Shown: positions 1 to 64,000 of the stretch, piece after piece
How positions within the stretch are numbered: the first letter of the stretch is position 1
Layout of the letters: each line of letters begins with the position of its first letter
Origin: an uncultured virus (IMG/VR IMGVR_UViG_3300042568_000222)
Lineage: Duplodnaviria > Heunggongvirae > Uroviricota > Caudoviricetes > Crassvirales
Direction: 5' to 3' (one strand)
DNA length: 64,000 nucleotides
Virus record (IMG/VR): IMGVR_UViG_3300042568_000222
Program-made: the position numbers and the translations under genes
Notes under the pieces: generated by a model
What the model saw: only the letters and a program-made list of their open reading frames with translations
What the model was told of the DNA's origin: nothing
The model's database searches: none

Positions 1-125
1 ACATCCAGAGCAATTTTTTTAGCAATTGTAGTACAGAGAATTTCCTCTCCACAATCTGTATTCTCATTCATCAGAATAGCTCTGTATCGATTAACTAAAT
101 CTTGGGCTTTTTCTTTAGGTGTCAT
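1..125 (-). CDS. Hypothetical phage protein, partial (runs off the left edge)
   Basis: ATG at 125 overlaps the upstream stop; reads MTPKEKAQDLVNRY...AKKIAL, an N-terminus typical of Bacteroidota phage small proteins. Confidence 0.65.
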   Translation of the reverse strand, partial: MTPKEKAQDLVNRYRAILMNENTDCGEEILCTTIAKKIALD

Positions 126-343
126 TTCTCTTTGGTGTCTACTTTTATAATCCTATCCAAGAGTTCTGCAAGTTCTGCTGCGTTGTCAATAGACCAGCCA
201 GTGGTTCGTAATACGAAGAACCCATGATGAAGATCAAACGGATTCTGATATTCGATGGTAATCTCTTCGTACTCACTCGTCGTTCCCTCGGTGTTACCTT
301 CTTGCCCAAAGGTGAAGCTAGCGGACATAAGTTCTGGTTTCAT
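122..343 (-). CDS. Hypothetical protein
   Basis: 73-aa ORF with 4-nt overlaps to both neighbours. Confidence 0.7.
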   Translation of the reverse strand: MKPELMSASFTFGQEGNTEGTTSEYEEITIEYQNPFDLHHGFFVLRTTGWSIDNAAELAELLDRIIKVDTKEK

Positions 344-909
344 TTGATTTGTGTTTTAATGCATCGGACAGAGAAGCCGCTTTGCAAGTTGAAGTAGTTA
401 CGGTATATATCTGAATAGTTGGGGGTTAGGTCGCGGCTATAAGCGTAATGGGTATCATAAGCTGTCGCAGACCACCAGTAGCCGAGGAACCCGAGATTGT
501 AGAAGATTCCATAGTTGGAATCTCGAAAGCCTTTGGGTGATGCCGAGAAGCCGCTGGAATTTGTCCCATTCCAATCAGTAGATTTTAATTCCTTTCCTGC
601 AATATCCTCACCGCCCAAGGATTTAGTTAACTCCGTCCATTCATCATCTGAGGGGACATGGAACCCTTCAGGTGCAAGTCCTCGTGAATCGTTAACCGCG
701 TACCAGTTGTAGAGGTAATTGCCATCTGGAGTGATGCAATAGGCCGCTGTTGTAAGTTGCGACCACTGCTTATTGTCCGTCACCAACGGGATGTCCTCAC
801 CGTTGTGAAACTTGGTTACCTTAAGGTCTTCGGTAACCCACTCCTGAGTCCCGATTGTTGTTGTGCTCATTTCGCTTGTTTTTACTGGGGTTTTAGATTT
901 GCACCTCAT
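340..909 (-). CDS. Fibrobacter succinogenes major paralogous (FISUMP, C-type lectin fold) domain protein
   Basis: IGTQEW, YLYNWYAV, APEGFHVPSDDEWTEL, GTNSSGFSA, GYWWS and C-terminal GFSVRCIK motifs; true start may be Met14. Confidence 0.9.
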   Translation of the reverse strand: MRCKSKTPVKTSEMSTTTIGTQEWVTEDLKVTKFHNGEDIPLVTDNKQWSQLTTAAYCITPDGNYLYNWYAVNDSRGLAPEGFHVPSDDEWTELTKSLGGEDIAGKELKSTDWNGTNSSGFSASPKGFRDSNYGIFYNLGFLGYWWSATAYDTHYAYSRDLTPNYSDIYRNYFNLQSGFSVRCIKTQIK

Positions 910-939
910 CGGGTATTCGTTGTAAATTCTACTATGTTT

Positions 940-1173
940 TTACAACCGATCGGGTGCAATTTGACCTGACTTAATTTCATCCATGACTACCGCGTCTATT
1001 GCTTCTATCATCTTTACTAATGTATCTCGTAATTCCTTAAGACTCCTTCCTAAGAGAAGGGGTTCGCCCTTCACAATAAATTCGCCCTTATCATCAAAGC
1101 ATAAGTACTCAAGCGAGTAGTACGGAGGGCGGGTTGCCTCTTGAACAACCCTATACTCAATTTTCCTAGCCAT
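940..1173 (-). CDS. Hypothetical protein
   Basis: 77-aa ORF in the early minus-strand run. Confidence 0.65.
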   Translation of the reverse strand: MARKIEYRVVQEATRPPYYSLEYLCFDDKGEFIVKGEPLLLGRSLKELRDTLVKMIEAIDAVVMDEIKSGQIAPDRL

Positions 1174-1254
1174 CTTGTCTTTGTTTTAAGTCCTGAAAAG
1201 TGATGTCAAACCGCATTTGAATGTCCTGAAAAGTGTAAAAGGGATGGTTGTTGT

Positions 1255-1440
1255 TTATTTCAGATACTCCATCAACGCTTTCGCACGCTTGTCTGTGTCT
1301 GTGCAGTTGCTGATCTTCATGCGTTCCTTGTACAGGAATACGTGCCATTCGTTGAACGAGATGGACTCGTTAGGATAGACGCTGCTCCTGACCTTCGGCC
1401 CTGTGGGCTTGTAGTCATCCTTCTTCTTGTTAAACCACAT
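1255..1440 (-). CDS. Hypothetical protein
   Basis: 61-aa ORF; start overlaps the stop of 1440-1655. Confidence 0.6.
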   Translation of the reverse strand: MWFNKKKDDYKPTGPKVRSSVYPNESISFNEWHVFLYKERMKISNCTDTDKRAKALMEYLK

Positions 1441-1655
1441 TATCGTTTTTGTTTGGTGATGAATCCGTACTTGTCTGCATCCTGCATGACGTTCATAATC
1501 TCCGCATAGAACCTAGTCTGATTAGCCTTCTCGTTGGCTTCCCACAGGCACAGGTGGGTATTAAAATAGGAGTCTACAATCTTGTCGAACAGCTTCGCCT
1601 TGTCCTTGAGAATCATGATCTGCTCGTAGTTGCTCATCTCATTCGTGATGTTCAT
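1440..1655 (-). CDS. Hypothetical protein
   Basis: 71-aa ORF, translationally coupled to neighbours. Confidence 0.65.
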   Translation of the reverse strand: MNITNEMSNYEQIMILKDKAKLFDKIVDSYFNTHLCLWEANEKANQTRFYAEIMNVMQDADKYGFITKQKR

Positions 1656-2149
1656 AGGTCTTGGTGTTGGGTGGGGAGTTTAGACAACCGCTTCACTCGC
1701 TCCAATTGTTGTTCTTTGATTTCAACTTGGCGGTTCAAAAACTTGATGGTCTTTCCGATTCGTTCAATCTGTTCCTCTAGTTCAAGTTCATCCATGTAGG
1801 ACTCAACGATGGTGGATGCTCCTGCGAATAGTTCCTTGTAGCCATTCCACGATTTCATGTTGCCATCGTGGTTCTCCCTGTAGTGGATGATGGTTGCGTG
1901 GTGCTTCTCGAATGCATCTGCGATGCTCACCAGCGTGGTCTTCCCGACCAAGGCATTTGCTAGTGCCATCTCCTGCATCAGGTGCGGCTTCTTGCTCTTG
2001 TAGTTCGGCTTGGTGATGTTGATGAAGATGTTCCTGATTCGGACGATGGTCTCTACGGGGATCCTGTTTACTGAACTAGCAACTCCTGTAGCGACTTTGT
2101 CACCTGTACAAAGGGTAGTTGCGACTTGTTGTGGATGATGTTCTTCCAT
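1652..2149 (-). CDS. DnaA C-terminal-like helix-turn-helix DNA-binding protein with coiled-coil tail
   Basis: TLVSIADAFEKHHATIIHY resembles the DnaA domain IV sL..Ig..f.rdHsTVih motif; start codon uncertain. Confidence 0.6.
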   Translation of the reverse strand: MEEHHPQQVATTLCTGDKVATGVASSVNRIPVETIVRIRNIFINITKPNYKSKKPHLMQEMALANALVGKTTLVSIADAFEKHHATIIHYRENHDGNMKSWNGYKELFAGASTIVESYMDELELEEQIERIGKTIKFLNRQVEIKEQQLERVKRLSKLPTQHQDL

Positions 2150-2280
2150 TCTTGTTCAATTGATTCTAGAACCTCTGTTCTTTTCTTGAGTGCTGCTTCC
2201 TGTGTAGAGTGCTGTGAGACCCTCTCAATCCTGCGGTCATAGTGGACCACCTCTACGTAGTAAACTGACTTGTTGTTCAT
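2068..2280 (-). CDS. Hypothetical protein
   Basis: MNNKSVYYVEVV... from ATG 2280, 5 nt after a TATCTTTC box; the longer track start overlaps DUF932. Confidence 0.6.
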   Translation of the reverse strand: MNNKSVYYVEVVHYDRRIERVSQHSTQEAALKKRTEVLESIEQEWKNIIHNKSQLPFVQVTKSLQELLVQ

Positions 2281-2332
2281 TGTGGGAAAGATAGGGGAGG
2301 AACTTCCTCCTCCCCCATTCCTTAACATATTT

Positions 2333-3214
2333 TTAGGCATAGATGTTAACGTACTCCGATGCCAAGCGGAAGGCACGCTCATCCAAAGTCTGCGATGCAC
2401 CTGACAGCTTGGACACTTCGCGTGAGTTATCGCGGCCTGCAACGTGCGTGGTGTAGTGGGTGATTCCGCTCCACATCCCCCACAGGCTGTAGCCCTTGTA
2501 GGCACACTCCGAGTGGACGCTCTTCAGGATGTCCTGTACACGATTCACAGCCTTGCCATGCAGTGTGCTACGCAGTTCGTCTTCAGAGATGGACACATCG
2601 ATGCCTGTCAACTTGGTGACGTAGCGGTTGATGATGTTTTGGTCAATCTCGATTGCGTCCAGGTCCATGATGGAACGTTCGAACTCCTTGTTGCGTTCGC
2701 GCAACTTGTTTGCCTGTGCGATGTTCTCCTGAATGCGAGATACTGCATTCAACGTGTGCTTGGCCTTGTTGTTCATCTCCTTGAACGCGTGGTTGAACGT
2801 GTTCTTGCAAGAGATGGTGATGGAGGTAGATCCCCATGCGATGGAACGCGAGCCATCGTGGCTGTTGAGACAGGTGACGTAGCTGTCCACCTTGTCGTTG
2901 TTTCTGCCGATGCCATTGAGCGTGGTGTCGAGCAGTTGCACGAAGACGATGCGCCCACCTGACAACTCCCCTGCACGATGCACAGGCAGGTTGGTGTCGT
3001 TGGCAACTGCATCTGCCAACTCGAACAGGCTGCTGTTCTGGAAGGGGGCGTACCTGCCCGTGACGCAGTTCAGGACATCGCCATTGTCGTCGCGCTTGAC
3101 AGCGTAGTACGATGTTGGTTCAACTACACCGCTGGGTGACAGGGTGTACATGGGTTCCTTGGTGACATTCCATCCAAGGCCGTTGGCTTCCGCCATTTTG
3201 CTGTAGTCAATCAT
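2333..3214 (-). CDS. DUF932/DUF945 (TIGR03299-like) phage/plasmid protein
   Basis: GLGWNVTKEP, RYAPFQN, AGELSGGRIVF, LNSHDGS, CKNT, SLWGMWSGITHY motifs. Confidence 0.85.
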   Translation of the reverse strand: MIDYSKMAEANGLGWNVTKEPMYTLSPSGVVEPTSYYAVKRDDNGDVLNCVTGRYAPFQNSSLFELADAVANDTNLPVHRAGELSGGRIVFVQLLDTTLNGIGRNNDKVDSYVTCLNSHDGSRSIAWGSTSITISCKNTFNHAFKEMNNKAKHTLNAVSRIQENIAQANKLRERNKEFERSIMDLDAIEIDQNIINRYVTKLTGIDVSISEDELRSTLHGKAVNRVQDILKSVHSECAYKGYSLWGMWSGITHYTTHVAGRDNSREVSKLSGASQTLDERAFRLASEYVNIYA

Positions 3215-3239
3215 AGCTGTTTGTTTGTTGATGATGGGA

Positions 3240-3295
3240 CAAAGATTGGGTGATTTTGTTTTACGTCAAAATCTGACGTGTTAAAGGGTGTTAAC
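3240..3295 (-). promoter_or_regulatory. Early promoter copy 1 (two TTAAC boxes, -33 TTTG, -7 AATCTTTG)
   Basis: Same layout as four other copies; 19-nt spacer between -33 and -7. Confidence 0.75.
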
Positions 3296-3524
3296 TCAAG
3301 ATTGGTTGTTCGATTTCATAGATGCTGTGCGACATATTCGCATAGAACAAAAGTTTGCGAAATGCCATGTCTGTCAGGATCTGACGAGCCACGAATTCTA
3401 CCTGTGGCATGGAGTCAGTTAGTATCTGCTGCTTGTCCTCCTCGCTGATGGATGAAGGGTCAATCTTCATGAATCGCAGGACATTGTCAATGTCGTAGAT
3501 TCCGAATTCGATGGTCGTTGTCAT
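3291..3524 (-). CDS. Hypothetical protein
   Basis: 77-aa ORF whose stop lies in the promoter TTAA box. Confidence 0.7.
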   Translation of the reverse strand: MTTTIEFGIYDIDNVLRFMKIDPSSISEEDKQQILTDSMPQVEFVARQILTDMAFRKLLFYANMSHSIYEIEQPILS

Positions 3525-3586
3525 TCTTTGGCGAATACTTTGTAACAGGTGAGGAAGATGATGACGAGGATGATGATGTCGAGCAT
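3521..3586 (-). CDS. Small membrane peptide (21 aa)
   Basis: MLDIIILVIIFLTCYKVFAKE; stop overlaps the next ATG; below the track cut-off. Confidence 0.5.
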   Translation of the reverse strand: MLDIIILVIIFLTCYKVFAKE

Positions 3587-3598
3587 GATGATAGTGAA

Positions 3599-3778
3599 TT
3601 AGCTGACCTTGGCGAAGTACACAGCACCTAACATGAGCATGAACTCGATGGATGGGTACAGCCAGTACTCCACGTTGTGGTTGAGTTTGAGACGCGGCAA
3701 CAGGTTACGCAATGCGTAGGTGAAGAGTTGCAGTGTGGATGCAATAAAGATTGCAGAGAGGAGGATGTAATCAGACAT
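3599..3778 (-). CDS. Small two-helix membrane protein (59 aa)
   Basis: MSDYILLSAIFIASTLQLF...FMLMLGAVYFAKVS, read by hand; fills the gap between neighbours. Confidence 0.6.
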   Translation of the reverse strand: MSDYILLSAIFIASTLQLFTYALRNLLPRLKLNHNVEYWLYPSIEFMLMLGAVYFAKVS

Positions 3779-3959
3779 TGTTTGGGTGTTTTTCGGCGTA
3801 GTAATTCTTTGGGTCGTTGTTGTACTTCATCTTGAAGCGCGACCATTGTTTCCTGAAGCAGTCCTCGTTTCGGACTGCCCATTGGTATGGGTTCAGCACA
3901 TCGAATATGTACCTGAGTTCTTGGTTGTCTTCAGACTTCGAAGTATACATTCCTGTCAA
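3771..3959 (-). CDS. Hypothetical protein
   Basis: 62-aa ORF in the operon. Confidence 0.55.
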   Translation of the reverse strand: MTGMYTSKSEDNQELRYIFDVLNPYQWAVRNEDCFRKQWSRFKMKYNNDPKNYYAEKHPNNV

Positions 3960-4317
3960 TTGTTACTATGTACTTGAGTTCTGCACCATCGATGTCGCAT
4001 TCGTTTTGGTCGATCCAGTGGGGCTTCACCTTGGGGTTGAATGATGCCTTGTTGGCTGAACTTACGTCTGCATCGCTGACCAAGGCAGTAGGCACCATTG
4101 TGTAGTTCTTCGCCGCAATCCAAGCACAGACTGACTTGTTCTCGCCACTATGAATCTTGACTGCTGTGGATTTGCGATTCACGAGTTTCACATCGTTCAG
4201 CATGAATGACCATTCGTGTGGGTCAACGTACCTCACCCCGTGCTTTGTGGTGAGTTGCCACATTTGGTAGTTCTCGCCCTTGCCAAGGTGGAATCGGAGT
4301 TTGATATCTCGCTTCAT
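3931..4317 (-). CDS. Hypothetical phage protein
   Basis: 128 aa; RFHLGKG..YQMWQ, KSVCAWI and FNPKVKPHW segments look conserved. Confidence 0.75.
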   Translation of the reverse strand: MKRDIKLRFHLGKGENYQMWQLTTKHGVRYVDPHEWSFMLNDVKLVNRKSTAVKIHSGENKSVCAWIAAKNYTMVPTALVSDADVSSANKASFNPKVKPHWIDQNECDIDGAELKYIVTIDRNVYFEV

Positions 4318-4625
4318 TGCCAGTCGATTTCTGCGCCACGTTCGATGATGGATTCAAGTTGCGCCACACGCTGACGTAGGTATGCGATTTCTTTCTGCTC
4401 GTTGGTGAGTTCCTTGATGTCAAACCAGTTCTCGGTGTCGAATGCTCCTCCTGCAAGGAACTCGTCCTCGTAGTCCTCATGTACGCATACGTAGGGGAAC
4501 CATGCGTCCTTGATGGCTGTGACGAAGATGCGCTCTACGTAGCTGTCCTCTACTTGCGAGCGAACAAGTACACGTTCTCCGCGCTTGAAGATTTGAGCGA
4601 ATTGTTCGGGAGTCAATGGTTTCAT
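4314..4625 (-). CDS. Hypothetical protein with C-terminal coiled coil
   Basis: ATG 4625 after a CAA-rich leader; FKRGERVLV..ERIFV..YVCV. Confidence 0.75.
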   Translation of the reverse strand: MKPLTPEQFAQIFKRGERVLVRSQVEDSYVERIFVTAIKDAWFPYVCVHEDYEDEFLAGGAFDTENWFDIKELTNEQKEIAYLRQRVAQLESIIERGAEIDWQ

Positions 4626-4646
4626 GTCTGTTGTTGTTTGTTGGGT

Positions 4647-4702
4647 CAAAGATGAGGTGAGATTTTCAGATATGCAAGTCCTGATTGTTAATCGATGTTA
4701 AC
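4647..4702 (-). promoter_or_regulatory. Early promoter copy 2
   Basis: GTTAACATCGATTAACA...CTTG-N20-CATCTTTG. Confidence 0.8.
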
Positions 4703-4852
4703 TGATTCCACATCCCATACTTCATCCAAGACATATCCCTTCGTTCTCCTCATGTATGCGACGAAGTTCTCTTGGTGCTGTTGGTCATTGAACGTCTTGG
4801 TGATGACCCATTTCCTGCCGCTTGGGAGGATGAATTGAAGCATGGTTTTCAT
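4688..4852 (-). CDS. Hypothetical protein (54 aa)
   Basis: MKTMLQFILPSGRKWVITKTF...; start overlaps the stop of 4849-5319, stop lies in a promoter box. Confidence 0.6.
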   Translation of the reverse strand: MKTMLQFILPSGRKWVITKTFNDQQHQENFVAYMRRTKGYVLDEVWDVESVNID

Positions 4853-5319
4853 TGTTGTAATGAATCAAAGATTTTCATGAACATAAAATCAAGCTTCTGT
4901 CGTTTCCCCATGAGTTCGTGGTAGTGAGCATCTAATTCTGAATCTTCGCATCGGATTCCCATCGACATCTTGCAAGATTGTTCTCCGACCTTCATGTTGT
5001 ATACATTCGACAGATATCGTGAACGTGACATCAACGAAAGCATGACGTTCTTCTGTAGTTTGGTCATCCCCTTCTTTGGTGGGCAATCCCATTCGTCCTC
5101 GGTGATGTCCTCCCACGATGTCCATTCATATAACTCGCTCAAGTAGTGGTGGTCAAGGATGGTTTGGTCGTCATCCATGTAATTCGCACCATACTCCTGA
5201 CGAAGGATGCACAGCAGAGATTGTTCGGAGGATGCGTAGTACATACCACCATCGATGCAGTAACCTTCGAACATTCCTTTGTTGGTCAAGGAATCGTAGC
5301 GCGGAAATTTCTTACACAT
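4849..5319 (-). CDS. Hypothetical protein
   Basis: 156-aa ORF directly after promoter copy 3. Confidence 0.7.
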   Translation of the reverse strand: MCKKFPRYDSLTNKGMFEGYCIDGGMYYASSEQSLLCILRQEYGANYMDDDQTILDHHYLSELYEWTSWEDITEDEWDCPPKKGMTKLQKNVMLSLMSRSRYLSNVYNMKVGEQSCKMSMGIRCEDSELDAHYHELMGKRQKLDFMFMKIFDSLQQ

Positions 5320-5342
5320 TGTTTGTTGGGTTGATGATGAAA

Positions 5343-5397
5343 CAAAGATGAGGCGAGAAAATCAAAGATGCAAGTTCTGTATGTTAACAGATGTTAA
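5343..5397 (-). promoter_or_regulatory. Early promoter copy 3
   Basis: TTAACATCTGTTAACA...CTTG-N20-CATCTTTG. Confidence 0.8.
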
Positions 5398-6029
5398 TGG
5401 ATGACAAGACCTACCTTGTTGGATGGATTGAACCATTTGGTCGCTTGCACATCCTCGTCCATAGCATCCACATATCCTGCGATGTTCATATCCTCGTAGG
5501 TAGGGAATACCTTGGCGTGCCTGTCCATATTCACGTCTACGTACGCATCCTCTTTGCTACCTTGAGAGAAGATGATGTCGTAGTTGTCGGGCATCAAGCC
5601 TGCATCGATTACAGCCTTCCACAGACGTACGGATTTGGTATAGCTGTAGAATCTGACGTTGGGTAATGCATTAGCAATTGCTAACCATTTATTTATGTAA
5701 TCACGGGAGTAGTAATCTCCTGAATCATGAACTCGGACGAACTTGGCTTTTGTTCGCACGATGTCGCGCACCATGTCATCCACGAACGAATCCAATTTGG
5801 TCTGTTCATATCTCCACTGATACGCATTTCGTGCAGCAGGCCATATGTACGCACCTTTCCGCGCATAGCACATATGACATGGGGATGTTATATCCTCGAC
5901 ATTCGCGAAGGGACAGGTTACCTTTCCCTGTGCATCCCTGTACGCAGGGATTCCGAAGTTCACGACCTTGAATCCGATTGCTTTACTTGTCTTCGCAAGC
6001 TTGCTATTTTGTGAGAGTAATTGTGGCAT
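5394..6029 (-). CDS. Gp88-like phage protein (Cys cluster, radical-SAM-like)
   Basis: NSKLAK, TCPFA...CHMCYARKG, VRVHDSGDYY, FYSYTK; start set at MPQLL (ATG 6029). Confidence 0.8.
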   Translation of the reverse strand: MPQLLSQNSKLAKTSKAIGFKVVNFGIPAYRDAQGKVTCPFANVEDITSPCHMCYARKGAYIWPAARNAYQWRYEQTKLDSFVDDMVRDIVRTKAKFVRVHDSGDYYSRDYINKWLAIANALPNVRFYSYTKSVRLWKAVIDAGLMPDNYDIIFSQGSKEDAYVDVNMDRHAKVFPTYEDMNIAGYVDAMDEDVQATKWFNPSNKVGLVIH

Positions 6030-6031
6030 TG

Positions 6032-6106
6032 TTATTGATTTTTGTGATTCGCATAATGGCAAATCAGGATGGAGAAATAGAGGATGGTGAGGATTGCTGA
6101 AATCAT
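6032..6106 (-). CDS. Small hydrophobic peptide (24 aa), predicted leaderless
   Basis: MISAILTILYFSILICHYANHKNQ; ATG 4 nt after the -7 box, stop 2 nt before the Gp88-like ATG. Confidence 0.5.
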   Translation of the reverse strand: MISAILTILYFSILICHYANHKNQ

Positions 6107-6110
6107 GAGA

Positions 6111-6165
6111 CAAAGATGAGACGAGATTTTCTGCTGTGCAAATTCTGCTTGTTAACAGATGTTAA
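6111..6165 (-). promoter_or_regulatory. Early promoter copy 4
   Basis: TTAACATCTGTTAACA...TTTG-N20-CATCTTTG. Confidence 0.8.
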
Positions 6166-6425
6166 TTCGATGGTTGCCATTCAATTGGAAGACAGCACAG
6201 CAGTACAGAACTTTTGCATCGTTTGAGAGTTGAGTACGAGTTCGCCCAAACAATGCCGTCTTGCATATCACGAACTTCTACCCTCCACAATCCTGTATCT
6301 GTCCTGTAGCGAATTTCACAGGAGAACCATTCTCGCTTGTTCTTGTCGAAACTCAATTGTTCAGAATAGAATTGACTTGCGTAGACTCCTTTGTACTGCC
6401 GAATGAATGTTGCCGAGTATTTCAT
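6162..6425 (-). CDS. Hypothetical protein (first gene of the early arm)
   Basis: 87-aa ORF between promoter copies 5 and 4. Confidence 0.7.
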   Translation of the reverse strand: MKYSATFIRQYKGVYASQFYSEQLSFDKNKREWFSCEIRYRTDTGLWRVEVRDMQDGIVWANSYSTLKRCKSSVLLCCLPIEWQPSN

Positions 6426-6445
6426 GACCTTGAATGTTGATGGTG

Positions 6446-6501
6446 CAAAGATGCACCACGAATCTCATCCTGTCAAGAGGAGGATCGCCAACAGATGTTA
6501 A
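6446..6501 (-). promoter_or_regulatory. Early promoter copy 5
   Basis: TTAACATCTGTTGGC...CTTG-N20-CATCTTTG; one upstream box degenerate. Confidence 0.7.
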
Positions 6502-6914
6502 AACGCCCACAATGCATCGCATACATATGAATCGCGCGACATGCGCGTGTACGAAACCCAAATGACATTTCCAAACGCTTTAACAATCGTTAACAATCAG
6601 CAGTTTACGTTTAGTATTTGCATTGCACATGAATGCAAGTAATGCGCATAAGATGGTGTAGATGTTTAGGTAGTGTATATGGGTAGGGTGATTATCAATG
6701 AGTTACGTCACGTCACCTAAACCTTCACGTTAACCAATGCTACCTAACTCGTTGACGTACAAGGCATTGCCCAAACGTACAAAAAATGCTAAATGTTATG
6801 CCAAAAAGTGTTAAAATGCTAGGCCACGGGGTCGCGGAATCGAGTTCGGGTCGCGTAGGGGGACGTGCGTGTAGTAGTAAGAATCCCCTACCTAAACATT
6901 TCTAAATCGTTTTT
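6502..6914. other. Non-coding region at the early/late boundary (candidate terminus, pac or origin)
   Basis: About 400 nt without a credible ORF; inverted repeats, ACGT-rich motifs and a G-rich block. Confidence 0.5.
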
Positions 6915-7217
6915 TTACAACCCTTCTATGCGCAGGTTGTTTCTATTGGTGTAGACTGATCTGAGTCCTTTAGAACCTGTGATGATTGTTCCCTTGTCGG
7001 AATTGCGCTTTGCGTTCATCTCTGCTCTAGCTCTTTTCTTTTGGGTCTGCTTGCCTCTACGGTCGAGTTCAGAAAGCAGTTCACCGACGTTCTGGGTACG
7101 CTTGGTATTCCCGAATTGGTCTTGTTTAGCTTCCCCTCTGTACTTGTCTGTGATCACAAGACCTGGCTTCTTGGCTGGAGTCTTACCTCCTTTGTTGTAA
7201 CTCTTCATGCACTTCAT
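6915..7217 (-). CDS. Small basic protein with N-terminal MKCMKSYNKGG tag
   Basis: 100 aa, Lys/Arg-rich; TATATTTG 4 nt upstream. Confidence 0.75.
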   Translation of the reverse strand: MKCMKSYNKGGKTPAKKPGLVITDKYRGEAKQDQFGNTKRTQNVGELLSELDRRGKQTQKKRARAEMNAKRNSDKGTIITGSKGLRSVYTNRNNLRIEGL

Positions 7218-7276
7218 ACAGCAAATATATAAAAATCAGTTATTTCATTTTCTTGAAAAAAAACATCTTGAAACGC

Positions 7277-7307
7277 TTGACTTTTACCGTTTTTTGTTGT
7301 AACTTCG
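7277..7307 (+). promoter_or_regulatory. Putative rightward promoter (TTG...TAACTTCG)
   Basis: Near-consensus Bacteroidota -33/-7 elements after an AT-rich tract. Confidence 0.5.
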
Positions 7308-7444
7308 CGAACAGTTGAAGACGTGGAAAACGAAATCGACTGCGGGGCGTGCTTGAGGCCGCCCGCTGCGATTAGGTGGAAGACGTTGAAAACGGTAACG
7401 TAGAGTGTTGTATACGGGGTAGCTGTGCTTTATATATTTATGCT

Positions 7445-7786
7445 ATGAAAACGACTAAAAAGCCTAATACAAAGGAGTTTAAGCTGTCCCCCAAGCGCAA
7501 GATGGACGGGAATGTAGGGGCGTTAATGCAGGTATTAGAGGAGTGGGATCAGCTACGCCAGGGTTCAGGTATGGAGAACCCATCGATCTACGAGTTGGAG
7601 ACAGGGAGTAGGACGACCCCAGAGGGAGAAAGAACTGATTCAGACATACGTGTAGTACTGGGTCCAGATAAGCAGTACAGGACCATGCCTAGGATGGTTG
7701 CAGACCCTACGAGCAAGACAGGCCAGAGGAAGGTTGGGGACATATATTGGGATGATAACCTCAAGAAGTGGCAAGTAGTAAGATGA
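7445..7786 (+). CDS. Hypothetical protein
   Basis: ATG 7445 (MKTTKKP) 4 nt after TATATTTA. Confidence 0.7.
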   Translation: MKTTKKPNTKEFKLSPKRKMDGNVGALMQVLEEWDQLRQGSGMENPSIYELETGSRTTPEGERTDSDIRVVLGPDKQYRTMPRMVADPTSKTGQRKVGDIYWDDNLKKWQVVR

Positions 7787-7920
7787 TCGTCAAGAAAGGA
7801 GACCAGTATCAGGTGCGGAGTAGAAGCGGGAAGCTCCTCGGTACGCACGAGACCAGAGAGAAGGCCCTCAGGCAGCTCAGGGCGGTAGAAGCCTCCAAAG
7901 CAAGGCAAGGTAAATTGTAA
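7783..7920 (+). CDS. Small basic phage protein (45 aa)
   Basis: MIVKKGDQYQVRSRSGKLLGTHETREKALRQLRAVEASK..., a recurrent phage small-protein pattern; missed by the track. Confidence 0.75.
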   Translation: MIVKKGDQYQVRSRSGKLLGTHETREKALRQLRAVEASKARQGKL

Positions 7921-7935
7921 TTATATTTGCCGTAA

Positions 7936-8364
7936 ATGGCTACATTAAGCGTAACTATAAAGGAGGAGGTGAACCTCAACGGTGCAACCAGAGGTAGCAC
8001 TATAGTAAACAACATCACTTCCGTAAACAAGGTCTACCACCAGCTGATTACGGCTGGGACTACGGAAACAGTTCTGTTCAGCACAGCAGCTACGGAGGCT
8101 GGATCGACGTTTGCCCCAGCAGATGTCAAGTACATCCGCATCACGAACATCAATGCTACCAATGTGACCTGTAATATTCGTATTGCAGACGCTGCTCAGG
8201 AGTATTTCGTGCAGCTCGACCCGAACGAAAGTTACGTGCTTGGGAATGCCCTGTTGGATGCTAATGATTCAGTTGGGAACAACGTCACCATGTCCAACAT
8301 CACCTCCATAAAGGGTAAAACTGCATCAAGTTCTGCTCTTTTGGAAGTGTTTGTTGCTGTTTAA
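7936..8364 (+). CDS. Putative virion structural/decoration protein
   Basis: Beta-rich; MATLSVTIKE..VKYIRITN; resembles 28379-28783 and 28790-29194. Confidence 0.6.
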   Translation: MATLSVTIKEEVNLNGATRGSTIVNNITSVNKVYHQLITAGTTETVLFSTAATEAGSTFAPADVKYIRITNINATNVTCNIRIADAAQEYFVQLDPNESYVLGNALLDANDSVGNNVTMSNITSIKGKTASSSALLEVFVAV

Positions 8365-8394
8365 AAGCATCATAAACTACGTTTTTTGACTACA

Positions 8395-8502
8395 ATGATG
8401 TACAAAGCCGATAAATCGAAGGGGAAGATCAAGACCCCAAAAGCAGTTCCTGCAAAGGGTAAGATCAACGTCACCAAACCCATCAAACCAAAAGGGAAAT
8501 AA
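8395..8502 (+). CDS. Tiny Lys/Pro-rich peptide (35 aa)
   Basis: MMYKADKSKGKIKTPKAVPAKGKINVTKPIKPKGK; stop overlaps the next ATG. Confidence 0.55.
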   Translation: MMYKADKSKGKIKTPKAVPAKGKINVTKPIKPKGK

Positions 8503-9368
8503 TGCGCATATATAAGAAAGGGGGGAAGTCGGATGAAAATCCACCCAAGCCAGCCCCTGCACCAGATAGATTGAGATCTAGAGGGCTGCCAGAGCAACCC
8601 CAACCAGAGTTTCAGACGAATACGCTGGGTAGGTTGCAGCAGATGATGGAGGCTATGCAGAGATCCGACGTGCCTCGCGACTTTGGGCCTAGGGCTACTA
8701 GAGAAGACGTGATTCAGTACCTCGCAAATAGGTACAATATGCCCGTTGAAGATGTAGCTGCCGATATGCCAGAGCCTGTACGCACCTATGTCATGCCAAG
8801 AGCTGGAGGAGGAGGTAGCTTAGACCAAGGAGCCGTAGGTATGTACAACCGAAGACAGTTCTCTGGCGAGAAGCGTAGAAACAATCCATTCGAAAATAAG
8901 AATATACTGGTTGCTGGGAACGAGGCTGACAACCCCTTCACGAGAAATGAAGAACTGATTCACTCTATGCAGCCAAGAAACGAAACTGGATCGTTTGTGG
9001 ACCAATACACCTATGCCGATTTGGTAGATCCCGTTCTTAAAAGACTTGCTGAAGTAGATGGGATTGATATGAGAGATCCAGAGGTGGCAGCAGACATCGC
9101 ATACTCCTTTGATCCACAAGAGATGGAGGCTAAGATGATGACTCAGAAGATGATTCTTCGTAACGCAGGTATCATTGGAGAAGGAGAACTGACTGAAGAG
9201 GATCTCGACAATATGTACCTCTATGCAAACGATATGTATAGAAGCCCAGAAGAGCGTTCTAGAGAAGGATCTTATGACCTTATCAGGCTTCTTGGAAGGC
9301 CAACAGACAATCGTTCTCAAGACCCAGAATACAGGGCAGCTCTTTTAAATCTGTTTAACAAACTGTAA
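8502..9368 (+). CDS. YKKGG-tagged protein with degenerate zincin-like motif
   Basis: N-terminal MRIYKKGG; NEELIHSMQ...PQEMEAK resembles HExxHxxQ..PxExEA. Confidence 0.6.
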   Translation: MRIYKKGGKSDENPPKPAPAPDRLRSRGLPEQPQPEFQTNTLGRLQQMMEAMQRSDVPRDFGPRATREDVIQYLANRYNMPVEDVAADMPEPVRTYVMPRAGGGGSLDQGAVGMYNRRQFSGEKRRNNPFENKNILVAGNEADNPFTRNEELIHSMQPRNETGSFVDQYTYADLVDPVLKRLAEVDGIDMRDPEVAADIAYSFDPQEMEAKMMTQKMILRNAGIIGEGELTEEDLDNMYLYANDMYRSPEERSREGSYDLIRLLGRPTDNRSQDPEYRAALLNLFNKL

Positions 9369-9380
9369 TATATTTGTCTC

Positions 9381-9773
9381 ATGAAGTGTATGAAGAAATA
9401 TGCCGACGGAGGCGTTGGTCCAAAAAGAAAGCGTGCAAACACAGGCATCAACTTTGATAGCGCCCCCAGCCTTAGGGATAGAGTATCAAATAAGCTTTAC
9501 ACGCCAAAATCATGTGGTGGGCTTGGGTTTACAAAAAAAGAACCACGACCCCCACAACAAGTTCAAATGGGTTCACCTGTTTCAGGTAATAGTAAACCCC
9601 CAAAGGCCATCGATAGAAGCAGAATTGTCACTCCAAAAGAGCTTGAAAGACAGCGCGAGAAAGAAGCAAGACAGCAGAAAAGACAAGACCGTCGCTCTAT
9701 GACTAGAGGAGAAAGAAAGGCTGCTGAACAAAAAGCCAAAGATCAGCGTTACGCAGGACCAAGATTTTTGTAA
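9381..9773 (+). CDS. Basic protein with MKCMKKYADGG tag
   Basis: 130 aa; TATATTTG 4 nt upstream. Confidence 0.75.
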   Translation: MKCMKKYADGGVGPKRKRANTGINFDSAPSLRDRVSNKLYTPKSCGGLGFTKKEPRPPQQVQMGSPVSGNSKPPKAIDRSRIVTPKELERQREKEARQQKRQDRRSMTRGERKAAEQKAKDQRYAGPRFL

Positions 9774-9805
9774 TTATTATCAAATCATATAAAAAACCAT
9801 AAGTC

Positions 9806-10189
9806 ATGAGAGTAGAGGTGTCATGGAAAGGAAAAAAAGATAAGAAAGATCCAGTTAAGAACTTATCTAAAAGCGGTATGTCAAACCCCGTTGCAAAAAG
9901 CAGCCCAGCATTCGCTAAAGGCGGTGTTGTGGCCCCAGCCAAGAAGAACAAGAAAGAGCCAGTTAAAAACTTGGGTAAAAGCAGTCCAGCTTTTGAAAAA
10001 GGAGGAGTCATGAACGCAAAACCAAAGCACCCCGCCGTACGCAAGCAGAGCGTAGCAAGCAAAGTGGCATCAGCTGTCAAAGGGGCCGTCAAAGGCGCTG
10101 TGGCTGGTAAGACGAAACAACATCCTGCTATGCGTGCCAATAAAAAAGGCAATGCAAACATTGCGGCTAACAGAGCTAAAAAGAAGTAA
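9806..10189 (+). CDS. Lys/Ala-rich basic protein with duplicated KSSPAFxKGG repeat (possible DNA-condensing protein)
   Basis: Internal repeats PVKNL, KSSPAF(A/E)KGG and HPA. Confidence 0.7.
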   Translation: MRVEVSWKGKKDKKDPVKNLSKSGMSNPVAKSSPAFAKGGVVAPAKKNKKEPVKNLGKSSPAFEKGGVMNAKPKHPAVRKQSVASKVASAVKGAVKGAVAGKTKQHPAMRANKKGNANIAANRAKKK

Positions 10190-10226
10190 TTTATACTGAT
10201 TGGCCCTCTACACGTACTGTAAACTT

Positions 10227-10251
10227 AAGGGGAGGGGCAACCCTCCCTTTT
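10227..10251 (+). terminator. Intrinsic terminator
   Basis: GGGAGGG-GCAA-CCCTCCC followed by TTTT. Confidence 0.8.
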
Positions 10252-10264
10252 AACGTCAAAAAAA

Positions 10265-10744
10265 ATGCAACTGAGTAAAAACCTTTACCTTAGCGAAGTC
10301 ACAAAATCCCAGACTGCAATCCAGAAGGGGATCAAAAACGTGCCATCCAAAAAAGAAATAGAGAACCTCAAAGCCATAGCTCAAAATGTATTTCAACCCC
10401 TACGAGATCACTTCAATGTACCGATCGGAATTTCGTCTGGGTTTCGGAGCAAAGCGCTTAATGCTGCGGTTGGGGGCAGCAAGACTTCGGAGCATACGCA
10501 GGGCTGCGCCCTCGACCTTGATGCAGATATTTACGGAGGCATCACAAACAAAGAGATTTTTGACTTCGTCAAGAACAACCTCGAATTCAACCAGCTCATA
10601 TGGGAGTTCGGGGACGACAAAAACCCAGACTGGGTACACGTCTCCTTCCAAGAAGGAAACAACAGGAAGCAAGTCCTGAAGGCTTACAAAGAAAAATTAA
10701 ACACAGGTAAGAAAGTCACCACATACGTTTACTACAATGGCTAA
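10265..10744 (+). CDS. Peptidase M15A family endolysin
   Basis: SSGFRSKALNAAVGGSKTSEH..GCALD and WVHVS Zn-ligand motifs. Confidence 0.9.
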   Translation: MQLSKNLYLSEVTKSQTAIQKGIKNVPSKKEIENLKAIAQNVFQPLRDHFNVPIGISSGFRSKALNAAVGGSKTSEHTQGCALDLDADIYGGITNKEIFDFVKNNLEFNQLIWEFGDDKNPDWVHVSFQEGNNRKQVLKAYKEKLNTGKKVTTYVYYNG

Positions 10745-10865
10745 GATCAACTCCACTAAAATCCAATTGAACAGCAAGAAGTGTCAAGGATCGCACAGCA
10801 AATCCCATTCTTCGAATCCGAACTCGAAGATGTACAAGAAAGCGTACAGGGGTCAGGGACGCTGA
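10737..10865 (+). CDS. Small basic protein ending YRGQGR (42 aa)
   Basis: MAKINSTK...SKMYKKAYRGQGR, a C-terminus common in phage small proteins; missed by the track. Confidence 0.75.
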   Translation: MAKINSTKIQLNSKKCQGSHSKSHSSNPNSKMYKKAYRGQGR

Positions 10866-11290
10866 GCAGCGATATCCCTGTAGTAGGACTCTATGATACG
10901 CATGGCCTGGGCGGTGAGGGCATATCTGACCCTGTAGTTCATCTTATGTTCCTCCCTGAACATAGCGTCTTCGTGGGTTCTTGACGGGGTGAGCTTCTCG
11001 AAATACTTGAAGATAAACCCCTTTGTTTTCAGAGGCTGCACACACCTGTTGTATATGACACGCTTGTTCCACTTCATATCTTTAGAGGCGTAATCCAGCG
11101 TGAAGAACTCCAGATCGTATGCCCACGTCATGAACCCAAGCATGGGGAGATTCAGTTCATACTTTTTCTGGTAGGCAGCGGTAACAACCCTGTAGTTCTT
11201 CATAACATTGCGCTCCCTGTATTGCTTATCTTTATGCAGGAAGTCTCGGAACATACTTTCACGTTTAACACTTGAATTCTTTTTTGCCAT
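10853..11290 (-). CDS. Putative winged-helix transcription regulator
   Basis: Lone antisense gene; WAYDLEFFT..PLKTKGFI..RVRYALT fits a wHTH; start MAKKNSS. Confidence 0.55.
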   Translation of the reverse strand: MAKKNSSVKRESMFRDFLHKDKQYRERNVMKNYRVVTAAYQKKYELNLPMLGFMTWAYDLEFFTLDYASKDMKWNKRVIYNRCVQPLKTKGFIFKYFEKLTPSRTHEDAMFREEHKMNYRVRYALTAQAMRIIESYYRDIAAQRP

Positions 11291-11594
11291 GACGAACGAT
11301 GTTATAAAGCACGCATTTATGTTGGAGGCTAGCAGATTGCTCAAGAAGCTTGACTCTTTGATCGACAAGTACGACTTGCGCGATGAAGTTCTCGTGGCAT
11401 CTATGGTGGGGGTTCAGGTCAAGGAACACGAAGACGATGAAGAGTACGGGATCAATTCTTTCTTTACGTTCAACATCGCGGATCTCGACGAACTCGAACT
11501 CGTAATGATGAACATGATGGAAGTGTACAACGACAAAAATATAGACAAAGGTCTCAGCGACCTGCTAAACCCTATGGGTATATCTCTGAACTGA
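11289..11594 (+). CDS. Acidic hypothetical protein
   Basis: MTNDVIK... start; stop overlaps the next ATG. Confidence 0.65.
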   Translation: MTNDVIKHAFMLEASRLLKKLDSLIDKYDLRDEVLVASMVGVQVKEHEDDEEYGINSFFTFNIADLDELELVMMNMMEVYNDKNIDKGLSDLLNPMGISLN

Positions 11595-11839
11595 TGGAAG
11601 GACTTATCAGAAAGATCACCGTAGGGCGTGATCCGAAGAACGCTATGGTGTACTTCGTAGGCATGAAGGCTGGCAGAGGAGATAGCCATGTTACGGCTAT
11701 AGTATTTGATTTAGAATGGCTGCACGTGCATGGGAAGGAACGCTACTATGTATATTTGCAGCAGGAAGATATGTCGCAAGTAGTCTGGAAGACAGTTGTA
11801 GATATGCCTTGCATAATTGAATACGATTTGAATTTTTAA
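11594..11839 (+). CDS. Conserved phage protein
   Basis: LIRKITVGRDPKNAMVYFVG...WK...MPCIIEYDLNF, typically found upstream of phage GroES-like genes. Confidence 0.75.
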   Translation: MEGLIRKITVGRDPKNAMVYFVGMKAGRGDSHVTAIVFDLEWLHVHGKERYYVYLQQEDMSQVVWKTVVDMPCIIEYDLNF

Positions 11840-11997
11840 TGGAAAACACAGAAAGCAAAGGACTAGGGGACACCATCGCAAAGGTGACCCAGGCCACAGG
11901 GCTAGACAAGCTAGTCCACAAGATGGCTGGGAAGGACTGCGGATGTAAGCAGAGACAGGAAAAGCTGAACGTAAAGTTCCCGTACAGGAAGGCATGA
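11839..11997 (+). CDS. Small phage protein with DCGC motif (52 aa)
   Basis: SKGLGDTIAKVTQATG...KDCGCKQRQEKLNVKFPY; missed by the track, coupled on both sides. Confidence 0.75.
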   Translation: MENTESKGLGDTIAKVTQATGLDKLVHKMAGKDCGCKQRQEKLNVKFPYRKA

Positions 11998-12578
11998 GGG
12001 CATACGACAACTTTATCGTGTTCATTGAAAAGCGTTTCAATGACACAATCACCATGTCCAACGGTCAGGAGCTGTACATGGATACGAAGTTTGACGAGTT
12101 CAAACACAGGGTTAATGAAGGGGTGGTTGTAGGAACGCCGTTTAAGCACGAAACCCCCGTACAGGAAGGCGATACCCTATACTTCCACCACCTCGTAGTG
12201 ATCAACGAAGGTCAGCCGCTGACTGGAAAGGACAACCACTACCTCGTCAAGTACAATAAAAAGGAGACGATTAACAGTCAGTGCATCTGCTACAAGTCTA
12301 AAGAGACAGGTGAGGTATTTCCTCTGAGCGGATGGGCAATCCTAGAGCCTGTCGAAGAAGCTCCCAAACTGAAGTCCGATATCATAGAAATCGTAACTCT
12401 AGAAGAACCGCTTCCAACCAAGGGCATGGTTTCGTTTGACTCTGAAGAGTTAGAAGAGCTGGGGTTGAAGACGGGCGATGTGGTAGGGTTTAGGAAGAAT
12501 ATGGATTACAGGTTCAAGATCGATGGCAAAGAATACTACCGAACCAGAAGCGAAGACCTCCTCTACGTCGAAGTTTAA
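11994..12578 (+). CDS. GroES-like co-chaperonin (two-domain)
   Basis: GVVVGTP..VQEGDTLYFHH and LKTGDVVGF..YRFKIDGKEYYR..DLL resemble tandem Cpn10 folds. Confidence 0.65.
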   Translation: MRAYDNFIVFIEKRFNDTITMSNGQELYMDTKFDEFKHRVNEGVVVGTPFKHETPVQEGDTLYFHHLVVINEGQPLTGKDNHYLVKYNKKETINSQCICYKSKETGEVFPLSGWAILEPVEEAPKLKSDIIEIVTLEEPLPTKGMVSFDSEELEELGLKTGDVVGFRKNMDYRFKIDGKEYYRTRSEDLLYVEV

Positions 12579-12849
12579 TACCGTAGACGCTATAGATAGG
12601 TTGATGATGAGTATGCAAGATGCCATCGACAACATGATCGACGAGATCAGAAAGCCTGTGGACCCCGAAGCAGGTGGGGCCGCGCGTAAGGCAGAACTTC
12701 AGTCTATTAAACAGACGGCTATGGATTGCCAAGAACTGATTAAGAAGTACGCCGAACTGGACGACATGAAGAAGCAGATGGCCGACACAGGCACTGTAAA
12801 GGAAGACAGGGACTACACAGCTGGATTCGCAGAAAGATTTAAAAAATGA
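12523..12849 (+). CDS. Helical protein, possible terminase small subunit
   Basis: 108 aa, helical, ends GFAERFKK; function inferred from context only. Confidence 0.4.
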   Translation: MAKNTTEPEAKTSSTSKFNTVDAIDRLMMSMQDAIDNMIDEIRKPVDPEAGGAARKAELQSIKQTAMDCQELIKKYAELDDMKKQMADTGTVKEDRDYTAGFAERFKK

Positions 12850-13484
12850 ATAGATTTGATTTGATTAACGAAATCATCTCCATCAATGGATTTGATAAGT
12901 ACTTGGAGATTGGGGTGTTTCATCCGAGCATTTGTTTCGACAAGATCGTTTGCGATAAGAAGACTGGTGTAGACCCAGGAATAGAAAACCCAGATAATCC
13001 AGTAGACTATAAAGTGACATCTGATGTGTTCTTTTCTATGCTTGAGTCTGGTGACACGGAGTTTGAAAAGGATCACAAATGGGATGTGATTTTTATTGAT
13101 GGCCTTCACCTTGCAGACCAGGTATACAAGGACATCATCAACTCTATCAATCACATTTCTGATAAGGGTGTCATCGTCATGCATGATTGTTTGCCACCTA
13201 ACTCGTTTTATGCAAGAGAGGATTATGCGATTAACGGAGAGTTTTATCCATGGAACGGAACTACGTGGAAGGCTTACTACAAGGCTCTTACGGAACTCAG
13301 CTATGTAGATGTTTGCGTGTACAACTCTGACTGGGGTCTGGGCCTAATCAAGAAGTGTAAGCGCCGACGTTTACCAAAGAAGAACAATCCGTTCTACGAA
13401 TACAACGTGATGGCTATGGATTACGTGAACGAGATGAACGTAGTAGACCACAATAACCTAATAAAATTTATTACAAATGGCTAG
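12846..13484 (+). CDS. Class I SAM-dependent methyltransferase (Methyltransf_24-like)
   Basis: YLEIGV, GVDP, DVIFIDGLH, GVIVMHDC. Confidence 0.9.
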   Translation: MNRFDLINEIISINGFDKYLEIGVFHPSICFDKIVCDKKTGVDPGIENPDNPVDYKVTSDVFFSMLESGDTEFEKDHKWDVIFIDGLHLADQVYKDIINSINHISDKGVIVMHDCLPPNSFYAREDYAINGEFYPWNGTTWKAYYKALTELSYVDVCVYNSDWGLGLIKKCKRRRLPKKNNPFYEYNVMAMDYVNEMNVVDHNNLIKFITNG

Positions 13485-14604
13485 TTTGTGCCTTGTCATG
13501 ATCGTCAAAGACGAAGAAGACACGATTGAACGGTGTATCGACAGTGTTGCAAAGTATATTGATCACTGGGTAATTGTAGATACTGGTTCTAAGGACGACA
13601 CCATTGCCAAAATCCATGAGGTTATGGCGAAGCACAACATCCCTGGCACGTTATACGAACGCCCATGGGTGAACTTTGGTCATAACAGGACAGAGAGTTT
13701 AACGTTGGCTCAAGGCATTTGTGACTATCGATTTGTCATGGATGCAGACGATACATTTGAATCGTTTGTAGACAACCCATTTGAAGGAATGGACACGACA
13801 AAAGACTCGTACCACCTTCATTTAGAGTTAGCTGGTATTAGATATACCCGTTCCATGTTGATGCGTTCTGATCAAGAATGGGAATATGTAGGGGTAATAC
13901 ATGAGTATCCATACCCTAAAAGTAAGGTAGCTCCCAGTACTGGATATATTGAAGGATGTTTAATTCATGCTCAGATATCACCACTCAAAAGAGCAAAGTC
14001 TGTAAAGGATAAATACGCCAAGGATGCTAAAGTTTTGGAAAATGCTTTAAAGGACGAACCACAAAACGACAGATACGTTTTTTATTTAGCTCAGTCTTAC
14101 TTTGACTCTCAACAATACAAGAAGGCCAAGCTTAATTACTTGAAGCGTTCTAAGATGAAGGGATGGGATGAAGAGGTTTACATCTCTTTGTTTAGGGCTG
14201 CATTGTGTTCTATGATTCTTGAAGAGGATCAAGACAAGGTTATGAAAAACTTTAGTCTGGCATGGGAGAATAGGCCATTTAGACTAGAGGCTGCATATCA
14301 TATAGTTAAGAAGCTTCGAGAAGATCAGAGATATGTGATGGCATTCACATATGCTAACATGGCTATGCAGAACTTCCTAAACTACCCACACAAGGACGCT
14401 TTGTTCTATGACACAAAGATCCACGATTGGATGTTCCTAGACGAGTATTGTATGGCTGCTTACTATGTAGGTCAAAAAGAATTGGCTAAGGTGAATATGG
14501 ATGAGTTCTTTAAAACAGACATATATAGCGGCTTGCCAACAAATGAAAAAGAAAGGCTTCAGAAAAACTACGAATTCTATGTAAATGCCAAGGAAAATAG
14601 TTGA
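13477..14604 (+). CDS. GT2 glycosyltransferase with C-terminal TPR
   Basis: LCLVMIVKDEE, IVDTGSKD, WVNFGHNR, MDADD, GVIHE, then RYVFYLAQSY TPR. Confidence 0.92.
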   Translation: MASLCLVMIVKDEEDTIERCIDSVAKYIDHWVIVDTGSKDDTIAKIHEVMAKHNIPGTLYERPWVNFGHNRTESLTLAQGICDYRFVMDADDTFESFVDNPFEGMDTTKDSYHLHLELAGIRYTRSMLMRSDQEWEYVGVIHEYPYPKSKVAPSTGYIEGCLIHAQISPLKRAKSVKDKYAKDAKVLENALKDEPQNDRYVFYLAQSYFDSQQYKKAKLNYLKRSKMKGWDEEVYISLFRAALCSMILEEDQDKVMKNFSLAWENRPFRLEAAYHIVKKLREDQRYVMAFTYANMAMQNFLNYPHKDALFYDTKIHDWMFLDEYCMAAYYVGQKELAKVNMDEFFKTDIYSGLPTNEKERLQKNYEFYVNAKENS

Positions 14605-15349
14605 TTGCTTTACGTTTTACAACGAATATAAAATGTTAAAGTTCAGGCTTACTGAGCTTTACGACACTGTTGATTATTTTGTAATCGTAGAGGCCGACAA
14701 GACATTTGTTGGCGCTAATAAAGAAATGAATTTCTTGAAGATCGAGGAAGATATAAAGCAGTTCCTTGATAAAGTCATCTACATACAAGTCACTGATATG
14801 CCTATTGGGGATGACGCATGGGCAAGAGAAAGGCATCAAAGAAATTGTATTTCAAGGGGTTTAGATGTGTTAAACCTTGATGACGAAGACATAGTGACTA
14901 TAACTGATTGTGATGAGATACCAGATCCAGGGTGTTTAAAACATCTCATGAATCATTTAATTATGCAGCCAATTTCATTGTGTCAGGATCTATATTACTA
15001 TAATTTAAACACTAGGTTTAAACGTAAATGGTATCACTCCAAGTTAGTTACATATGGATTATTTAAAGTTTATGGCGGGGCTGAAAACATAAGAATGTCT
15101 AGTTCTACACATTCAGTTGAAAGTGGAGGTTGGCATTTTTCTTATTTCGGTGATGTAAAAATGATTCAGAATAAACTAGAAAATTTTTCTCACCAAGAAT
15201 TCAATACAGAAGAGTTTACCAGCGAAGAGAACATTAAGGAGGCTATATCAGGTCACAGGGATTTATTTAAACGAGATGGACTTGATTACGAGTTTGTAGA
15301 CATAAAAGACAACTCATATCTCCCTGAAAATTATAAAATGCTACTTTGA
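14585..15349 (+). CDS. GT17-like beta-1,4-N-acetylglucosaminyltransferase
   Basis: DCFTFYNE, VDYFVIVEA, WARERHQRN, DCDEIP, GGWHFSYFG, KLENFSHQE. Confidence 0.9.
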   Translation: MPRKIVDCFTFYNEYKMLKFRLTELYDTVDYFVIVEADKTFVGANKEMNFLKIEEDIKQFLDKVIYIQVTDMPIGDDAWARERHQRNCISRGLDVLNLDDEDIVTITDCDEIPDPGCLKHLMNHLIMQPISLCQDLYYYNLNTRFKRKWYHSKLVTYGLFKVYGGAENIRMSSSTHSVESGGWHFSYFGDVKMIQNKLENFSHQEFNTEEFTSEENIKEAISGHRDLFKRDGLDYEFVDIKDNSYLPENYKMLL

Positions 15350-16062
15350 TGTACAGTTTTATAATCCCTACGATGTGGATGTCCAACAGGCTCTCTTATA
15401 TGTTAGAGCAGTATGAGGCAGATGACAATGTACAAGAGGTAATCATTATAGACAACAAAACGGAATCTGCTATAGATCTCTCTCCTTACAAGAAGGTTGT
15501 ACATCTTCCTCAAGAGAAGAACATCTTTGTGAATCCCGCTTGGAATCTTGGGGTAAGTATTGCTAAGTCAGAGTACGTTGTTATATGCAATGACGACATT
15601 ACGTTTGACAGCAAGTCTTTGAATGAGTTCTTGCTAAACGAAATAAACGAAAGCATCATTGGGACTCACCCAGTATCATTCTATCAAGGCCACGACACCA
15701 TGTCTATAGAAGATGGTAGTCACGTAGGATACGGATGGGGTGTATTGATGTACATGAAAAAGAAAAACTACATCCAGATTCCAGATGAGTTTAAGATCTG
15801 GTTTGGTGACGACATCTTGGCCTTAAACTGTGGAAACGTAAAGAGTTTCATCACTAACATTGCCACAGAAATGTCTACTACGAGCAGTAAGGAGTTCGCA
15901 AACAAAACCATACATGATGATGTATTAAATTTGTTGCAACTCACTAGGAGGTTCAACGTCTATGAAAGCGACAAAAAGGAATTACAAGGAAGAATACGAG
16001 AAGTATGGTTCAACGGATTCCGCGAAGAAGTACAGGGCAGAGTTGAATCGCTACAACCGTAA
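15346..16062 (+). CDS. GT2-like (GT-A) glycosyltransferase
   Basis: SFIIPTMW, IIIDN, NIFVNPAWNLG, ICNDDI, IWFGDD. Confidence 0.85.
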   Translation: MMYSFIIPTMWMSNRLSYMLEQYEADDNVQEVIIIDNKTESAIDLSPYKKVVHLPQEKNIFVNPAWNLGVSIAKSEYVVICNDDITFDSKSLNEFLLNEINESIIGTHPVSFYQGHDTMSIEDGSHVGYGWGVLMYMKKKNYIQIPDEFKIWFGDDILALNCGNVKSFITNIATEMSTTSSKEFANKTIHDDVLNLLQLTRRFNVYESDKKELQGRIREVWFNGFREEVQGRVESLQP

Positions 16063-16189
16063 GAAGGGCAAGTACGGAAATGGTGATGGAAAAGATGCTG
16101 CTCATGCATCTAACGGTATGATCGTAGGGTATCTTAGCGCCTCGAAGAACAGAGCCAACAACCGACCCAAGAACCCAAACAGTAAATAA
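15962..16189 (+). CDS. Small basic HNH-like phage protein
   Basis: RNYKEEY..RAELNR..GDGKDAAH..SASKNRA. Confidence 0.65.
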   Translation: MKATKRNYKEEYEKYGSTDSAKKYRAELNRYNRKKGKYGNGDGKDAAHASNGMIVGYLSASKNRANNRPKNPNSK

Positions 16190-16263
16190 GCTCCCTTAGC
16201 TCAGTTGGTTAGAGCGCGACGCTTATACCGTCTAGGTCGCTGGTTCAAGTCCAGCAGGGAGTA
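16190..16263 (+). tRNA. tRNA-Ile(UAU)
   Basis: Acceptor GCTCCCT/AGGGAGT, D-arm, loop CTTATAC (anticodon TAT at 16224-16226), T-arm GCTGG-TTCAAGT-CCAGC; CCA not encoded. Confidence 0.85.
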
Positions 16264-16289
16264 CAACAAGAACGGAAACCCTAAAAAAT

Positions 16290-16565
16290 ATGTTAGACAC
16301 CCTTGTAACTGTGGTTGATTCACTCCCAGTGGTAGTGGACACCCTCGCAGCCGTTGCAGATACTGCAACAGTTGCTGTAGAAGCCCCAATCGAAACAACC
16401 GAAACTAGCTGGGTCACGGTAGGTAATCTCATGGAGATCCTTGTGGCCCTTATGGTTTTGGTTAAGGTTATTGTGAACCTTACGCCCACGGAGAGAGACA
16501 ACAAAGTTTTTGGACTTGTTGACTCCATCCTGAACGCTATTGTTCCAGACAGAAGAAAGGCGTAA
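16290..16565 (+). CDS. Small membrane protein, holin-like
   Basis: TM segment ILVALMVLVKVIVNLTPT..DNK and basic C-terminus. Confidence 0.6.
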   Translation: MLDTLVTVVDSLPVVVDTLAAVADTATVAVEAPIETTETSWVTVGNLMEILVALMVLVKVIVNLTPTERDNKVFGLVDSILNAIVPDRRKA

Positions 16566-16573
16566 GCCCTTTA

Positions 16574-16647
16574 GGTCAGGTATCTCAACTGGTAGAGTGT
16601 TTGGTCATCGTACCGAGCGGTTGCGGGTTCGAATCCCGCCCTGACTG
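16574..16647 (+). tRNA. Atypical tRNA with 8-nt anticodon loop, identity undetermined
   Basis: Acceptor GGTCAGG/CCTGACT, T-arm GCGGG-TTCGAAT-CCCGC, stem TTTGG/CCGAG around TCATCGTA. Confidence 0.7.
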
Positions 16648-16652
16648 CAATC

Positions 16653-16726
16653 GCACCCGTAGCTCAGCAGGATAGAGCAACTGCCTTCTAAGCAGTCGGC
16701 CACAGGTTCGAATCCTGTCGGGTGTA
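16653..16726 (+). tRNA. tRNA-Arg(UCU)
   Basis: Canonical cloverleaf; ACTGC-CTTCTAA-GCAGT anticodon arm. Confidence 0.93.
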
Positions 16727-16738
16727 CAATTCAATTCA

Positions 16739-17365
16739 ATGAAAGTCAAGCTTTTAACAATTACACCTGACGCGGAGAAGCACATCGTAGAGGTAGCCCG
16801 CGTATCTAGCTCTAGGGTTGACAAGCGCCAGAACTACGAACAGCTGATCAAGTACCTTATTATGCACAAGCATTGGTCTCCGTTTGAACATTCTTACCTG
16901 ACGTTTGAGATAGAGACAAGTAAGGCTGTAGCAATCCAGCTGCTTCGTCACAGAAGCTTTACCTTCCAAGAGTTCAGCCAGCGTTACCAAGACGTAAATC
17001 ATCTTGGGGATTTGTTTGAGCCAGTAGAACTCCGATACCAAGCCACAAGCAATAGGCAGTCATCCACAGAGCCAGTGGAGAACTCTATCCTTGACAACAA
17101 GGTGAAGATGGTGCTGGCAGCTTGTGAGCAGTTGTACAACAACCTCATCGAATGCGGGGTGTCTAGAGAGACGGCTCGTATGGTGTTGCCACTCACCACG
17201 AAGACTAAAATCCATATGACTGGTAGCGTTCGCTCTTGGATCCATTTCTTGGATGTGCGAGATGATGTTCACGCGCAGTTGGAGATCCAGTCAGTAGCGA
17301 AGGTGATAAAGGCTATATTTGCAGAACAGCTCCCCACCATAGGCAGGGCGCTAAAATTTAATTAA
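16739..17365 (+). CDS. thyX: FAD-dependent thymidylate synthase
   Basis: HWSPFEH, QLLRHRSFTFQEFSQRY, ETARMVLP, HAQLEI. Confidence 0.97.
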   Translation: MKVKLLTITPDAEKHIVEVARVSSSRVDKRQNYEQLIKYLIMHKHWSPFEHSYLTFEIETSKAVAIQLLRHRSFTFQEFSQRYQDVNHLGDLFEPVELRYQATSNRQSSTEPVENSILDNKVKMVLAACEQLYNNLIECGVSRETARMVLPLTTKTKIHMTGSVRSWIHFLDVRDDVHAQLEIQSVAKVIKAIFAEQLPTIGRALKFN

Positions 17366-17374
17366 CTTCATCAC

Positions 17375-17548
17375 ATGAAGAATCTCGTCCTCTTCGCTGG
17401 CATCGTTGCCGTATTGTCCTCTTGCTCACCATCTCAGAACGTAGCACGCAATGCGCGTTACTACAAGCGTAAGGAGATGAATGCAAACGGACCTCTGTTC
17501 CCAGGTTCAACACCTTGCTGTGTAGGCTGCTTGCAAGTACACTTCTAA
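17375..17548 (+). CDS. Small lipoprotein (57 aa)
   Basis: MKNLVLFAGIVAVLSS-C lipobox; C-terminal PCCVGC; stop overlaps the terminase ATG. Confidence 0.7.
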   Translation: MKNLVLFAGIVAVLSSCSPSQNVARNARYYKRKEMNANGPLFPGSTPCCVGCLQVHF

Positions 17549-19665
17549 TGTCTGCTCTGGTTAAGATAGAAGGGTATAAGGATCTAGCCATAAAGATTGA
17601 TCCAAACGGTACTGAAGGGGAGGTCGTGGAAATGCACGGCCTCCTTATCGTTTTACCAAAGAGGCCGCCAAAGAACCAGATCTTGTTTCACGACAAGAAG
17701 AAGGCGGACCAGCACTGGACCAGACTTCCTGTCCCGCAGGAGATGTCTAGGATTAAAAGTTTTGACGAGTGGAATGAGAAGCCAGAAACCATTCGAGACA
17801 GGTATTCTTCGTTTATCGAGAAAGAGTTTGAATACCGACGTAATGGTGTGTGGTTCTACAACAATGGTGTTCCTACGTACATCACTGGCAGGCACTATAT
17901 GTTTTTACAGTGGTCTAAAATCGATGTAGGGTTCCCCAGTTACTTTAGCTTTCAACGTGAAATATATATCCACCTGGCTGCGTGCGAAGTCGATCCCCGT
18001 TGTTTCGGTCAGCTATATACTAAATGTCGTCGCTCTGGCTACACTAACATCTGTTCTAGCATACTTGTGGACGAGGGTACGCAGGTTAGCGACAAGCTTT
18101 TGGGCATTCAGTCAAAGACTGGTAAGGATGCTCAAGAGAACATCTTCATGAAGAAGGTCGTCCCGATCTTTACCAACTACCCTTGGTTCTTCAAGCCTAT
18201 CCAAGACGGTACTACCAACCCGCGTATGGAGTTGGCGTTCCGTGAGCCAGCCAAGAGAATTACCAAGAAGAACAAGACGACCACCGTTGGTGACGCTTTG
18301 AATACGGTGATCAACTGGAAGAACACCACGAACAACGCATATGACGGTGAGAAGGTTCACATATTGTATCTGGACGAAGCGGGGAAGTGGGAGAAGCCTA
18401 CGGATATCAGAGAGGCGTGGAGGATCGAGCGTACATGTCTGCTGGTGGGTAACAAGATTATCGGAAAGGCTTTGGTAGGGAGTACGGTGAACCCTATGGA
18501 TAAGGGCGGCGACGAATACAAGCATTTGTGGAATGACAGCAATCCGCAGGAGCGTAACGCCAACGGAAGAACTAAAAGCGGTCTGTACAGAATCTTCATC
18601 CCCGCTTACCACGCGCTAGAAGGATTCTTCGACAAGTATGGGGAGGCGGTGGTAGAGAACCCAGAGTCGCCAGTAGAGAGTATCGAGCAGGGGATGTTTG
18701 TGACTAGCGGAGCAAAGGAATACCTGAAGAACGAAAGGGACGGGTTGAAGCACGACTCCTCTCAACTAAACGAAGTCATCAGGCAGTTTCCGTTTACGGA
18801 GGACGAGGCATTCAGGGATAGCATTGACGGGAGCCTGTTCAACATCGGAAAGATCTACGAGCAAATAGAACACAACCAAGATATGTTCCCAAATCCTGTG
18901 GTAAAGGGCAACTTTATCTGGGAGAAGAAAGACGAGAAGGTAGTGTTCTCACCAGACATCAACGGAAGGTTCCGAGTTGCGTGGTTGCCCCCAGAAGAGG
19001 AACGATGTGTGGTGAATGAATATAGGGGTCAGCGTGTAGCCCCGTTTGCTGTTTACGGGTGTGGGGGCGTGGACTCGTATGACATCGACGCAACGCTAGA
19101 CGGAAGGGGTTCGAAGGGTGCTATGCATATGTACAACAAGTTCTCTATGAACAGACCTAGCAATATGTTCGTTGTGGAGTATTCCTCTCGACCAGACCTT
19201 GCTAAGATCTTCTACGAGGATGTGTTGATGTGTGCGTTCTTCTATGGATATCCGCTGCTTATAGAGAACAACAAGTACGGTATCGTAAGGTATTTCGAGA
19301 GCAGGGGATATGACGGGTATGTGATGGATAGACCAGACCACCTGCGTTCATCTTCTTCGCACGTCAACGTAAAGACGAAGGGCATCCCGTCAAACTCTCA
19401 GGACGTGATCCACGCGCACGCGCAAGCGATAGAATACTACGTGCATAATCATGTGGGTATAAACTACGAGACAGGGGAACACGGAAATATGTATTTTGAT
19501 AGGACGCTAGAGGAGTGGATTGCCTTTAAGATCGACAAGCGAACCAAGTACGACTTGACAATCAGTTCTGGCCTAGCTCTTTTGGCTGCTCAGAAGCCAA
19601 ATGCCAAGCCCAAAGCCGTATTCGATGACAAGGTATTCTTTAGGAAATATAGGGCAATAGGTTGA
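17548..19665 (+). CDS. terL: Terminase large subunit
   Basis: KCRRSGYT Walker A, LYLDEAGKW Walker B, GSTVN, GGVDSYD nuclease, LIENNK, YDLTISSG. Confidence 0.92.
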   Translation: MSALVKIEGYKDLAIKIDPNGTEGEVVEMHGLLIVLPKRPPKNQILFHDKKKADQHWTRLPVPQEMSRIKSFDEWNEKPETIRDRYSSFIEKEFEYRRNGVWFYNNGVPTYITGRHYMFLQWSKIDVGFPSYFSFQREIYIHLAACEVDPRCFGQLYTKCRRSGYTNICSSILVDEGTQVSDKLLGIQSKTGKDAQENIFMKKVVPIFTNYPWFFKPIQDGTTNPRMELAFREPAKRITKKNKTTTVGDALNTVINWKNTTNNAYDGEKVHILYLDEAGKWEKPTDIREAWRIERTCLLVGNKIIGKALVGSTVNPMDKGGDEYKHLWNDSNPQERNANGRTKSGLYRIFIPAYHALEGFFDKYGEAVVENPESPVESIEQGMFVTSGAKEYLKNERDGLKHDSSQLNEVIRQFPFTEDEAFRDSIDGSLFNIGKIYEQIEHNQDMFPNPVVKGNFIWEKKDEKVVFSPDINGRFRVAWLPPEEERCVVNEYRGQRVAPFAVYGCGGVDSYDIDATLDGRGSKGAMHMYNKFSMNRPSNMFVVEYSSRPDLAKIFYEDVLMCAFFYGYPLLIENNKYGIVRYFESRGYDGYVMDRPDHLRSSSSHVNVKTKGIPSNSQDVIHAHAQAIEYYVHNHVGINYETGEHGNMYFDRTLEEWIAFKIDKRTKYDLTISSGLALLAAQKPNAKPKAVFDDKVFFRKYRAIG

Positions 19666-19707
19666 TTACGTATATTTGTGGGGTTACGTTTAGTATCTTC
19701 CCATATA

Positions 19708-22095
19708 ATGTACAACAAGGATAAGAAAAATACTGGCGGCTTTCCAGACCCCTTGGCCCCGATGGAGGTAAAGCAGTCGGAAGAATATGGCCTTCAGTAT
19801 GCCAAAGCGATTGAGAACCAGTGGGGTAAGTTAAACTCAACCGACTCTCTCTTCAGCCGTCGGAACGTGATGTTCGAGCGTTGTAGAAACTATGCTAACG
19901 GAACGCAAGACACTTCTATTTACAAGAAGCTTCTGCATACCCTCGATCCAAATAGCAACGACGGCAGCCTTGTAAATTTGGATTATACCCCTGTTCCAAT
20001 CCTTCCCAAGTTTAATCGGGTGGTGGTGAATAAGATCTTGTCTAGAGACCCCTATCCAAACCTTGAGGCAATTGATCCTCTGTCCTCTTCTGAGAAGAAC
20101 AAGCGAAAGAAGGTTATCGAGTTGCAAGTTCAGTCTAGGCAGCAGCTTATCCAACTGAAGGAGCAGACGGGCATGGTGCTTGGGATGGAGCCAGAGCAAA
20201 TCCCTGAGACGCTGGAGGAAGCTGAAATCTTCATGGGGACAAACGTCAAGACGGACGCAGAGGTGACAGCACAGATTGCTACGAACCTCACGCTGTCTTG
20301 GAATAACTTTAACGACAACACGTACAGACGTTGTGTCAACGACCTGTCTAGCTTGGGTATGGCTGTAGCAAAGCGTAGCAACGATCCCAACTACGGCATC
20401 AAGGTTGACTATGTCGACCCATCTAGATTCGTACACAGCTACACGGAAGACCCGAACTTTGACGACATCGTATACGGTGGTCACGTTAAAAGAATCACAA
20501 TCAACGAGTTACGTAGAATCTCCAACGGAAGTCTTGACGAAGAGAAGCTGAAGAAGATTGCTACGAAGGTTCGCAACCAGTATAACAACGATCCGTACAG
20601 CATTGACAAGTTCCATTACGACGACAGACTCAAGCGTAACGTATATGGGTACGACGAGTACATGGTTGATGTTATGGACTTTGAGTTCTTGTCTGTAGAC
20701 AATATGTACTTTGAAGAGAAGGAGAACAGATACGGCAATTCAAACTTCTTCTACAAGGGATTCGAGTACACCCCTAAGGCTGGGAGCGTATACGAGAGAA
20801 AGCCTAGCATGATGACGATAACTACTGTCTATGCTGGTAGTTATATCCTTGGGTGCGAAGACTATCTCTTCAACTACGGAAGATCTATAAACGTCCCAAA
20901 AAACATCCACGACATCACTAGGGCCAGGCTTTCATATTCTGTGATTGCTACGAACCTAACGAACATGATGCCTAAGGGAATGGTGGACAGCTGTATCGGC
21001 TTTGCTGATATGATTCAGCTGACTCATCTGAAGATCCAACAGGCTATCGCCAAGGCGAAACCAGACGGACTTATCATCGACATCGAAGGGCTGGAGAATG
21101 TGCAGCTTGGAAAGGGCGGTGAGATGCAGCCCTTGGACTTGCAGGACATCTACGAACAGACTGGTGTCTTCTACTACAGAAGCAAGAACCCTGAGGGAGG
21201 ATTCCAGAACCCACCCATCAGAGAGATAAATAATACAATCAGAAACATAAACGAGCTGATTGGAATCTACAACCATTATCTAAGACTGATTCGAGATGTT
21301 ACTGGTATCAACGATGTTATGGATTCTTCTTCCCCCAAAGGCGAAGCACTCGTTGGGGTTCGTGAACAGGCGCTCGCGGCTGCAAACAATGCTATCTATG
21401 ATATCACGAATGCCGCTATGGTTCTTTACAAGAAGGTCTGTGAGGATATTGTAAAGTGCGTGCAGATCCTCCCAAAGGATTCAGTTATCTACAGGGTATA
21501 TGAGACTGCTATCGGGAAGGAGAACATGAGTATTATTACTTCATTTGAAGACCTCCCTATGTACAACTTCGGTGTGCAGGTGGTGAAGGATATGGAGGAT
21601 AAGGATCGTCAGTACCTAGAGCAAAACATCCAGATCTCTTTGCAGCAGAAAGAACTGGACATTGAAGATGCTATTGCGATACGCAACATGAAGGATGTGA
21701 ATCAGGCGGAACTGCTTTTGATTAGCAGACGCAAGAAGCGTATCCAGCGTATGCAGGACCAAGCAGAGCAGAACTCTAGGGTACAGGCTGAGTTGCAACA
21801 GCAGTCTGCTGCTGCGGCTTCACAGGCTAAGATGCAAGAGATGCAGATGCAAGCTCAGATCGAAGCGCAGAAGATCCAGTTGCAGACGGAGGCAGAAGCA
21901 CAGCTTGAACAGCTTAGACATCAGGGCCGTATGCAGGTGGAGATGCTCAAGGCACAGGCCATGCTTGGATTCAAGACTGACGAGAAGGATTTCAAAGAAA
22001 AGCTTGAGGTGTTCAAGGAAGACAGAAAAGATTCTCGTGTGGCAAAGCAAGCGCAAGAACAGAGCAGACTAATTGAACAAAGAAAAACAATATAA
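19708..22095 (+). CDS. Portal protein
   Basis: Follows terL; NLDYTPVPILPKF, DVTGIND, Gln-rich C-terminal barrel; start MYNKDK. Confidence 0.88.
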   Translation: MYNKDKKNTGGFPDPLAPMEVKQSEEYGLQYAKAIENQWGKLNSTDSLFSRRNVMFERCRNYANGTQDTSIYKKLLHTLDPNSNDGSLVNLDYTPVPILPKFNRVVVNKILSRDPYPNLEAIDPLSSSEKNKRKKVIELQVQSRQQLIQLKEQTGMVLGMEPEQIPETLEEAEIFMGTNVKTDAEVTAQIATNLTLSWNNFNDNTYRRCVNDLSSLGMAVAKRSNDPNYGIKVDYVDPSRFVHSYTEDPNFDDIVYGGHVKRITINELRRISNGSLDEEKLKKIATKVRNQYNNDPYSIDKFHYDDRLKRNVYGYDEYMVDVMDFEFLSVDNMYFEEKENRYGNSNFFYKGFEYTPKAGSVYERKPSMMTITTVYAGSYILGCEDYLFNYGRSINVPKNIHDITRARLSYSVIATNLTNMMPKGMVDSCIGFADMIQLTHLKIQQAIAKAKPDGLIIDIEGLENVQLGKGGEMQPLDLQDIYEQTGVFYYRSKNPEGGFQNPPIREINNTIRNINELIGIYNHYLRLIRDVTGINDVMDSSSPKGEALVGVREQALAAANNAIYDITNAAMVLYKKVCEDIVKCVQILPKDSVIYRVYETAIGKENMSIITSFEDLPMYNFGVQVVKDMEDKDRQYLEQNIQISLQQKELDIEDAIAIRNMKDVNQAELLLISRRKKRIQRMQDQAEQNSRVQAELQQQSAAAASQAKMQEMQMQAQIEAQKIQLQTEAEAQLEQLRHQGRMQVEMLKAQAMLGFKTDEKDFKEKLEVFKEDRKDSRVAKQAQEQSRLIEQRKTI

Positions 22096-22097
22096 TC

Positions 22098-22547
22098 ATG
22101 GCTGGCAGAGTAAGTCTAGATAACGCAGATAAACTGGATATCGTCTGTAAGAAGGGGGATACGTTTAAGCTGAACCTGAAGTTGAAGGACAGCGATGGCG
22201 TTCCAATTGAACTCTCTACCCTTGGGTATACGTTTGTGATGCAGGTTAGGGAGAAGAGTACGGTTACTACGTTCCCTGTAGAAATCGTGACGAAGGGCAA
22301 TGTTATAATCAGTTCTCCTGATGCTATAGAGACGCAGGACATAAATGGTACTCAGTACACTAACAAGAGTTTTGATCCGATTACGGTTGATAATAGTGGC
22401 AACGTGTTGATTACCGCCAGCCATAACGTGATGAAAGACATCGTCCCTGGTAAGTACGTCTACGATATTCAGTCTGTAGTTGCTGGGGAATACAAGACAA
22501 TTCTGAGGGGGGCATTTATCGTGAACACCGACATAACTGAAGTGTAA
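22098..22547 (+). CDS. BppU-like fibre attachment/adaptor protein
   Basis: [27 protein letters not shown]. Confidence 0.65.
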
Positions 22548-23836
22548 TGCCGATCAATATCCTTGATACGGATTCTATTACAGTAGAGGTATCTATTCCT
22601 GCCGTCAGGGGTACAGATGGGCCGACTGGTGCTACGGGGCCAACTGGTCCTGCTGGAGGTCCTATCGGTCCTACTGGGTCTACAGGCGCTACTGGCGCTG
22701 ACTCAACTGTTGCTGGCCCTACTGGTGTTACAGGGGCTACTGGAGCAACTGGCGCGACAGGCGCTACAGGTGATACTGGCCTAACAGGAGCTACAGGCTC
22801 CACAGGGGCTACTGGTGCGACAGGTTCTACAGGCGCTACTGGTCCAACGGGAGCCACTGGTGCAACAGGTGTTGGTGGAACTCCAGGTGGAGTGACTAAC
22901 TCTGTTCAGTTCAATAACGGATCTGCATTTGCTGGTGGTACGTCCTTGGTTTGGATTGCTTCTACCTCTAGACTTGGGGTGAATGTTGCATCTCCAACTG
23001 TTTCGTTAGATGTAAGTGGAAACACCAAGATAAACGGAAAGCTAAACTTAAACACAGGCACAAATAATACGATAGCTGGTGATTCTGCTGGCAGCTCTAT
23101 TACCACTGGGTCTGACAATGTTTTCATTGGCACTGGATCTGGATTTTCTGTTACCAGCACTGGTAGTCAAAACACGTTTGTTGGGACATATGCTGGATTC
23201 AGGAACAATGCTACTTCAAACACTGCTGTTGGTATATATGCTTTTTATGGTGGATCATCAAGCAATAGTTCTTTTGATAATACTTGTGTAGGTAACGCTT
23301 CTTTGTTTAATGTCACTAGCACATATTTTAATACTTGTATTGGGACTAGAACTGGGTATAACATAACAACTGGAGCTAGCAATACAATAATAGGTCACTA
23401 TGCTGGTGAGAACATAACTACTGGTAGTAGCAATGTATTTCTTGGCAAAGGTGCTGGAGGACAAGAAACTACAGCATCAAACAAGTTATATATAGCTAAC
23501 ACAAACACAACTACCCCATTAGTATATGGTGAGTTTGACAACTCTTTAGTTCGATTTAGAAACGTAGTTCAGATATATGGAACTGGCACAAGTTCTTCTA
23601 GTACCCCGTTGTATGTTCAAGACGGTAGCTCTGCAAACCTTCTTACAGTAAGAGCAGACGGGGCATTTGCATTTAAAGGAGGTACTGTGGGAGTTGCTCA
23701 AACAGGATACACCACGTTCACTAACCTAACCACTGATCGCACCTGTGATGCAGACACAGTGACTACAGCTGAGTTGGCTGACATTGTAGGTACGTTGATT
23801 GTGGATTTGAAAGCAAAAGGAATTATAGCGACATAA
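22547..23836 (+). CDS. Collagen-like fibre protein with beta-roll repeats
   Basis: (G-A/P/S-T)n segment, [17 protein letters not shown] repeats, C-terminal [11 protein letters not shown]. Confidence 0.85.
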
Positions 23837-23839
23837 TAG

Positions 23840-26811
<2,972 letters not shown>

Positions 26812-26815
<4 letters not shown>

Positions 26816-27600
26816 TGTTCCTTAATGCAGTTGCTTCGGCAAGAAGAAGGTACCCAGTCATCACTAACGGGCTGAAGTTGTATCTGGATGCGTATAACCT
26901 CGACAGCTATTCGGGAAGCGGGAGCGTGTGGTATGACATCTCAAATAGTGCCTATAACTTTAACGTGGTAGGCGCTACATGGGCGGTTAGTGGTGGTCGA
27001 AGATATTTTGAATTAGACGGAGTGAATGATTACATATGGGGTAATTCAGATACAACATTATTTGATATTACAACTTCAGGTTGGACATGGAGCATGTGGA
27101 TGTATCATGTAACAGCCCCACAAGGTCTTGACGTACTTGTTAACGCTACATATAGTGGTTACTCTCCATATAATTTTGACCATAGAAACAATACAGGCAA
27201 TACAGTAACTGGTAATGGTTGGGCAAGTATTATAGGGGCATCAGTGACTCCATATTGGGACAGAAGAACGGTTTATGCCCAAACAATTACAACAGGAACG
27301 TGGAGACACATTACCTTTACATTTACTTACACAAGTGACACTGCATGCACGCTTAGAATATATATAAATGGAACACAAGTAGTTACTCAAAACCATACTT
27401 TAACAGCTGGGCAAAGCTGGACACAGGCAAATAACACATCAACTCGACCAATTTTAGGGGCATTTTATTTTGTTGGTTCTGCTACATTTGGTCGATTTAA
27501 TAACATTAGAGTAGGCGAGTTGTTGAACTATAATCGCACACTATCTGCCACAGAAATAAGCGACAACTATAACTCAACCAAATCAAATTACGGATTATGA
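26812..27600 (+). CDS. LamG/concanavalin A-like lectin, candidate receptor-binding protein
   Basis: [53 protein letters not shown]. Confidence 0.85.
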
Positions 27601-27818
27601 ACTACTGGTATCATATCTATAACATTAACGAATTAAACAATGTAAACTGGCTACAATTTAAACAGTTTATTAAATGGAACTTAACAGCAACGGAATTTTG
27701 TTTAGAGTATATAGAAGAGCCAGTTGATAAGACTGGTGTGTTAACCCGTGACGAGGCCGCTGAGTTGACTAAGACAGACGAGTGGCAGAATAACGACCCT
27801 AATCTTGGCCAAGTCTAA
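27597..27818 (+). CDS. Small fibre-associated protein
   Basis: 73 aa, coupled to the LamG gene. Confidence 0.6.
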   Translation: MNYWYHIYNINELNNVNWLQFKQFIKWNLTATEFCLEYIEEPVDKTGVLTRDEAAELTKTDEWQNNDPNLGQV

Positions 27819-27823
27819 ATAAC

Positions 27824-28111
27824 ATGGAAAATAAAATATCCTCAATCCTAAAGAAGAACGGTTTGTCTGGGGTTAACAAACCCAAGGCTACCCCGTCTCA
27901 CCCAACAAAGTCTCACGTAGTGCTGGCTAAGGAGGGTGGTAAAACAAAACTGATTCGATTCGGTCAGCAAGGCGTGTCTGGATCCCCGAAGAAACAAGGG
28001 GAGTCAGATGCGTATAGAAGCCGAAGAGAACGGTTTAAAGCACGCCATGCTAGCAACATAGCAAAGGGCAAGATGAGTGCTGCGTACTGGGCCAATAGGG
28101 TAAAATGGTGA
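27824..28111 (+). CDS. Conserved basic phage protein
   Basis: KSHVVLAK..LIRFGQQG..RRERFKARH..SAAYWANRVKW. Confidence 0.8.
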   Translation: MENKISSILKKNGLSGVNKPKATPSHPTKSHVVLAKEGGKTKLIRFGQQGVSGSPKKQGESDAYRSRRERFKARHASNIAKGKMSAAYWANRVKW

Positions 28112-28140
28112 TGAATCAGTTTTACTATTTTTGTAAAACA

Positions 28141-28347
28141 ATGGACATTAGCATCTACCAAATTATTGTTCTCGCTGCTGGGGTAGTGGGGGTATATGTA
28201 AAGCTCAACATAGAGATCAGCAAACTGTCTCTTCGTTTGGATATTCACGAGAAGCAAACTGTTCAATTACAGAACAGTATAGACAAATTACTGAAAGACG
28301 TTCAGGAGATCAAACTGCTTTTGGCAAGAAAGCAGATAGATGAATAA
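28141..28347 (+). CDS. Single-TM coiled-coil protein (lysis accessory or holin-like)
   Basis: IIVLAAGVVGVYVKL then coiled coil; TATTTTTG upstream. Confidence 0.6.
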   Translation: MDISIYQIIVLAAGVVGVYVKLNIEISKLSLRLDIHEKQTVQLQNSIDKLLKDVQEIKLLLARKQIDE

Positions 28348-28378
28348 TTTTTATATTTGCTGAAAATCCTACATAGTT

Positions 28379-28783
28379 ATGCCAACCACAAACGCAACAA
28401 TCACTCTCTCTAGCGCGGATCTTACGAACGATGTCCTTGCGCTGACGCAAACGACTCAGCTCAACAAGGCTGGAACGGTGACTGGTCTTGACCAGACCAC
28501 TGGCGTTGGCCGCAAGCTCACAGCAGCCACGGCTCAATACACCCTTGCTGTTGCAAGCGGATTTGCCGATGACGGCGCTCATAAGGTTTACCTGAAGAAC
28601 ACCTCGTCTAACGCAGCAGAATACTTCCTCGTCACCATCAATACGCAGAACGTAGGCAAGTTGTACGCTAGCGACTGGGCATTCTTCCCATGGGGCGCTG
28701 TTGATGCTGCGACTGCTGACATCAAGATCACCCCTAGCTCACCAAACATGACCCTGGAATATATGGTCATCTTCCAATCGTAA
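28379..28783 (+). CDS. Putative virion structural/decoration protein
   Basis: Beta-rich; KVYLKN..LYASDWAFFPW..LEYMV. Confidence 0.65.
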   Translation: MPTTNATITLSSADLTNDVLALTQTTQLNKAGTVTGLDQTTGVGRKLTAATAQYTLAVASGFADDGAHKVYLKNTSSNAAEYFLVTINTQNVGKLYASDWAFFPWGAVDAATADIKITPSSPNMTLEYMVIFQS

Positions 28784-28789
28784 TCTATA

Positions 28790-29194
28790 ATGGCTACACT
28801 AAACGCATCGATCACAATTCAAAGTCCAGACGTTCTTTCTAGCACGTTGGGCATTGCGGTTGGTGTGTCTGCCACTATAGACTCTGGAAGTCTGATCAAG
28901 TCTAAAGTCGCTGCCACATCTACCTCTGGCGCTATTACTATCTACAAGGCTAATGACAAGTTGGATGCGGCTTACGTATTCATCAGAAACCTTGGCAACG
29001 AAAGAGAGAAATACGCTTTTGTGTTTTCTGATTCGGCAACGGACGACACTGTATTCTTGAAGATTGCTGGCGGGGAGTTTGCCTTCATGCCAGTCAAGAA
29101 TGATGTTACGCTGAAGGCATACGTTACTGAAGTGGATCAGATTGTAGAATACGGTGTGTTTGGATTGGATAGTTCATCAGTAACCTTAGCGTAA
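28790..29194 (+). CDS. Putative virion structural/decoration protein (paralogue of 28379-28783)
   Basis: Same length (134 aa); YVFIRN..IAGGEFAFMP..VEYGV. Confidence 0.65.
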   Translation: MATLNASITIQSPDVLSSTLGIAVGVSATIDSGSLIKSKVAATSTSGAITIYKANDKLDAAYVFIRNLGNEREKYAFVFSDSATDDTVFLKIAGGEFAFMPVKNDVTLKAYVTEVDQIVEYGVFGLDSSSVTLA

Positions 29195-29201
29195 AGAAAT
29201 C

Positions 29202-29537
29202 ATGCATCCATACGATCAAAATAGAAGTGCTAAGTCAATCTTAGTAGTTGCGGGAACTACAGCTACGGCTCCATCTGGAAGTTCATTCTACAAAATACAA
29301 TCTGTAGGTGGAACTACAGCACTGACATTTACTGGTCTTGTTCCTTCAGCTGGAGCTATTTGTATCGGTACTACTGGACCTGGAAACTTGGGGGTATATG
29401 GAACTGCAACTGGAATCACTGGAGCAACAGCTGTTTCGACTACTAATGTGTCAATTCCAGCTTCGGCTGGCCCAATCTATGGCAACTGGTCTCAGGTAAA
29501 TATTCTTGCGGGCCAAGCCATAGCATACTTCGGTTAA
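29202..29537 (+). CDS. Putative virion protein
   Basis: Gly/Thr/Ala-rich; ends IYGNWSQV..GQAIAYFG. Confidence 0.6.
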   Translation: MHPYDQNRSAKSILVVAGTTATAPSGSSFYKIQSVGGTTALTFTGLVPSAGAICIGTTGPGNLGVYGTATGITGATAVSTTNVSIPASAGPIYGNWSQVNILAGQAIAYFG

Positions 29538-29553
29538 TTTAATTCACCCATAA

Positions 29554-30612
29554 ATGGAAACTTTTGAGATTGTAAACTCTGCTGAAGAGCTGATCGCTAG
29601 CATGGAAAAAGAGGGGGTTGCCCCTATTGTTGAGGATCAGGTACAGGCAGAGCCTATTGTTGATGAGGGTCAAAGCGTTGACACTCAAGAATTTTTGACA
29701 GAAGAAACAAATCAACCGTACGTTGAAGAAACGGTAACCTCACCTAGCTTTTCTGAGGATGAAATTGAGAATGCAGTTGTAATGTACCTGAGCGAAAGGC
29801 TGGGTACGCAACTTGAATCTCTTGACGACATCTTTCAGGCACAGCAAACAGGGGTTGACGAAAGGATCGAAGCAATCGCTCGATTTGTTCAGGAAACAGG
29901 TAGAGCGCCAGAAGACTGGTTCAGATATCAGTCCCTCAATCCATCCGAAATGGATGACTTGACGGCTGTGAGAGTCCAGATGGCTGCGGAATACCCTAAC
30001 TTGTCTTATGACGAGATCAACACGTTGGTCTCTCACAAGTACAAGCTGAACCCTGAGATTTACGACGAGGGTGATGTTCGTTTGTCCACGCTTCAATTGA
30101 AGATTGATGGTCAGAAGGCAAAGGAATCTATTGACGGTATTCGCCGTCAGTACGAAGCCCCTGAACACCAACAGGCAGCCTACGAGCCAGAGAGCTTTGT
30201 TGACGATCAGTGGATCGCGAATATGTATCACGAAGTAGACACGTTTGAAGGAGTTGAATTTGACCTTGGGAACGGAAAGGCGTTCAAGTACGGGGTCGAT
30301 GACAACTACAGAAACTATCTCAAGCAAAAGGGCGAACGTTTAGAGAACTATTTCGATACGTACATTAGAAATGATGGGTCTTGGGACTATGATCTCTTGT
30401 CTTCCCACATGGCTGTAGTCGATAACATCGATGCAATCGTGAAGTCTGCTTATCAGCAGGGTCTTGGGGACGGACAAAGAAACATAGTGAACAAGGCTGC
30501 AAATGTTTCCGCTTCGGCCCCTCAGCAGCGAGTAAACACTGATTCTGACCCTATTATTGATCAGATATCTAAACTTATGGGGGTAAATAACACACTAACT
30601 TTTAAACTCTAA
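29554..30612 (+). CDS. Putative capsid scaffolding protein
   Basis: Acidic, helical, immediately upstream of the capsid gene; ends AYQQGLGDG. Confidence 0.65.
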   Translation: METFEIVNSAEELIASMEKEGVAPIVEDQVQAEPIVDEGQSVDTQEFLTEETNQPYVEETVTSPSFSEDEIENAVVMYLSERLGTQLESLDDIFQAQQTGVDERIEAIARFVQETGRAPEDWFRYQSLNPSEMDDLTAVRVQMAAEYPNLSYDEINTLVSHKYKLNPEIYDEGDVRLSTLQLKIDGQKAKESIDGIRRQYEAPEHQQAAYEPESFVDDQWIANMYHEVDTFEGVEFDLGNGKAFKYGVDDNYRNYLKQKGERLENYFDTYIRNDGSWDYDLLSSHMAVVDNIDAIVKSAYQQGLGDGQRNIVNKAANVSASAPQQRVNTDSDPIIDQISKLMGVNNTLTFKL

Positions 30613-30619
30613 CTAAAAA

Positions 30620-32014
30620 ATGGCACTTTCTGAAACTCAATTGGCCAGTACTAAAAACGGTGGAAACGTAATCACCGCTGGCTCGGTAAAAGCAACTCCT
30701 GACAAGTATACCGCCCTTGGCGAATTTTTGTCTGTAAACGACATTAACAAACCCCAGGTACGCGAACTGTTCGTTAAGACGTTCGGCGATCAGGGTATCA
30801 CTGGATTTTTGACCCTTACGGGCGCTACGAAGAACGCTGGTCAAGCAGACCAGATTGAATGGTTCGAGGAAAAGCGCAGACACAGAAAGGCAAGAAACTC
30901 TGGCGCAATTGGATTTACGTCTGGCGCAGGTCAGGGTGTATTTACTGGTGGTAGCGGAGCTTATGTCCCCCAGCAATATGACGTGTTGATGAACACCAGT
31001 GACGGAGCTAGATATTTGGTTACTGGATTGTCTAGCGGATATAATGCTGCTGGTGGTACTGCTACCCTCACCGCAATCGGCGATGCTGCATATACTACAG
31101 ACCCAGCGGCAAATTCTGAGTTTGCAATTCTTGGCAATATGTACCCACAGGGTTCTAACCAACCCACTTACTATGTTGAGCCTGGGTATACGCGTAGAAA
31201 GAACCCGTTCATGATTGTGAAGGAGAAGTACGAGGTTACTGGCTCTCAAGCAACGAACATCGGTTACGTGAACACTGGTAATGGTGATTACAGATGGTTC
31301 ATGTATGGCGAGTCTGAAGCCCGTGCAAGATTCATGGACAAGCGTGAATTGATGTTGTTGTTCGCAAAGCAAGCAGACGATCTTGTTTCTGCGACTGACG
31401 GTCTTGCTGGCTCTGAGGGTTACATCTCCGCAATTGAAGATAGAGGCAACGTCTACTCTGGATCTTTTGAGGGTTTTTCTGACATCGACTTGATCATCGC
31501 TGAACTTGACAAGCAAGGCGCTCCTGCTGAGTACGCTATGTACCTCAACAGAACCTTCGAACTCAATATCGACGATATGCTTGCACAAGGTATCGCTACG
31601 CAGGTTACGGCTGGCCTTCCTGGACAGTTTGGAGCCTTCAACAACAGCGCAGACCTTGCTGTACAGCTTGGCTTCAAATCATTCACGAGAGGCGGTTACA
31701 CCTTCCACAAGCACAGCTGGAAGCTCCTGAACGATCCCACGTTGCTTGCTGGTTCTAAGTACGCAGGTGTGATGATCCCCATGAGCCAAGTCGCTGACGC
31801 TCGTACGGGTGTGAAGTCTCCTGCCCTTGAGATGAACTACAAAGCATCCAACGGCTACAGCAGAGAGCTTGAGCATTGGGTGACTGGTGGTGGTGTTCTT
31901 GGTTACACGAACAACGGTACGGATGGTAAGGACGTTGCTACGTTCCACTACCGTTCGGAAGTGAACCTGATCACTCGTGCTGCCAACCAACACTTTGTGC
32001 TGAAGACTGCGTAA
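30620..32014 (+). CDS. Major capsid protein
   Basis: IEWFEE, IVKEKYEVTGS, GSEGYISAIEDRG, LGFKSFTRGGYTFHK; followed by a hairpin. Confidence 0.88.
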   Translation: MALSETQLASTKNGGNVITAGSVKATPDKYTALGEFLSVNDINKPQVRELFVKTFGDQGITGFLTLTGATKNAGQADQIEWFEEKRRHRKARNSGAIGFTSGAGQGVFTGGSGAYVPQQYDVLMNTSDGARYLVTGLSSGYNAAGGTATLTAIGDAAYTTDPAANSEFAILGNMYPQGSNQPTYYVEPGYTRRKNPFMIVKEKYEVTGSQATNIGYVNTGNGDYRWFMYGESEARARFMDKRELMLLFAKQADDLVSATDGLAGSEGYISAIEDRGNVYSGSFEGFSDIDLIIAELDKQGAPAEYAMYLNRTFELNIDDMLAQGIATQVTAGLPGQFGAFNNSADLAVQLGFKSFTRGGYTFHKHSWKLLNDPTLLAGSKYAGVMIPMSQVADARTGVKSPALEMNYKASNGYSRELEHWVTGGGVLGYTNNGTDGKDVATFHYRSEVNLITRAANQHFVLKTA

Positions 32015-32029
32015 AATAAACTGAGGAAA

Positions 32030-32053
32030 AGGGAGGGGCTTCGGCCCTTCCCT
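32030..32053 (+). terminator. Hairpin after the capsid gene (weak U-tract)
   Basis: GGGAGGGGC-TTCG-GCCCTTCCC. Confidence 0.65.
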
Positions 32054-32075
32054 CTACTCTTAAAACAAAGAAATC

Positions 32076-32396
32076 ATGCCAAAAGCAAATATTTTCCCTA
32101 TGTTTCTTGATAATGCAGCGATTGTGGTTAGTACCGCTGGCGCTTTGCCAGTTACCACAAGCTTCATTATTTTGGATAGCGGATCGTCATTGGCTGTAAC
32201 GCTTCCTGACGGCGTTGAAACTGGTCAATTGATGACTCTCTTTAGCAAAAATGGTGGAGCGAAAGTTATTACTGTTACTAATGATATTACTGCTGATGCA
32301 GATGTTATTACGTTGGGTTCAGCTGGTCAATCAGTGCTTCTTATGTGGAATGGAAGTGCATGGGCCACGCTTACTGCTTCGGGTACTCCCGCCTAA
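32076..32396 (+). CDS. Putative capsid decoration/fibre protein
   Basis: AVTLPDG..GQ..ITL..AGQSVLLMWNGSAW. Confidence 0.65.
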   Translation: MPKANIFPMFLDNAAIVVSTAGALPVTTSFIILDSGSSLAVTLPDGVETGQLMTLFSKNGGAKVITVTNDITADADVITLGSAGQSVLLMWNGSAWATLTASGTPA

Positions 32397-32419
32397 TAAA
32401 ATCCAAAAGTTTGTTTAAG

Positions 32420-32440
32420 AAGGGGCTTCGGCCCCTTTTC
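32420..32440 (+). terminator. Intrinsic terminator abutting a TATATTTG promoter
   Basis: AAGGGGC-TTCG-GCCCCTTTT. Confidence 0.8.
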
Positions 32441-32452
32441 TTATATTTGTAT

Positions 32453-33757
32453 ATGCCTAAATACTTTCTGTTCAACAAAGAACAAGTCGGCCCTAGCAGC
32501 ACAAACACGTCTGACACTGGGGTGGGCATCAGCGTTATATCTGTCTCTGCTGATCACGTGTCCTTCATAACTGCCACAAGCGGTGCTGTAAACATCGTAT
32601 TTAACAACGCAGGGGTGTTCGATCACGTAGACCTTGGGGAAGGGGAATCGCTGCGTAAGACAAGCATAACCATATCATGCAACATAGGTGAGGAGTCTAA
32701 ACTGGTTGAGCAGATCACGAACTTTATCTCAAGCCCAAACACCAACCAAACGGTGATGAAGTTTGACTTCGTGAACAACACGACTAGCTTCTTGAGTGCA
32801 GATGTCTCTAGCCCAAAGAGCATCTCTGCAAAGGTTCACAATGCCCCAGAAGACCTGAAGGAGAAGTACATCCTGTACAATCCAACTGGACTGACTTCAC
32901 ATATCGTAAACGGCATTCAGTTTACTGAAGACACATACCCAATCCTTGACCTTGACGCTGCCAATCCAGCAAACTTTAGCGGGGTAAGCGGTGCTACGTT
33001 TACCAGTTGGAATAATTCCAGTCAGTTGGCTGGGGCAACAGCATACAACTTTTATTCTCCAGCGGTTTCGTTATCGCCGCAGTTGTCAGAAGCCGTCACA
33101 AATGGCCTTGGAACTACGGCGGTTTATTTTGGTGATAATGAAGATATTCAAGGCAACCAACCAGATTTGGCTCTTGAATCTATTTTATATGCATACGAGG
33201 ACTATACAATATATATGGTTATAGGTCTTCCTAAGTACTATAACCCGACCATGAATTTGGCGGAAAGAGTAAGATCTTTTAAACGAATTTACGGGTCTTC
33301 CACTTGTGCAGGACCGTTTTCTCCAGACGAACCATCTAGATTTGAGGTTAGACACGGGGCACTTGAAGGAACTCCTGCATCTATGTCAACGCTTAGCGGT
33401 AATTATGGAACTACTCCGTATGAATTCCCAGCAAAAGACATAAAAAATCCAACTCACACCTGTTATGTGTTTATTGTAAGAAGAGACCTTCAAAACAATA
33501 TGTATTTGCATAATTACCAAGGAGATTTGGTTGGATATATTCCAGCGGTTGTGGAAGGAACTGACGCTACACCATTCAGGACTGATCAAGCCCTCATAAT
33601 AGAATACCTCGGGACAAACAACACTGGAGACAAAGAGATGAAGGATTCTTTTGTGGGGTACTTGGCTAGGTTTGGTGTAATCAAAAAGGATATTGGTTCA
33701 TCAGAAGCGGCTAGGCTTGCCATTGCTCTTTACGAGCGATATAAACCAACTGCATAA
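32453..33757 (+). CDS. Virion protein with C-terminal LamG-like domain
   Basis: Start MPKYFLF 3 nt after TATATTTG; ILDLDAA..SWNNSS..FVGYLARFGV..LYERY. Confidence 0.65.
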   Translation: MPKYFLFNKEQVGPSSTNTSDTGVGISVISVSADHVSFITATSGAVNIVFNNAGVFDHVDLGEGESLRKTSITISCNIGEESKLVEQITNFISSPNTNQTVMKFDFVNNTTSFLSADVSSPKSISAKVHNAPEDLKEKYILYNPTGLTSHIVNGIQFTEDTYPILDLDAANPANFSGVSGATFTSWNNSSQLAGATAYNFYSPAVSLSPQLSEAVTNGLGTTAVYFGDNEDIQGNQPDLALESILYAYEDYTIYMVIGLPKYYNPTMNLAERVRSFKRIYGSSTCAGPFSPDEPSRFEVRHGALEGTPASMSTLSGNYGTTPYEFPAKDIKNPTHTCYVFIVRRDLQNNMYLHNYQGDLVGYIPAVVEGTDATPFRTDQALIIEYLGTNNTGDKEMKDSFVGYLARFGVIKKDIGSSEAARLAIALYERYKPTA

Positions 33758-33793
33758 TAACTATATTTGCACGTCTACTTTAATTAAATAAAC

Positions 33794-34627
33794 ATGAGTG
33801 AAACAACTACAAAGCGGCCTGTTGGTAGGCCGTCGTCTCAGCAAGAGACATCAGAAACCCCAGCGGTTCAAAAGAAGAAGCCTCTCGTTCGTTATGAGTA
33901 CAACGAGGAAACTCCTATAGAACACGCTGTATATGAGATTATGGGGGACCACGGAGTCACCTACATGATCAACCAGCACAACATCAACATCTACGACCCC
34001 GAAGAAAAGCGTGTTCGTCAGATTAGATACTGCCCTGGTGAACACAGCGTATACTACGAAGACCAAAACCCTTCATCCAAGAAGGAGCCAATCATCTTTA
34101 GAGATGGGAATCTTTTTATCCCCAAGGAGAAGCCGAACCTTCAGGAGTTTATGAAGTTGCACCCTGGTAATAAAATTAACGGAGGTAGCATTTTTAGACT
34201 CGTAAACAATCGAGTCAACATAGAGCAAGAACTGACTCAAGAGTTCGATGTGTTTGATTCAGTTGCTATGGTTCGTGAGAAGACCATTGATGAACTTATG
34301 CCTGTGGCTATGTACTACAACGTCAACGTAGACAGACCCGTCAGCGAGATTAAGTACGACCTCTTGCAAATCGCCAAGAAGAAGCCAAAGCAGTTCATGG
34401 CTGCCTTTGACGATCCGATGGTCAAGGTCCGTAGCGTCATCAACAAAGCATCCCAGTACCAGATCATTAGACTTGCTGAGAATGGTTGCTACTGGTTTGA
34501 CTCTAACACGTTGATTGTGGCTGTACCTGTGGGTCAAGTACCTACGGAGGTGCTTACTAGATTCTGTTTGACCGAACGAGGCGCGACAGTCCTCTCATCT
34601 ATAGAGGAGCAACTGGAGAAGATCTAA
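33794..34627 (+). CDS. Conserved phage protein of the head-tail block
   Basis: RQIRYC..S.Y.EDQ..PIIFRDGNL..NLQEFMKLHPGN. Confidence 0.7.
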   Translation: MSETTTKRPVGRPSSQQETSETPAVQKKKPLVRYEYNEETPIEHAVYEIMGDHGVTYMINQHNINIYDPEEKRVRQIRYCPGEHSVYYEDQNPSSKKEPIIFRDGNLFIPKEKPNLQEFMKLHPGNKINGGSIFRLVNNRVNIEQELTQEFDVFDSVAMVREKTIDELMPVAMYYNVNVDRPVSEIKYDLLQIAKKKPKQFMAAFDDPMVKVRSVINKASQYQIIRLAENGCYWFDSNTLIVAVPVGQVPTEVLTRFCLTERGATVLSSIEEQLEKI

Positions 34628-34648
34628 TAAACTGATTCTTAACCAGAT

Positions 34649-34683
34649 GAAGGGCCGCCATTTATGGTGGCCTTTCTTTTTTT
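34649..34683 (+). terminator. Intrinsic terminator abutting a TATATTTG promoter
   Basis: GGCCGCCA-TTTA-TGGTGGCC followed by a T-run. Confidence 0.8.
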
Positions 34684-34694
34684 ATATTTGCTGT

Positions 34695-35441
34695 ATGGCT
34701 AGTACTATTGTCGTTTATAATGCCTTAAAAGATCTCGTCAACAAGGAGCAGAAGGGTTTTATAAATGCTTCCGTTTTCAATTCCTTGGCTGACATAGCAC
34801 AGCGTACAATCTTCAACGAGATGATGACTGAACTCGTTGAAGGGAAGAAGCTTGCGCGTAATTCTGTGGATGTCGGGAACAGACTCTCGTACAGAGAGCG
34901 CAAGATCGAAGACCTTTCCCCGTTTATTATACTTGACGAAGAAGTGTCTGGGGGTTCAAGTAACACGTACCCAAAGCCAGTCAATCTGTTTAAGATTATC
35001 TCTATTCGCAATGGAGCCGCTACTCCTTCAAACGCAGACCCAAACATCAATGACGTTGTAGGGGAATACGAACTGCTTTATGACGTTTCGATACTAGACA
35101 GCGTTCGTAATAGCAGAATATCTGGGCCAACTAGAAACTTTCCAGTGGCCTTGATTGCTGACAAGATATATGTCTATCCAGTTGATACTGATCAGATCCT
35201 GATCAGCTATTACAGACAACCAGGTTCTTATTATCAAGGCAACGCTTCTCCCCTTGCCCCCTTATACGTAAACAGCGTCATCAACGGGATAGAGTTTGTA
35301 GATCCATTAAATACTAGGGACTTCATGCTTCCTGATCACTATGTACCCGAAATCGTTAGTGTCATGGCGGAGATGGTTGGGGTACACCTTAGAGATGGCG
35401 ATGTCCTACAATACTCTCAAGCTAAAGCAGCAGCTGAATAA
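34695..35441 (+). CDS. Tail ring/adaptor protein 1
   Basis: VYNAL..LVNKEQKGFI..FN..AQ..IF; YYRQP; position after the capsid block. Confidence 0.7.
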   Translation: MASTIVVYNALKDLVNKEQKGFINASVFNSLADIAQRTIFNEMMTELVEGKKLARNSVDVGNRLSYRERKIEDLSPFIILDEEVSGGSSNTYPKPVNLFKIISIRNGAATPSNADPNINDVVGEYELLYDVSILDSVRNSRISGPTRNFPVALIADKIYVYPVDTDQILISYYRQPGSYYQGNASPLAPLYVNSVINGIEFVDPLNTRDFMLPDHYVPEIVSVMAEMVGVHLRDGDVLQYSQAKAAAE

Positions 35442-36280
35442 TGGCACACAATACAGTTACACTCAAGAATATTATCGGGGACTTCAAGATAGCCTTGGAC
35501 TCCGATGATTACATCAGCAATGTGTCTGACGTTCAACTCAGAAACATAGCCCTTCGTGGTATTCGTGATATTGGGTTTGATGTCGGCAAGAAGGTAAAGT
35601 CCTTGAAATTACCTGTGGAGACTAACGATACCGTTAACCTTCCAGACGACTTTGTAGACTTGATTAAGATTGGTGTGGTTGCTGAAGACGGACTGGTATA
35701 TGTGTTTGCAGAGAATAAGAACATCAACCATTCTTACCAAAAGATCAGCAACACAGGTGTTGATGCTACGTATACTACCTTCAACAACTCGCCTTTGAAT
35801 ATAGAGGCAAACAAGATCGAGGACACCGCAGAAGCAAAGACGGCTACATTGAATCAGTCTGACACAATCGACAGCTTCTATGAGTACGTATTTGAGAACT
35901 TTATGTACGAAGGTGGTATCGGGAGAATCTATGGCATGGGCGGAGGGCATCACAGAGGCGAATACAGGATCAATCTCGACCAGAACAGGATAGAGGTCAA
36001 GAAAGGCTCTGATATCAATGAGGTGGTCTTAGAATACGTTGCTGACGAAGCTAGATCTGGCAACCCTACTGTTCACGTATATGCAGAGGAAGCATTGCGT
36101 GCATATATGTATTATAAGTTGATTGAGAAGAAAGCCACTGTACCTGCTGGTGAGAAGGCTAGGGCAAGGGCCGAGTACTACAACGAAAGAAGACTGGCTA
36201 ACGCAAGACTATCTAACTTCACAAAGGAGAACGCTCTGAAGACGATTAGAAAGAACTTTACACAAGCGCCTAAGTATTAA
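35441..36280 (+). CDS. Tail ring/adaptor protein 2
   Basis: LPDDFVDLIKIG, VVLEYVAD, VHVYAEEAL, RRLANARLSN. Confidence 0.7.
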   Translation: MAHNTVTLKNIIGDFKIALDSDDYISNVSDVQLRNIALRGIRDIGFDVGKKVKSLKLPVETNDTVNLPDDFVDLIKIGVVAEDGLVYVFAENKNINHSYQKISNTGVDATYTTFNNSPLNIEANKIEDTAEAKTATLNQSDTIDSFYEYVFENFMYEGGIGRIYGMGGGHHRGEYRINLDQNRIEVKKGSDINEVVLEYVADEARSGNPTVHVYAEEALRAYMYYKLIEKKATVPAGEKARARAEYYNERRLANARLSNFTKENALKTIRKNFTQAPKY

Positions 36281-36281
36281 G

Positions 36282-39200
36282 ATGATAAATAAAATATTAC
36301 CTCGTCAACTAGATTCTACAACGGATCTGAAGTTGACGGCAGAGAACGCTATGGTCGATGCTCTCAATGTCAGATACACTGTCAATGAGACTTCTTCCAA
36401 TGCAGATGGGGATGATTCGTCTGGTGATGCTGGTGTTCTCAAGAACATCAAGGGTAATGTTCGTGCTAATTATTTGAATTCTTGGGACAAACTAATTCAA
36501 GATGAAGAAGAAGTAATCAAGTTCAGGACCCTGGGTAGCGTTGTAGATAACAAGGCCAAGATCATATACTTCTTTGTTTGGAGTAGTAGACCATCGGAGC
36601 ATGGGATATATGCATACGACCCATATGGGAAGTTGCCTAAGAATAAGACCAACGGAGCTGGATTGAAAAACTCAGTCAGACTTATCATGAAGTCTAGCGA
36701 GTTTAAGTTTCAACCAGACAGTTTCGTAAGTGCTGACATAGTTCACGTGAATATGTCTGAGTTTGCAAGGCATGATGCTGTGCGCACGAAGATGATAGAT
36801 GAAGGTATCTGGGACGACATGAACACGGATACCCTGATCTACTTCACGGACAATAACAACGAACCTAGAAAGGTTAATGCATACAGGGCGCTGTTGAACA
36901 ACCAGCAACAGTCTACTGGAAACCAAGGGTATGCTTCGTACAGCATCTTTGAGGTGAGGGATCTTATCTGTGCTTGCCCTAGAACCCCGTTGCACAAGAT
37001 TGACTTTGAGTTTGGTCAGGACCCTACGTTCGCTGAATCAAACTTCAAGAACACAAACAGTTTTCAGTTTGCGTATCAATTCGTATATAGAGACGGGATT
37101 GAATCATCTATCTCTCCTTACTCACTGAATGCAGTCCCTGTTGTGTTGTTGGAGCAGGGTTCAAATACTGCTGTCAACTACATCACAAACAACGTGTGTG
37201 TATTGACTGTGCCTGAGTGGAACAAAGAAGTTGAGTTTGTAAAGATCCTTGTGCGTGAAGGTGACAACGGCTCATGGCTTGTGCTGGATGAGGTAAGCAC
37301 TACAGAGAGTTCTGAGAACTGGCTGTTCTCGTCTAGGAACTATAAGTTCTATAACAACAAGGTGCTGACTGGTGTAAGTGCAGAGGAAGTTGCAAAGCAG
37401 TTTGACAACGTGCCTAAGATGGCTCAGTGTCAAGTTGTGTCAAACAACAGGTTGTTTTACGGGAACTATGTCGATGGGTTCGACAACGTCAAGGTAGAGG
37501 CGAAGATTACGCCATTGTTCTCTGAAAGAGACACTGAAAGAGACACAGCCATTAAGATTATTAGCGGCATTAGACCCCATGCTGAATGGAGGCCAGATGA
37601 CCCCATAAGCAACAAGATAAATAAGAACAGAATGTACAATGGTGGCTCTAACTACATCATAGATGCTAGGGAAGCCACAATACTTAGAAATGGAGATGTT
37701 GTTGAGTTTAACCTTAGCATCGCTCCAGACAGGAACTTTCATATATACAGGAAAGGCACAAGGATGCCTTCGGCTGATGTTAAGACGGCTGACAGATATT
37801 ACAACGGAGATCCGTTCTATGAAGAAGTTAATGAAAACGGGGAAAACAGGGAGTATTTTCATTCTCGCCCAGAGTCAGAATTTGCTGGTTACAGCAAAAG
37901 CATTTGGGGATATACTCCTATAAAATCAAACGTAAACTACAGATACTTTCACCCGATTGTCAAATCAGACGATGTATTATCTAAAGTAAAGTTTGGCTCC
38001 TCGCCAGAGAACCCGCTAATCATCAAGGGTGGTCAACTTTCATTTAGCGTCTCATTTAAGTACAATGGAGAGGACGTAGATGGGGAAAACGCTTCAAATG
38101 TCATCGGGCTTACTGTAGCTGAATTGCTTAGCGGTACTGAATTAACTTACAGCGATCAAATAGAAGTAATAACAAACAATAATCAGTTTGTTTATTCGCT
38201 GGATTTAGGATTAAATGATTTTGACAAGATTAAAAACAGCAGGGGGTTACTTGGTTGTAATGCTTTGGGTGAGGCTTTGGAAGATTATGACGAGCCAGAT
38301 CCAAGAGCTAATTTGATTTGCGCTATTGGCGACGAAAACGGATTTGATTCAAATGTTGTGGCTGGTTCGTATATCAACGGTCCTTGCGGATACTTCATTG
38401 TTAACAAAGCAAAAGTCAGGTTTTCTTTTGATTTTGTAAAAAAAGCAAACAACACTGAAAATTCTGTTTGTGAACTTCTTTTGAATATAGATAAAATAGA
38501 AGGCATTGATGCGTTTACTTGTTTGAGGTCTCCGCAACAATTGTCATCTTGGTATGTAGTCAGTAAGAATACGCTTGCTCAGAACAACGCTATTGGTAGC
38601 GAAACAGCTGAAGGGATTGTTTCTGAGATAGCAGACACAGATATAAATGATTTTTTATTCACTATAAACCCAAACCAGCAGTTTGCTAATGACTGGTCTG
38701 ACTTCTCATCAAACTCTACTGGCAATGAAATAAAAGGGGCTAGGAATTATTTAAAGCAGTTTGGATACTTGGACCTTGAGGAAATTAACGAACAAGATCT
38801 TTCTAGGAATAAGTGGTCATTTGAGTTTGCTCCAGACGTAAACAAGGTGGGCGTTTGTGTTACGGATGGAGAGGTAGGCCCAGGCGGTATCGGTGGTTCA
38901 GCGACATATAACAGCCTTCAGCTGTATAAGCATGGGTCTGTATCATTGATAAACAACTTCTTTCCGTCTCAAGCGATTGCTCAAGAATCGCAAACGCCTG
39001 AGGTAGAAGGTCTTTCTAACTATGAGGCCCAAATTCTATCAAACACATTGGGAGGAGCGTTTGCTCAATCAATTATCCCAATATCATTTGATATAAATAA
39101 TGTTTATAGCGGCGTGTCTTCAATTGGGACTAATGGAGGCTTATTGTATGCTATTGGGGGTACGTTCTTTACTGGACACACTCAATGGACAGTTATCCTG

Positions 39201-42143
39201 CCAGACATAGTTGCCAATGATGAATTGTTTGTGACTAATCAAAGTCAAACATATGAAATAAGCAAAAGATACGGAATTGTTATTCAAAACAATGCTGTTA
39301 AATGCACAACTACACCATTAACGAAAAACAATCCAGGGATACTTTATTTAGATCCAAGTGAATACGACCAAGCTATAACACACGCAGAAGTAGAGATTGT
39401 ACAGTACAATTCTTCACTTAATTTCTTTTATGATTATAGCGGATATAGATCTTTTAAGGCTAACTCTATGCACGATTTCGGCATAATATTTTATGACGAA
39501 AGAGGTAGACATGGCTTTGTAAATCCGATTGGTAGTTTGTATGTGCCTGGCTACTCTGATCAGGAAAGAGGCGCTGGAAACAAGGGAAAAGTGGACGTGT
39601 TGATTTCACCTTTGCAAGTACCGCAAGCCCCTTTTTGGGCCAGATACTACCAATACGCGCATACAAGATCTACATCTATATCAGACTTTATTCAGTATTC
39701 TTCTGGCGGAGGATTTGTCAAATGGGGAGGTGACCAAGATCAGGAAAAGAATATCTACGTCTCCCTTAACTACCTACAGACAAGCATCGTTTCCTACATG
39801 AGCGCCTTTGGTGCAAGAAGCCCAGAAGGAGGTGTTCAGATATACAAGCACAGAAAAGGGGACAGACTTAGGGTTCTGTCTTATAAAGATTCAGATGGGT
39901 CTACTATATATCCAAACAACTTTGACTTTGAAATAGTTGACGTAGTCAATCTTGGCGACTCTGAAAATCCATTGCATCAAGGGGAAACAACACCTCCATT
40001 CAATAAGATGGGAGAGTTTGTTATCCTAAAAGATAACTTAGCGGCCTATCCATTTAACTATGGATCGGTAGGCGCAGGTTCTGGTTGGGATCAAAACTGC
40101 ATCATAGAGATTTACTCCCCATCTAAAGTGTCTGAGCAAGGACAAAAGATTTATTATGAAATCGGCCCAGTTCAGAAAGTTGTAAATGATGGAGTTCTTC
40201 CTCAAACCATCCTTGCCAATGGTGACGTATGGTGGAGAAAGGTAGCTGTAAACTTTAGAGAATTTGAAAATGGCGTATTTAACGATTTGCTTATAAACAC
40301 TGAAGACAGTGGTGGTAGCAACTCTTCAAAATCCAACTTCAAGAGTTACTACCTTGAAACAAAGACATTTACAGATCTTGTACGCGGGGATTCTATCGGG
40401 GTTGGCAGGCCAAACAGCGTCCTCAAAAGCGCCAAGGAGACAAGAAACGAGTCTAGCGTCACTTACTCAGACCCAACAGCGGCCTCTAGTTACAGGTCTT
40501 TCTACTCGTCATTCAATCAGTCTTTGTTCAACTACAAGGACATCCCAGACATTTATGGATCTGTAAACTTCCTTATTGACAGGGGCGACTCAATTCTTGT
40601 GATTCAGGAAGACAAGGTTTGCTACCTGCCAATATCTAGAAACTTGTTGAGTGACAACGCAAACAACGAGTTTCTTGTATCGTCTACAGAAATCCTTGGG
40701 ACTCCAAGGTTCTACGCTGGCAAGGCTGGATGCGATAACAACCCCGAATCAGTTGTAGACGTAGACGGCATAGTGTACTTCGTTCACAAGTCAACTGGAA
40801 AGGTCTTTAAGGTAACCTCTACTGGAATCGAGGACGTGTCTTCTGAAGGTATGTCTTCGTATTTAAGGAATGTATTTCAGAACATTCTGAACACTTCCGC
40901 CTATGTGTCTAAGCTAGACATCAAAGTTATTGGTGGGTACGATCCGCTGAACGAAGAGTATCTCTTTACCATTAAGCGTATCGACGCTGTAGACAGAGGC
41001 GCTGTAGCTCTTGCCATAGGTAATAAGTCTGGATGCAGAAACCCAGCTGCTTGCAACTACGACCCTGAAGCGGTAATTGACGACGGAAGCTGTGTCTTCG
41101 CTATACCTGGAAGAGACTGTGATGGGAAGTGTTTGGAGGACGAGGATGGGGATGGTATCTGTGACGATAGAGATCCAGTGATTTGGGGCTGCACTGACCC
41201 AGCCGCTTGCAACTACGATCCTAAAGCCACCAACAACCCAACTGATGGTCAGGCTCCTTCATGCTATTACTCTACGGATGAGTTCTTGGATTGCGATGGA
41301 AACTGCATTGAATTCCACCCAGACACGAACTTTGGAAATCTGCCTAACGCACCATACAAAGTAGGTCCTTTGTGTAAAACAGAACCATTGGTTAGAGGCT
41401 GCACAGTGCCAGAATATGACTCATATGACCCTAACGCAACATATCCGTATAACTCAAGCGGTCTGTTCTTGTGTTACAACTTAACACCACCAACTCTTGG
41501 GGGCGGGGGAGAAGGCCCAGTAGTCATTGGGGGTGGGGGCGGCGGAATAGTCCAGTCAGGGGATGGTGGGGCTGTAGTCACAGGCGGAGATGCTGGAACA
41601 GCTTTGGGTGACAACGGAGGAATTGTTGTTACTGGAAGTCCCGATCCATTTGTCCCTCAGAATACAGTCGTAGTAAACACCGTCGAAAAGTTTATTGAAT
41701 ACAATGGTCTTAAACTGTCTGATATAAAAGAGGTATTTAAGTTCACTCAAAACAAAGCAGACAAACTGCATCAAGCGTTTAACCTGTATGACTTTGACGG
41801 AGACAATGCTGTAACGATTCAGGATATGTTGCAACTGTTGTCTAGGCTGGAGACAGACGTAAATACAGATTACGTTATACCCCCAACAAGACCTTCTGGT
41901 GAAGCCCTTACAGAGCAAATAAATCAAGTGATGTCTACTGCATTGAAGTTGCACGAAGCATACGTAGTGTCAAGAACTCAGGTGGCCCCACTGTATGATG
42001 TAAACGTACAAGATTACTTGATGTATCTTGCTGGTCTAGCTGGACCTCCGCAGTCTATATACTCGTCTCCCTCTTCTACACTGAGTACCACCGAGGAAAA
42101 CGCTGTAAGTAATTTGTTGGACTTTTTAGCTGGTAATGCATAA
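36282..42143 (+). CDS. Tail stabilisation/nozzle protein, N-terminal part, with Cys-rich and dockerin-like C-terminal extension
   Basis: DALNVR, YFTDNNNEPRKVN, FAYQFVY, NRLFYGNYVDG, GIIFYDERGR, YFVHK..GKV, IGGYDP. Confidence 0.8.
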   Translation: MINKILPRQLDSTTDLKLTAENAMVDALNVRYTVNETSSNADGDDSSGDAGVLKNIKGNVRANYLNSWDKLIQDEEEVIKFRTLGSVVDNKAKIIYFFVWSSRPSEHGIYAYDPYGKLPKNKTNGAGLKNSVRLIMKSSEFKFQPDSFVSADIVHVNMSEFARHDAVRTKMIDEGIWDDMNTDTLIYFTDNNNEPRKVNAYRALLNNQQQSTGNQGYASYSIFEVRDLICACPRTPLHKIDFEFGQDPTFAESNFKNTNSFQFAYQFVYRDGIESSISPYSLNAVPVVLLEQGSNTAVNYITNNVCVLTVPEWNKEVEFVKILVREGDNGSWLVLDEVSTTESSENWLFSSRNYKFYNNKVLTGVSAEEVAKQFDNVPKMAQCQVVSNNRLFYGNYVDGFDNVKVEAKITPLFSERDTERDTAIKIISGIRPHAEWRPDDPISNKINKNRMYNGGSNYIIDAREATILRNGDVVEFNLSIAPDRNFHIYRKGTRMPSADVKTADRYYNGDPFYEEVNENGENREYFHSRPESEFAGYSKSIWGYTPIKSNVNYRYFHPIVKSDDVLSKVKFGSSPENPLIIKGGQLSFSVSFKYNGEDVDGENASNVIGLTVAELLSGTELTYSDQIEVITNNNQFVYSLDLGLNDFDKIKNSRGLLGCNALGEALEDYDEPDPRANLICAIGDENGFDSNVVAGSYINGPCGYFIVNKAKVRFSFDFVKKANNTENSVCELLLNIDKIEGIDAFTCLRSPQQLSSWYVVSKNTLAQNNAIGSETAEGIVSEIADTDINDFLFTINPNQQFANDWSDFSSNSTGNEIKGARNYLKQFGYLDLEEINEQDLSRNKWSFEFAPDVNKVGVCVTDGEVGPGGIGGSATYNSLQLYKHGSVSLINNFFPSQAIAQESQTPEVEGLSNYEAQILSNTLGGAFAQSIIPISFDINNVYSGVSSIGTNGGLLYAIGGTFFTGHTQWTVILPDIVANDELFVTNQSQTYEISKRYGIVIQNNAVKCTTTPLTKNNPGILYLDPSEYDQAITHAEVEIVQYNSSLNFFYDYSGYRSFKANSMHDFGIIFYDERGRHGFVNPIGSLYVPGYSDQERGAGNKGKVDVLISPLQVPQAPFWARYYQYAHTRSTSISDFIQYSSGGGFVKWGGDQDQEKNIYVSLNYLQTSIVSYMSAFGARSPEGGVQIYKHRKGDRLRVLSYKDSDGSTIYPNNFDFEIVDVVNLGDSENPLHQGETTPPFNKMGEFVILKDNLAAYPFNYGSVGAGSGWDQNCIIEIYSPSKVSEQGQKIYYEIGPVQKVVNDGVLPQTILANGDVWWRKVAVNFREFENGVFNDLLINTEDSGGSNSSKSNFKSYYLETKTFTDLVRGDSIGVGRPNSVLKSAKETRNESSVTYSDPTAASSYRSFYSSFNQSLFNYKDIPDIYGSVNFLIDRGDSILVIQEDKVCYLPISRNLLSDNANNEFLVSSTEILGTPRFYAGKAGCDNNPESVVDVDGIVYFVHKSTGKVFKVTSTGIEDVSSEGMSSYLRNVFQNILNTSAYVSKLDIKVIGGYDPLNEEYLFTIKRIDAVDRGAVALAIGNKSGCRNPAACNYDPEAVIDDGSCVFAIPGRDCDGKCLEDEDGDGICDDRDPVIWGCTDPAACNYDPKATNNPTDGQAPSCYYSTDEFLDCDGNCIEFHPDTNFGNLPNAPYKVGPLCKTEPLVRGCTVPEYDSYDPNATYPYNSSGLFLCYNLTPPTLGGGGEGPVVIGGGGGGIVQSGDGGAVVTGGDAGTALGDNGGIVVTGSPDPFVPQNTVVVNTVEKFIEYNGLKLSDIKEVFKFTQNKADKLHQAFNLYDFDGDNAVTIQDMLQLLSRLETDVNTDYVIPPTRPSGEALTEQINQVMSTALKLHEAYVVSRTQVAPLYDVNVQDYLMYLAGLAGPPQSIYSSPSSTLSTTEENAVSNLLDFLAGNA

Positions 42144-42658
42144 TGAATACACCAGAGCTAATTGAAGCAGTTGCACAGCAACCAGCTGTTGTACCGAATA
42201 ACGTAAACGATCTGCTTTCTTACTTGGCGGCTCAACCACAGATACAGGTGGCTGCCCCAATTGACGCAACGGAAGATGAAGTCACGTTGGTAGATGCCAT
42301 AAACAATGCTATACAGACTATCCAGTTCTTAATATCACTTCAGAATTCATACACCGTATTGGTTCAGATCCCTGCGCAGACAAGCAAGGGGGTACAGACC
42401 AACAACACCAGAGAAAAGCAACTGCTTAACGTGTTGGCCTACAACGAAGAAACCGTAAAGAGCTTTTACGATAGGCTTTTGTTCTGGAAAGAAGTTAGGG
42501 ACCCAGACCTGTTCTTCAAGATAAACATTGCTTGTTTAAGTAACAACGTATCTGATTTCTGGATTGGGGTTGACGATCAGTTAAACTTCCTTTCCTATTA
42601 CGGAACACAATACTCAACTAAAAGAACTGATTGGGGAGAATCTAAACTAATACCATGA
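42143..42658 (+). CDS. Hypothetical protein with degenerate dockerin-like motif
   Basis: IGVDDQLNFLSYYGT and VNDLLSYL; coupled on both sides. Confidence 0.6.
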   Translation: MNTPELIEAVAQQPAVVPNNVNDLLSYLAAQPQIQVAAPIDATEDEVTLVDAINNAIQTIQFLISLQNSYTVLVQIPAQTSKGVQTNNTREKQLLNVLAYNEETVKSFYDRLLFWKEVRDPDLFFKINIACLSNNVSDFWIGVDDQLNFLSYYGTQYSTKRTDWGESKLIP

Positions 42659-43638
42659 GAACATTCGCATTTTCCACGTCTTCTGGGTATTTTACGAGCA
42701 GATATTCTTTTGAGCCAGACTGCTATGCGTCTGTAGATAACGTGTTTATCTCCATGAACAAGGTGGATCAACCACCTGAACTTGTTCAACAGCAGGGGCC
42801 GTTAAACAATATCTGTTGGGTTCATAACGTGAACCCTAGCATGAACACCTTCTACGATTCGTCGTATCGGAGCGAAGTATCTGTCGTGTCAAATGAGGAT
42901 CCTTCGAAGGAGAAGGTATTCAACTCTTTGTCGCTGGAAGTAAATAAGAGCAATCCAGATGCGTTCTTCTCTACGATATCTACCAATCTAGAAGACACTA
43001 GCGAAGTGCAATTGTCATCTGTTCCAAAGTTCACAAGGAGGGAAGGTAACTTATATGCTGCCATAGGATCTAGCAGCAAGAACTCTACGAGCAATATCAA
43101 GTTTATTGGATATAGGGTGGGCGCGACATTTAACCTTGTCATTAACCCAAACAACCCTTCACTTGCTGATGGATTTGTGATCAATATGTTCTTCCCTACT
43201 GGTCACGTACCTGTTGGTCCATCTAGTAGACTTTTGTTGCAGAACGTGAATAACGAGATGACTTATATGCATAATCCGTCGTCTCCGTTTACGTCTCAGT
43301 TTAATAAAAACACCTTGTACTACAACTCCAAGTTCTGCATAGCAAGTATCAATGGAAATGGCCCAGTGTATTCAGTTTATATACAGTCAGTTAACGGATC
43401 AGATGCAGGAACTCCTATTCCGTTTGCTATAAATAACTCAACGACTATAGACGATTTCTTTGAACTCAATAGGCCCATGTTTGCTGTATCTAACGCTGTC
43501 ACTCACGGGGATAGCATGAGGGGCAAGTACGCGCTTGTGTTCTTATCTACGACAGAGACTGCTAAAACACAGCCCTTTGAGCTGTACGCTATTAACGTAG
43601 ATTATGCTCAATCCAAGCTGGACTCTAGTTTGGGGTAA
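42655..43638 (+). CDS. Tail stabilisation protein, C-terminal part
   Basis: TFAFS..FTSRYSFEP, WVHN..NTFY, NEDPSKEKVFNSLSLE, REGNLYA, GDSMRGKYA, ELYAIN. Confidence 0.7.
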   Translation: MRTFAFSTSSGYFTSRYSFEPDCYASVDNVFISMNKVDQPPELVQQQGPLNNICWVHNVNPSMNTFYDSSYRSEVSVVSNEDPSKEKVFNSLSLEVNKSNPDAFFSTISTNLEDTSEVQLSSVPKFTRREGNLYAAIGSSSKNSTSNIKFIGYRVGATFNLVINPNNPSLADGFVINMFFPTGHVPVGPSSRLLLQNVNNEMTYMHNPSSPFTSQFNKNTLYYNSKFCIASINGNGPVYSVYIQSVNGSDAGTPIPFAINNSTTIDDFFELNRPMFAVSNAVTHGDSMRGKYALVFLSTTETAKTQPFELYAINVDYAQSKLDSSLG

Positions 43639-43674
43639 TTGTGATAAATTTGTAACTTATAATATTTAGAAGTA

Positions 43675-44661
43675 ATGGCAACAGGGGGATTTAACATAGA
43701 GGCGCTTAAAAGTTTGATGGAAAATCCCGCGTTCCGTCAAATGATGTCTGGATGGAGTCCTACGGCAGGAGGACAGACTATGTTTGGACAAGACATCCCA
43801 GGCCAAATCCCTGGTGGTGGAATCCTTCAGGGTGCTGCTTCTGTAGCTGGTGGCATCGCAGACCTCATCGCTTCTAACAAGCGTATCGCAGGGCAGAGGG
43901 GATACGCGGAACAGGCTCAAGCTGGACAAGCAGCGTTTGAAGGTGATGTGAAGAGCGGAAAGTATGACGCTCGTGTAGCACAGGCTCAACGAGATCTTGC
44001 TCAGGCTGGTATGCGCAAGTCGGATACCACTCCGCTGCAAGAGGCTTCCGCAGGGGCTATGAAGGCTTTGTCTTCTGACCCTAGAGCCTTGGCTGGAGCA
44101 TTGACTGGAATACAGCGTACGGAAGCATCTGGAAGGATGGCTATGCAGGAACAGGATCTTCAAAGAGAACTTGCATCAAAGGGGAGGCTTGCCGATCTAG
44201 AACAAAATGCTTTAGACACTAACATTGGGTTTAAAAGAAATCTCGGATACGAGAAGTTTCAGCGTAACATAGATGCAGAACGCATGGCAAAGCAGAACAT
44301 CGAGACGCTTATGGATCGACGCTCTGATGCTTGGACAGATATCGCTGGAGGTGTACTCAGTGCTGCCCAATCAGCGTTCATGCCAACTGCACAGAAGGGT
44401 GCAAAGGTTCAGAAGACCCCAGGTGAGTTCAGCCACAAAAAAAATCCTATCGACATCATGAAGGATGGGATGAAGGTGGGTGAGATGACTGGTGGTGAGT
44501 ACATCATCAATCCTGAACAAGCAGACACGATTGAAGACGCTTTCGAAAAGATCAAGGAGAACCAAAAGAAAGGGAAACAGCCTTCTACGCAAGAGCTTAT
44601 GATGCTCTACAAAGCAGTTAGAAGTGTATTCTCTCAACCACAATTTCAAGACGAAGATTAA
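43675..44661 (+). CDS. Putative internal virion/ejection protein 1
   Basis: Ala/Gln/Gly-rich helical; C-terminal TPGEFSHKKNPI..GEMTGGEYIINP. Confidence 0.65.
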   Translation: MATGGFNIEALKSLMENPAFRQMMSGWSPTAGGQTMFGQDIPGQIPGGGILQGAASVAGGIADLIASNKRIAGQRGYAEQAQAGQAAFEGDVKSGKYDARVAQAQRDLAQAGMRKSDTTPLQEASAGAMKALSSDPRALAGALTGIQRTEASGRMAMQEQDLQRELASKGRLADLEQNALDTNIGFKRNLGYEKFQRNIDAERMAKQNIETLMDRRSDAWTDIAGGVLSAAQSAFMPTAQKGAKVQKTPGEFSHKKNPIDIMKDGMKVGEMTGGEYIINPEQADTIEDAFEKIKENQKKGKQPSTQELMMLYKAVRSVFSQPQFQDED

Positions 44662-44663
44662 AC

Positions 44664-46130
44664 GTGGAAGTAGTAGCACAAGTAAACCCCAGGAAGTCTA
44701 CATCGCAGGCTCTGAGGGAACAGGTAGAACTCGTAAACGAGCAATATCAGCGTAACCTCAACCAGCGTGTTGCCCAGCAAGACCGTAGAGATGCATTTAT
44801 GTACTCTCAACTGGAGAAGCTGTACAACTTTAAGCTTAATGGATGGAATCCCACATACGTGCAGGAGTTTGGGAAGTTACAGCAACACGTAGCAGGGAAA
44901 CTTGCTAACGCTGAATACGATAACCCAGCAGCATTTCTATCTGATGTGTCCAGACTGGCTGGCACTCACGCTGGATTGGATCAGCATTTTCAGCAAAGAA
45001 AAGATTCTCTGAAGACCTTGACCAATTACGTTGCAAACCCAGGCAGCTATCCAGACAAAACGGTTATTGTGCGGGATACGGAAGAAAGCATACAGCAAAA
45101 AGACGGTTATTACTTTAGTGCTGGCATTGCAAATCCAAAAGCAAACACTGATAACCTTTCTATTCAAGGGCAGTTTATTGGACTTGATGGAACTCCAATT
45201 CAAATAGCAGAAGGCGTGTCAACGGGAGACGTTTTGATGCACCCACATCTTGGTGATACAAACGTGTACTTCCCCACATTGGAGAAGAGAGGGGACGTGT
45301 CACCAGAAGAGTTTGCTCAGTTGTTTGCAAAAACAGTAGACGGGCAGCTTGAAGGTGGTGTACAGGGTGCGGCGCTGATAAAGAAAATCAGGGCAGCCAT
45401 GAATGAAAGGCTTGGAATGGATCAAGACGGTATGCTTCAGCAATCTGCTACAAACTTATTTAAGGCAGACGGTATGGAATATTTGCCATCGACAGAAGAT
45501 TCACCTGGCATGGATGCAAACACGTATTACGTAAACAGAGCATTGGAGTACATCCAGCAAAAACAAAGGAAGATCACTCAGCCGTCTCAACCAAAAGATC
45601 CAAGCGCACAACAGACGGCCCTTATCGCGCTTATAAATAGCGCAACAAAACAAACAAGACCAGTCAACGAGGCTGTAAGCGGTATGCCAAGCTTTACTGG
45701 AGCGTACCCAGTTGAAGCTGGGCCTGTGGGGGAAACAGTTTACCAAACCCCACACTTGGCAGACAAACAAGGCCCATCAGAAGGCATTGACATTACCAGA
45801 TACCTTCCTTCTGAATACCTTCCTGTATCACAGGCTACAGGAGTCATGGACTACACTGGCATGGGGGCGGCGGCGGCAACAGCACCTAAAGGTGTATTTG
45901 CGAGACCAAGAACAGTCGCAATTAGAGATAACGGAGATTATGTGCTTAGGAATCTTGCTGGATCAGAGGGATCTAGACTTCCAGCGGAGGTAGTAATCCC
46001 CAAAGAAGACAGGGACAAGATTCAAGAAATAAGTAATTACTTCACCCCTGTATACGGGATAACATTGGATGCTATTCACGCAAACTATGGTTCTAGAATT
46101 CAGGCCCCCTTATTTAACGGAGCAAACTAA
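44664..46130 (+). CDS. Putative internal virion/ejection protein 2
   Basis: 488 aa, GTG start, between the tail block and the giant gene. Confidence 0.6.
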   Translation: MEVVAQVNPRKSTSQALREQVELVNEQYQRNLNQRVAQQDRRDAFMYSQLEKLYNFKLNGWNPTYVQEFGKLQQHVAGKLANAEYDNPAAFLSDVSRLAGTHAGLDQHFQQRKDSLKTLTNYVANPGSYPDKTVIVRDTEESIQQKDGYYFSAGIANPKANTDNLSIQGQFIGLDGTPIQIAEGVSTGDVLMHPHLGDTNVYFPTLEKRGDVSPEEFAQLFAKTVDGQLEGGVQGAALIKKIRAAMNERLGMDQDGMLQQSATNLFKADGMEYLPSTEDSPGMDANTYYVNRALEYIQQKQRKITQPSQPKDPSAQQTALIALINSATKQTRPVNEAVSGMPSFTGAYPVEAGPVGETVYQTPHLADKQGPSEGIDITRYLPSEYLPVSQATGVMDYTGMGAAAATAPKGVFARPRTVAIRDNGDYVLRNLAGSEGSRLPAEVVIPKEDRDKIQEISNYFTPVYGITLDAIHANYGSRIQAPLFNGAN

Positions 46131-49100
46131 TGAACGAAAACTTCGAAAAGCTTTATAAGTACTTGTACGACAACGGAAGTACAACCTTAGGGAGAGACGA
46201 GTTCTACGGCATCTACGCATCGGAGCCAGATCAGTACGAAAAGCTGTATGGCCACCTCCTTGACAAGGGATTGACCACATTGTCATCGGATGCTTTCTAT
46301 GACGAATACTTCGGCAATCAAAAAAAAAAAGAAACGTCGAACGTACCTCAAGTGTATCAGCCGCCTCTGGCGAAACTTCAGCAGCAACAAAGAGGCATAA
46401 CTGGTTCACGCGTCTCAGAAGGGCAATCTGCGGATGTAATTGAGCCTTTCTCATATACTCCTAAAGAACAGCTTTTCCTTCAGAACGTAGCCCTTCGCGA
46501 TGCCACAACTGTAGCTGGGTATACTGATCGCCAGTGGAGAGATGCTCAGATAGGTAAGGTAGGAGGAGGCGAGAAGGCTGAGCGTGATTACCTGCCTCTC
46601 GCAGCGGCTATAAACCTCCCAAACAACCCTGCTGCTTCTTTTGCTGCACAGGCTGTAGCAGACATCCCTATTGTAGGAGACTATATTGATGACCTCGCTA
46701 GGTCGCTTGCATATGGATCGACACAAAACGATGCCTTTGCCGCTGCTTTTGACCTCATGGAGGACAAGAAAGAAAAGGGCAGAGTAACTAGTGAGAACCT
46801 AAGCAGATACATAGAAGAGACCAAAAACAAAGAGCGTTTCGAAACACTGTATGGGGTAACTCAAGAAACGGAAGACCTGTTCAAAACCATAGAGGAGGAG
46901 GGGAATACTGTTTATGGGCTTCTAAAGGGCATATGGCAGAACCCTACATCAGCGCCGTTGATATCTGCTCAGATGCTTCCGTTGATGTTGAATCAAAAAT
47001 CTGTCTCAGCAGCAGCAGCAACGATTGCTGCGGGGGCAGGGGTAGGTGCTGGGGTTGGGGTATTGGCTGGTGGTGTAGGTGCTATTCCTGGGGCAGGGGT
47101 AGGTGCTTTGGAGTCAATTCCTATCGCTATGGGTGTAGCAGCAGGATCCATGGAGAAAGCAGCTTCGTTTGGTCAATATCTGAATGAAGCCTTGGAAGCC
47201 AGAGGTCTGGAGTTCAATGACGAGAACATCAGCATGGTGCTTAACAACCCAAGCATCTACGCAGACATATATACCAGAGCATCTAAAAGGGCAAATACCA
47301 TTGGTATTGTCAGCGCAATGACTTCTTTGGCTGCTGGGGCATATGCCGCTCATGCATCTTCGGCAGGATATTCTAAATTGACTACTGGCTTGGTGTCAGC
47401 TGGAATCGGTACTGTGGGGGAGGGATTGGGTGAGGGATTGGCTCAAGTAAGGGCAGGAGACGATATAAATGCAGCGGAGATAGGATTGGAGATGATTGGG
47501 GGTCCAGGCGAAGCGTTGGTAACGGCTGGCACTGAATACATCCGTAACAGAAGACAAAAGATTGTTGAGCCAATTGCCACGGCAAAAAACCCTGTAATAG
47601 ACAAGGACAACCCGTACAAGATCAACGGGTCACCTGTATCTCGTGAAGACCTTATGGCTACGCTGAACGCGGTCCCTGCCGAAGAGTTCTCGGAGTACAC
47701 ATTTGATTACGGGGATGATGCAGAATTGCGTGAAGCAGTAAGGGACAAGGCGATGAAGTCTAAGACGCTGATACAAGCGTTGCAGATGGATGAGTTCAAG
47801 GATATGGATGCTGCCGACCTGAAGCAGTTGGTTGACTTACAAACAAGAAGACAGACTCTACTTGAAGGTGCTACGGAAGCGTCGATCAATACGTCTAGCC
47901 CACTCATCAGAACTCAGGTGCAAGAGATTGATTCTCAGATAGAAGCAATCACATCTAAGTACATGGCTAAGCCTGTGCAAGAAGCCGTACAGGAAACGCC
48001 CGACACTACAGTTAGAGAGCTGATTAACAGACCTGTATCGATCTCCTCATTTGGAGTTAGCAAGAACGGAACTCCCATAGATGGAGATATGTACCTCGAT
48101 GGTCAGACCGTTGTAGTGGACGATGGAAATACCATTTACGAACTTGGTAGTGCGGCAGAGATCTTGGACAAGCCAGCCAGTGAATTGGGCGTTACGTCCC
48201 AAAAGTCTGAAGTGACGATCACCCCTGACGGGAGGTTTAACATAGAGGGGAAGAACTACGTATCGCAACTTGACCTCCCTACATATGGGATTGAATATGA
48301 CGATGCGGGAAGACCGTTTAGGGTGTCGCTGAAAGAAGCAGATGGGGAGCAGAGAATGATGATAGAGGGACAGAAAGCAGTTGATGCCGCCTACCAGATC
48401 CTTTTGCAGCAGGCTCAATCCCCTCAACAAGCAGAACGTGTAAATCAAGCATTAGAACAAAATGAAGAATTCCAACGAGACTATGCAGCAGCAGCAGCAA
48501 CAAGAGACACAGACAGGCTTGCAAAACCTAGAAAAGTTGTTCCTGTTGCCCAAAGAAAAGCAAATCCAGTATCTAAGACAGGCGCTTCAGCAGCAACCGC
48601 AAGCAGAAATGTAAGGCGGTCGTTTAAGAAGGTCACTCAAGATCTGCTTACGGCATCTACGCCACAGCAAACGGCGAAAGCCTTGAGCGACTACGACTTC
48701 CTCATCAACAATAACCTTACCCCTACCAGACAGGCACAGAAGGTCTACGATGAAGTCAAGAAACAATTTGAGGGTCAGGGATACACATACAACGATGGCA
48801 TCTCTATAGGGGCGGAATACACGCCTGAGATGGCAGCAGATATTACAGAACTGCCTTCAAACAATATCCCTGTAGGGAAGACGGTTGTCAGCGGCATCGT
48901 GGAGCCATCAGTTACGCAGAACGGGGAGGTCGTGCAAAAGGCCAAGGTGGTTGCACATACGGGTGTAGGAAAGAAGAAGGGCGGCAAGAAGGCTATGAAG
49001 GAAGAGGATGGTGTGTTCATAGCGCAGAACAAGAAGCAGATGCAAGAGCTGCTGATCAACTTGTTTGGCCTTCCACCAGATCAAGCCAAGGCAGCAGCTG

Positions 49101-52100
49101 ATGTCATGCACAACATGATTACGGTGAAGGCGAAGAGAGACGGGATATCCGTAGAGGATATGTACAACAAGATCGGTTGGACGCAGAGAGAAGACAAGCT
49201 CAACGCAAACATCAACGACAACGTACCCCTGTTCCAGCCAGACCTCAAGCTGCCCAGCGGCATAAGCATCAGGTACAACAAGAACAAAGAGGCTTTTGAA
49301 ATTCTTGAGCAAGACGGGTTTATCACCAGAGACAAATCAATAACCGATTTCGATGGTTTTATGGCTGTCCACCAGCCAGACGATATGGGGGCCTTGGAGA
49401 TTGCGGATGAAGAAGATAACGTAATCGTCAAGGGCAAGGGTGGTATGTTCTGGGCTGTGTTGAATCATGGGCTGGGACACGTATGGGCTGCTGGAAACAA
49501 GAAGGCGGCTAACTCATTTGCCAAGTTGATCAATGACGCAGCCAGCAAGACTCCTGGCGGTCATGCACGTTTGGCACTAACCTCTGGTGGTAAGAGCAAG
49601 AACCTGTCGAATTACCTGTCGGCTCTGGGGATTGTAGACACAATCATATACTGGTCAAATAGCGACAAGTTTAACGTGTCGAAAGACAAGGTTAGAATAC
49701 TGCTGAACGAAGCTACCTTGATGTTTGAGGACAAGCTCCTCAAGAAGATCAATGACCCAAAGGTTGATGAAGCCGAAAAGGCTGATATGCGTGCAACGCT
49801 TGATCTTTTGATTAAAGCCAATGTAAACCCAAACACACCCATAGAGCAGACACGTGCATTGCTTGTAGAGGCACTTCGTCCGCCTCTTTCGTTTGGCGAC
49901 AGAAGGTTGTTTGTGGATGCTGTATTTAGAGGGATCAACAATTCCATTGCAGACATAGAATCTGTAAATCAGATCATTGGGTTCTTCAGAGATGGTATGG
50001 AAAACCCATACTTCAAAACCAAGTACCAGAAAGAAGGGAAGGAATCCTACTCAGTTCCTTTGGCTGCATTGGAAGATGGGTTCTCATGGATGCTTGCAGA
50101 ACCGTACATCAGAGACATTTCTAGAAACAACAAAGGGACTGGTTATGTGTACGCTGTTGTAGAAGTAGAGAGACCCAACGGCATGAGTCCAACTGAGCCA
50201 CTTGTACGTGCAAGAAGAGACGACTCACACGAAGCTTACCCATACCTGATTGAAACGGTTAACAATGACATCAACGTCAAGTTGCATATCCTAAAGGACA
50301 ATATGCACTGGCAAGAGATATTTGGGAATCCTGCAACGAATGACCTGCTTTATAGCCAAGACGATCCATATAACGCAGCTGAACTCGCTGAACTGAACAC
50401 AATAGACAAACTGTTTAAGGATAAAAAATCAAAGCGAGGTCTTACTAAAGCACAGAAGGCCAGACAGGAGTACTTGAAAACTGCTTCGAGACTGTTCCCA
50501 CCCACGTCTGGGGTGAGTATGGCTCCACTCCCGATTGTCGAGTCAGTTCGTCAAAAGGCTATAGCGGCAGCCCAAGGTAACCCTGTAGAGTCTACTCCGA
50601 TCAAACCAAACTACAGCGCAACACAGACAGACAACAGGGCTGAGGTAGTAGACGTTAACGGCAATCCCGTTTACTTTCAGAACCGCAGAGCAGCAGTACT
50701 TATCCAAGAAAACAAGTACACCATCTTCGCCCTCACCAATCCAGACGTGTCCTCTCCTATCCACGAGATGGCACACATCTTCGAGGATTCGTTGACGGCT
50801 GATGAGAGAAACAGCGTACTGACTTGGGCGGGCCATTCAGAATGGACGGTAGAGACCAGCGAGATGTTTGCTTCTGGAGCAGAGAAGTTCATCCACGAAG
50901 GAGTCTCCGCTGATCCGAAGGTCAAGAAAGTCTTCCAGAAGTTCGTTGACTGGTTGGAGACAATCTACATGGGTATCAAGGGTAGCCCACTTGAGTTGCA
51001 GTTGAACGATGATATGCGTGCTATCTACGAGCGCATCTTCAATCCCAGCAACTTAGACAACGTAACCCACGAGTACGGAGAAGAGTCTGGTGCTATGCAA
51101 GACAGGACGCTAAACCAAGGTCCTGTGAACTCCAGCGAATGGGTTCCTCGCAACCTTAGTTACTTCCAAGAAAGTGTCATCAGCTTTAGGAAGTTCTGGC
51201 AATCAAGCATGGCTAGACTTCTGGATGTACAGGATCGTATTGTTTCGTCTCAAGGCGATCTCGTTCCTATAGAACAGGACTTCAGATTGCGTAGAGACCT
51301 CATGCCTCAGAGGGTAGCATACAGGCAGGAGGCTGTGTTTGAAAGACTCAACCAATACGCTGAGATGCTGAAGGCTGCAAAGCTTACTAACGAAGATGTA
51401 CACGCCTATCTCATGCTTGCCCACGCAGACGAACGCGATGCCCTCGTGTTGTCTAGAGACGGTATAGAGTTTGGGTCTGGATTAACGCCAGATAGAAGGG
51501 TTGAAATGATTGAGCAAATTGCAGGTAAGGAGGAGGCGATAAAGCCAATCGCAGATATGCTGTATAAGGAGATCAAGATTGCACAGTCTCATCTTGTTGA
51601 TTATCAGCTTGAAAGCCAAAGCACCATTGATGCTTGGAACCAGATGTTCTCTAACTACGTTCCTCTTGATGGTATTGCCGCAGACGAAAGCAGCACGGTT
51701 GAGTCGCTGTACCCCAGAGGCGGAACTGGTCTTGCTGTTAAAGGCAAGATGTTCAAGAGAATTAAGGGTAGAAAAACGGAGGTAAGCAATATCCCTGCAA
51801 ACATCTTCAACCTGTCAGCTCAGGTCATTGCCAAGGGCGAGAAGAACAATGTGATGCAGTCTTTGGCTGCTTTGGTAAACAACAACAAAGCGCCAGAGTT
51901 CTGGGAAATCATCTCTAAACCAGAGTACGAGAACAAGTTGAGCAAGGATGACAAGAAGAAGGCTGTAGAGTTTCGTTACAAGGGGAAGCAGTTCTATGTC
52001 TCCTTCAAGGGCAGGTATGGAGAAAGTCTTTCTAGATCACTCCAGAATATGGATGTTGTGAAGGTGGATAAGTTCTCAAAGCTTATGTCTCAACTGTTTA

Positions 52101-53806
52101 TCAGCGTCATACGTAAGACTACAACTACAGCTTCTCCTACGTTCTTTATCCCAAACAGCATCAGGGACTTTGAGCAAGCAATCATCTTTGCGATCAACGA
52201 GAGTGAAATCGAAGGAGGCTACATCTTTGGTACTGAGTTTGGCACAGGAGACTTTATAAAAGCTACAGCCCAAACTGCTTTTGAACTCTTCACGACAATG
52301 AAGAAGGGTAGCATGAAGCAGGAGTACAGAGATCGGTATGAGGAGTATGTTTCTTTAGGCGGAAAGACAGGCTTTTCTCAAGCAAACAATCTGCAAGATG
52401 TAATAGAAAAGATTGATGACCTTTTGGCTACTGGAACTGCTGCGGACATAAAGAAAATGGGGGCTAAGGTGTACGAGTACACCATCGGGGTAATTGAGAA
52501 CATAAACGAAAGGTTTGAAGATTCTATCAGGCTTGCAACTTATATCGCTGCTGTTCGGGCTGGAGCAGACAAGGAGCGAGCGGCTCAACTAGCTAAGAAC
52601 GTCACGGTTAACTTCAACGAGTCTGGTGACTTCACCCATACTATGGGTTCTCACTATATCTTCTTTAACGCTGGCGTGCAAGGCGTTCGCAACTCATTCA
52701 GACTTCTGACGAAACTCAAGCCGCCAGTAAAAAGGAACGGTGAATCACGTGAGTGGTATGAGCGGATTAGCCCTGGACAAAAGTCGTTGGCTTCTTTCGC
52801 TGCGTTGGGTCTCATGATAACGATGTACAACCTGTCCATGTCTGATGAAGACGAGTCTGGCACAGAGGAGTACGCTCAGATTGATGACTTCTACAAGCAG
52901 AGATCGATCATACTTATGGGCGGGGAGAATAGAATTCAAGTCCCTCTGTCTTATGGACTTAGCCCCTATTACAACCTTGGGGTTATTATGGCTGAATCTG
53001 CCGCTGGATTGAGGAATCCGTGGGAAGCCACTGCGTTTATGGCTGAATCAATCATAACTGGCTTCTCTCCCATGTCCATTGCCACAAACTCAGAGACGCT
53101 CGAAGGGAAGATTTTCCGCACCGTTGTTCCATCCTACATCAAGGCGGGTATAGAGAATGCTTTGAACGAGAACTACAAAGGGGAGAAGTTCTTGCGTGAA
53201 CGTATGCCAGGCGAAACCACCCCAAGTTCACAGCTCTCAAAGAATGCCCCCGATTGGATGAGGGAGGTGTTTAAGGATATAAATGAACTGACTGGTGGAA
53301 GTGTTGAACGATCTGGAGCCATTGACGCAAACCCAGACTACATCTGGCACTGGATGGAATCTTACTACGGTGGGCTTGGAAACACCATTGGCAAGACAGC
53401 AAAGACTGGAAGGGCTTTGTTTGAGGGCGCTCCTGTGTCCCCGTATGATGTCCCGTTGATGTCAACTGTGTACAAGGAGAAGTCCCGTACATACCACCCA
53501 AGATTGTACAGGGAGCGTAAGCTTGAGGTACAACAACTGTACGACGAGTACAACAACCCAGAAGCTAGACAGCCAGATCCTACGAAGCAGTTGTATAGAG
53601 GTGTCGGAACCTTGAACAACGAAATCAAGCAGGTAGAGAAGACGATGAAGGAACTGCGTAGACAAGAGCGTCTGGTGAGAAACTCTATGACGATGGACTA
53701 TGCAGAGAAGCAGAACCGACTGACAGATATAAGAGACGCGCAGTTTAGAGTGTACTTACTATTTAACAAGATGTACAATGAAACGAGAGGGCAGGAAGAA
53801 AATTAA
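46130..53806 (+). CDS. Large polyvalent/ejection protein with zincin motif and LPD38-like C-terminus
   Basis: Gly/Ala hydrophobic segment, IHEMAH..EMFA, NYVPL, AKNVTVNFN.SG..YIFFNAGVQG. Confidence 0.8.
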   Translation: MNENFEKLYKYLYDNGSTTLGRDEFYGIYASEPDQYEKLYGHLLDKGLTTLSSDAFYDEYFGNQKKKETSNVPQVYQPPLAKLQQQQRGITGSRVSEGQSADVIEPFSYTPKEQLFLQNVALRDATTVAGYTDRQWRDAQIGKVGGGEKAERDYLPLAAAINLPNNPAASFAAQAVADIPIVGDYIDDLARSLAYGSTQNDAFAAAFDLMEDKKEKGRVTSENLSRYIEETKNKERFETLYGVTQETEDLFKTIEEEGNTVYGLLKGIWQNPTSAPLISAQMLPLMLNQKSVSAAAATIAAGAGVGAGVGVLAGGVGAIPGAGVGALESIPIAMGVAAGSMEKAASFGQYLNEALEARGLEFNDENISMVLNNPSIYADIYTRASKRANTIGIVSAMTSLAAGAYAAHASSAGYSKLTTGLVSAGIGTVGEGLGEGLAQVRAGDDINAAEIGLEMIGGPGEALVTAGTEYIRNRRQKIVEPIATAKNPVIDKDNPYKINGSPVSREDLMATLNAVPAEEFSEYTFDYGDDAELREAVRDKAMKSKTLIQALQMDEFKDMDAADLKQLVDLQTRRQTLLEGATEASINTSSPLIRTQVQEIDSQIEAITSKYMAKPVQEAVQETPDTTVRELINRPVSISSFGVSKNGTPIDGDMYLDGQTVVVDDGNTIYELGSAAEILDKPASELGVTSQKSEVTITPDGRFNIEGKNYVSQLDLPTYGIEYDDAGRPFRVSLKEADGEQRMMIEGQKAVDAAYQILLQQAQSPQQAERVNQALEQNEEFQRDYAAAAATRDTDRLAKPRKVVPVAQRKANPVSKTGASAATASRNVRRSFKKVTQDLLTASTPQQTAKALSDYDFLINNNLTPTRQAQKVYDEVKKQFEGQGYTYNDGISIGAEYTPEMAADITELPSNNIPVGKTVVSGIVEPSVTQNGEVVQKAKVVAHTGVGKKKGGKKAMKEEDGVFIAQNKKQMQELLINLFGLPPDQAKAAADVMHNMITVKAKRDGISVEDMYNKIGWTQREDKLNANINDNVPLFQPDLKLPSGISIRYNKNKEAFEILEQDGFITRDKSITDFDGFMAVHQPDDMGALEIADEEDNVIVKGKGGMFWAVLNHGLGHVWAAGNKKAANSFAKLINDAASKTPGGHARLALTSGGKSKNLSNYLSALGIVDTIIYWSNSDKFNVSKDKVRILLNEATLMFEDKLLKKINDPKVDEAEKADMRATLDLLIKANVNPNTPIEQTRALLVEALRPPLSFGDRRLFVDAVFRGINNSIADIESVNQIIGFFRDGMENPYFKTKYQKEGKESYSVPLAALEDGFSWMLAEPYIRDISRNNKGTGYVYAVVEVERPNGMSPTEPLVRARRDDSHEAYPYLIETVNNDINVKLHILKDNMHWQEIFGNPATNDLLYSQDDPYNAAELAELNTIDKLFKDKKSKRGLTKAQKARQEYLKTASRLFPPTSGVSMAPLPIVESVRQKAIAAAQGNPVESTPIKPNYSATQTDNRAEVVDVNGNPVYFQNRRAAVLIQENKYTIFALTNPDVSSPIHEMAHIFEDSLTADERNSVLTWAGHSEWTVETSEMFASGAEKFIHEGVSADPKVKKVFQKFVDWLETIYMGIKGSPLELQLNDDMRAIYERIFNPSNLDNVTHEYGEESGAMQDRTLNQGPVNSSEWVPRNLSYFQESVISFRKFWQSSMARLLDVQDRIVSSQGDLVPIEQDFRLRRDLMPQRVAYRQEAVFERLNQYAEMLKAAKLTNEDVHAYLMLAHADERDALVLSRDGIEFGSGLTPDRRVEMIEQIAGKEEAIKPIADMLYKEIKIAQSHLVDYQLESQSTIDAWNQMFSNYVPLDGIAADESSTVESLYPRGGTGLAVKGKMFKRIKGRKTEVSNIPANIFNLSAQVIAKGEKNNVMQSLAALVNNNKAPEFWEIISKPEYENKLSKDDKKKAVEFRYKGKQFYVSFKGRYGESLSRSLQNMDVVKVDKFSKLMSQLFISVIRKTTTTASPTFFIPNSIRDFEQAIIFAINESEIEGGYIFGTEFGTGDFIKATAQTAFELFTTMKKGSMKQEYRDRYEEYVSLGGKTGFSQANNLQDVIEKIDDLLATGTAADIKKMGAKVYEYTIGVIENINERFEDSIRLATYIAAVRAGADKERAAQLAKNVTVNFNESGDFTHTMGSHYIFFNAGVQGVRNSFRLLTKLKPPVKRNGESREWYERISPGQKSLASFAALGLMITMYNLSMSDEDESGTEEYAQIDDFYKQRSIILMGGENRIQVPLSYGLSPYYNLGVIMAESAAGLRNPWEATAFMAESIITGFSPMSIATNSETLEGKIFRTVVPSYIKAGIENALNENYKGEKFLRERMPGETTPSSQLSKNAPDWMREVFKDINELTGGSVERSGAIDANPDYIWHWMESYYGGLGNTIGKTAKTGRALFEGAPVSPYDVPLMSTVYKEKSRTYHPRLYRERKLEVQQLYDEYNNPEARQPDPTKQLYRGVGTLNNEIKQVEKTMKELRRQERLVRNSMTMDYAEKQNRLTDIRDAQFRVYLLFNKMYNETRGQEEN

Positions 53807-54242
53807 AGATACCAAGGTGGGAACTTGGTTGAAGGAAAAGGCTCCTGGGGTTCTTGATACTGTAGGTGACCTTCTCCCCGACAACGGGGCATTGGGGGTG
53901 GTCAAGCGGCTCATTGATCTTGAACCAAATATGACGGCTCAAGAGAAAATGGAGTTTGAGAAGATGCTGCTTGATTATGAGGCCAATGCACAGGATAACG
54001 TGACTGAAAGATGGAAGGCAGACATGATGTCTGACTCATGGCTTTCTAAGAACATCAGACCCATGATGTTGGTGTTCCTTGTTTTATCATTTACTATATT
54101 TGCTTTGTTTGACAGCATAGACAAAATAAACTTTAGCGTTAAGGATGTCTATGTTGACACGATGGGTATACTTATGACTACAGCCTTTACAGCATACTTT
54201 GCTGGAAGGTCTTATGAAAAGGTTCAAATTAAACGAAGATGA
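53778..54242 (+). CDS. Holin (3TM/GTA-holin-like)
   Basis: RWKADMMSDSWLSKNIRP, two TM helices, AYFAGRSYEK. Confidence 0.8.
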   Translation: MKREGRKKIKDTKVGTWLKEKAPGVLDTVGDLLPDNGALGVVKRLIDLEPNMTAQEKMEFEKMLLDYEANAQDNVTERWKADMMSDSWLSKNIRPMMLVFLVLSFTIFALFDSIDKINFSVKDVYVDTMGILMTTAFTAYFAGRSYEKVQIKRR

Positions 54243-55390
54243 TACGGTTCTTTCTCTTGTCGGCGCTCATCACTCTCGCGCAAGTGCTTCCAGCACAAGA
54301 AGAGTGTTTTGTGATGGGGCCACAGGAGGATGTACTTCCAAAGAACCATGCGAAGAATAGAACTGCCTATTCTCAAAAACAAATCAAGTGCGTTGTGCAT
54401 ATCCTTTGGGATACAGCCTTCGCCAACAGCATGATTCCAGAGGATGTCATTGTTGATGCTATGGATCAACTTAATGTAGACTTCGATGGGACAGACATCT
54501 CGTTTACGTTAGAAGACATTGACTACACGAACCTGAACAACTTCACGTGGGCATCTTCATACAGAGCAAGTAACGGCGTTTGCTTCCCTCAGTATGGGAC
54601 GCAGATGGCTCAGTGGACCAATATGGTTAGATGGAATACGGCAGAGTACTGCAACATCTACGTTGCCCCAGACCTCTGCTCATCGATCCTTGGTTTTGCA
54701 TGGGTCACATACCTTCCGTATAGCGTGTTGGATGGGGTGTGGGTGGAGACGGAGGTGATGGGGACATACGGGCCTCACCTCACATTCAGGTTTGAGAATG
54801 AAACTCTTACTCACGAGGTTGGTCACTACTGTGGACTGCATCATGTGTTTAAGAACGGCGCAAGCGCCATCTCTAACTGCGGTCAATACCTAGGCCCTTG
54901 CGAACACAGCGGAGACTACGTGTGCGACACGCCTCCTACAAAGGTTAGCCAAGGCTGTCCAGATGTTCCAGGGTATCATTGCCCATTGATGAATTACGGA
55001 GGGGTGCAGTTCTACCCCAACAATCATATGGACTACTGCCCAGAAGAATGCAGAGACGTGTTTACGGACGGACAGATAGAGCGTATGCACGCCATGCTTG
55101 AATACCAGAGGTCTGAATTGTTTTCTGATGATGTATTCTGTTTTGGTGATCTGAATGGAGATTGCCACGTAGGTACAAACGACCTTCTGGTAATTTTATC
55201 AAATATAGGCTGTGAATTCTGTACCGAAGGGGACATTGATTTAGACCACATGGTCACGTCAAATGACATACTATATTTATTGAATGTATATGGTCAGCAG
55301 TGCAATTGTGACCAGATAATGACTCCAGAGCTAGTAGGCACAAAGCCAGAGAATATACACGAACTACTTGAAAAACTGAATAGACAATGA
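54239..55390 (+). CDS. M43 (pappalysin/ulilysin-like) zinc metalloprotease with signal peptide and two dockerin-like repeats
   Basis: HEVGHYCGLHH, GDYVCDTPP, NHMDY Met-turn, FTDGQIERM, GDLNGDCHVGTNDLL. Confidence 0.9.
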   Translation: MIRFFLLSALITLAQVLPAQEECFVMGPQEDVLPKNHAKNRTAYSQKQIKCVVHILWDTAFANSMIPEDVIVDAMDQLNVDFDGTDISFTLEDIDYTNLNNFTWASSYRASNGVCFPQYGTQMAQWTNMVRWNTAEYCNIYVAPDLCSSILGFAWVTYLPYSVLDGVWVETEVMGTYGPHLTFRFENETLTHEVGHYCGLHHVFKNGASAISNCGQYLGPCEHSGDYVCDTPPTKVSQGCPDVPGYHCPLMNYGGVQFYPNNHMDYCPEECRDVFTDGQIERMHAMLEYQRSELFSDDVFCFGDLNGDCHVGTNDLLVILSNIGCEFCTEGDIDLDHMVTSNDILYLLNVYGQQCNCDQIMTPELVGTKPENIHELLEKLNRQ

Positions 55391-58300
55391 GACCAAGGAA
55401 GCGGTATAAGGTTGGTTATAACGAGCAGATTAAGGACAACGCCAAGAGCGCATATCTTATTAAAGAATCCCTGAACAAGGGTACGCTGAAGCCGCCATCC
55501 GACGCGATGGTCGATCCGTCTGGCAACCCGTACGTCTTTGCCCTTCCTGCCGCTATTGTTGGGGAGGAGTACACGCGTGACGAACAGGGTAGAATTACAT
55601 TCTCGTCTCCCCTGCAAAGGAGCAACTACTTCTACAACAGGAACCTTGGGGAAGAGGGGATTAGCCAGGCCAGGGAGATGGAGGCATCGGTACGAGAGGG
55701 GACTACCAATGCCGTTCAAGGTGCATTGCAAGCTTATGCTGCCTTCTCTGAGCCTCTGGGCTATTTGCAGAAGGCGCTGGTTACAGCGCCATTGGCGCAA
55801 GCTATGGGCAAGCTGGATGAAGTGAATCTTAATCCTGTGGCTATGCTTTCTGGGCAAGACCCAGGTATCTCATCACCTTCAGAAGCACTGGGCATTGAGA
55901 ATCCTATCGGGGCGTTTGCTGTAGACGCTCTTACAGACCCATTGAACTTTGCAGGTGCAGGTCTATTATCTGCAATCAGGAAGCAGCGAATGAAGGGCGC
56001 TGACATCCCGTTCGATCTGCCAGAAGGAGTTGGGGGAGGTGGCCCACCTCGAAACCTGCCTAGCGGGGATGGAGGAACCCCGAAGAAGAAGCCAAACAGA
56101 TACCTCCCAGCACCGCTTGGAGATAACGCATTTGTACCTAAGTCATTGATGGATCAGGGTATTTTGGCAAAACAAGCTAGGCCAGACGGAACATTGCCAG
56201 CAAGCGCTTTCGCAAACACCATGAACAGCGATAACCTATCTGCTGGGGACAAAACATATATCAGGAGAGCTTTAGAGTTAACGCCAGAAGCAGTTAACAA
56301 TAAGGGAGATGTAAATCTTGATCTTTTGAGGGTAGCGGTTCACAACCTATATAACCCAAAAGTAACCACAACTGAAAAATTTGCTAATTATAACATAGAA
56401 GCTATTAGATCGCCAGAAAGAGGATCGATAACATTTGATGGGCTTGAAGCCGTTGACACGAATGATGCGGACCAAGTGCTTGTTGAACTAAAAAACTCTG
56501 GCATAAACATAGACGAAGATGTTTATGACAATGTAGTTTATCCGCTTACCAGATGGGGAAATAAAAATCTTGTGTTTGGAGATGATTTAACTGGAAACAA
56601 GCTGAAACCATTGTCAGATTATATCGATCCGTTTTCATTGGTTGAAAAAACGACAAGTCACATGATGGAATCGGTATTTAGCAAGCCATTAACCGATAAA
56701 AATGGAAGAAAATTACCAGATAATTTGCAAACAACGCTAGGTCCATTCATAAAGTTTGAATATGGAGAATTTGTACCAAATTTTTCTGGTAACTACGAAA
56801 GCGAAATATTTCCAATTCTTAGTGAAGTAGCTGATCATGAACAGAAGAAAGTGATAATAAACGAGTTTGCCAAGTCGGCTAACGACATGAGCTACATTAC
56901 AGAAAGGATAAGCGAATATGATCCTGAAGAATTTAGTCAAGTTATTTCTCAATTAGACGAAGATTTATTTTCTCCAGAAAATTCTCAATCGCTTAAAGAA
57001 GCTGTAATTGAAAGTCACCCAATTTTAAGCATTACAGAAAATTTAGACTTTGATTTTGATAATGCGTTTCTTGGAAGGTTGATTTTAAAAAAACTTGAAG
57101 ACATTGACAATCCAGGGTCTAGGGCAAACTTTAGAAAACTATTTGACGACGATGATATAAACTATGAGGACATACCAAATGCGTATTTAAAAGAAGAAAG
57201 CTATAATTTTGGAAATTTTTTGAATTTTTTAATGGATGATCAATCAGATAGTAAGGAAACAAAAGTTTTTAACGCTAAACAAAACGCCATTAATTCGTCT
57301 CGGTCTAGATTAGAAACTGCAATTAGTCGTTTAAATGATTACTATTATGGCTTAGATCATATACAAAAATTAAGAACCGAATTAGGCCGCCAAGTAGAAG
57401 GGCTGTCTACTAATGCGTATTTGCCAGGAGGTGTTAAAAAAGAAATAATTTCGTTTCTTTTAGGAACGTCTAGCAATCCATTCGATCAAGATAATTTGAT
57501 CACACTTGATATTAATTCAGAACAAATTAAATATTATGAAAATCCACTTGCATATTTTACTTTAGAAAAAAGGCCAATTGAACACATTGCAGAATATCTA
57601 ACAGCAAGAAATGGCCGAAATATAATGAACGATAATGATGTATACAGCTTTATAGATTTCCTGTCTAAACTGGGGCTTAAAATTCCAGATGGATTAGAGG
57701 ACCTTCATTTTCAAATAGCTAACGAGGTTAAAAATGTTGCTATTACGCTTAGCAACATTGAAAGATATTTTGAGAATTCTATGTTAGGTTTAAATGAATT
57801 ATTTCTTGCCTCTTCAAATAATTCATTCTTAAATGCTGAAGTTTCACCTACTAAGCTATCTAAATCGTTAAATTACATAACATATATGTCGGAGACAGCG
57901 AAAGCCCTTAAAAATGTAAAACAACGCAAGCTGTCACAAAGAAATAAAGCCTTACAAAGCCTTGTTGAGAAGGGCAAAGACCCATCAAAAATAAATGTTG
58001 GCAGAACTGTGTTCTTACTTTCAGCAAATTCGATGTTGACTGAAAGTGGTTTTAGAGGTCCAAAACAATCCGACGTTTTTAACGATGAATTGCAGATGTT
58101 TATGCACGAAGGTACGCACTGGAAAGGCACTGAATCTCCAGAAGCGTGGGGTCACATTAGGGTGAATGTAGACTTAGAATATCCAGAAGTACTTCAAGTG
58201 CATGAATCTCAATCTGATTTGTTTCAAACTGGCAAAAGGTATGTTGAAATGGGGATCAATAGGCCAAGAAGTGAGTTTAATGAGTTTGAGGCCCCGTTTT

Positions 58301-58779
58301 TAAAGCAATTAAAAGATGTAGAGACATACCAAAGAACACAGCTTTACAAATCTATTCAAATAGCTATAAATAATGGTCAAACACAAATTGCTTATCCCAC
58401 TAAAGAAACGGCTACCATTATTCAGGGATACAAAACTCAAGAAGATTGGCGCGATGAACTCGACTTTGACGAAAGAATAAGAAAGGCTTCTACCCCAGTA
58501 TATCACCTAAAAAGCAAAGACAATACGTTTGATGAAGTAGAAAGCGCCTCTCGTGAAAACATAAGAGAGCGTTATGAAACTCAAGCTAGATTTGCTGCTA
58601 AAGAATTAAATGTCACGTTAAGGAAAGAAAGAATGAGGGGGTACTACTATTACGTATTTGACATCCCAGAGAAATTCTTGAAGAGAGAAGCTGAGATGCC
58701 TACGTTTGAAAAGGGTGGTAAGTTTAAAATAAATAAGATTGTACCCAAGAAGTTCCTTAGGGCCATGAAGAAAAAATAA
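55387..58779 (+). CDS. Large hypothetical protein, probable internal virion protein, with C-terminal FEKGG tag
   Basis: 1130 aa; DALTDPLNF, WGHIRV..VHESQSD, FEKGGKFK. Confidence 0.7.
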   Translation: MRPRKRYKVGYNEQIKDNAKSAYLIKESLNKGTLKPPSDAMVDPSGNPYVFALPAAIVGEEYTRDEQGRITFSSPLQRSNYFYNRNLGEEGISQAREMEASVREGTTNAVQGALQAYAAFSEPLGYLQKALVTAPLAQAMGKLDEVNLNPVAMLSGQDPGISSPSEALGIENPIGAFAVDALTDPLNFAGAGLLSAIRKQRMKGADIPFDLPEGVGGGGPPRNLPSGDGGTPKKKPNRYLPAPLGDNAFVPKSLMDQGILAKQARPDGTLPASAFANTMNSDNLSAGDKTYIRRALELTPEAVNNKGDVNLDLLRVAVHNLYNPKVTTTEKFANYNIEAIRSPERGSITFDGLEAVDTNDADQVLVELKNSGINIDEDVYDNVVYPLTRWGNKNLVFGDDLTGNKLKPLSDYIDPFSLVEKTTSHMMESVFSKPLTDKNGRKLPDNLQTTLGPFIKFEYGEFVPNFSGNYESEIFPILSEVADHEQKKVIINEFAKSANDMSYITERISEYDPEEFSQVISQLDEDLFSPENSQSLKEAVIESHPILSITENLDFDFDNAFLGRLILKKLEDIDNPGSRANFRKLFDDDDINYEDIPNAYLKEESYNFGNFLNFLMDDQSDSKETKVFNAKQNAINSSRSRLETAISRLNDYYYGLDHIQKLRTELGRQVEGLSTNAYLPGGVKKEIISFLLGTSSNPFDQDNLITLDINSEQIKYYENPLAYFTLEKRPIEHIAEYLTARNGRNIMNDNDVYSFIDFLSKLGLKIPDGLEDLHFQIANEVKNVAITLSNIERYFENSMLGLNELFLASSNNSFLNAEVSPTKLSKSLNYITYMSETAKALKNVKQRKLSQRNKALQSLVEKGKDPSKINVGRTVFLLSANSMLTESGFRGPKQSDVFNDELQMFMHEGTHWKGTESPEAWGHIRVNVDLEYPEVLQVHESQSDLFQTGKRYVEMGINRPRSEFNEFEAPFLKQLKDVETYQRTQLYKSIQIAINNGQTQIAYPTKETATIIQGYKTQEDWRDELDFDERIRKASTPVYHLKSKDNTFDEVESASRENIRERYETQARFAAKELNVTLRKERMRGYYYYVFDIPEKFLKREAEMPTFEKGGKFKINKIVPKKFLRAMKKK

Positions 58780-58849
58780 AGGGGAGCCGCCGTTGCGGCC
58801 CCCCTCCTTTGATATCAACAAACAACAAACTAGAACGCTATCGTCTAGC
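58772..58849 (-). ncRNA. Candidate small regulatory RNA (~75 nt)
   Basis: Consensus promoter TTTG(58884-58881)-N19-TATCTTTG(58861-58854), 5' hairpin, GU-rich single strand, terminator with U-tract; no ORF. Confidence 0.55.
58778..58810. terminator. Bidirectional intrinsic terminator
   Basis: GGGGAGCCGC-CGTT-GCGGCCCCCC flanked by an A-run and a T-run. Confidence 0.75.
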
Positions 58850-58903
58850 GATACAAAGATACAGAACACTAACCGCTGCACAAACCGTTTTATCCACATA
58901 AAT

Positions 58904-59053
58904 ATGAAGCTGATCAAGAGAAAGGATGGGTCGTACTCCAAGAGGGGCCTGTGGGACAACATACGAGCCAACAGAGGATCTGGGAAGGAACCTACGGCAG
59001 CGATGCTCAAGCAGGAGCGTAAGATCAAGAAGGCAGAAAAGAAAAGGGGCTAA
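58904..59053 (+). CDS. Small basic protein (49 aa)
   Basis: MKLIKRKDGSYSKRGLWDNIRANRGSGKEPT... Confidence 0.7.
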   Translation: MKLIKRKDGSYSKRGLWDNIRANRGSGKEPTAAMLKQERKIKKAEKKRG

Positions 59054-59062
59054 CGCCCCTTC
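59044..59062. terminator. Hairpin at the convergence of the late and replication arms
   Basis: AAGGGGC-TAAC-GCCCCTT; U-tract on the minus strand. Confidence 0.65.
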
Positions 59063-59106
59063 TCCAAAGTGATATAGCTGGCTTACCCAGCATTCTGATA
59101 TCGGCT

Positions 59107-61002
59107 TCATCTCACTGGACAAGCGCCTGAGTCACAATCTGTGATGTCAACATCGTCGAATTTGATACCATCAATTGATACCAACGGACTTACCATCTCA
59201 GACATCCTGTTGTATTCTTCTTCCGTGATTTCTTCCAACGGGGCCTGATCGAACCCATGGTCGTTATGAAGCAAGAAGGAAACTGTCTTGACGTTGGGGT
59301 AGTTGTTAACCAGCCACGCCTTGATTTCATCCAACTCTTCCAGTCTGTAGTAGATGGTTACAGACACTGCGTTATCTGACCACTCTTTCTGCAAACGCTT
59401 GATAACCTCAAGCTGATCCACAGCGGTCATGTCCTTTGCCAGCTTGGTCCCATCTGGGAACTTACATGGGAAGCTTACTACCTCTGTGCTGTGGTCCTCC
59501 GTGCCGTCGAAGTTGCGTACAAACTCTACTGGATAACCAGCGTCCTTTGCTGCTCTAACAAGAGGGCTATTTGAGGCCATCCTAACTCTTCTGATGTAGA
59601 ATTGGCTATAGGCAGGATGTGCGCCTGGTGTAACGCCAGCGAGAAGACTAAGTGTTCCAGATGGCTTAACCGTGGTGAGCTTAATGCTTCTATTGAATCC
59701 AATAATGTTAGAGTATTCTTCATCGTATGCTCTGATGTATACATAGCAATCGCTCAACCATGAACGCTGCTCTTCTGTGGCCTGAAGATAACCAGTAACC
59801 CCAATGCCCATGCGCATATTCTCATGCACAATCTGCTCTGTTTCTTCTACGGCACATTTGATTGCCAGGCTGTGCTTGTTGATTCGGTACAGGTATCTGA
59901 CTACCTTCTTCAGTTCTGCGTATGATGTGATGTTCGGGAGGTATACCTCTGCGAGGCAGCACGTCTCAAAGTTTGCAAGGCTCTGCTCTGCACACGGGTT
60001 AAACCCTTGAACGTCTTGGTCAGGGTATTGGGTCTCACCTGTACGCCCCATCCGACGCGCGGCATCCAAGTTAATCAACCCATATGGCTCTCCGTTGCCC
60101 TTGTAGCCCTCCCAGAACTCTTCTGGCAGGTCATTGATGTTGGAGCACACTACGCTGTTGTTAGACATGGCTCTCCAGTTCGGGATGTTGCCAAGGTCCC
60201 AACGCTTTGCACGCAGGTAATCGATGTCGTCAGCATCTCCGATAGCAATCTGTGCAGAGCGCCTTACGTTACCAGCCACCACGATTCTGCCAATGATGTT
60301 CATGATGTCTAGGCAGTCTGTAGGAGTCAGGTACTCACCATTCTTTCCGTTCAGCAGCTTGTTAATTTCCATCATGCCCCACACGAGGTCCTCTGGGCCA
60401 CTGGCCACACCCCCGAATCCTTTGATAGGAGAGCCTTTAGAGCGAATCAAATGCGTAGCGAAGGTGAACCCCTTACCAGTAACAAACGAAGCCTCCAGCA
60501 CCTTCTTAAGCAGCTGAACCCACCCTTCTCTGCTGTCGGGGACAATGAAGTCAGCATCGTTTTGATCTACACGCTTAATCTCTACGTTCTCGTATGGGTT
60601 TGCCAAGTATTTTACGTTGTGTCTCTGGATGTTGAATCCAACCCCACTACCCAGCATAAGCATCTCAAATGCCCACGTAAAAGGACGGATCTCTTCGTCT
60701 ACCACTACGAAGGCGCAGTTCTGCAAGGAAGGGAGTCCAAGCTTGTCTACGGTCTCTGTGCCAAGCTGCCACAGGAACCTCCCAGCTACAGTTCCTTTGA
60801 GGCTGAGCATGATGTCACGAACATCTTGCTTCTCTGCTTCATTGAAATCACATCCAAGCTGATCGTTGCAAGCATTTACCACGCGTTCAACGGTCTCATG
60901 CCATTCTTCTGTTCTGTTGTCAATGGCTCTGGCGTAGGTTCTTTTGAAGACGGGGTAACCTACTTCCCCCCACGGAATCGTGGACGAATTAACAGTGTTC
61001 AT
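59107..61002 (-). CDS. nrdJ: Class II (B12-dependent) ribonucleotide reductase
   Basis: AGRFLW, LQNCAF, MLGSGVGF, VAGNVRRSA, NPCAEQ, ETCCL, TTVKPSGT, C-terminal CDSGACPVR. Confidence 0.95.
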   Translation of the reverse strand: MNTVNSSTIPWGEVGYPVFKRTYARAIDNRTEEWHETVERVVNACNDQLGCDFNEAEKQDVRDIMLSLKGTVAGRFLWQLGTETVDKLGLPSLQNCAFVVVDEEIRPFTWAFEMLMLGSGVGFNIQRHNVKYLANPYENVEIKRVDQNDADFIVPDSREGWVQLLKKVLEASFVTGKGFTFATHLIRSKGSPIKGFGGVASGPEDLVWGMMEINKLLNGKNGEYLTPTDCLDIMNIIGRIVVAGNVRRSAQIAIGDADDIDYLRAKRWDLGNIPNWRAMSNNSVVCSNINDLPEEFWEGYKGNGEPYGLINLDAARRMGRTGETQYPDQDVQGFNPCAEQSLANFETCCLAEVYLPNITSYAELKKVVRYLYRINKHSLAIKCAVEETEQIVHENMRMGIGVTGYLQATEEQRSWLSDCYVYIRAYDEEYSNIIGFNRSIKLTTVKPSGTLSLLAGVTPGAHPAYSQFYIRRVRMASNSPLVRAAKDAGYPVEFVRNFDGTEDHSTEVVSFPCKFPDGTKLAKDMTAVDQLEVIKRLQKEWSDNAVSVTIYYRLEELDEIKAWLVNNYPNVKTVSFLLHNDHGFDQAPLEEITEEEYNRMSEMVSPLVSIDGIKFDDVDITDCDSGACPVR

Positions 61003-61036
61003 AAGTAATTTATTTTTGGAAAGACCGCGAAGATAA

Positions 61037-61537
61037 TCAGAAATCTACAGCGTATCCCCAAACTCTGAAGGTTTCTAAACCCCTCAAATCGTGTAAGTTG
61101 ATGTAAGAGATTACATCCTTCCTACCAGACCTAGTGTACTTTTTCTTGTACGCGTCATCTCTTTTCTGAACGAATACATCCTGTACGTTATTTAGGCTGT
61201 ATTCTAGCAGGTCGAGTCGGTCTACTATGGCGAAGCCACATAGTTCTGGGATGTCTATGGCAATGATCTTTGCATCCCCATAAATCCATCCCTTATTGCC
61301 AATCACGTTGGTGAATTCAACCCATATGAGGTTGACGTTCATGTTTTCCTTCACATCCACTCCCCAAGGGCCTTTGCCTTGGTAGGTGATCCAAACGTCA
61401 ATGTGTCGATTAACATCATCCTGTATGCTTGCTGGGAGTGTCTCAAACCCCAATGCAAGACAACTGTTTATGAATCGGTTTTGGCTTGCGAAAGACCTAT
61501 TATACCCCTGCTTTACCTTGTGTCTCCAGGTACTCAT
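61037..61537 (-). CDS. PD-(D/E)xK-like nuclease-fold protein
   Basis: HIDVW..GVDVK..IWVEF.NV.G.KGWIYGDA. Confidence 0.6.
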   Translation of the reverse strand: MSTWRHKVKQGYNRSFASQNRFINSCLALGFETLPASIQDDVNRHIDVWITYQGKGPWGVDVKENMNVNLIWVEFTNVIGNKGWIYGDAKIIAIDIPELCGFAIVDRLDLLEYSLNNVQDVFVQKRDDAYKKKYTRSGRKDVISYINLHDLRGLETFRVWGYAVDF

Positions 61538-61730
61538 TCAGGGCTTCTTTAATTAAATCAGTTTCTATAGCCACAGAGGACTTGAACCTCTTGACGCTTT
61601 CAAGAACCTTGTCCTTTTCAATATTTGCGCTCCCGTTTATTTCATGAAGTTTCTCGTATAGTTCCTCCGCTTCATCGCAGATCCTAGACGTAGACAAGAA
61701 ATACATACTAGATAACCTAAATCTGTCCAT
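61500..61730 (-). CDS. Hypothetical protein
   Basis: 76-aa ORF coupled within the replication block. Confidence 0.65.
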   Translation of the reverse strand: MDRFRLSSMYFLSTSRICDEAEELYEKLHEINGSANIEKDKVLESVKRFKSSVAIETDLIKEALNEYLETQGKAGV

Positions 61731-62205
61731 TTTTAATCAAATCCTTTATAATATTCAAACACTCGTCTACTTGAAACTTATTCTTTGGGATAAATAACGC
61801 TGGAAGCGGTTTGTTTTCTTTGTAAAGGTAATTTAAGAACAGCTTCCATCTAAGTGGAAACGTGTGCTGTGAAGGTGTATACCCTTTGGTTTCAATGATC
61901 CAGTTGTGGTCCCTTCCTACAAAGTCTGGGGTATACTTAATCGGCAAGACCGCATTCCCAGTTTTGTTAAGCAGTTCCTTCCCCTTGGGGGTCATCTTCC
62001 AGTATTCACCCTCGTAATTGAACCCTTCTTGAAGCGTAAACTCTGCTTCCTCGTAGGCAAAACTTATCCCCAATTCAGACAACCTGTCAGCGCAGTATTT
62101 CTCTAGGGAGGATTTGTATCTGCCGAGTTCTCTTTTGCGTGCTGTCGCTCGTGCTGGGGTTTGGGACCCCGCACGTTGCTTCGCACGATTGCTGTGCCTT
62201 GGCAT
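61717..62205 (-). CDS. T7 endonuclease I-like Holliday junction resolvase
   Basis: YKSSLE..FAYE..YTPDF..IIETKG. Confidence 0.85.
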   Translation of the reverse strand: MPRHSNRAKQRAGSQTPARATARKRELGRYKSSLEKYCADRLSELGISFAYEEAEFTLQEGFNYEGEYWKMTPKGKELLNKTGNAVLPIKYTPDFVGRDHNWIIETKGYTPSQHTFPLRWKLFLNYLYKENKPLPALFIPKNKFQVDECLNIIKDLIKNGQI

Positions 62206-62241
62206 TGGGCAAAGTTACAGACTTTTTCGTTGAAAGTCAAA

Positions 62242-64000
62242 TTATATATTTCTGTCGAACTCACGATACACATCGAACTGATTTGTAATGGGTTGGAATA
62301 GTCCACCTAAAGTATTGCTTGAGGCAAAACCAGTCATTGTGGAGTTTATGTGGAACAATAGCGGCTCATCGATGGGTGTAGGCTGTCCTCCAGTTTTCAC
62401 TTCACGCACCTTACGTACATGAATCTCAGTGCTTTTGCGTATCGCAGGGTCGGGAGATTGGATCTTTCTGTGAATGGTCAGGAACCCGTCTGCACGGTTA
62501 ACAAACTTTCCACCACCCTCTGTGTCTTCTGCGTAAGGAGCTACAGGAAGGCCGTCATCTCCCTTCCTACGTTGGGCTTCTGTAACAGCGTGCATATTGA
62601 GCCATACAGCCACGTTGTGGGCCTTGCTGAACGTAAGAAACTCAGAAGCAGCTTCGTAGTGGTAGTCGTGAACCCCGATGCTGTTTGATTTCATAGAAAT
62701 CTTCAAGCTATTGTAGGGATCAATAAAAACTGCATCCACCTTGTCGTAGCGCATAGTCTTCTCCATGAACATGATCAAGTCGCCATAGGAGTACGTCTCG
62801 TTGTTCTTGATGATAGTGAAATGCTCGTTGACGTACTTGTAGGCAGTCTTCCTTTGGTCGTAGTTCATGTCAATCAGTTTCCGCTGCGTACAGAACTCCA
62901 TCAGCGTCCCCTTGAGTGACCACGTGCTGTTCTCGCTGCTGTACACGAGCCACTTCCAATTGTGACGGATGGCAGCGTTCACCATCAGGTATAATACCAT
63001 CGTAGTCTTACCTACGTTGCTGTGACCATTGAAGATGACGAACTCGTTCTTGTACCTGAAGTACTCGTCCATCCTGATATCACCTGTATCCAATCCAATT
63101 TTAATCTTCCCCTCTGCAAACTCATTGATCAGGTGGAAGTCGTTGTTGTCGCTACTGATGAATGACATATCCCCATCGTTGATTCGCATCTCACGTTCAA
63201 TAGAACGCTCGTCGCTAACCAATTCGTGGATCGGTGTAGTCCTGCCATATTCGATGCCTTGGCGTATCGTGTCAAGGGCTGTGCTTTCAGAATCTACATC
63301 CCGTTTCTGTATCTCACGGAACAAGACCCTGACCACCTCGTCTTCTTCCATCCTCCCCACGCCTACGTAACCGCCACATAGCTTGGCTGCCTTTAATAGC
63401 GTGTGGTGCTTCTGCCCATCTTCTGCCTGGCGGATCATCTTCGCTGCCAGGTTCAGCTTCATGTAGTCGGTGTATATCTCCGTAGAGGTAACCGCCTGTT
63501 CTGTTACGGAACCAGCAAGACCACCATACAAAGTACTTCCTTCGTTGATGACGATGTTTGGGTCGTACGATTCAAAGCAAGCCCGTGATTCATTGATCCC
63601 AGTCTCGTCTACGTACAACCCGTAAGTCACATCGAAATACTTCTTCAATGACCTGAAGTGATCCCTGTGGCGCTCTGGGTTGGTAATCTTCACCAGCACC
63701 TTGAGTCCATTGCCCGAAGGGGATACCCAACACGAATAGACGTACTGATCCGTAGCTAGGATGTCCTTGGATTGGGACACGTCAATCTTGTCAAAGTCAA
63801 GTACGATGTATCCGCTGTGTTCCACCATGGCATCGTCTTCACGAGAAGTAAATTCTCCGCTAAACAATACCACTGGGAGCAGCATCTTATCGTTCTTCTC
63901 ACCTTCACGCACCCTCTCCACCGTCTCCCTGCTCGTACCATCCTTGATACGCTTCAGGGCAGTCTCCATCCATATGGTATGGGGCTGCGAGGTGGAGTAG
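62242..64000 (-). CDS. Primase-helicase (BT4734/VirE-N-like domain fused to DnaB-like helicase), 5'-partial
   Basis: LPVVLFSGEF, IVLDFD, WVSPSGNGLK, RACFESYDP; GHSNVGKT, FIDPYN, GGGKFVNRAD; frame open to the window edge. Confidence 0.85.
   Translation of the reverse strand, partial: YSTSQPHTIWMETALKRIKDGTSRETVERVREGEKNDKMLLPVVLFSGEFTSREDDAMVEHSGYIVLDFDKIDVSQSKDILATDQYVYSCWVSPSGNGLKVLVKITNPERHRDHFRSLKKYFDVTYGLYVDETGINESRACFESYDPNIVINEGSTLYGGLAGSVTEQAVTSTEIYTDYMKLNLAAKMIRQAEDGQKHHTLLKAAKLCGGYVGVGRMEEDEVVRVLFREIQKRDVDSESTALDTIRQGIEYGRTTPIHELVSDERSIEREMRINDGDMSFISSDNNDFHLINEFAEGKIKIGLDTGDIRMDEYFRYKNEFVIFNGHSNVGKTTMVLYLMVNAAIRHNWKWLVYSSENSTWSLKGTLMEFCTQRKLIDMNYDQRKTAYKYVNEHFTIIKNNETYSYGDLIMFMEKTMRYDKVDAVFIDPYNSLKISMKSNSIGVHDYHYEAASEFLTFSKAHNVAVWLNMHAVTEAQRRKGDDGLPVAPYAEDTEGGGKFVNRADGFLTIHRKIQSPDPAIRKSTEIHVRKVREVKTGGQPTPIDEPLLFHINSTMTGFASSNTLGGLFQPITNQFDVYREFDRNI

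Follow-up and report, generated by a model that had tools for sequence, protein, structure and literature searches.

The minus strand of the window, the whole 64,000-nt stretch of DNA analysed here, probably carries a genuine phage-encoded gene for a small RNA (sRNA) of about 79 nt, predicted from a promoter, a 5' hairpin, a GU-rich linker and a terminator that follow each other between 58884 and 58771. Our preferred reading is that the candidate RNA is a riboregulator, which would read a CA-rich element (AACAAACAA) shared by several leaders without Shine-Dalgarno sequence and throttle several of the phage's own early operons via a 17-nt seed. We put the probability of this whole reading at about 0.35.

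The sequence-only reading of this DNA had proposed a consensus Bacteroidota promoter firing leftward, and we found it as TTTG-N19-TATCTTTG. The -33 box TTTG occupies 58884-58881 (minus strand) and is followed by a 19-nt spacer and the -7 box TATCTTTG at 58861-58854 (minus), which is of the Bacteroidota TAnnTTTG type and shares its ATCTTTG core with six early promoters (see below). The predicted RNA, with its 5' end placed near 58849 (+/-2 nt) by the box-to-start spacing and its 3' end at the U tract, would span 58849-58771 (minus). About 5 nt separate the -7 box from the 5' hairpin CUAGACG-AUAG-CG(U)UCUAG at 58848-58830 (minus), which had also been recognised before and has seven pairs, one bulged U and the loop AUAG (-6.5 kcal/mol). 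The linker (58829-58808, minus) holds the GU-rich seed GUUUGUUGUUUGUUGAU (17 nt, 58830-58814, minus) with AUCAAA after it, and the tract between the 5' hairpin and the terminator stem-loop reads GUUUGUUGUUUGUUGAUAUCAAA on the minus strand. The terminator with its U tract, again as proposed earlier, consists of a stem of 13 pairs (nine of them G-C) with the loop AACG at 58807-58778 (minus), and then TTTATTTTTT at 58780-58771 (minus); the stretch directly 3' of the stem-loop on the minus strand is UUUAUUUUUU. This U tract overlaps, and is supplied by, the last codons (KKK, stop) of a 1130-aa ORF on the plus strand (55387-58779). The 85-nt stretch folded at z = -5.9, and 0 of 200 shuffles folded equally well. 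When the unit was compared with all 4227 Rfam families, there was no match at the gathering thresholds; at E-values up to 5 only GibS (RF04182; 17 bits vs a gathering score of 115, E = 3.6) and a chance snoRNA match appeared.

On its other side the unit borders a small gene, whose position in the earlier reading had to be corrected: it lies at 58904-59053 on the plus strand, divergent from the unit, and encodes a basic protein of 49 aa with 421 relatives. No Pfam or PHROG family was found for this protein (58904-59050). The 5' UTR of the 49-aa gene is probably antisense to the unit. Beyond the gene there are a terminator (59062-59042) and then the end of the minus-strand ribonucleotide reductase (RNR) gene. 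No run recorded as RNA contained the stretch. Two sequencing runs of one study, marked 'RNA? (probably DNA)', had shares of 0.08 and 0.06 and are uninformative on transcription; 15 short contig pieces from these runs fell on 55000-62000, one of them corresponding to 58872-59046 and none lying over the sRNA body.

The terminator is clearly oriented. In a terminator scan of 56000-64000, the stem-loop of the unit was the strongest site, and it was found on the minus strand only. Its energy was -24.9 kcal/mol as minus-strand RNA vs -19.6 kcal/mol for the plus strand, and in all four copies of the unit it was 5.3-8.8 kcal/mol more stable on the minus-strand RNA because of G-U pairs. Furthermore, the hairpin is followed by no more than CCTTTGAT on the plus strand, the U tract being confined to the minus strand. 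The unit thus has a Rho-independent terminator on the RNA's own strand, as is expected of a trans-acting base-pairing sRNA. A promoter of its own is likewise expected of such an RNA, and here the two boxes are conserved while the spacer varies, with the spacing kept in the more distant genome G002 (see next). However, the promoter consensus by itself is weak evidence and near chance: TTG-N19-TAnnTTTG had three matches in the window vs 0.82 expected, and 5 of 100 shuffles reached three.

Relatives were sought with the reductase, the 49-aa protein, the DUF932 protein and the tail-end protein as queries, together with two DNA patterns and a covariance model. Only four IMG/VR contigs yielded the unit, and three of these are closely related: one contig is identical to the window, L008 and L012 are about 85% identical, and L065 is the genome G002, complete at 69,303 bp, which has terminal repeats and a reductase of 83% identity. 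The linker had no difference in 22 positions in L008 and L012, and the terminator with its U tract had 0 of 37 (L008) and 2 of 37 (L012). Linker and terminator together therefore changed at 0 of 59 and 2 of 59 positions, vs 11-17% in the flanks; the 49-aa gene differed at 17 of 150 positions and the end of the 1130-aa ORF at 14-15 of 81. The promoter differed at 4 of 31 positions, all within the spacer, the TTTG box being identical in both relatives. The 5' hairpin had three differences in 24 positions, two of them forming a compensatory C-G to U-A exchange and the third lying in the loop. The terminator changes in L012, G-U to A-U and C-G to U-G, preserve pairing in the minus-strand RNA only.

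In G002 the promoter reads TTG-N19-TATATTAG, so that the -33 box is TTG at the same 19-nt spacing and the -7 box differs from TAnnTTTG. An unrelated 7-bp hairpin (AAGCUAA/UUAGCUU) stands at the position of the 5' hairpin, the linker is a GUUU repeat (GUUUGUUUGUUUGU), and a related terminator and U tract are retained. Taken as sequence comparisons, these results support in silico a discrete promoter-hairpin-linker-terminator unit under purifying selection on the minus strand. Since the unit was present in only four contigs, the structural covariation consists of one compensatory pair and one replaced hairpin. The unit had been described as free of ORFs, and this was borne out, as no conserved ORF was found inside it between the window and its relatives. 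Two coding readings were discarded: ahead of the 49-aa gene, the plus-strand frame that is open in the window is interrupted by a stop in L008 and L012, and a 38-aa minus-strand ORF beyond the terminator has no ATG in L012. We also rejected a plus-strand promoter CTCCTTTG inside the hairpin, which is without -33 box and not conserved in G002, and a Shine-Dalgarno-like AAAGGAGG in the terminator stem, which is disrupted in L012.

Further members of the family did not appear in the wider searches. The nearest record (G001) had no match to 58400-59400, and no additional unit was found at 80 of the 330 RNR loci in IMG/VR, at 80 of the 542 RNR loci in metagenomes or at 80 of the 421 loci retrieved by the 49-aa protein. 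In the last set 77 of the 80 loci were without the unit; for example, L003, L013 and L014 have the 49-aa gene, but where the unit would be they carry a different small basic gene. The C-terminal part of the 1130-aa protein as query returned only the window's own phage, and the DUF932 protein and its alignment returned only the same four contigs. A scan for the seed-plus-terminator pattern gave 50 loci (L178-L227), four of which were the known units; a script was used to inspect these loci and the later ones. With the promoter-plus-seed pattern 21 loci were obtained, three of them known, and L343, a look-alike from this pattern, had no matching leaders on its 45%-complete contig.

Two loci, L020 (G007) and L260, are possible distant relatives, judged from their layout. 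They lie downstream of the same RNR gene and have a promoter-like TAYCTTKC box, then about 95 nt without ORF, and a GU-rich tract GUUUGAUUUUGGUUUAG just before a terminator resembling that of the window. The covariance model gave E-values of 0.0044 (L020) and 0.0019 (L260), the match coming mostly from the terminator. They differ from the unit of the window in a longer body, a different sequence and a tRNA-Arg(CCU) gene ahead. No complete genome was found for this type, and the early regions lie off these contigs.

The link to the early genes comes from complementarity between the linker and three leaders, which we found to be exact, as the sequence-only reading had claimed. The proposed target 1, CAACAAACAACAA, lies in the leader of the gene starting at 4625 (4643-4631, minus), 5 nt before the ATG. 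Target 2, ATCAACAAACAA (also written AUCAACAAACAA), lies in the leader of the DUF932 gene (3232-3221, minus), 6 nt before the ATG at 3214, and target 3, CAACAAACAA, occupies 5328-5319 (minus) and ends on the A of the ATG at 5319. The target leaders are about 17-21 nt long and without Shine-Dalgarno sequence. Three of the early promoters have leaders with the core AACAAACAA, a sequence that is identical read backwards; this 9-mer has exactly three minus-strand occurrences in the window, all in the three target leaders. The operator-to-ATG stretch of the DUF932 gene is identical in G003. The 10-mer CAACAAACAA occurs four times on both strands of the window vs 0.33 expected, and 0 of 100 shuffles reached four. 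For the 17-mer complement with up to three mismatches there were three matches vs 0.31 expected, two of which overlap within one leader, while the third is the unit itself.

Among 68 start regions (-30 to +6, taken with a simple ORF picker), the three early leaders ranked 1-3 for pairing with the linker, at -18.2, -15.6 and -15.5 kcal/mol vs a mean of -7.7 (sd 3.1), the best duplex of all being that with the leader of target 1 (-18.2 kcal/mol). A comparison of the leaders with shuffled controls, which had been suggested as a check, turned out in favour of the pairing. When the 17-nt seed was mononucleotide-shuffled 2000 times and set against the three 5' UTRs from their inferred starts, 5 shuffles (0.25%) reached the summed energy of -44.2 and none reached the summed exact match of 34 nt. 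For the G002 seed and its three promoter-defined leaders, 0.3% of the shuffles were as good on both measures, and 4 of the 5 best start regions for this seed belonged to early-strand genes. Complementarity to start regions is thus above composition-matched chance, as is expected of a trans-acting base-pairing sRNA.

The signal is, however, not confined to these leaders. The seed's best 23-mer ranked 16th of 42,558 windows (all 23-nt windows on both strands), and about ten other loci of the genome, mostly G-rich coding stretches, gave equal or better raw duplex energies. The warning in the sequence-only reading that CAA repeats are of low complexity is well founded: CA-repeat leaders are commonly found in unrelated phages, and the CA-rich motif is therefore low in information. 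The proposal that related genomes would show both the unit and covariation of its seed with the leaders was upheld in its first half, the unit being kept in L008, L012 and G002; between the window and G002 there was no seed/leader covariation. The exact matches of the window seed to the G002 leaders are 10-11 nt long, a fit equal to that of G002's own seed, and the G002 seed fits one window leader as well as the window's own seed. Both seeds match the shared leader core AACAAACAA.

A further point on which the earlier description had to be modified is the linker, which was said to be single-stranded. With a start near 58849, the predicted fold has the 5' hairpin, a weak local hairpin formed within the linker with the following GAUAUCAAA, and then the terminator. 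If the start is placed a few bases earlier, the 5' part is predicted to pair with the seed through G-U pairs, and the minimum-energy fold of L065 likewise has the seed paired to the 5' part, at -27.1 kcal/mol vs -25.9 kcal/mol for the fold with a free seed. In the predicted ensembles the seed is partially accessible, with an opening cost of about 5 kcal/mol, and the net pairing energies are about -9 kcal/mol once opening costs are deducted. According to these models the seed is not clearly free.

The promoters also bear on the time at which the RNA would be made. Six other minus-strand sites with TTG, 20-21 nt and ATCTTTG directly precede the genes at 6425, about 6113, 5319, 4852, 4625 and 3214. 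All of the early promoters examined carry TTAACA-N4-TTAACA just upstream of the -33 box; this element has five perfect copies, all inside 3279-6595, and it is conserved in G002. The sRNA promoter is without the element and is the best host-type consensus in the window. Because it is of host type and without the early operator, it looks early or constitutive and suggests expression from the start of infection. The idea of an early-to-late switch, put forward in the sequence-only reading, is therefore unsupported, and the promoter suggests a damper or timer on the leadered early genes rather than a switch made late. No Shine-Dalgarno motif was found in any start region; together with the type of the promoters this would fit a Bacteroidota host.

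If the preferred reading holds, host RNA polymerase would transcribe the unit leftward from the consensus promoter, the strand-specific intrinsic terminator would end the candidate RNA, and the 5' hairpin would probably act as a stabiliser. The GU-rich linker would then pair with the CA-rich leaders (core AACAAACAA) of the operons starting at 4625, 5319 and 3214. As these leaders are only about 17-21 nt long and without Shine-Dalgarno sequence, the duplex would cover the region that a 30S subunit must bind unstructured, and such occlusion would lower the translation of the three early operons. Production of the RNA, its pairing in vivo and repression through such pairing are inferred. Pairing with the three early leaders and their repression are plausible as target and mechanism, at somewhat less than even odds. 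The trans-acting part of the earlier proposal is in line with the unit itself, with the best pairing being at ranks 1-3 of 68 and with the shuffles, while the lack of seed/leader covariation does not agree with it. The late plus-strand transcript, which would be perfectly complementary to the candidate RNA, could titrate it or be cut together with it, and might in this way serve as its sponge.

The same complementarity to the plus strand leads to a different account, in which the RNA is real and acts in cis, as an antisense RNA to the part of the late transcript that joins the 1130-aa ORF to the 49-aa gene. Read-through into this gene, or how stable the message is, would then depend on pairing or on head-on transcription; alternatively, the RNA would be soaked up by the transcript. 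The unit is flanked on both sides by plus-strand genes and falls wholly within the gap, and no Bacteroidota-type plus-strand promoter for the 49-aa gene was found within 58780-58903. Furthermore, late transcripts probably read through the hairpin because it is weaker and without U tract on the plus strand, so that a plus-strand transcript would be expected across the unit. However, antisense action of this kind needs no particular sequence, whereas the linker is invariant in the close relatives, and the GUUU repeat persists in G002 although the adjacent hairpin has been replaced. The account also leaves the complementarity to three distant leaders, above composition-matched chance, unexplained, and the 49-aa gene occurs without the unit in L003, L013 and L014 and at 77 of 80 loci. 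On this evidence we consider it unlikely. It is likewise improbable that there is no functional sRNA, that is, that the hairpin is a 3' end structure of convergent gene blocks, the promoter a chance match and the CA-rich tract active in the plus-strand sense, where it could, for instance, be an unstructured element in front of the 49-aa gene that loads ribosomes or confers stability. Such an explanation can draw on the promoter consensus, which alone is not significant in the shuffles given above, and on the plus-strand order of a hairpin and then a CA-rich tract, which resembles a terminator and the leader of the next gene as in unrelated phages. However, some 75 nt, including a hairpin, separate the CA tract from the start codon ATG of the 49-aa gene, and G-U pairs and the U tract favour a minus-strand terminator in all four copies. 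The conservation of the -33 and -7 boxes next to a variable spacer, and of the 19-nt spacing in G002, also speaks against a chance promoter.

Another possibility is that the RNA is real and has its main partners elsewhere, either CA- or A-rich leaders of host mRNAs or a host RNA-binding protein titrated by the GU-rich linker. CA-rich leaders are widespread, and the consensus host-type promoter, which has no early operator, points to expression as early as the first minutes of infection. The linkers of the window and G002 share their GU-repeat character and not the exact order, which would agree with partners of this kind. Nevertheless, the fit to the phage's own leaders is order-specific and requires no additional partner, and we regard this explanation as very unlikely.

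If the RNA is made and acts as proposed, occlusion of a short unstructured leader would suffice for translational control in a phylum with initiation independent of Shine-Dalgarno sequences, and a phage could co-regulate several operons through a common leader element. The 17-nt seed and the 17-21-nt leaders form a compact testable pair, which is suited to Flavobacterium reporters. The pair would be a natural tool for studying how unstructured leaders drive initiation where ribosomes ignore Shine-Dalgarno sequences. Our literature search brought up no paper about regulatory RNAs from Bacteroidota phages; if the proposed control of early operons is true, it would be the first regulatory RNA described for such a phage. 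If the RNA is not expressed, the locus would only be a strand-switch terminator with a look-alike promoter.

Among known systems, the likeness to GibS of Bacteroides thetaiotaomicron is close in design. GibS is a trans-acting Bacteroidetes sRNA whose conserved single-stranded seed pairs with translation initiation regions (PMC7366714). The proposed occlusion of the 30S region would be the mechanism shown there for GibS (PMC7366714), and it agrees with the finding that initiation in Flavobacterium johnsoniae depends on mRNA structure (PMC6847099). Like GibS, the unit is predicted to be a trans-encoded Bacteroidota sRNA with its own promoter and Rho-independent terminator, and with a conserved seed for initiation regions of mRNAs without Shine-Dalgarno sequence. 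However, the Rfam score reported above shows the two to be unrelated in sequence and structure. GibS is chromosomal, about 140 nt long and has its seed at the 5' end, whereas the unit is phage-borne, predicted at about 79 nt, and has its seed between two hairpins. The proposed targets of the unit are, unlike those of GibS, the phage's own early leaders.

In this respect the unit would resemble the c4 RNA of P1 and P7 and the CI RNA of P4, small RNAs that pair through short stretches with two or more leader sites of the element's own early or lytic genes and shut these genes down jointly. These RNAs are processed from the same transcript as their targets, that is, from the leader of the controlled operon of a temperate element, and serve lysogenic immunity. 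The unit, in contrast, has a predicted promoter and a terminator of its own, lies outside the early operons and is 55 kb from its proposed targets (nearer if the genome is circular); among the few proteins scanned there were no lysogeny genes. Finally, OOP of lambda and sar of P22 are RNAs of about 70-80 nt that run antisense to a phage message, each from its own promoter to an intrinsic terminator, and they are not known to act on anything but the overlapping transcript. The conserved linker of the unit additionally matches three distant leaders. The unit is of the standard build of a base-pairing sRNA and belongs to no described family.

The early promoters of the window share a repeated element. 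TTAACA-N4-TTAACA occurs there in five perfect copies, at 3279-3294, 4686-4701, 5382-5397 and 6150-6165 on the minus strand and at 6580-6595 on the plus strand, and next to each copy, a little further downstream, stands an early ATCTTTG promoter, starting with its -33 box. In G002, the homologous promoters of this diverged complete relative, which carries the candidate small RNA gene, are likewise preceded by it. The element is probably an operator for some early regulator. The promoter of the candidate small RNA in the window does not have TTAACA-N4-TTAACA. At five gene starts of the window, namely 7217, 62205 and about 6113 (minus strand) and 7936 and 9381 (plus strand), a -7 box of the TAnnTTTG type stands merely 4-6 nt 5' of the ATG, and judged from this spacing their mRNAs would be leaderless or almost so. 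In contrast, the three early genes with CA-rich leaders, the proposed targets of the small RNA, have leaders of 17-21 nt. In the plus-strand block of the window, a cluster of three tRNA genes was found at 16190-16726 (plus strand).

At the 3' end of the seed of the candidate small RNA lies a perfect 10-bp palindrome, TTGATATCAA (58812-58821), which is conserved in the two relatives of about 85% identity (L008 and L012) and absent from G002. The palindrome could allow self-pairing of the candidate RNA, or it could be a DNA site. Beside the unit, a plus-strand gene (58904-59053) encodes a very basic 49-aa protein (MKLIKRKDGSYSKRGLWDNIRANRGSGK...). The 3' end of this gene and the terminator of the ribonucleotide reductase gene, which runs towards it, overlap. 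The protein has at least 421 relatives among IMG/VR contigs, and no family was matched in Pfam or PHROG. Upstream on the plus strand, a 383-aa protein (54239-55390), encoded directly 5' of the 1130-aa ORF, carries a Peptidase_M43/reprolysin-like metallopeptidase domain (E = 2.5e-18).

Inspection of the alignment by eye showed that L003, L013 and L014, relatives with the 49-aa gene, have a different small basic ORF in reverse complement where the unit would lie (locus plus strand, about 5160-5300), and that this ORF adjoins the 49-aa gene. Downstream of the reductase gene in L020 (3229-3424) and L260 (3382-3597), a tRNA-Arg(CCU) comes first and then a box that looks like a promoter; a stretch of about 95 nt containing GU-rich tracts leads from there to a terminator similar to that of the window unit. 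The segment following the tRNA is perhaps distantly related to the unit.
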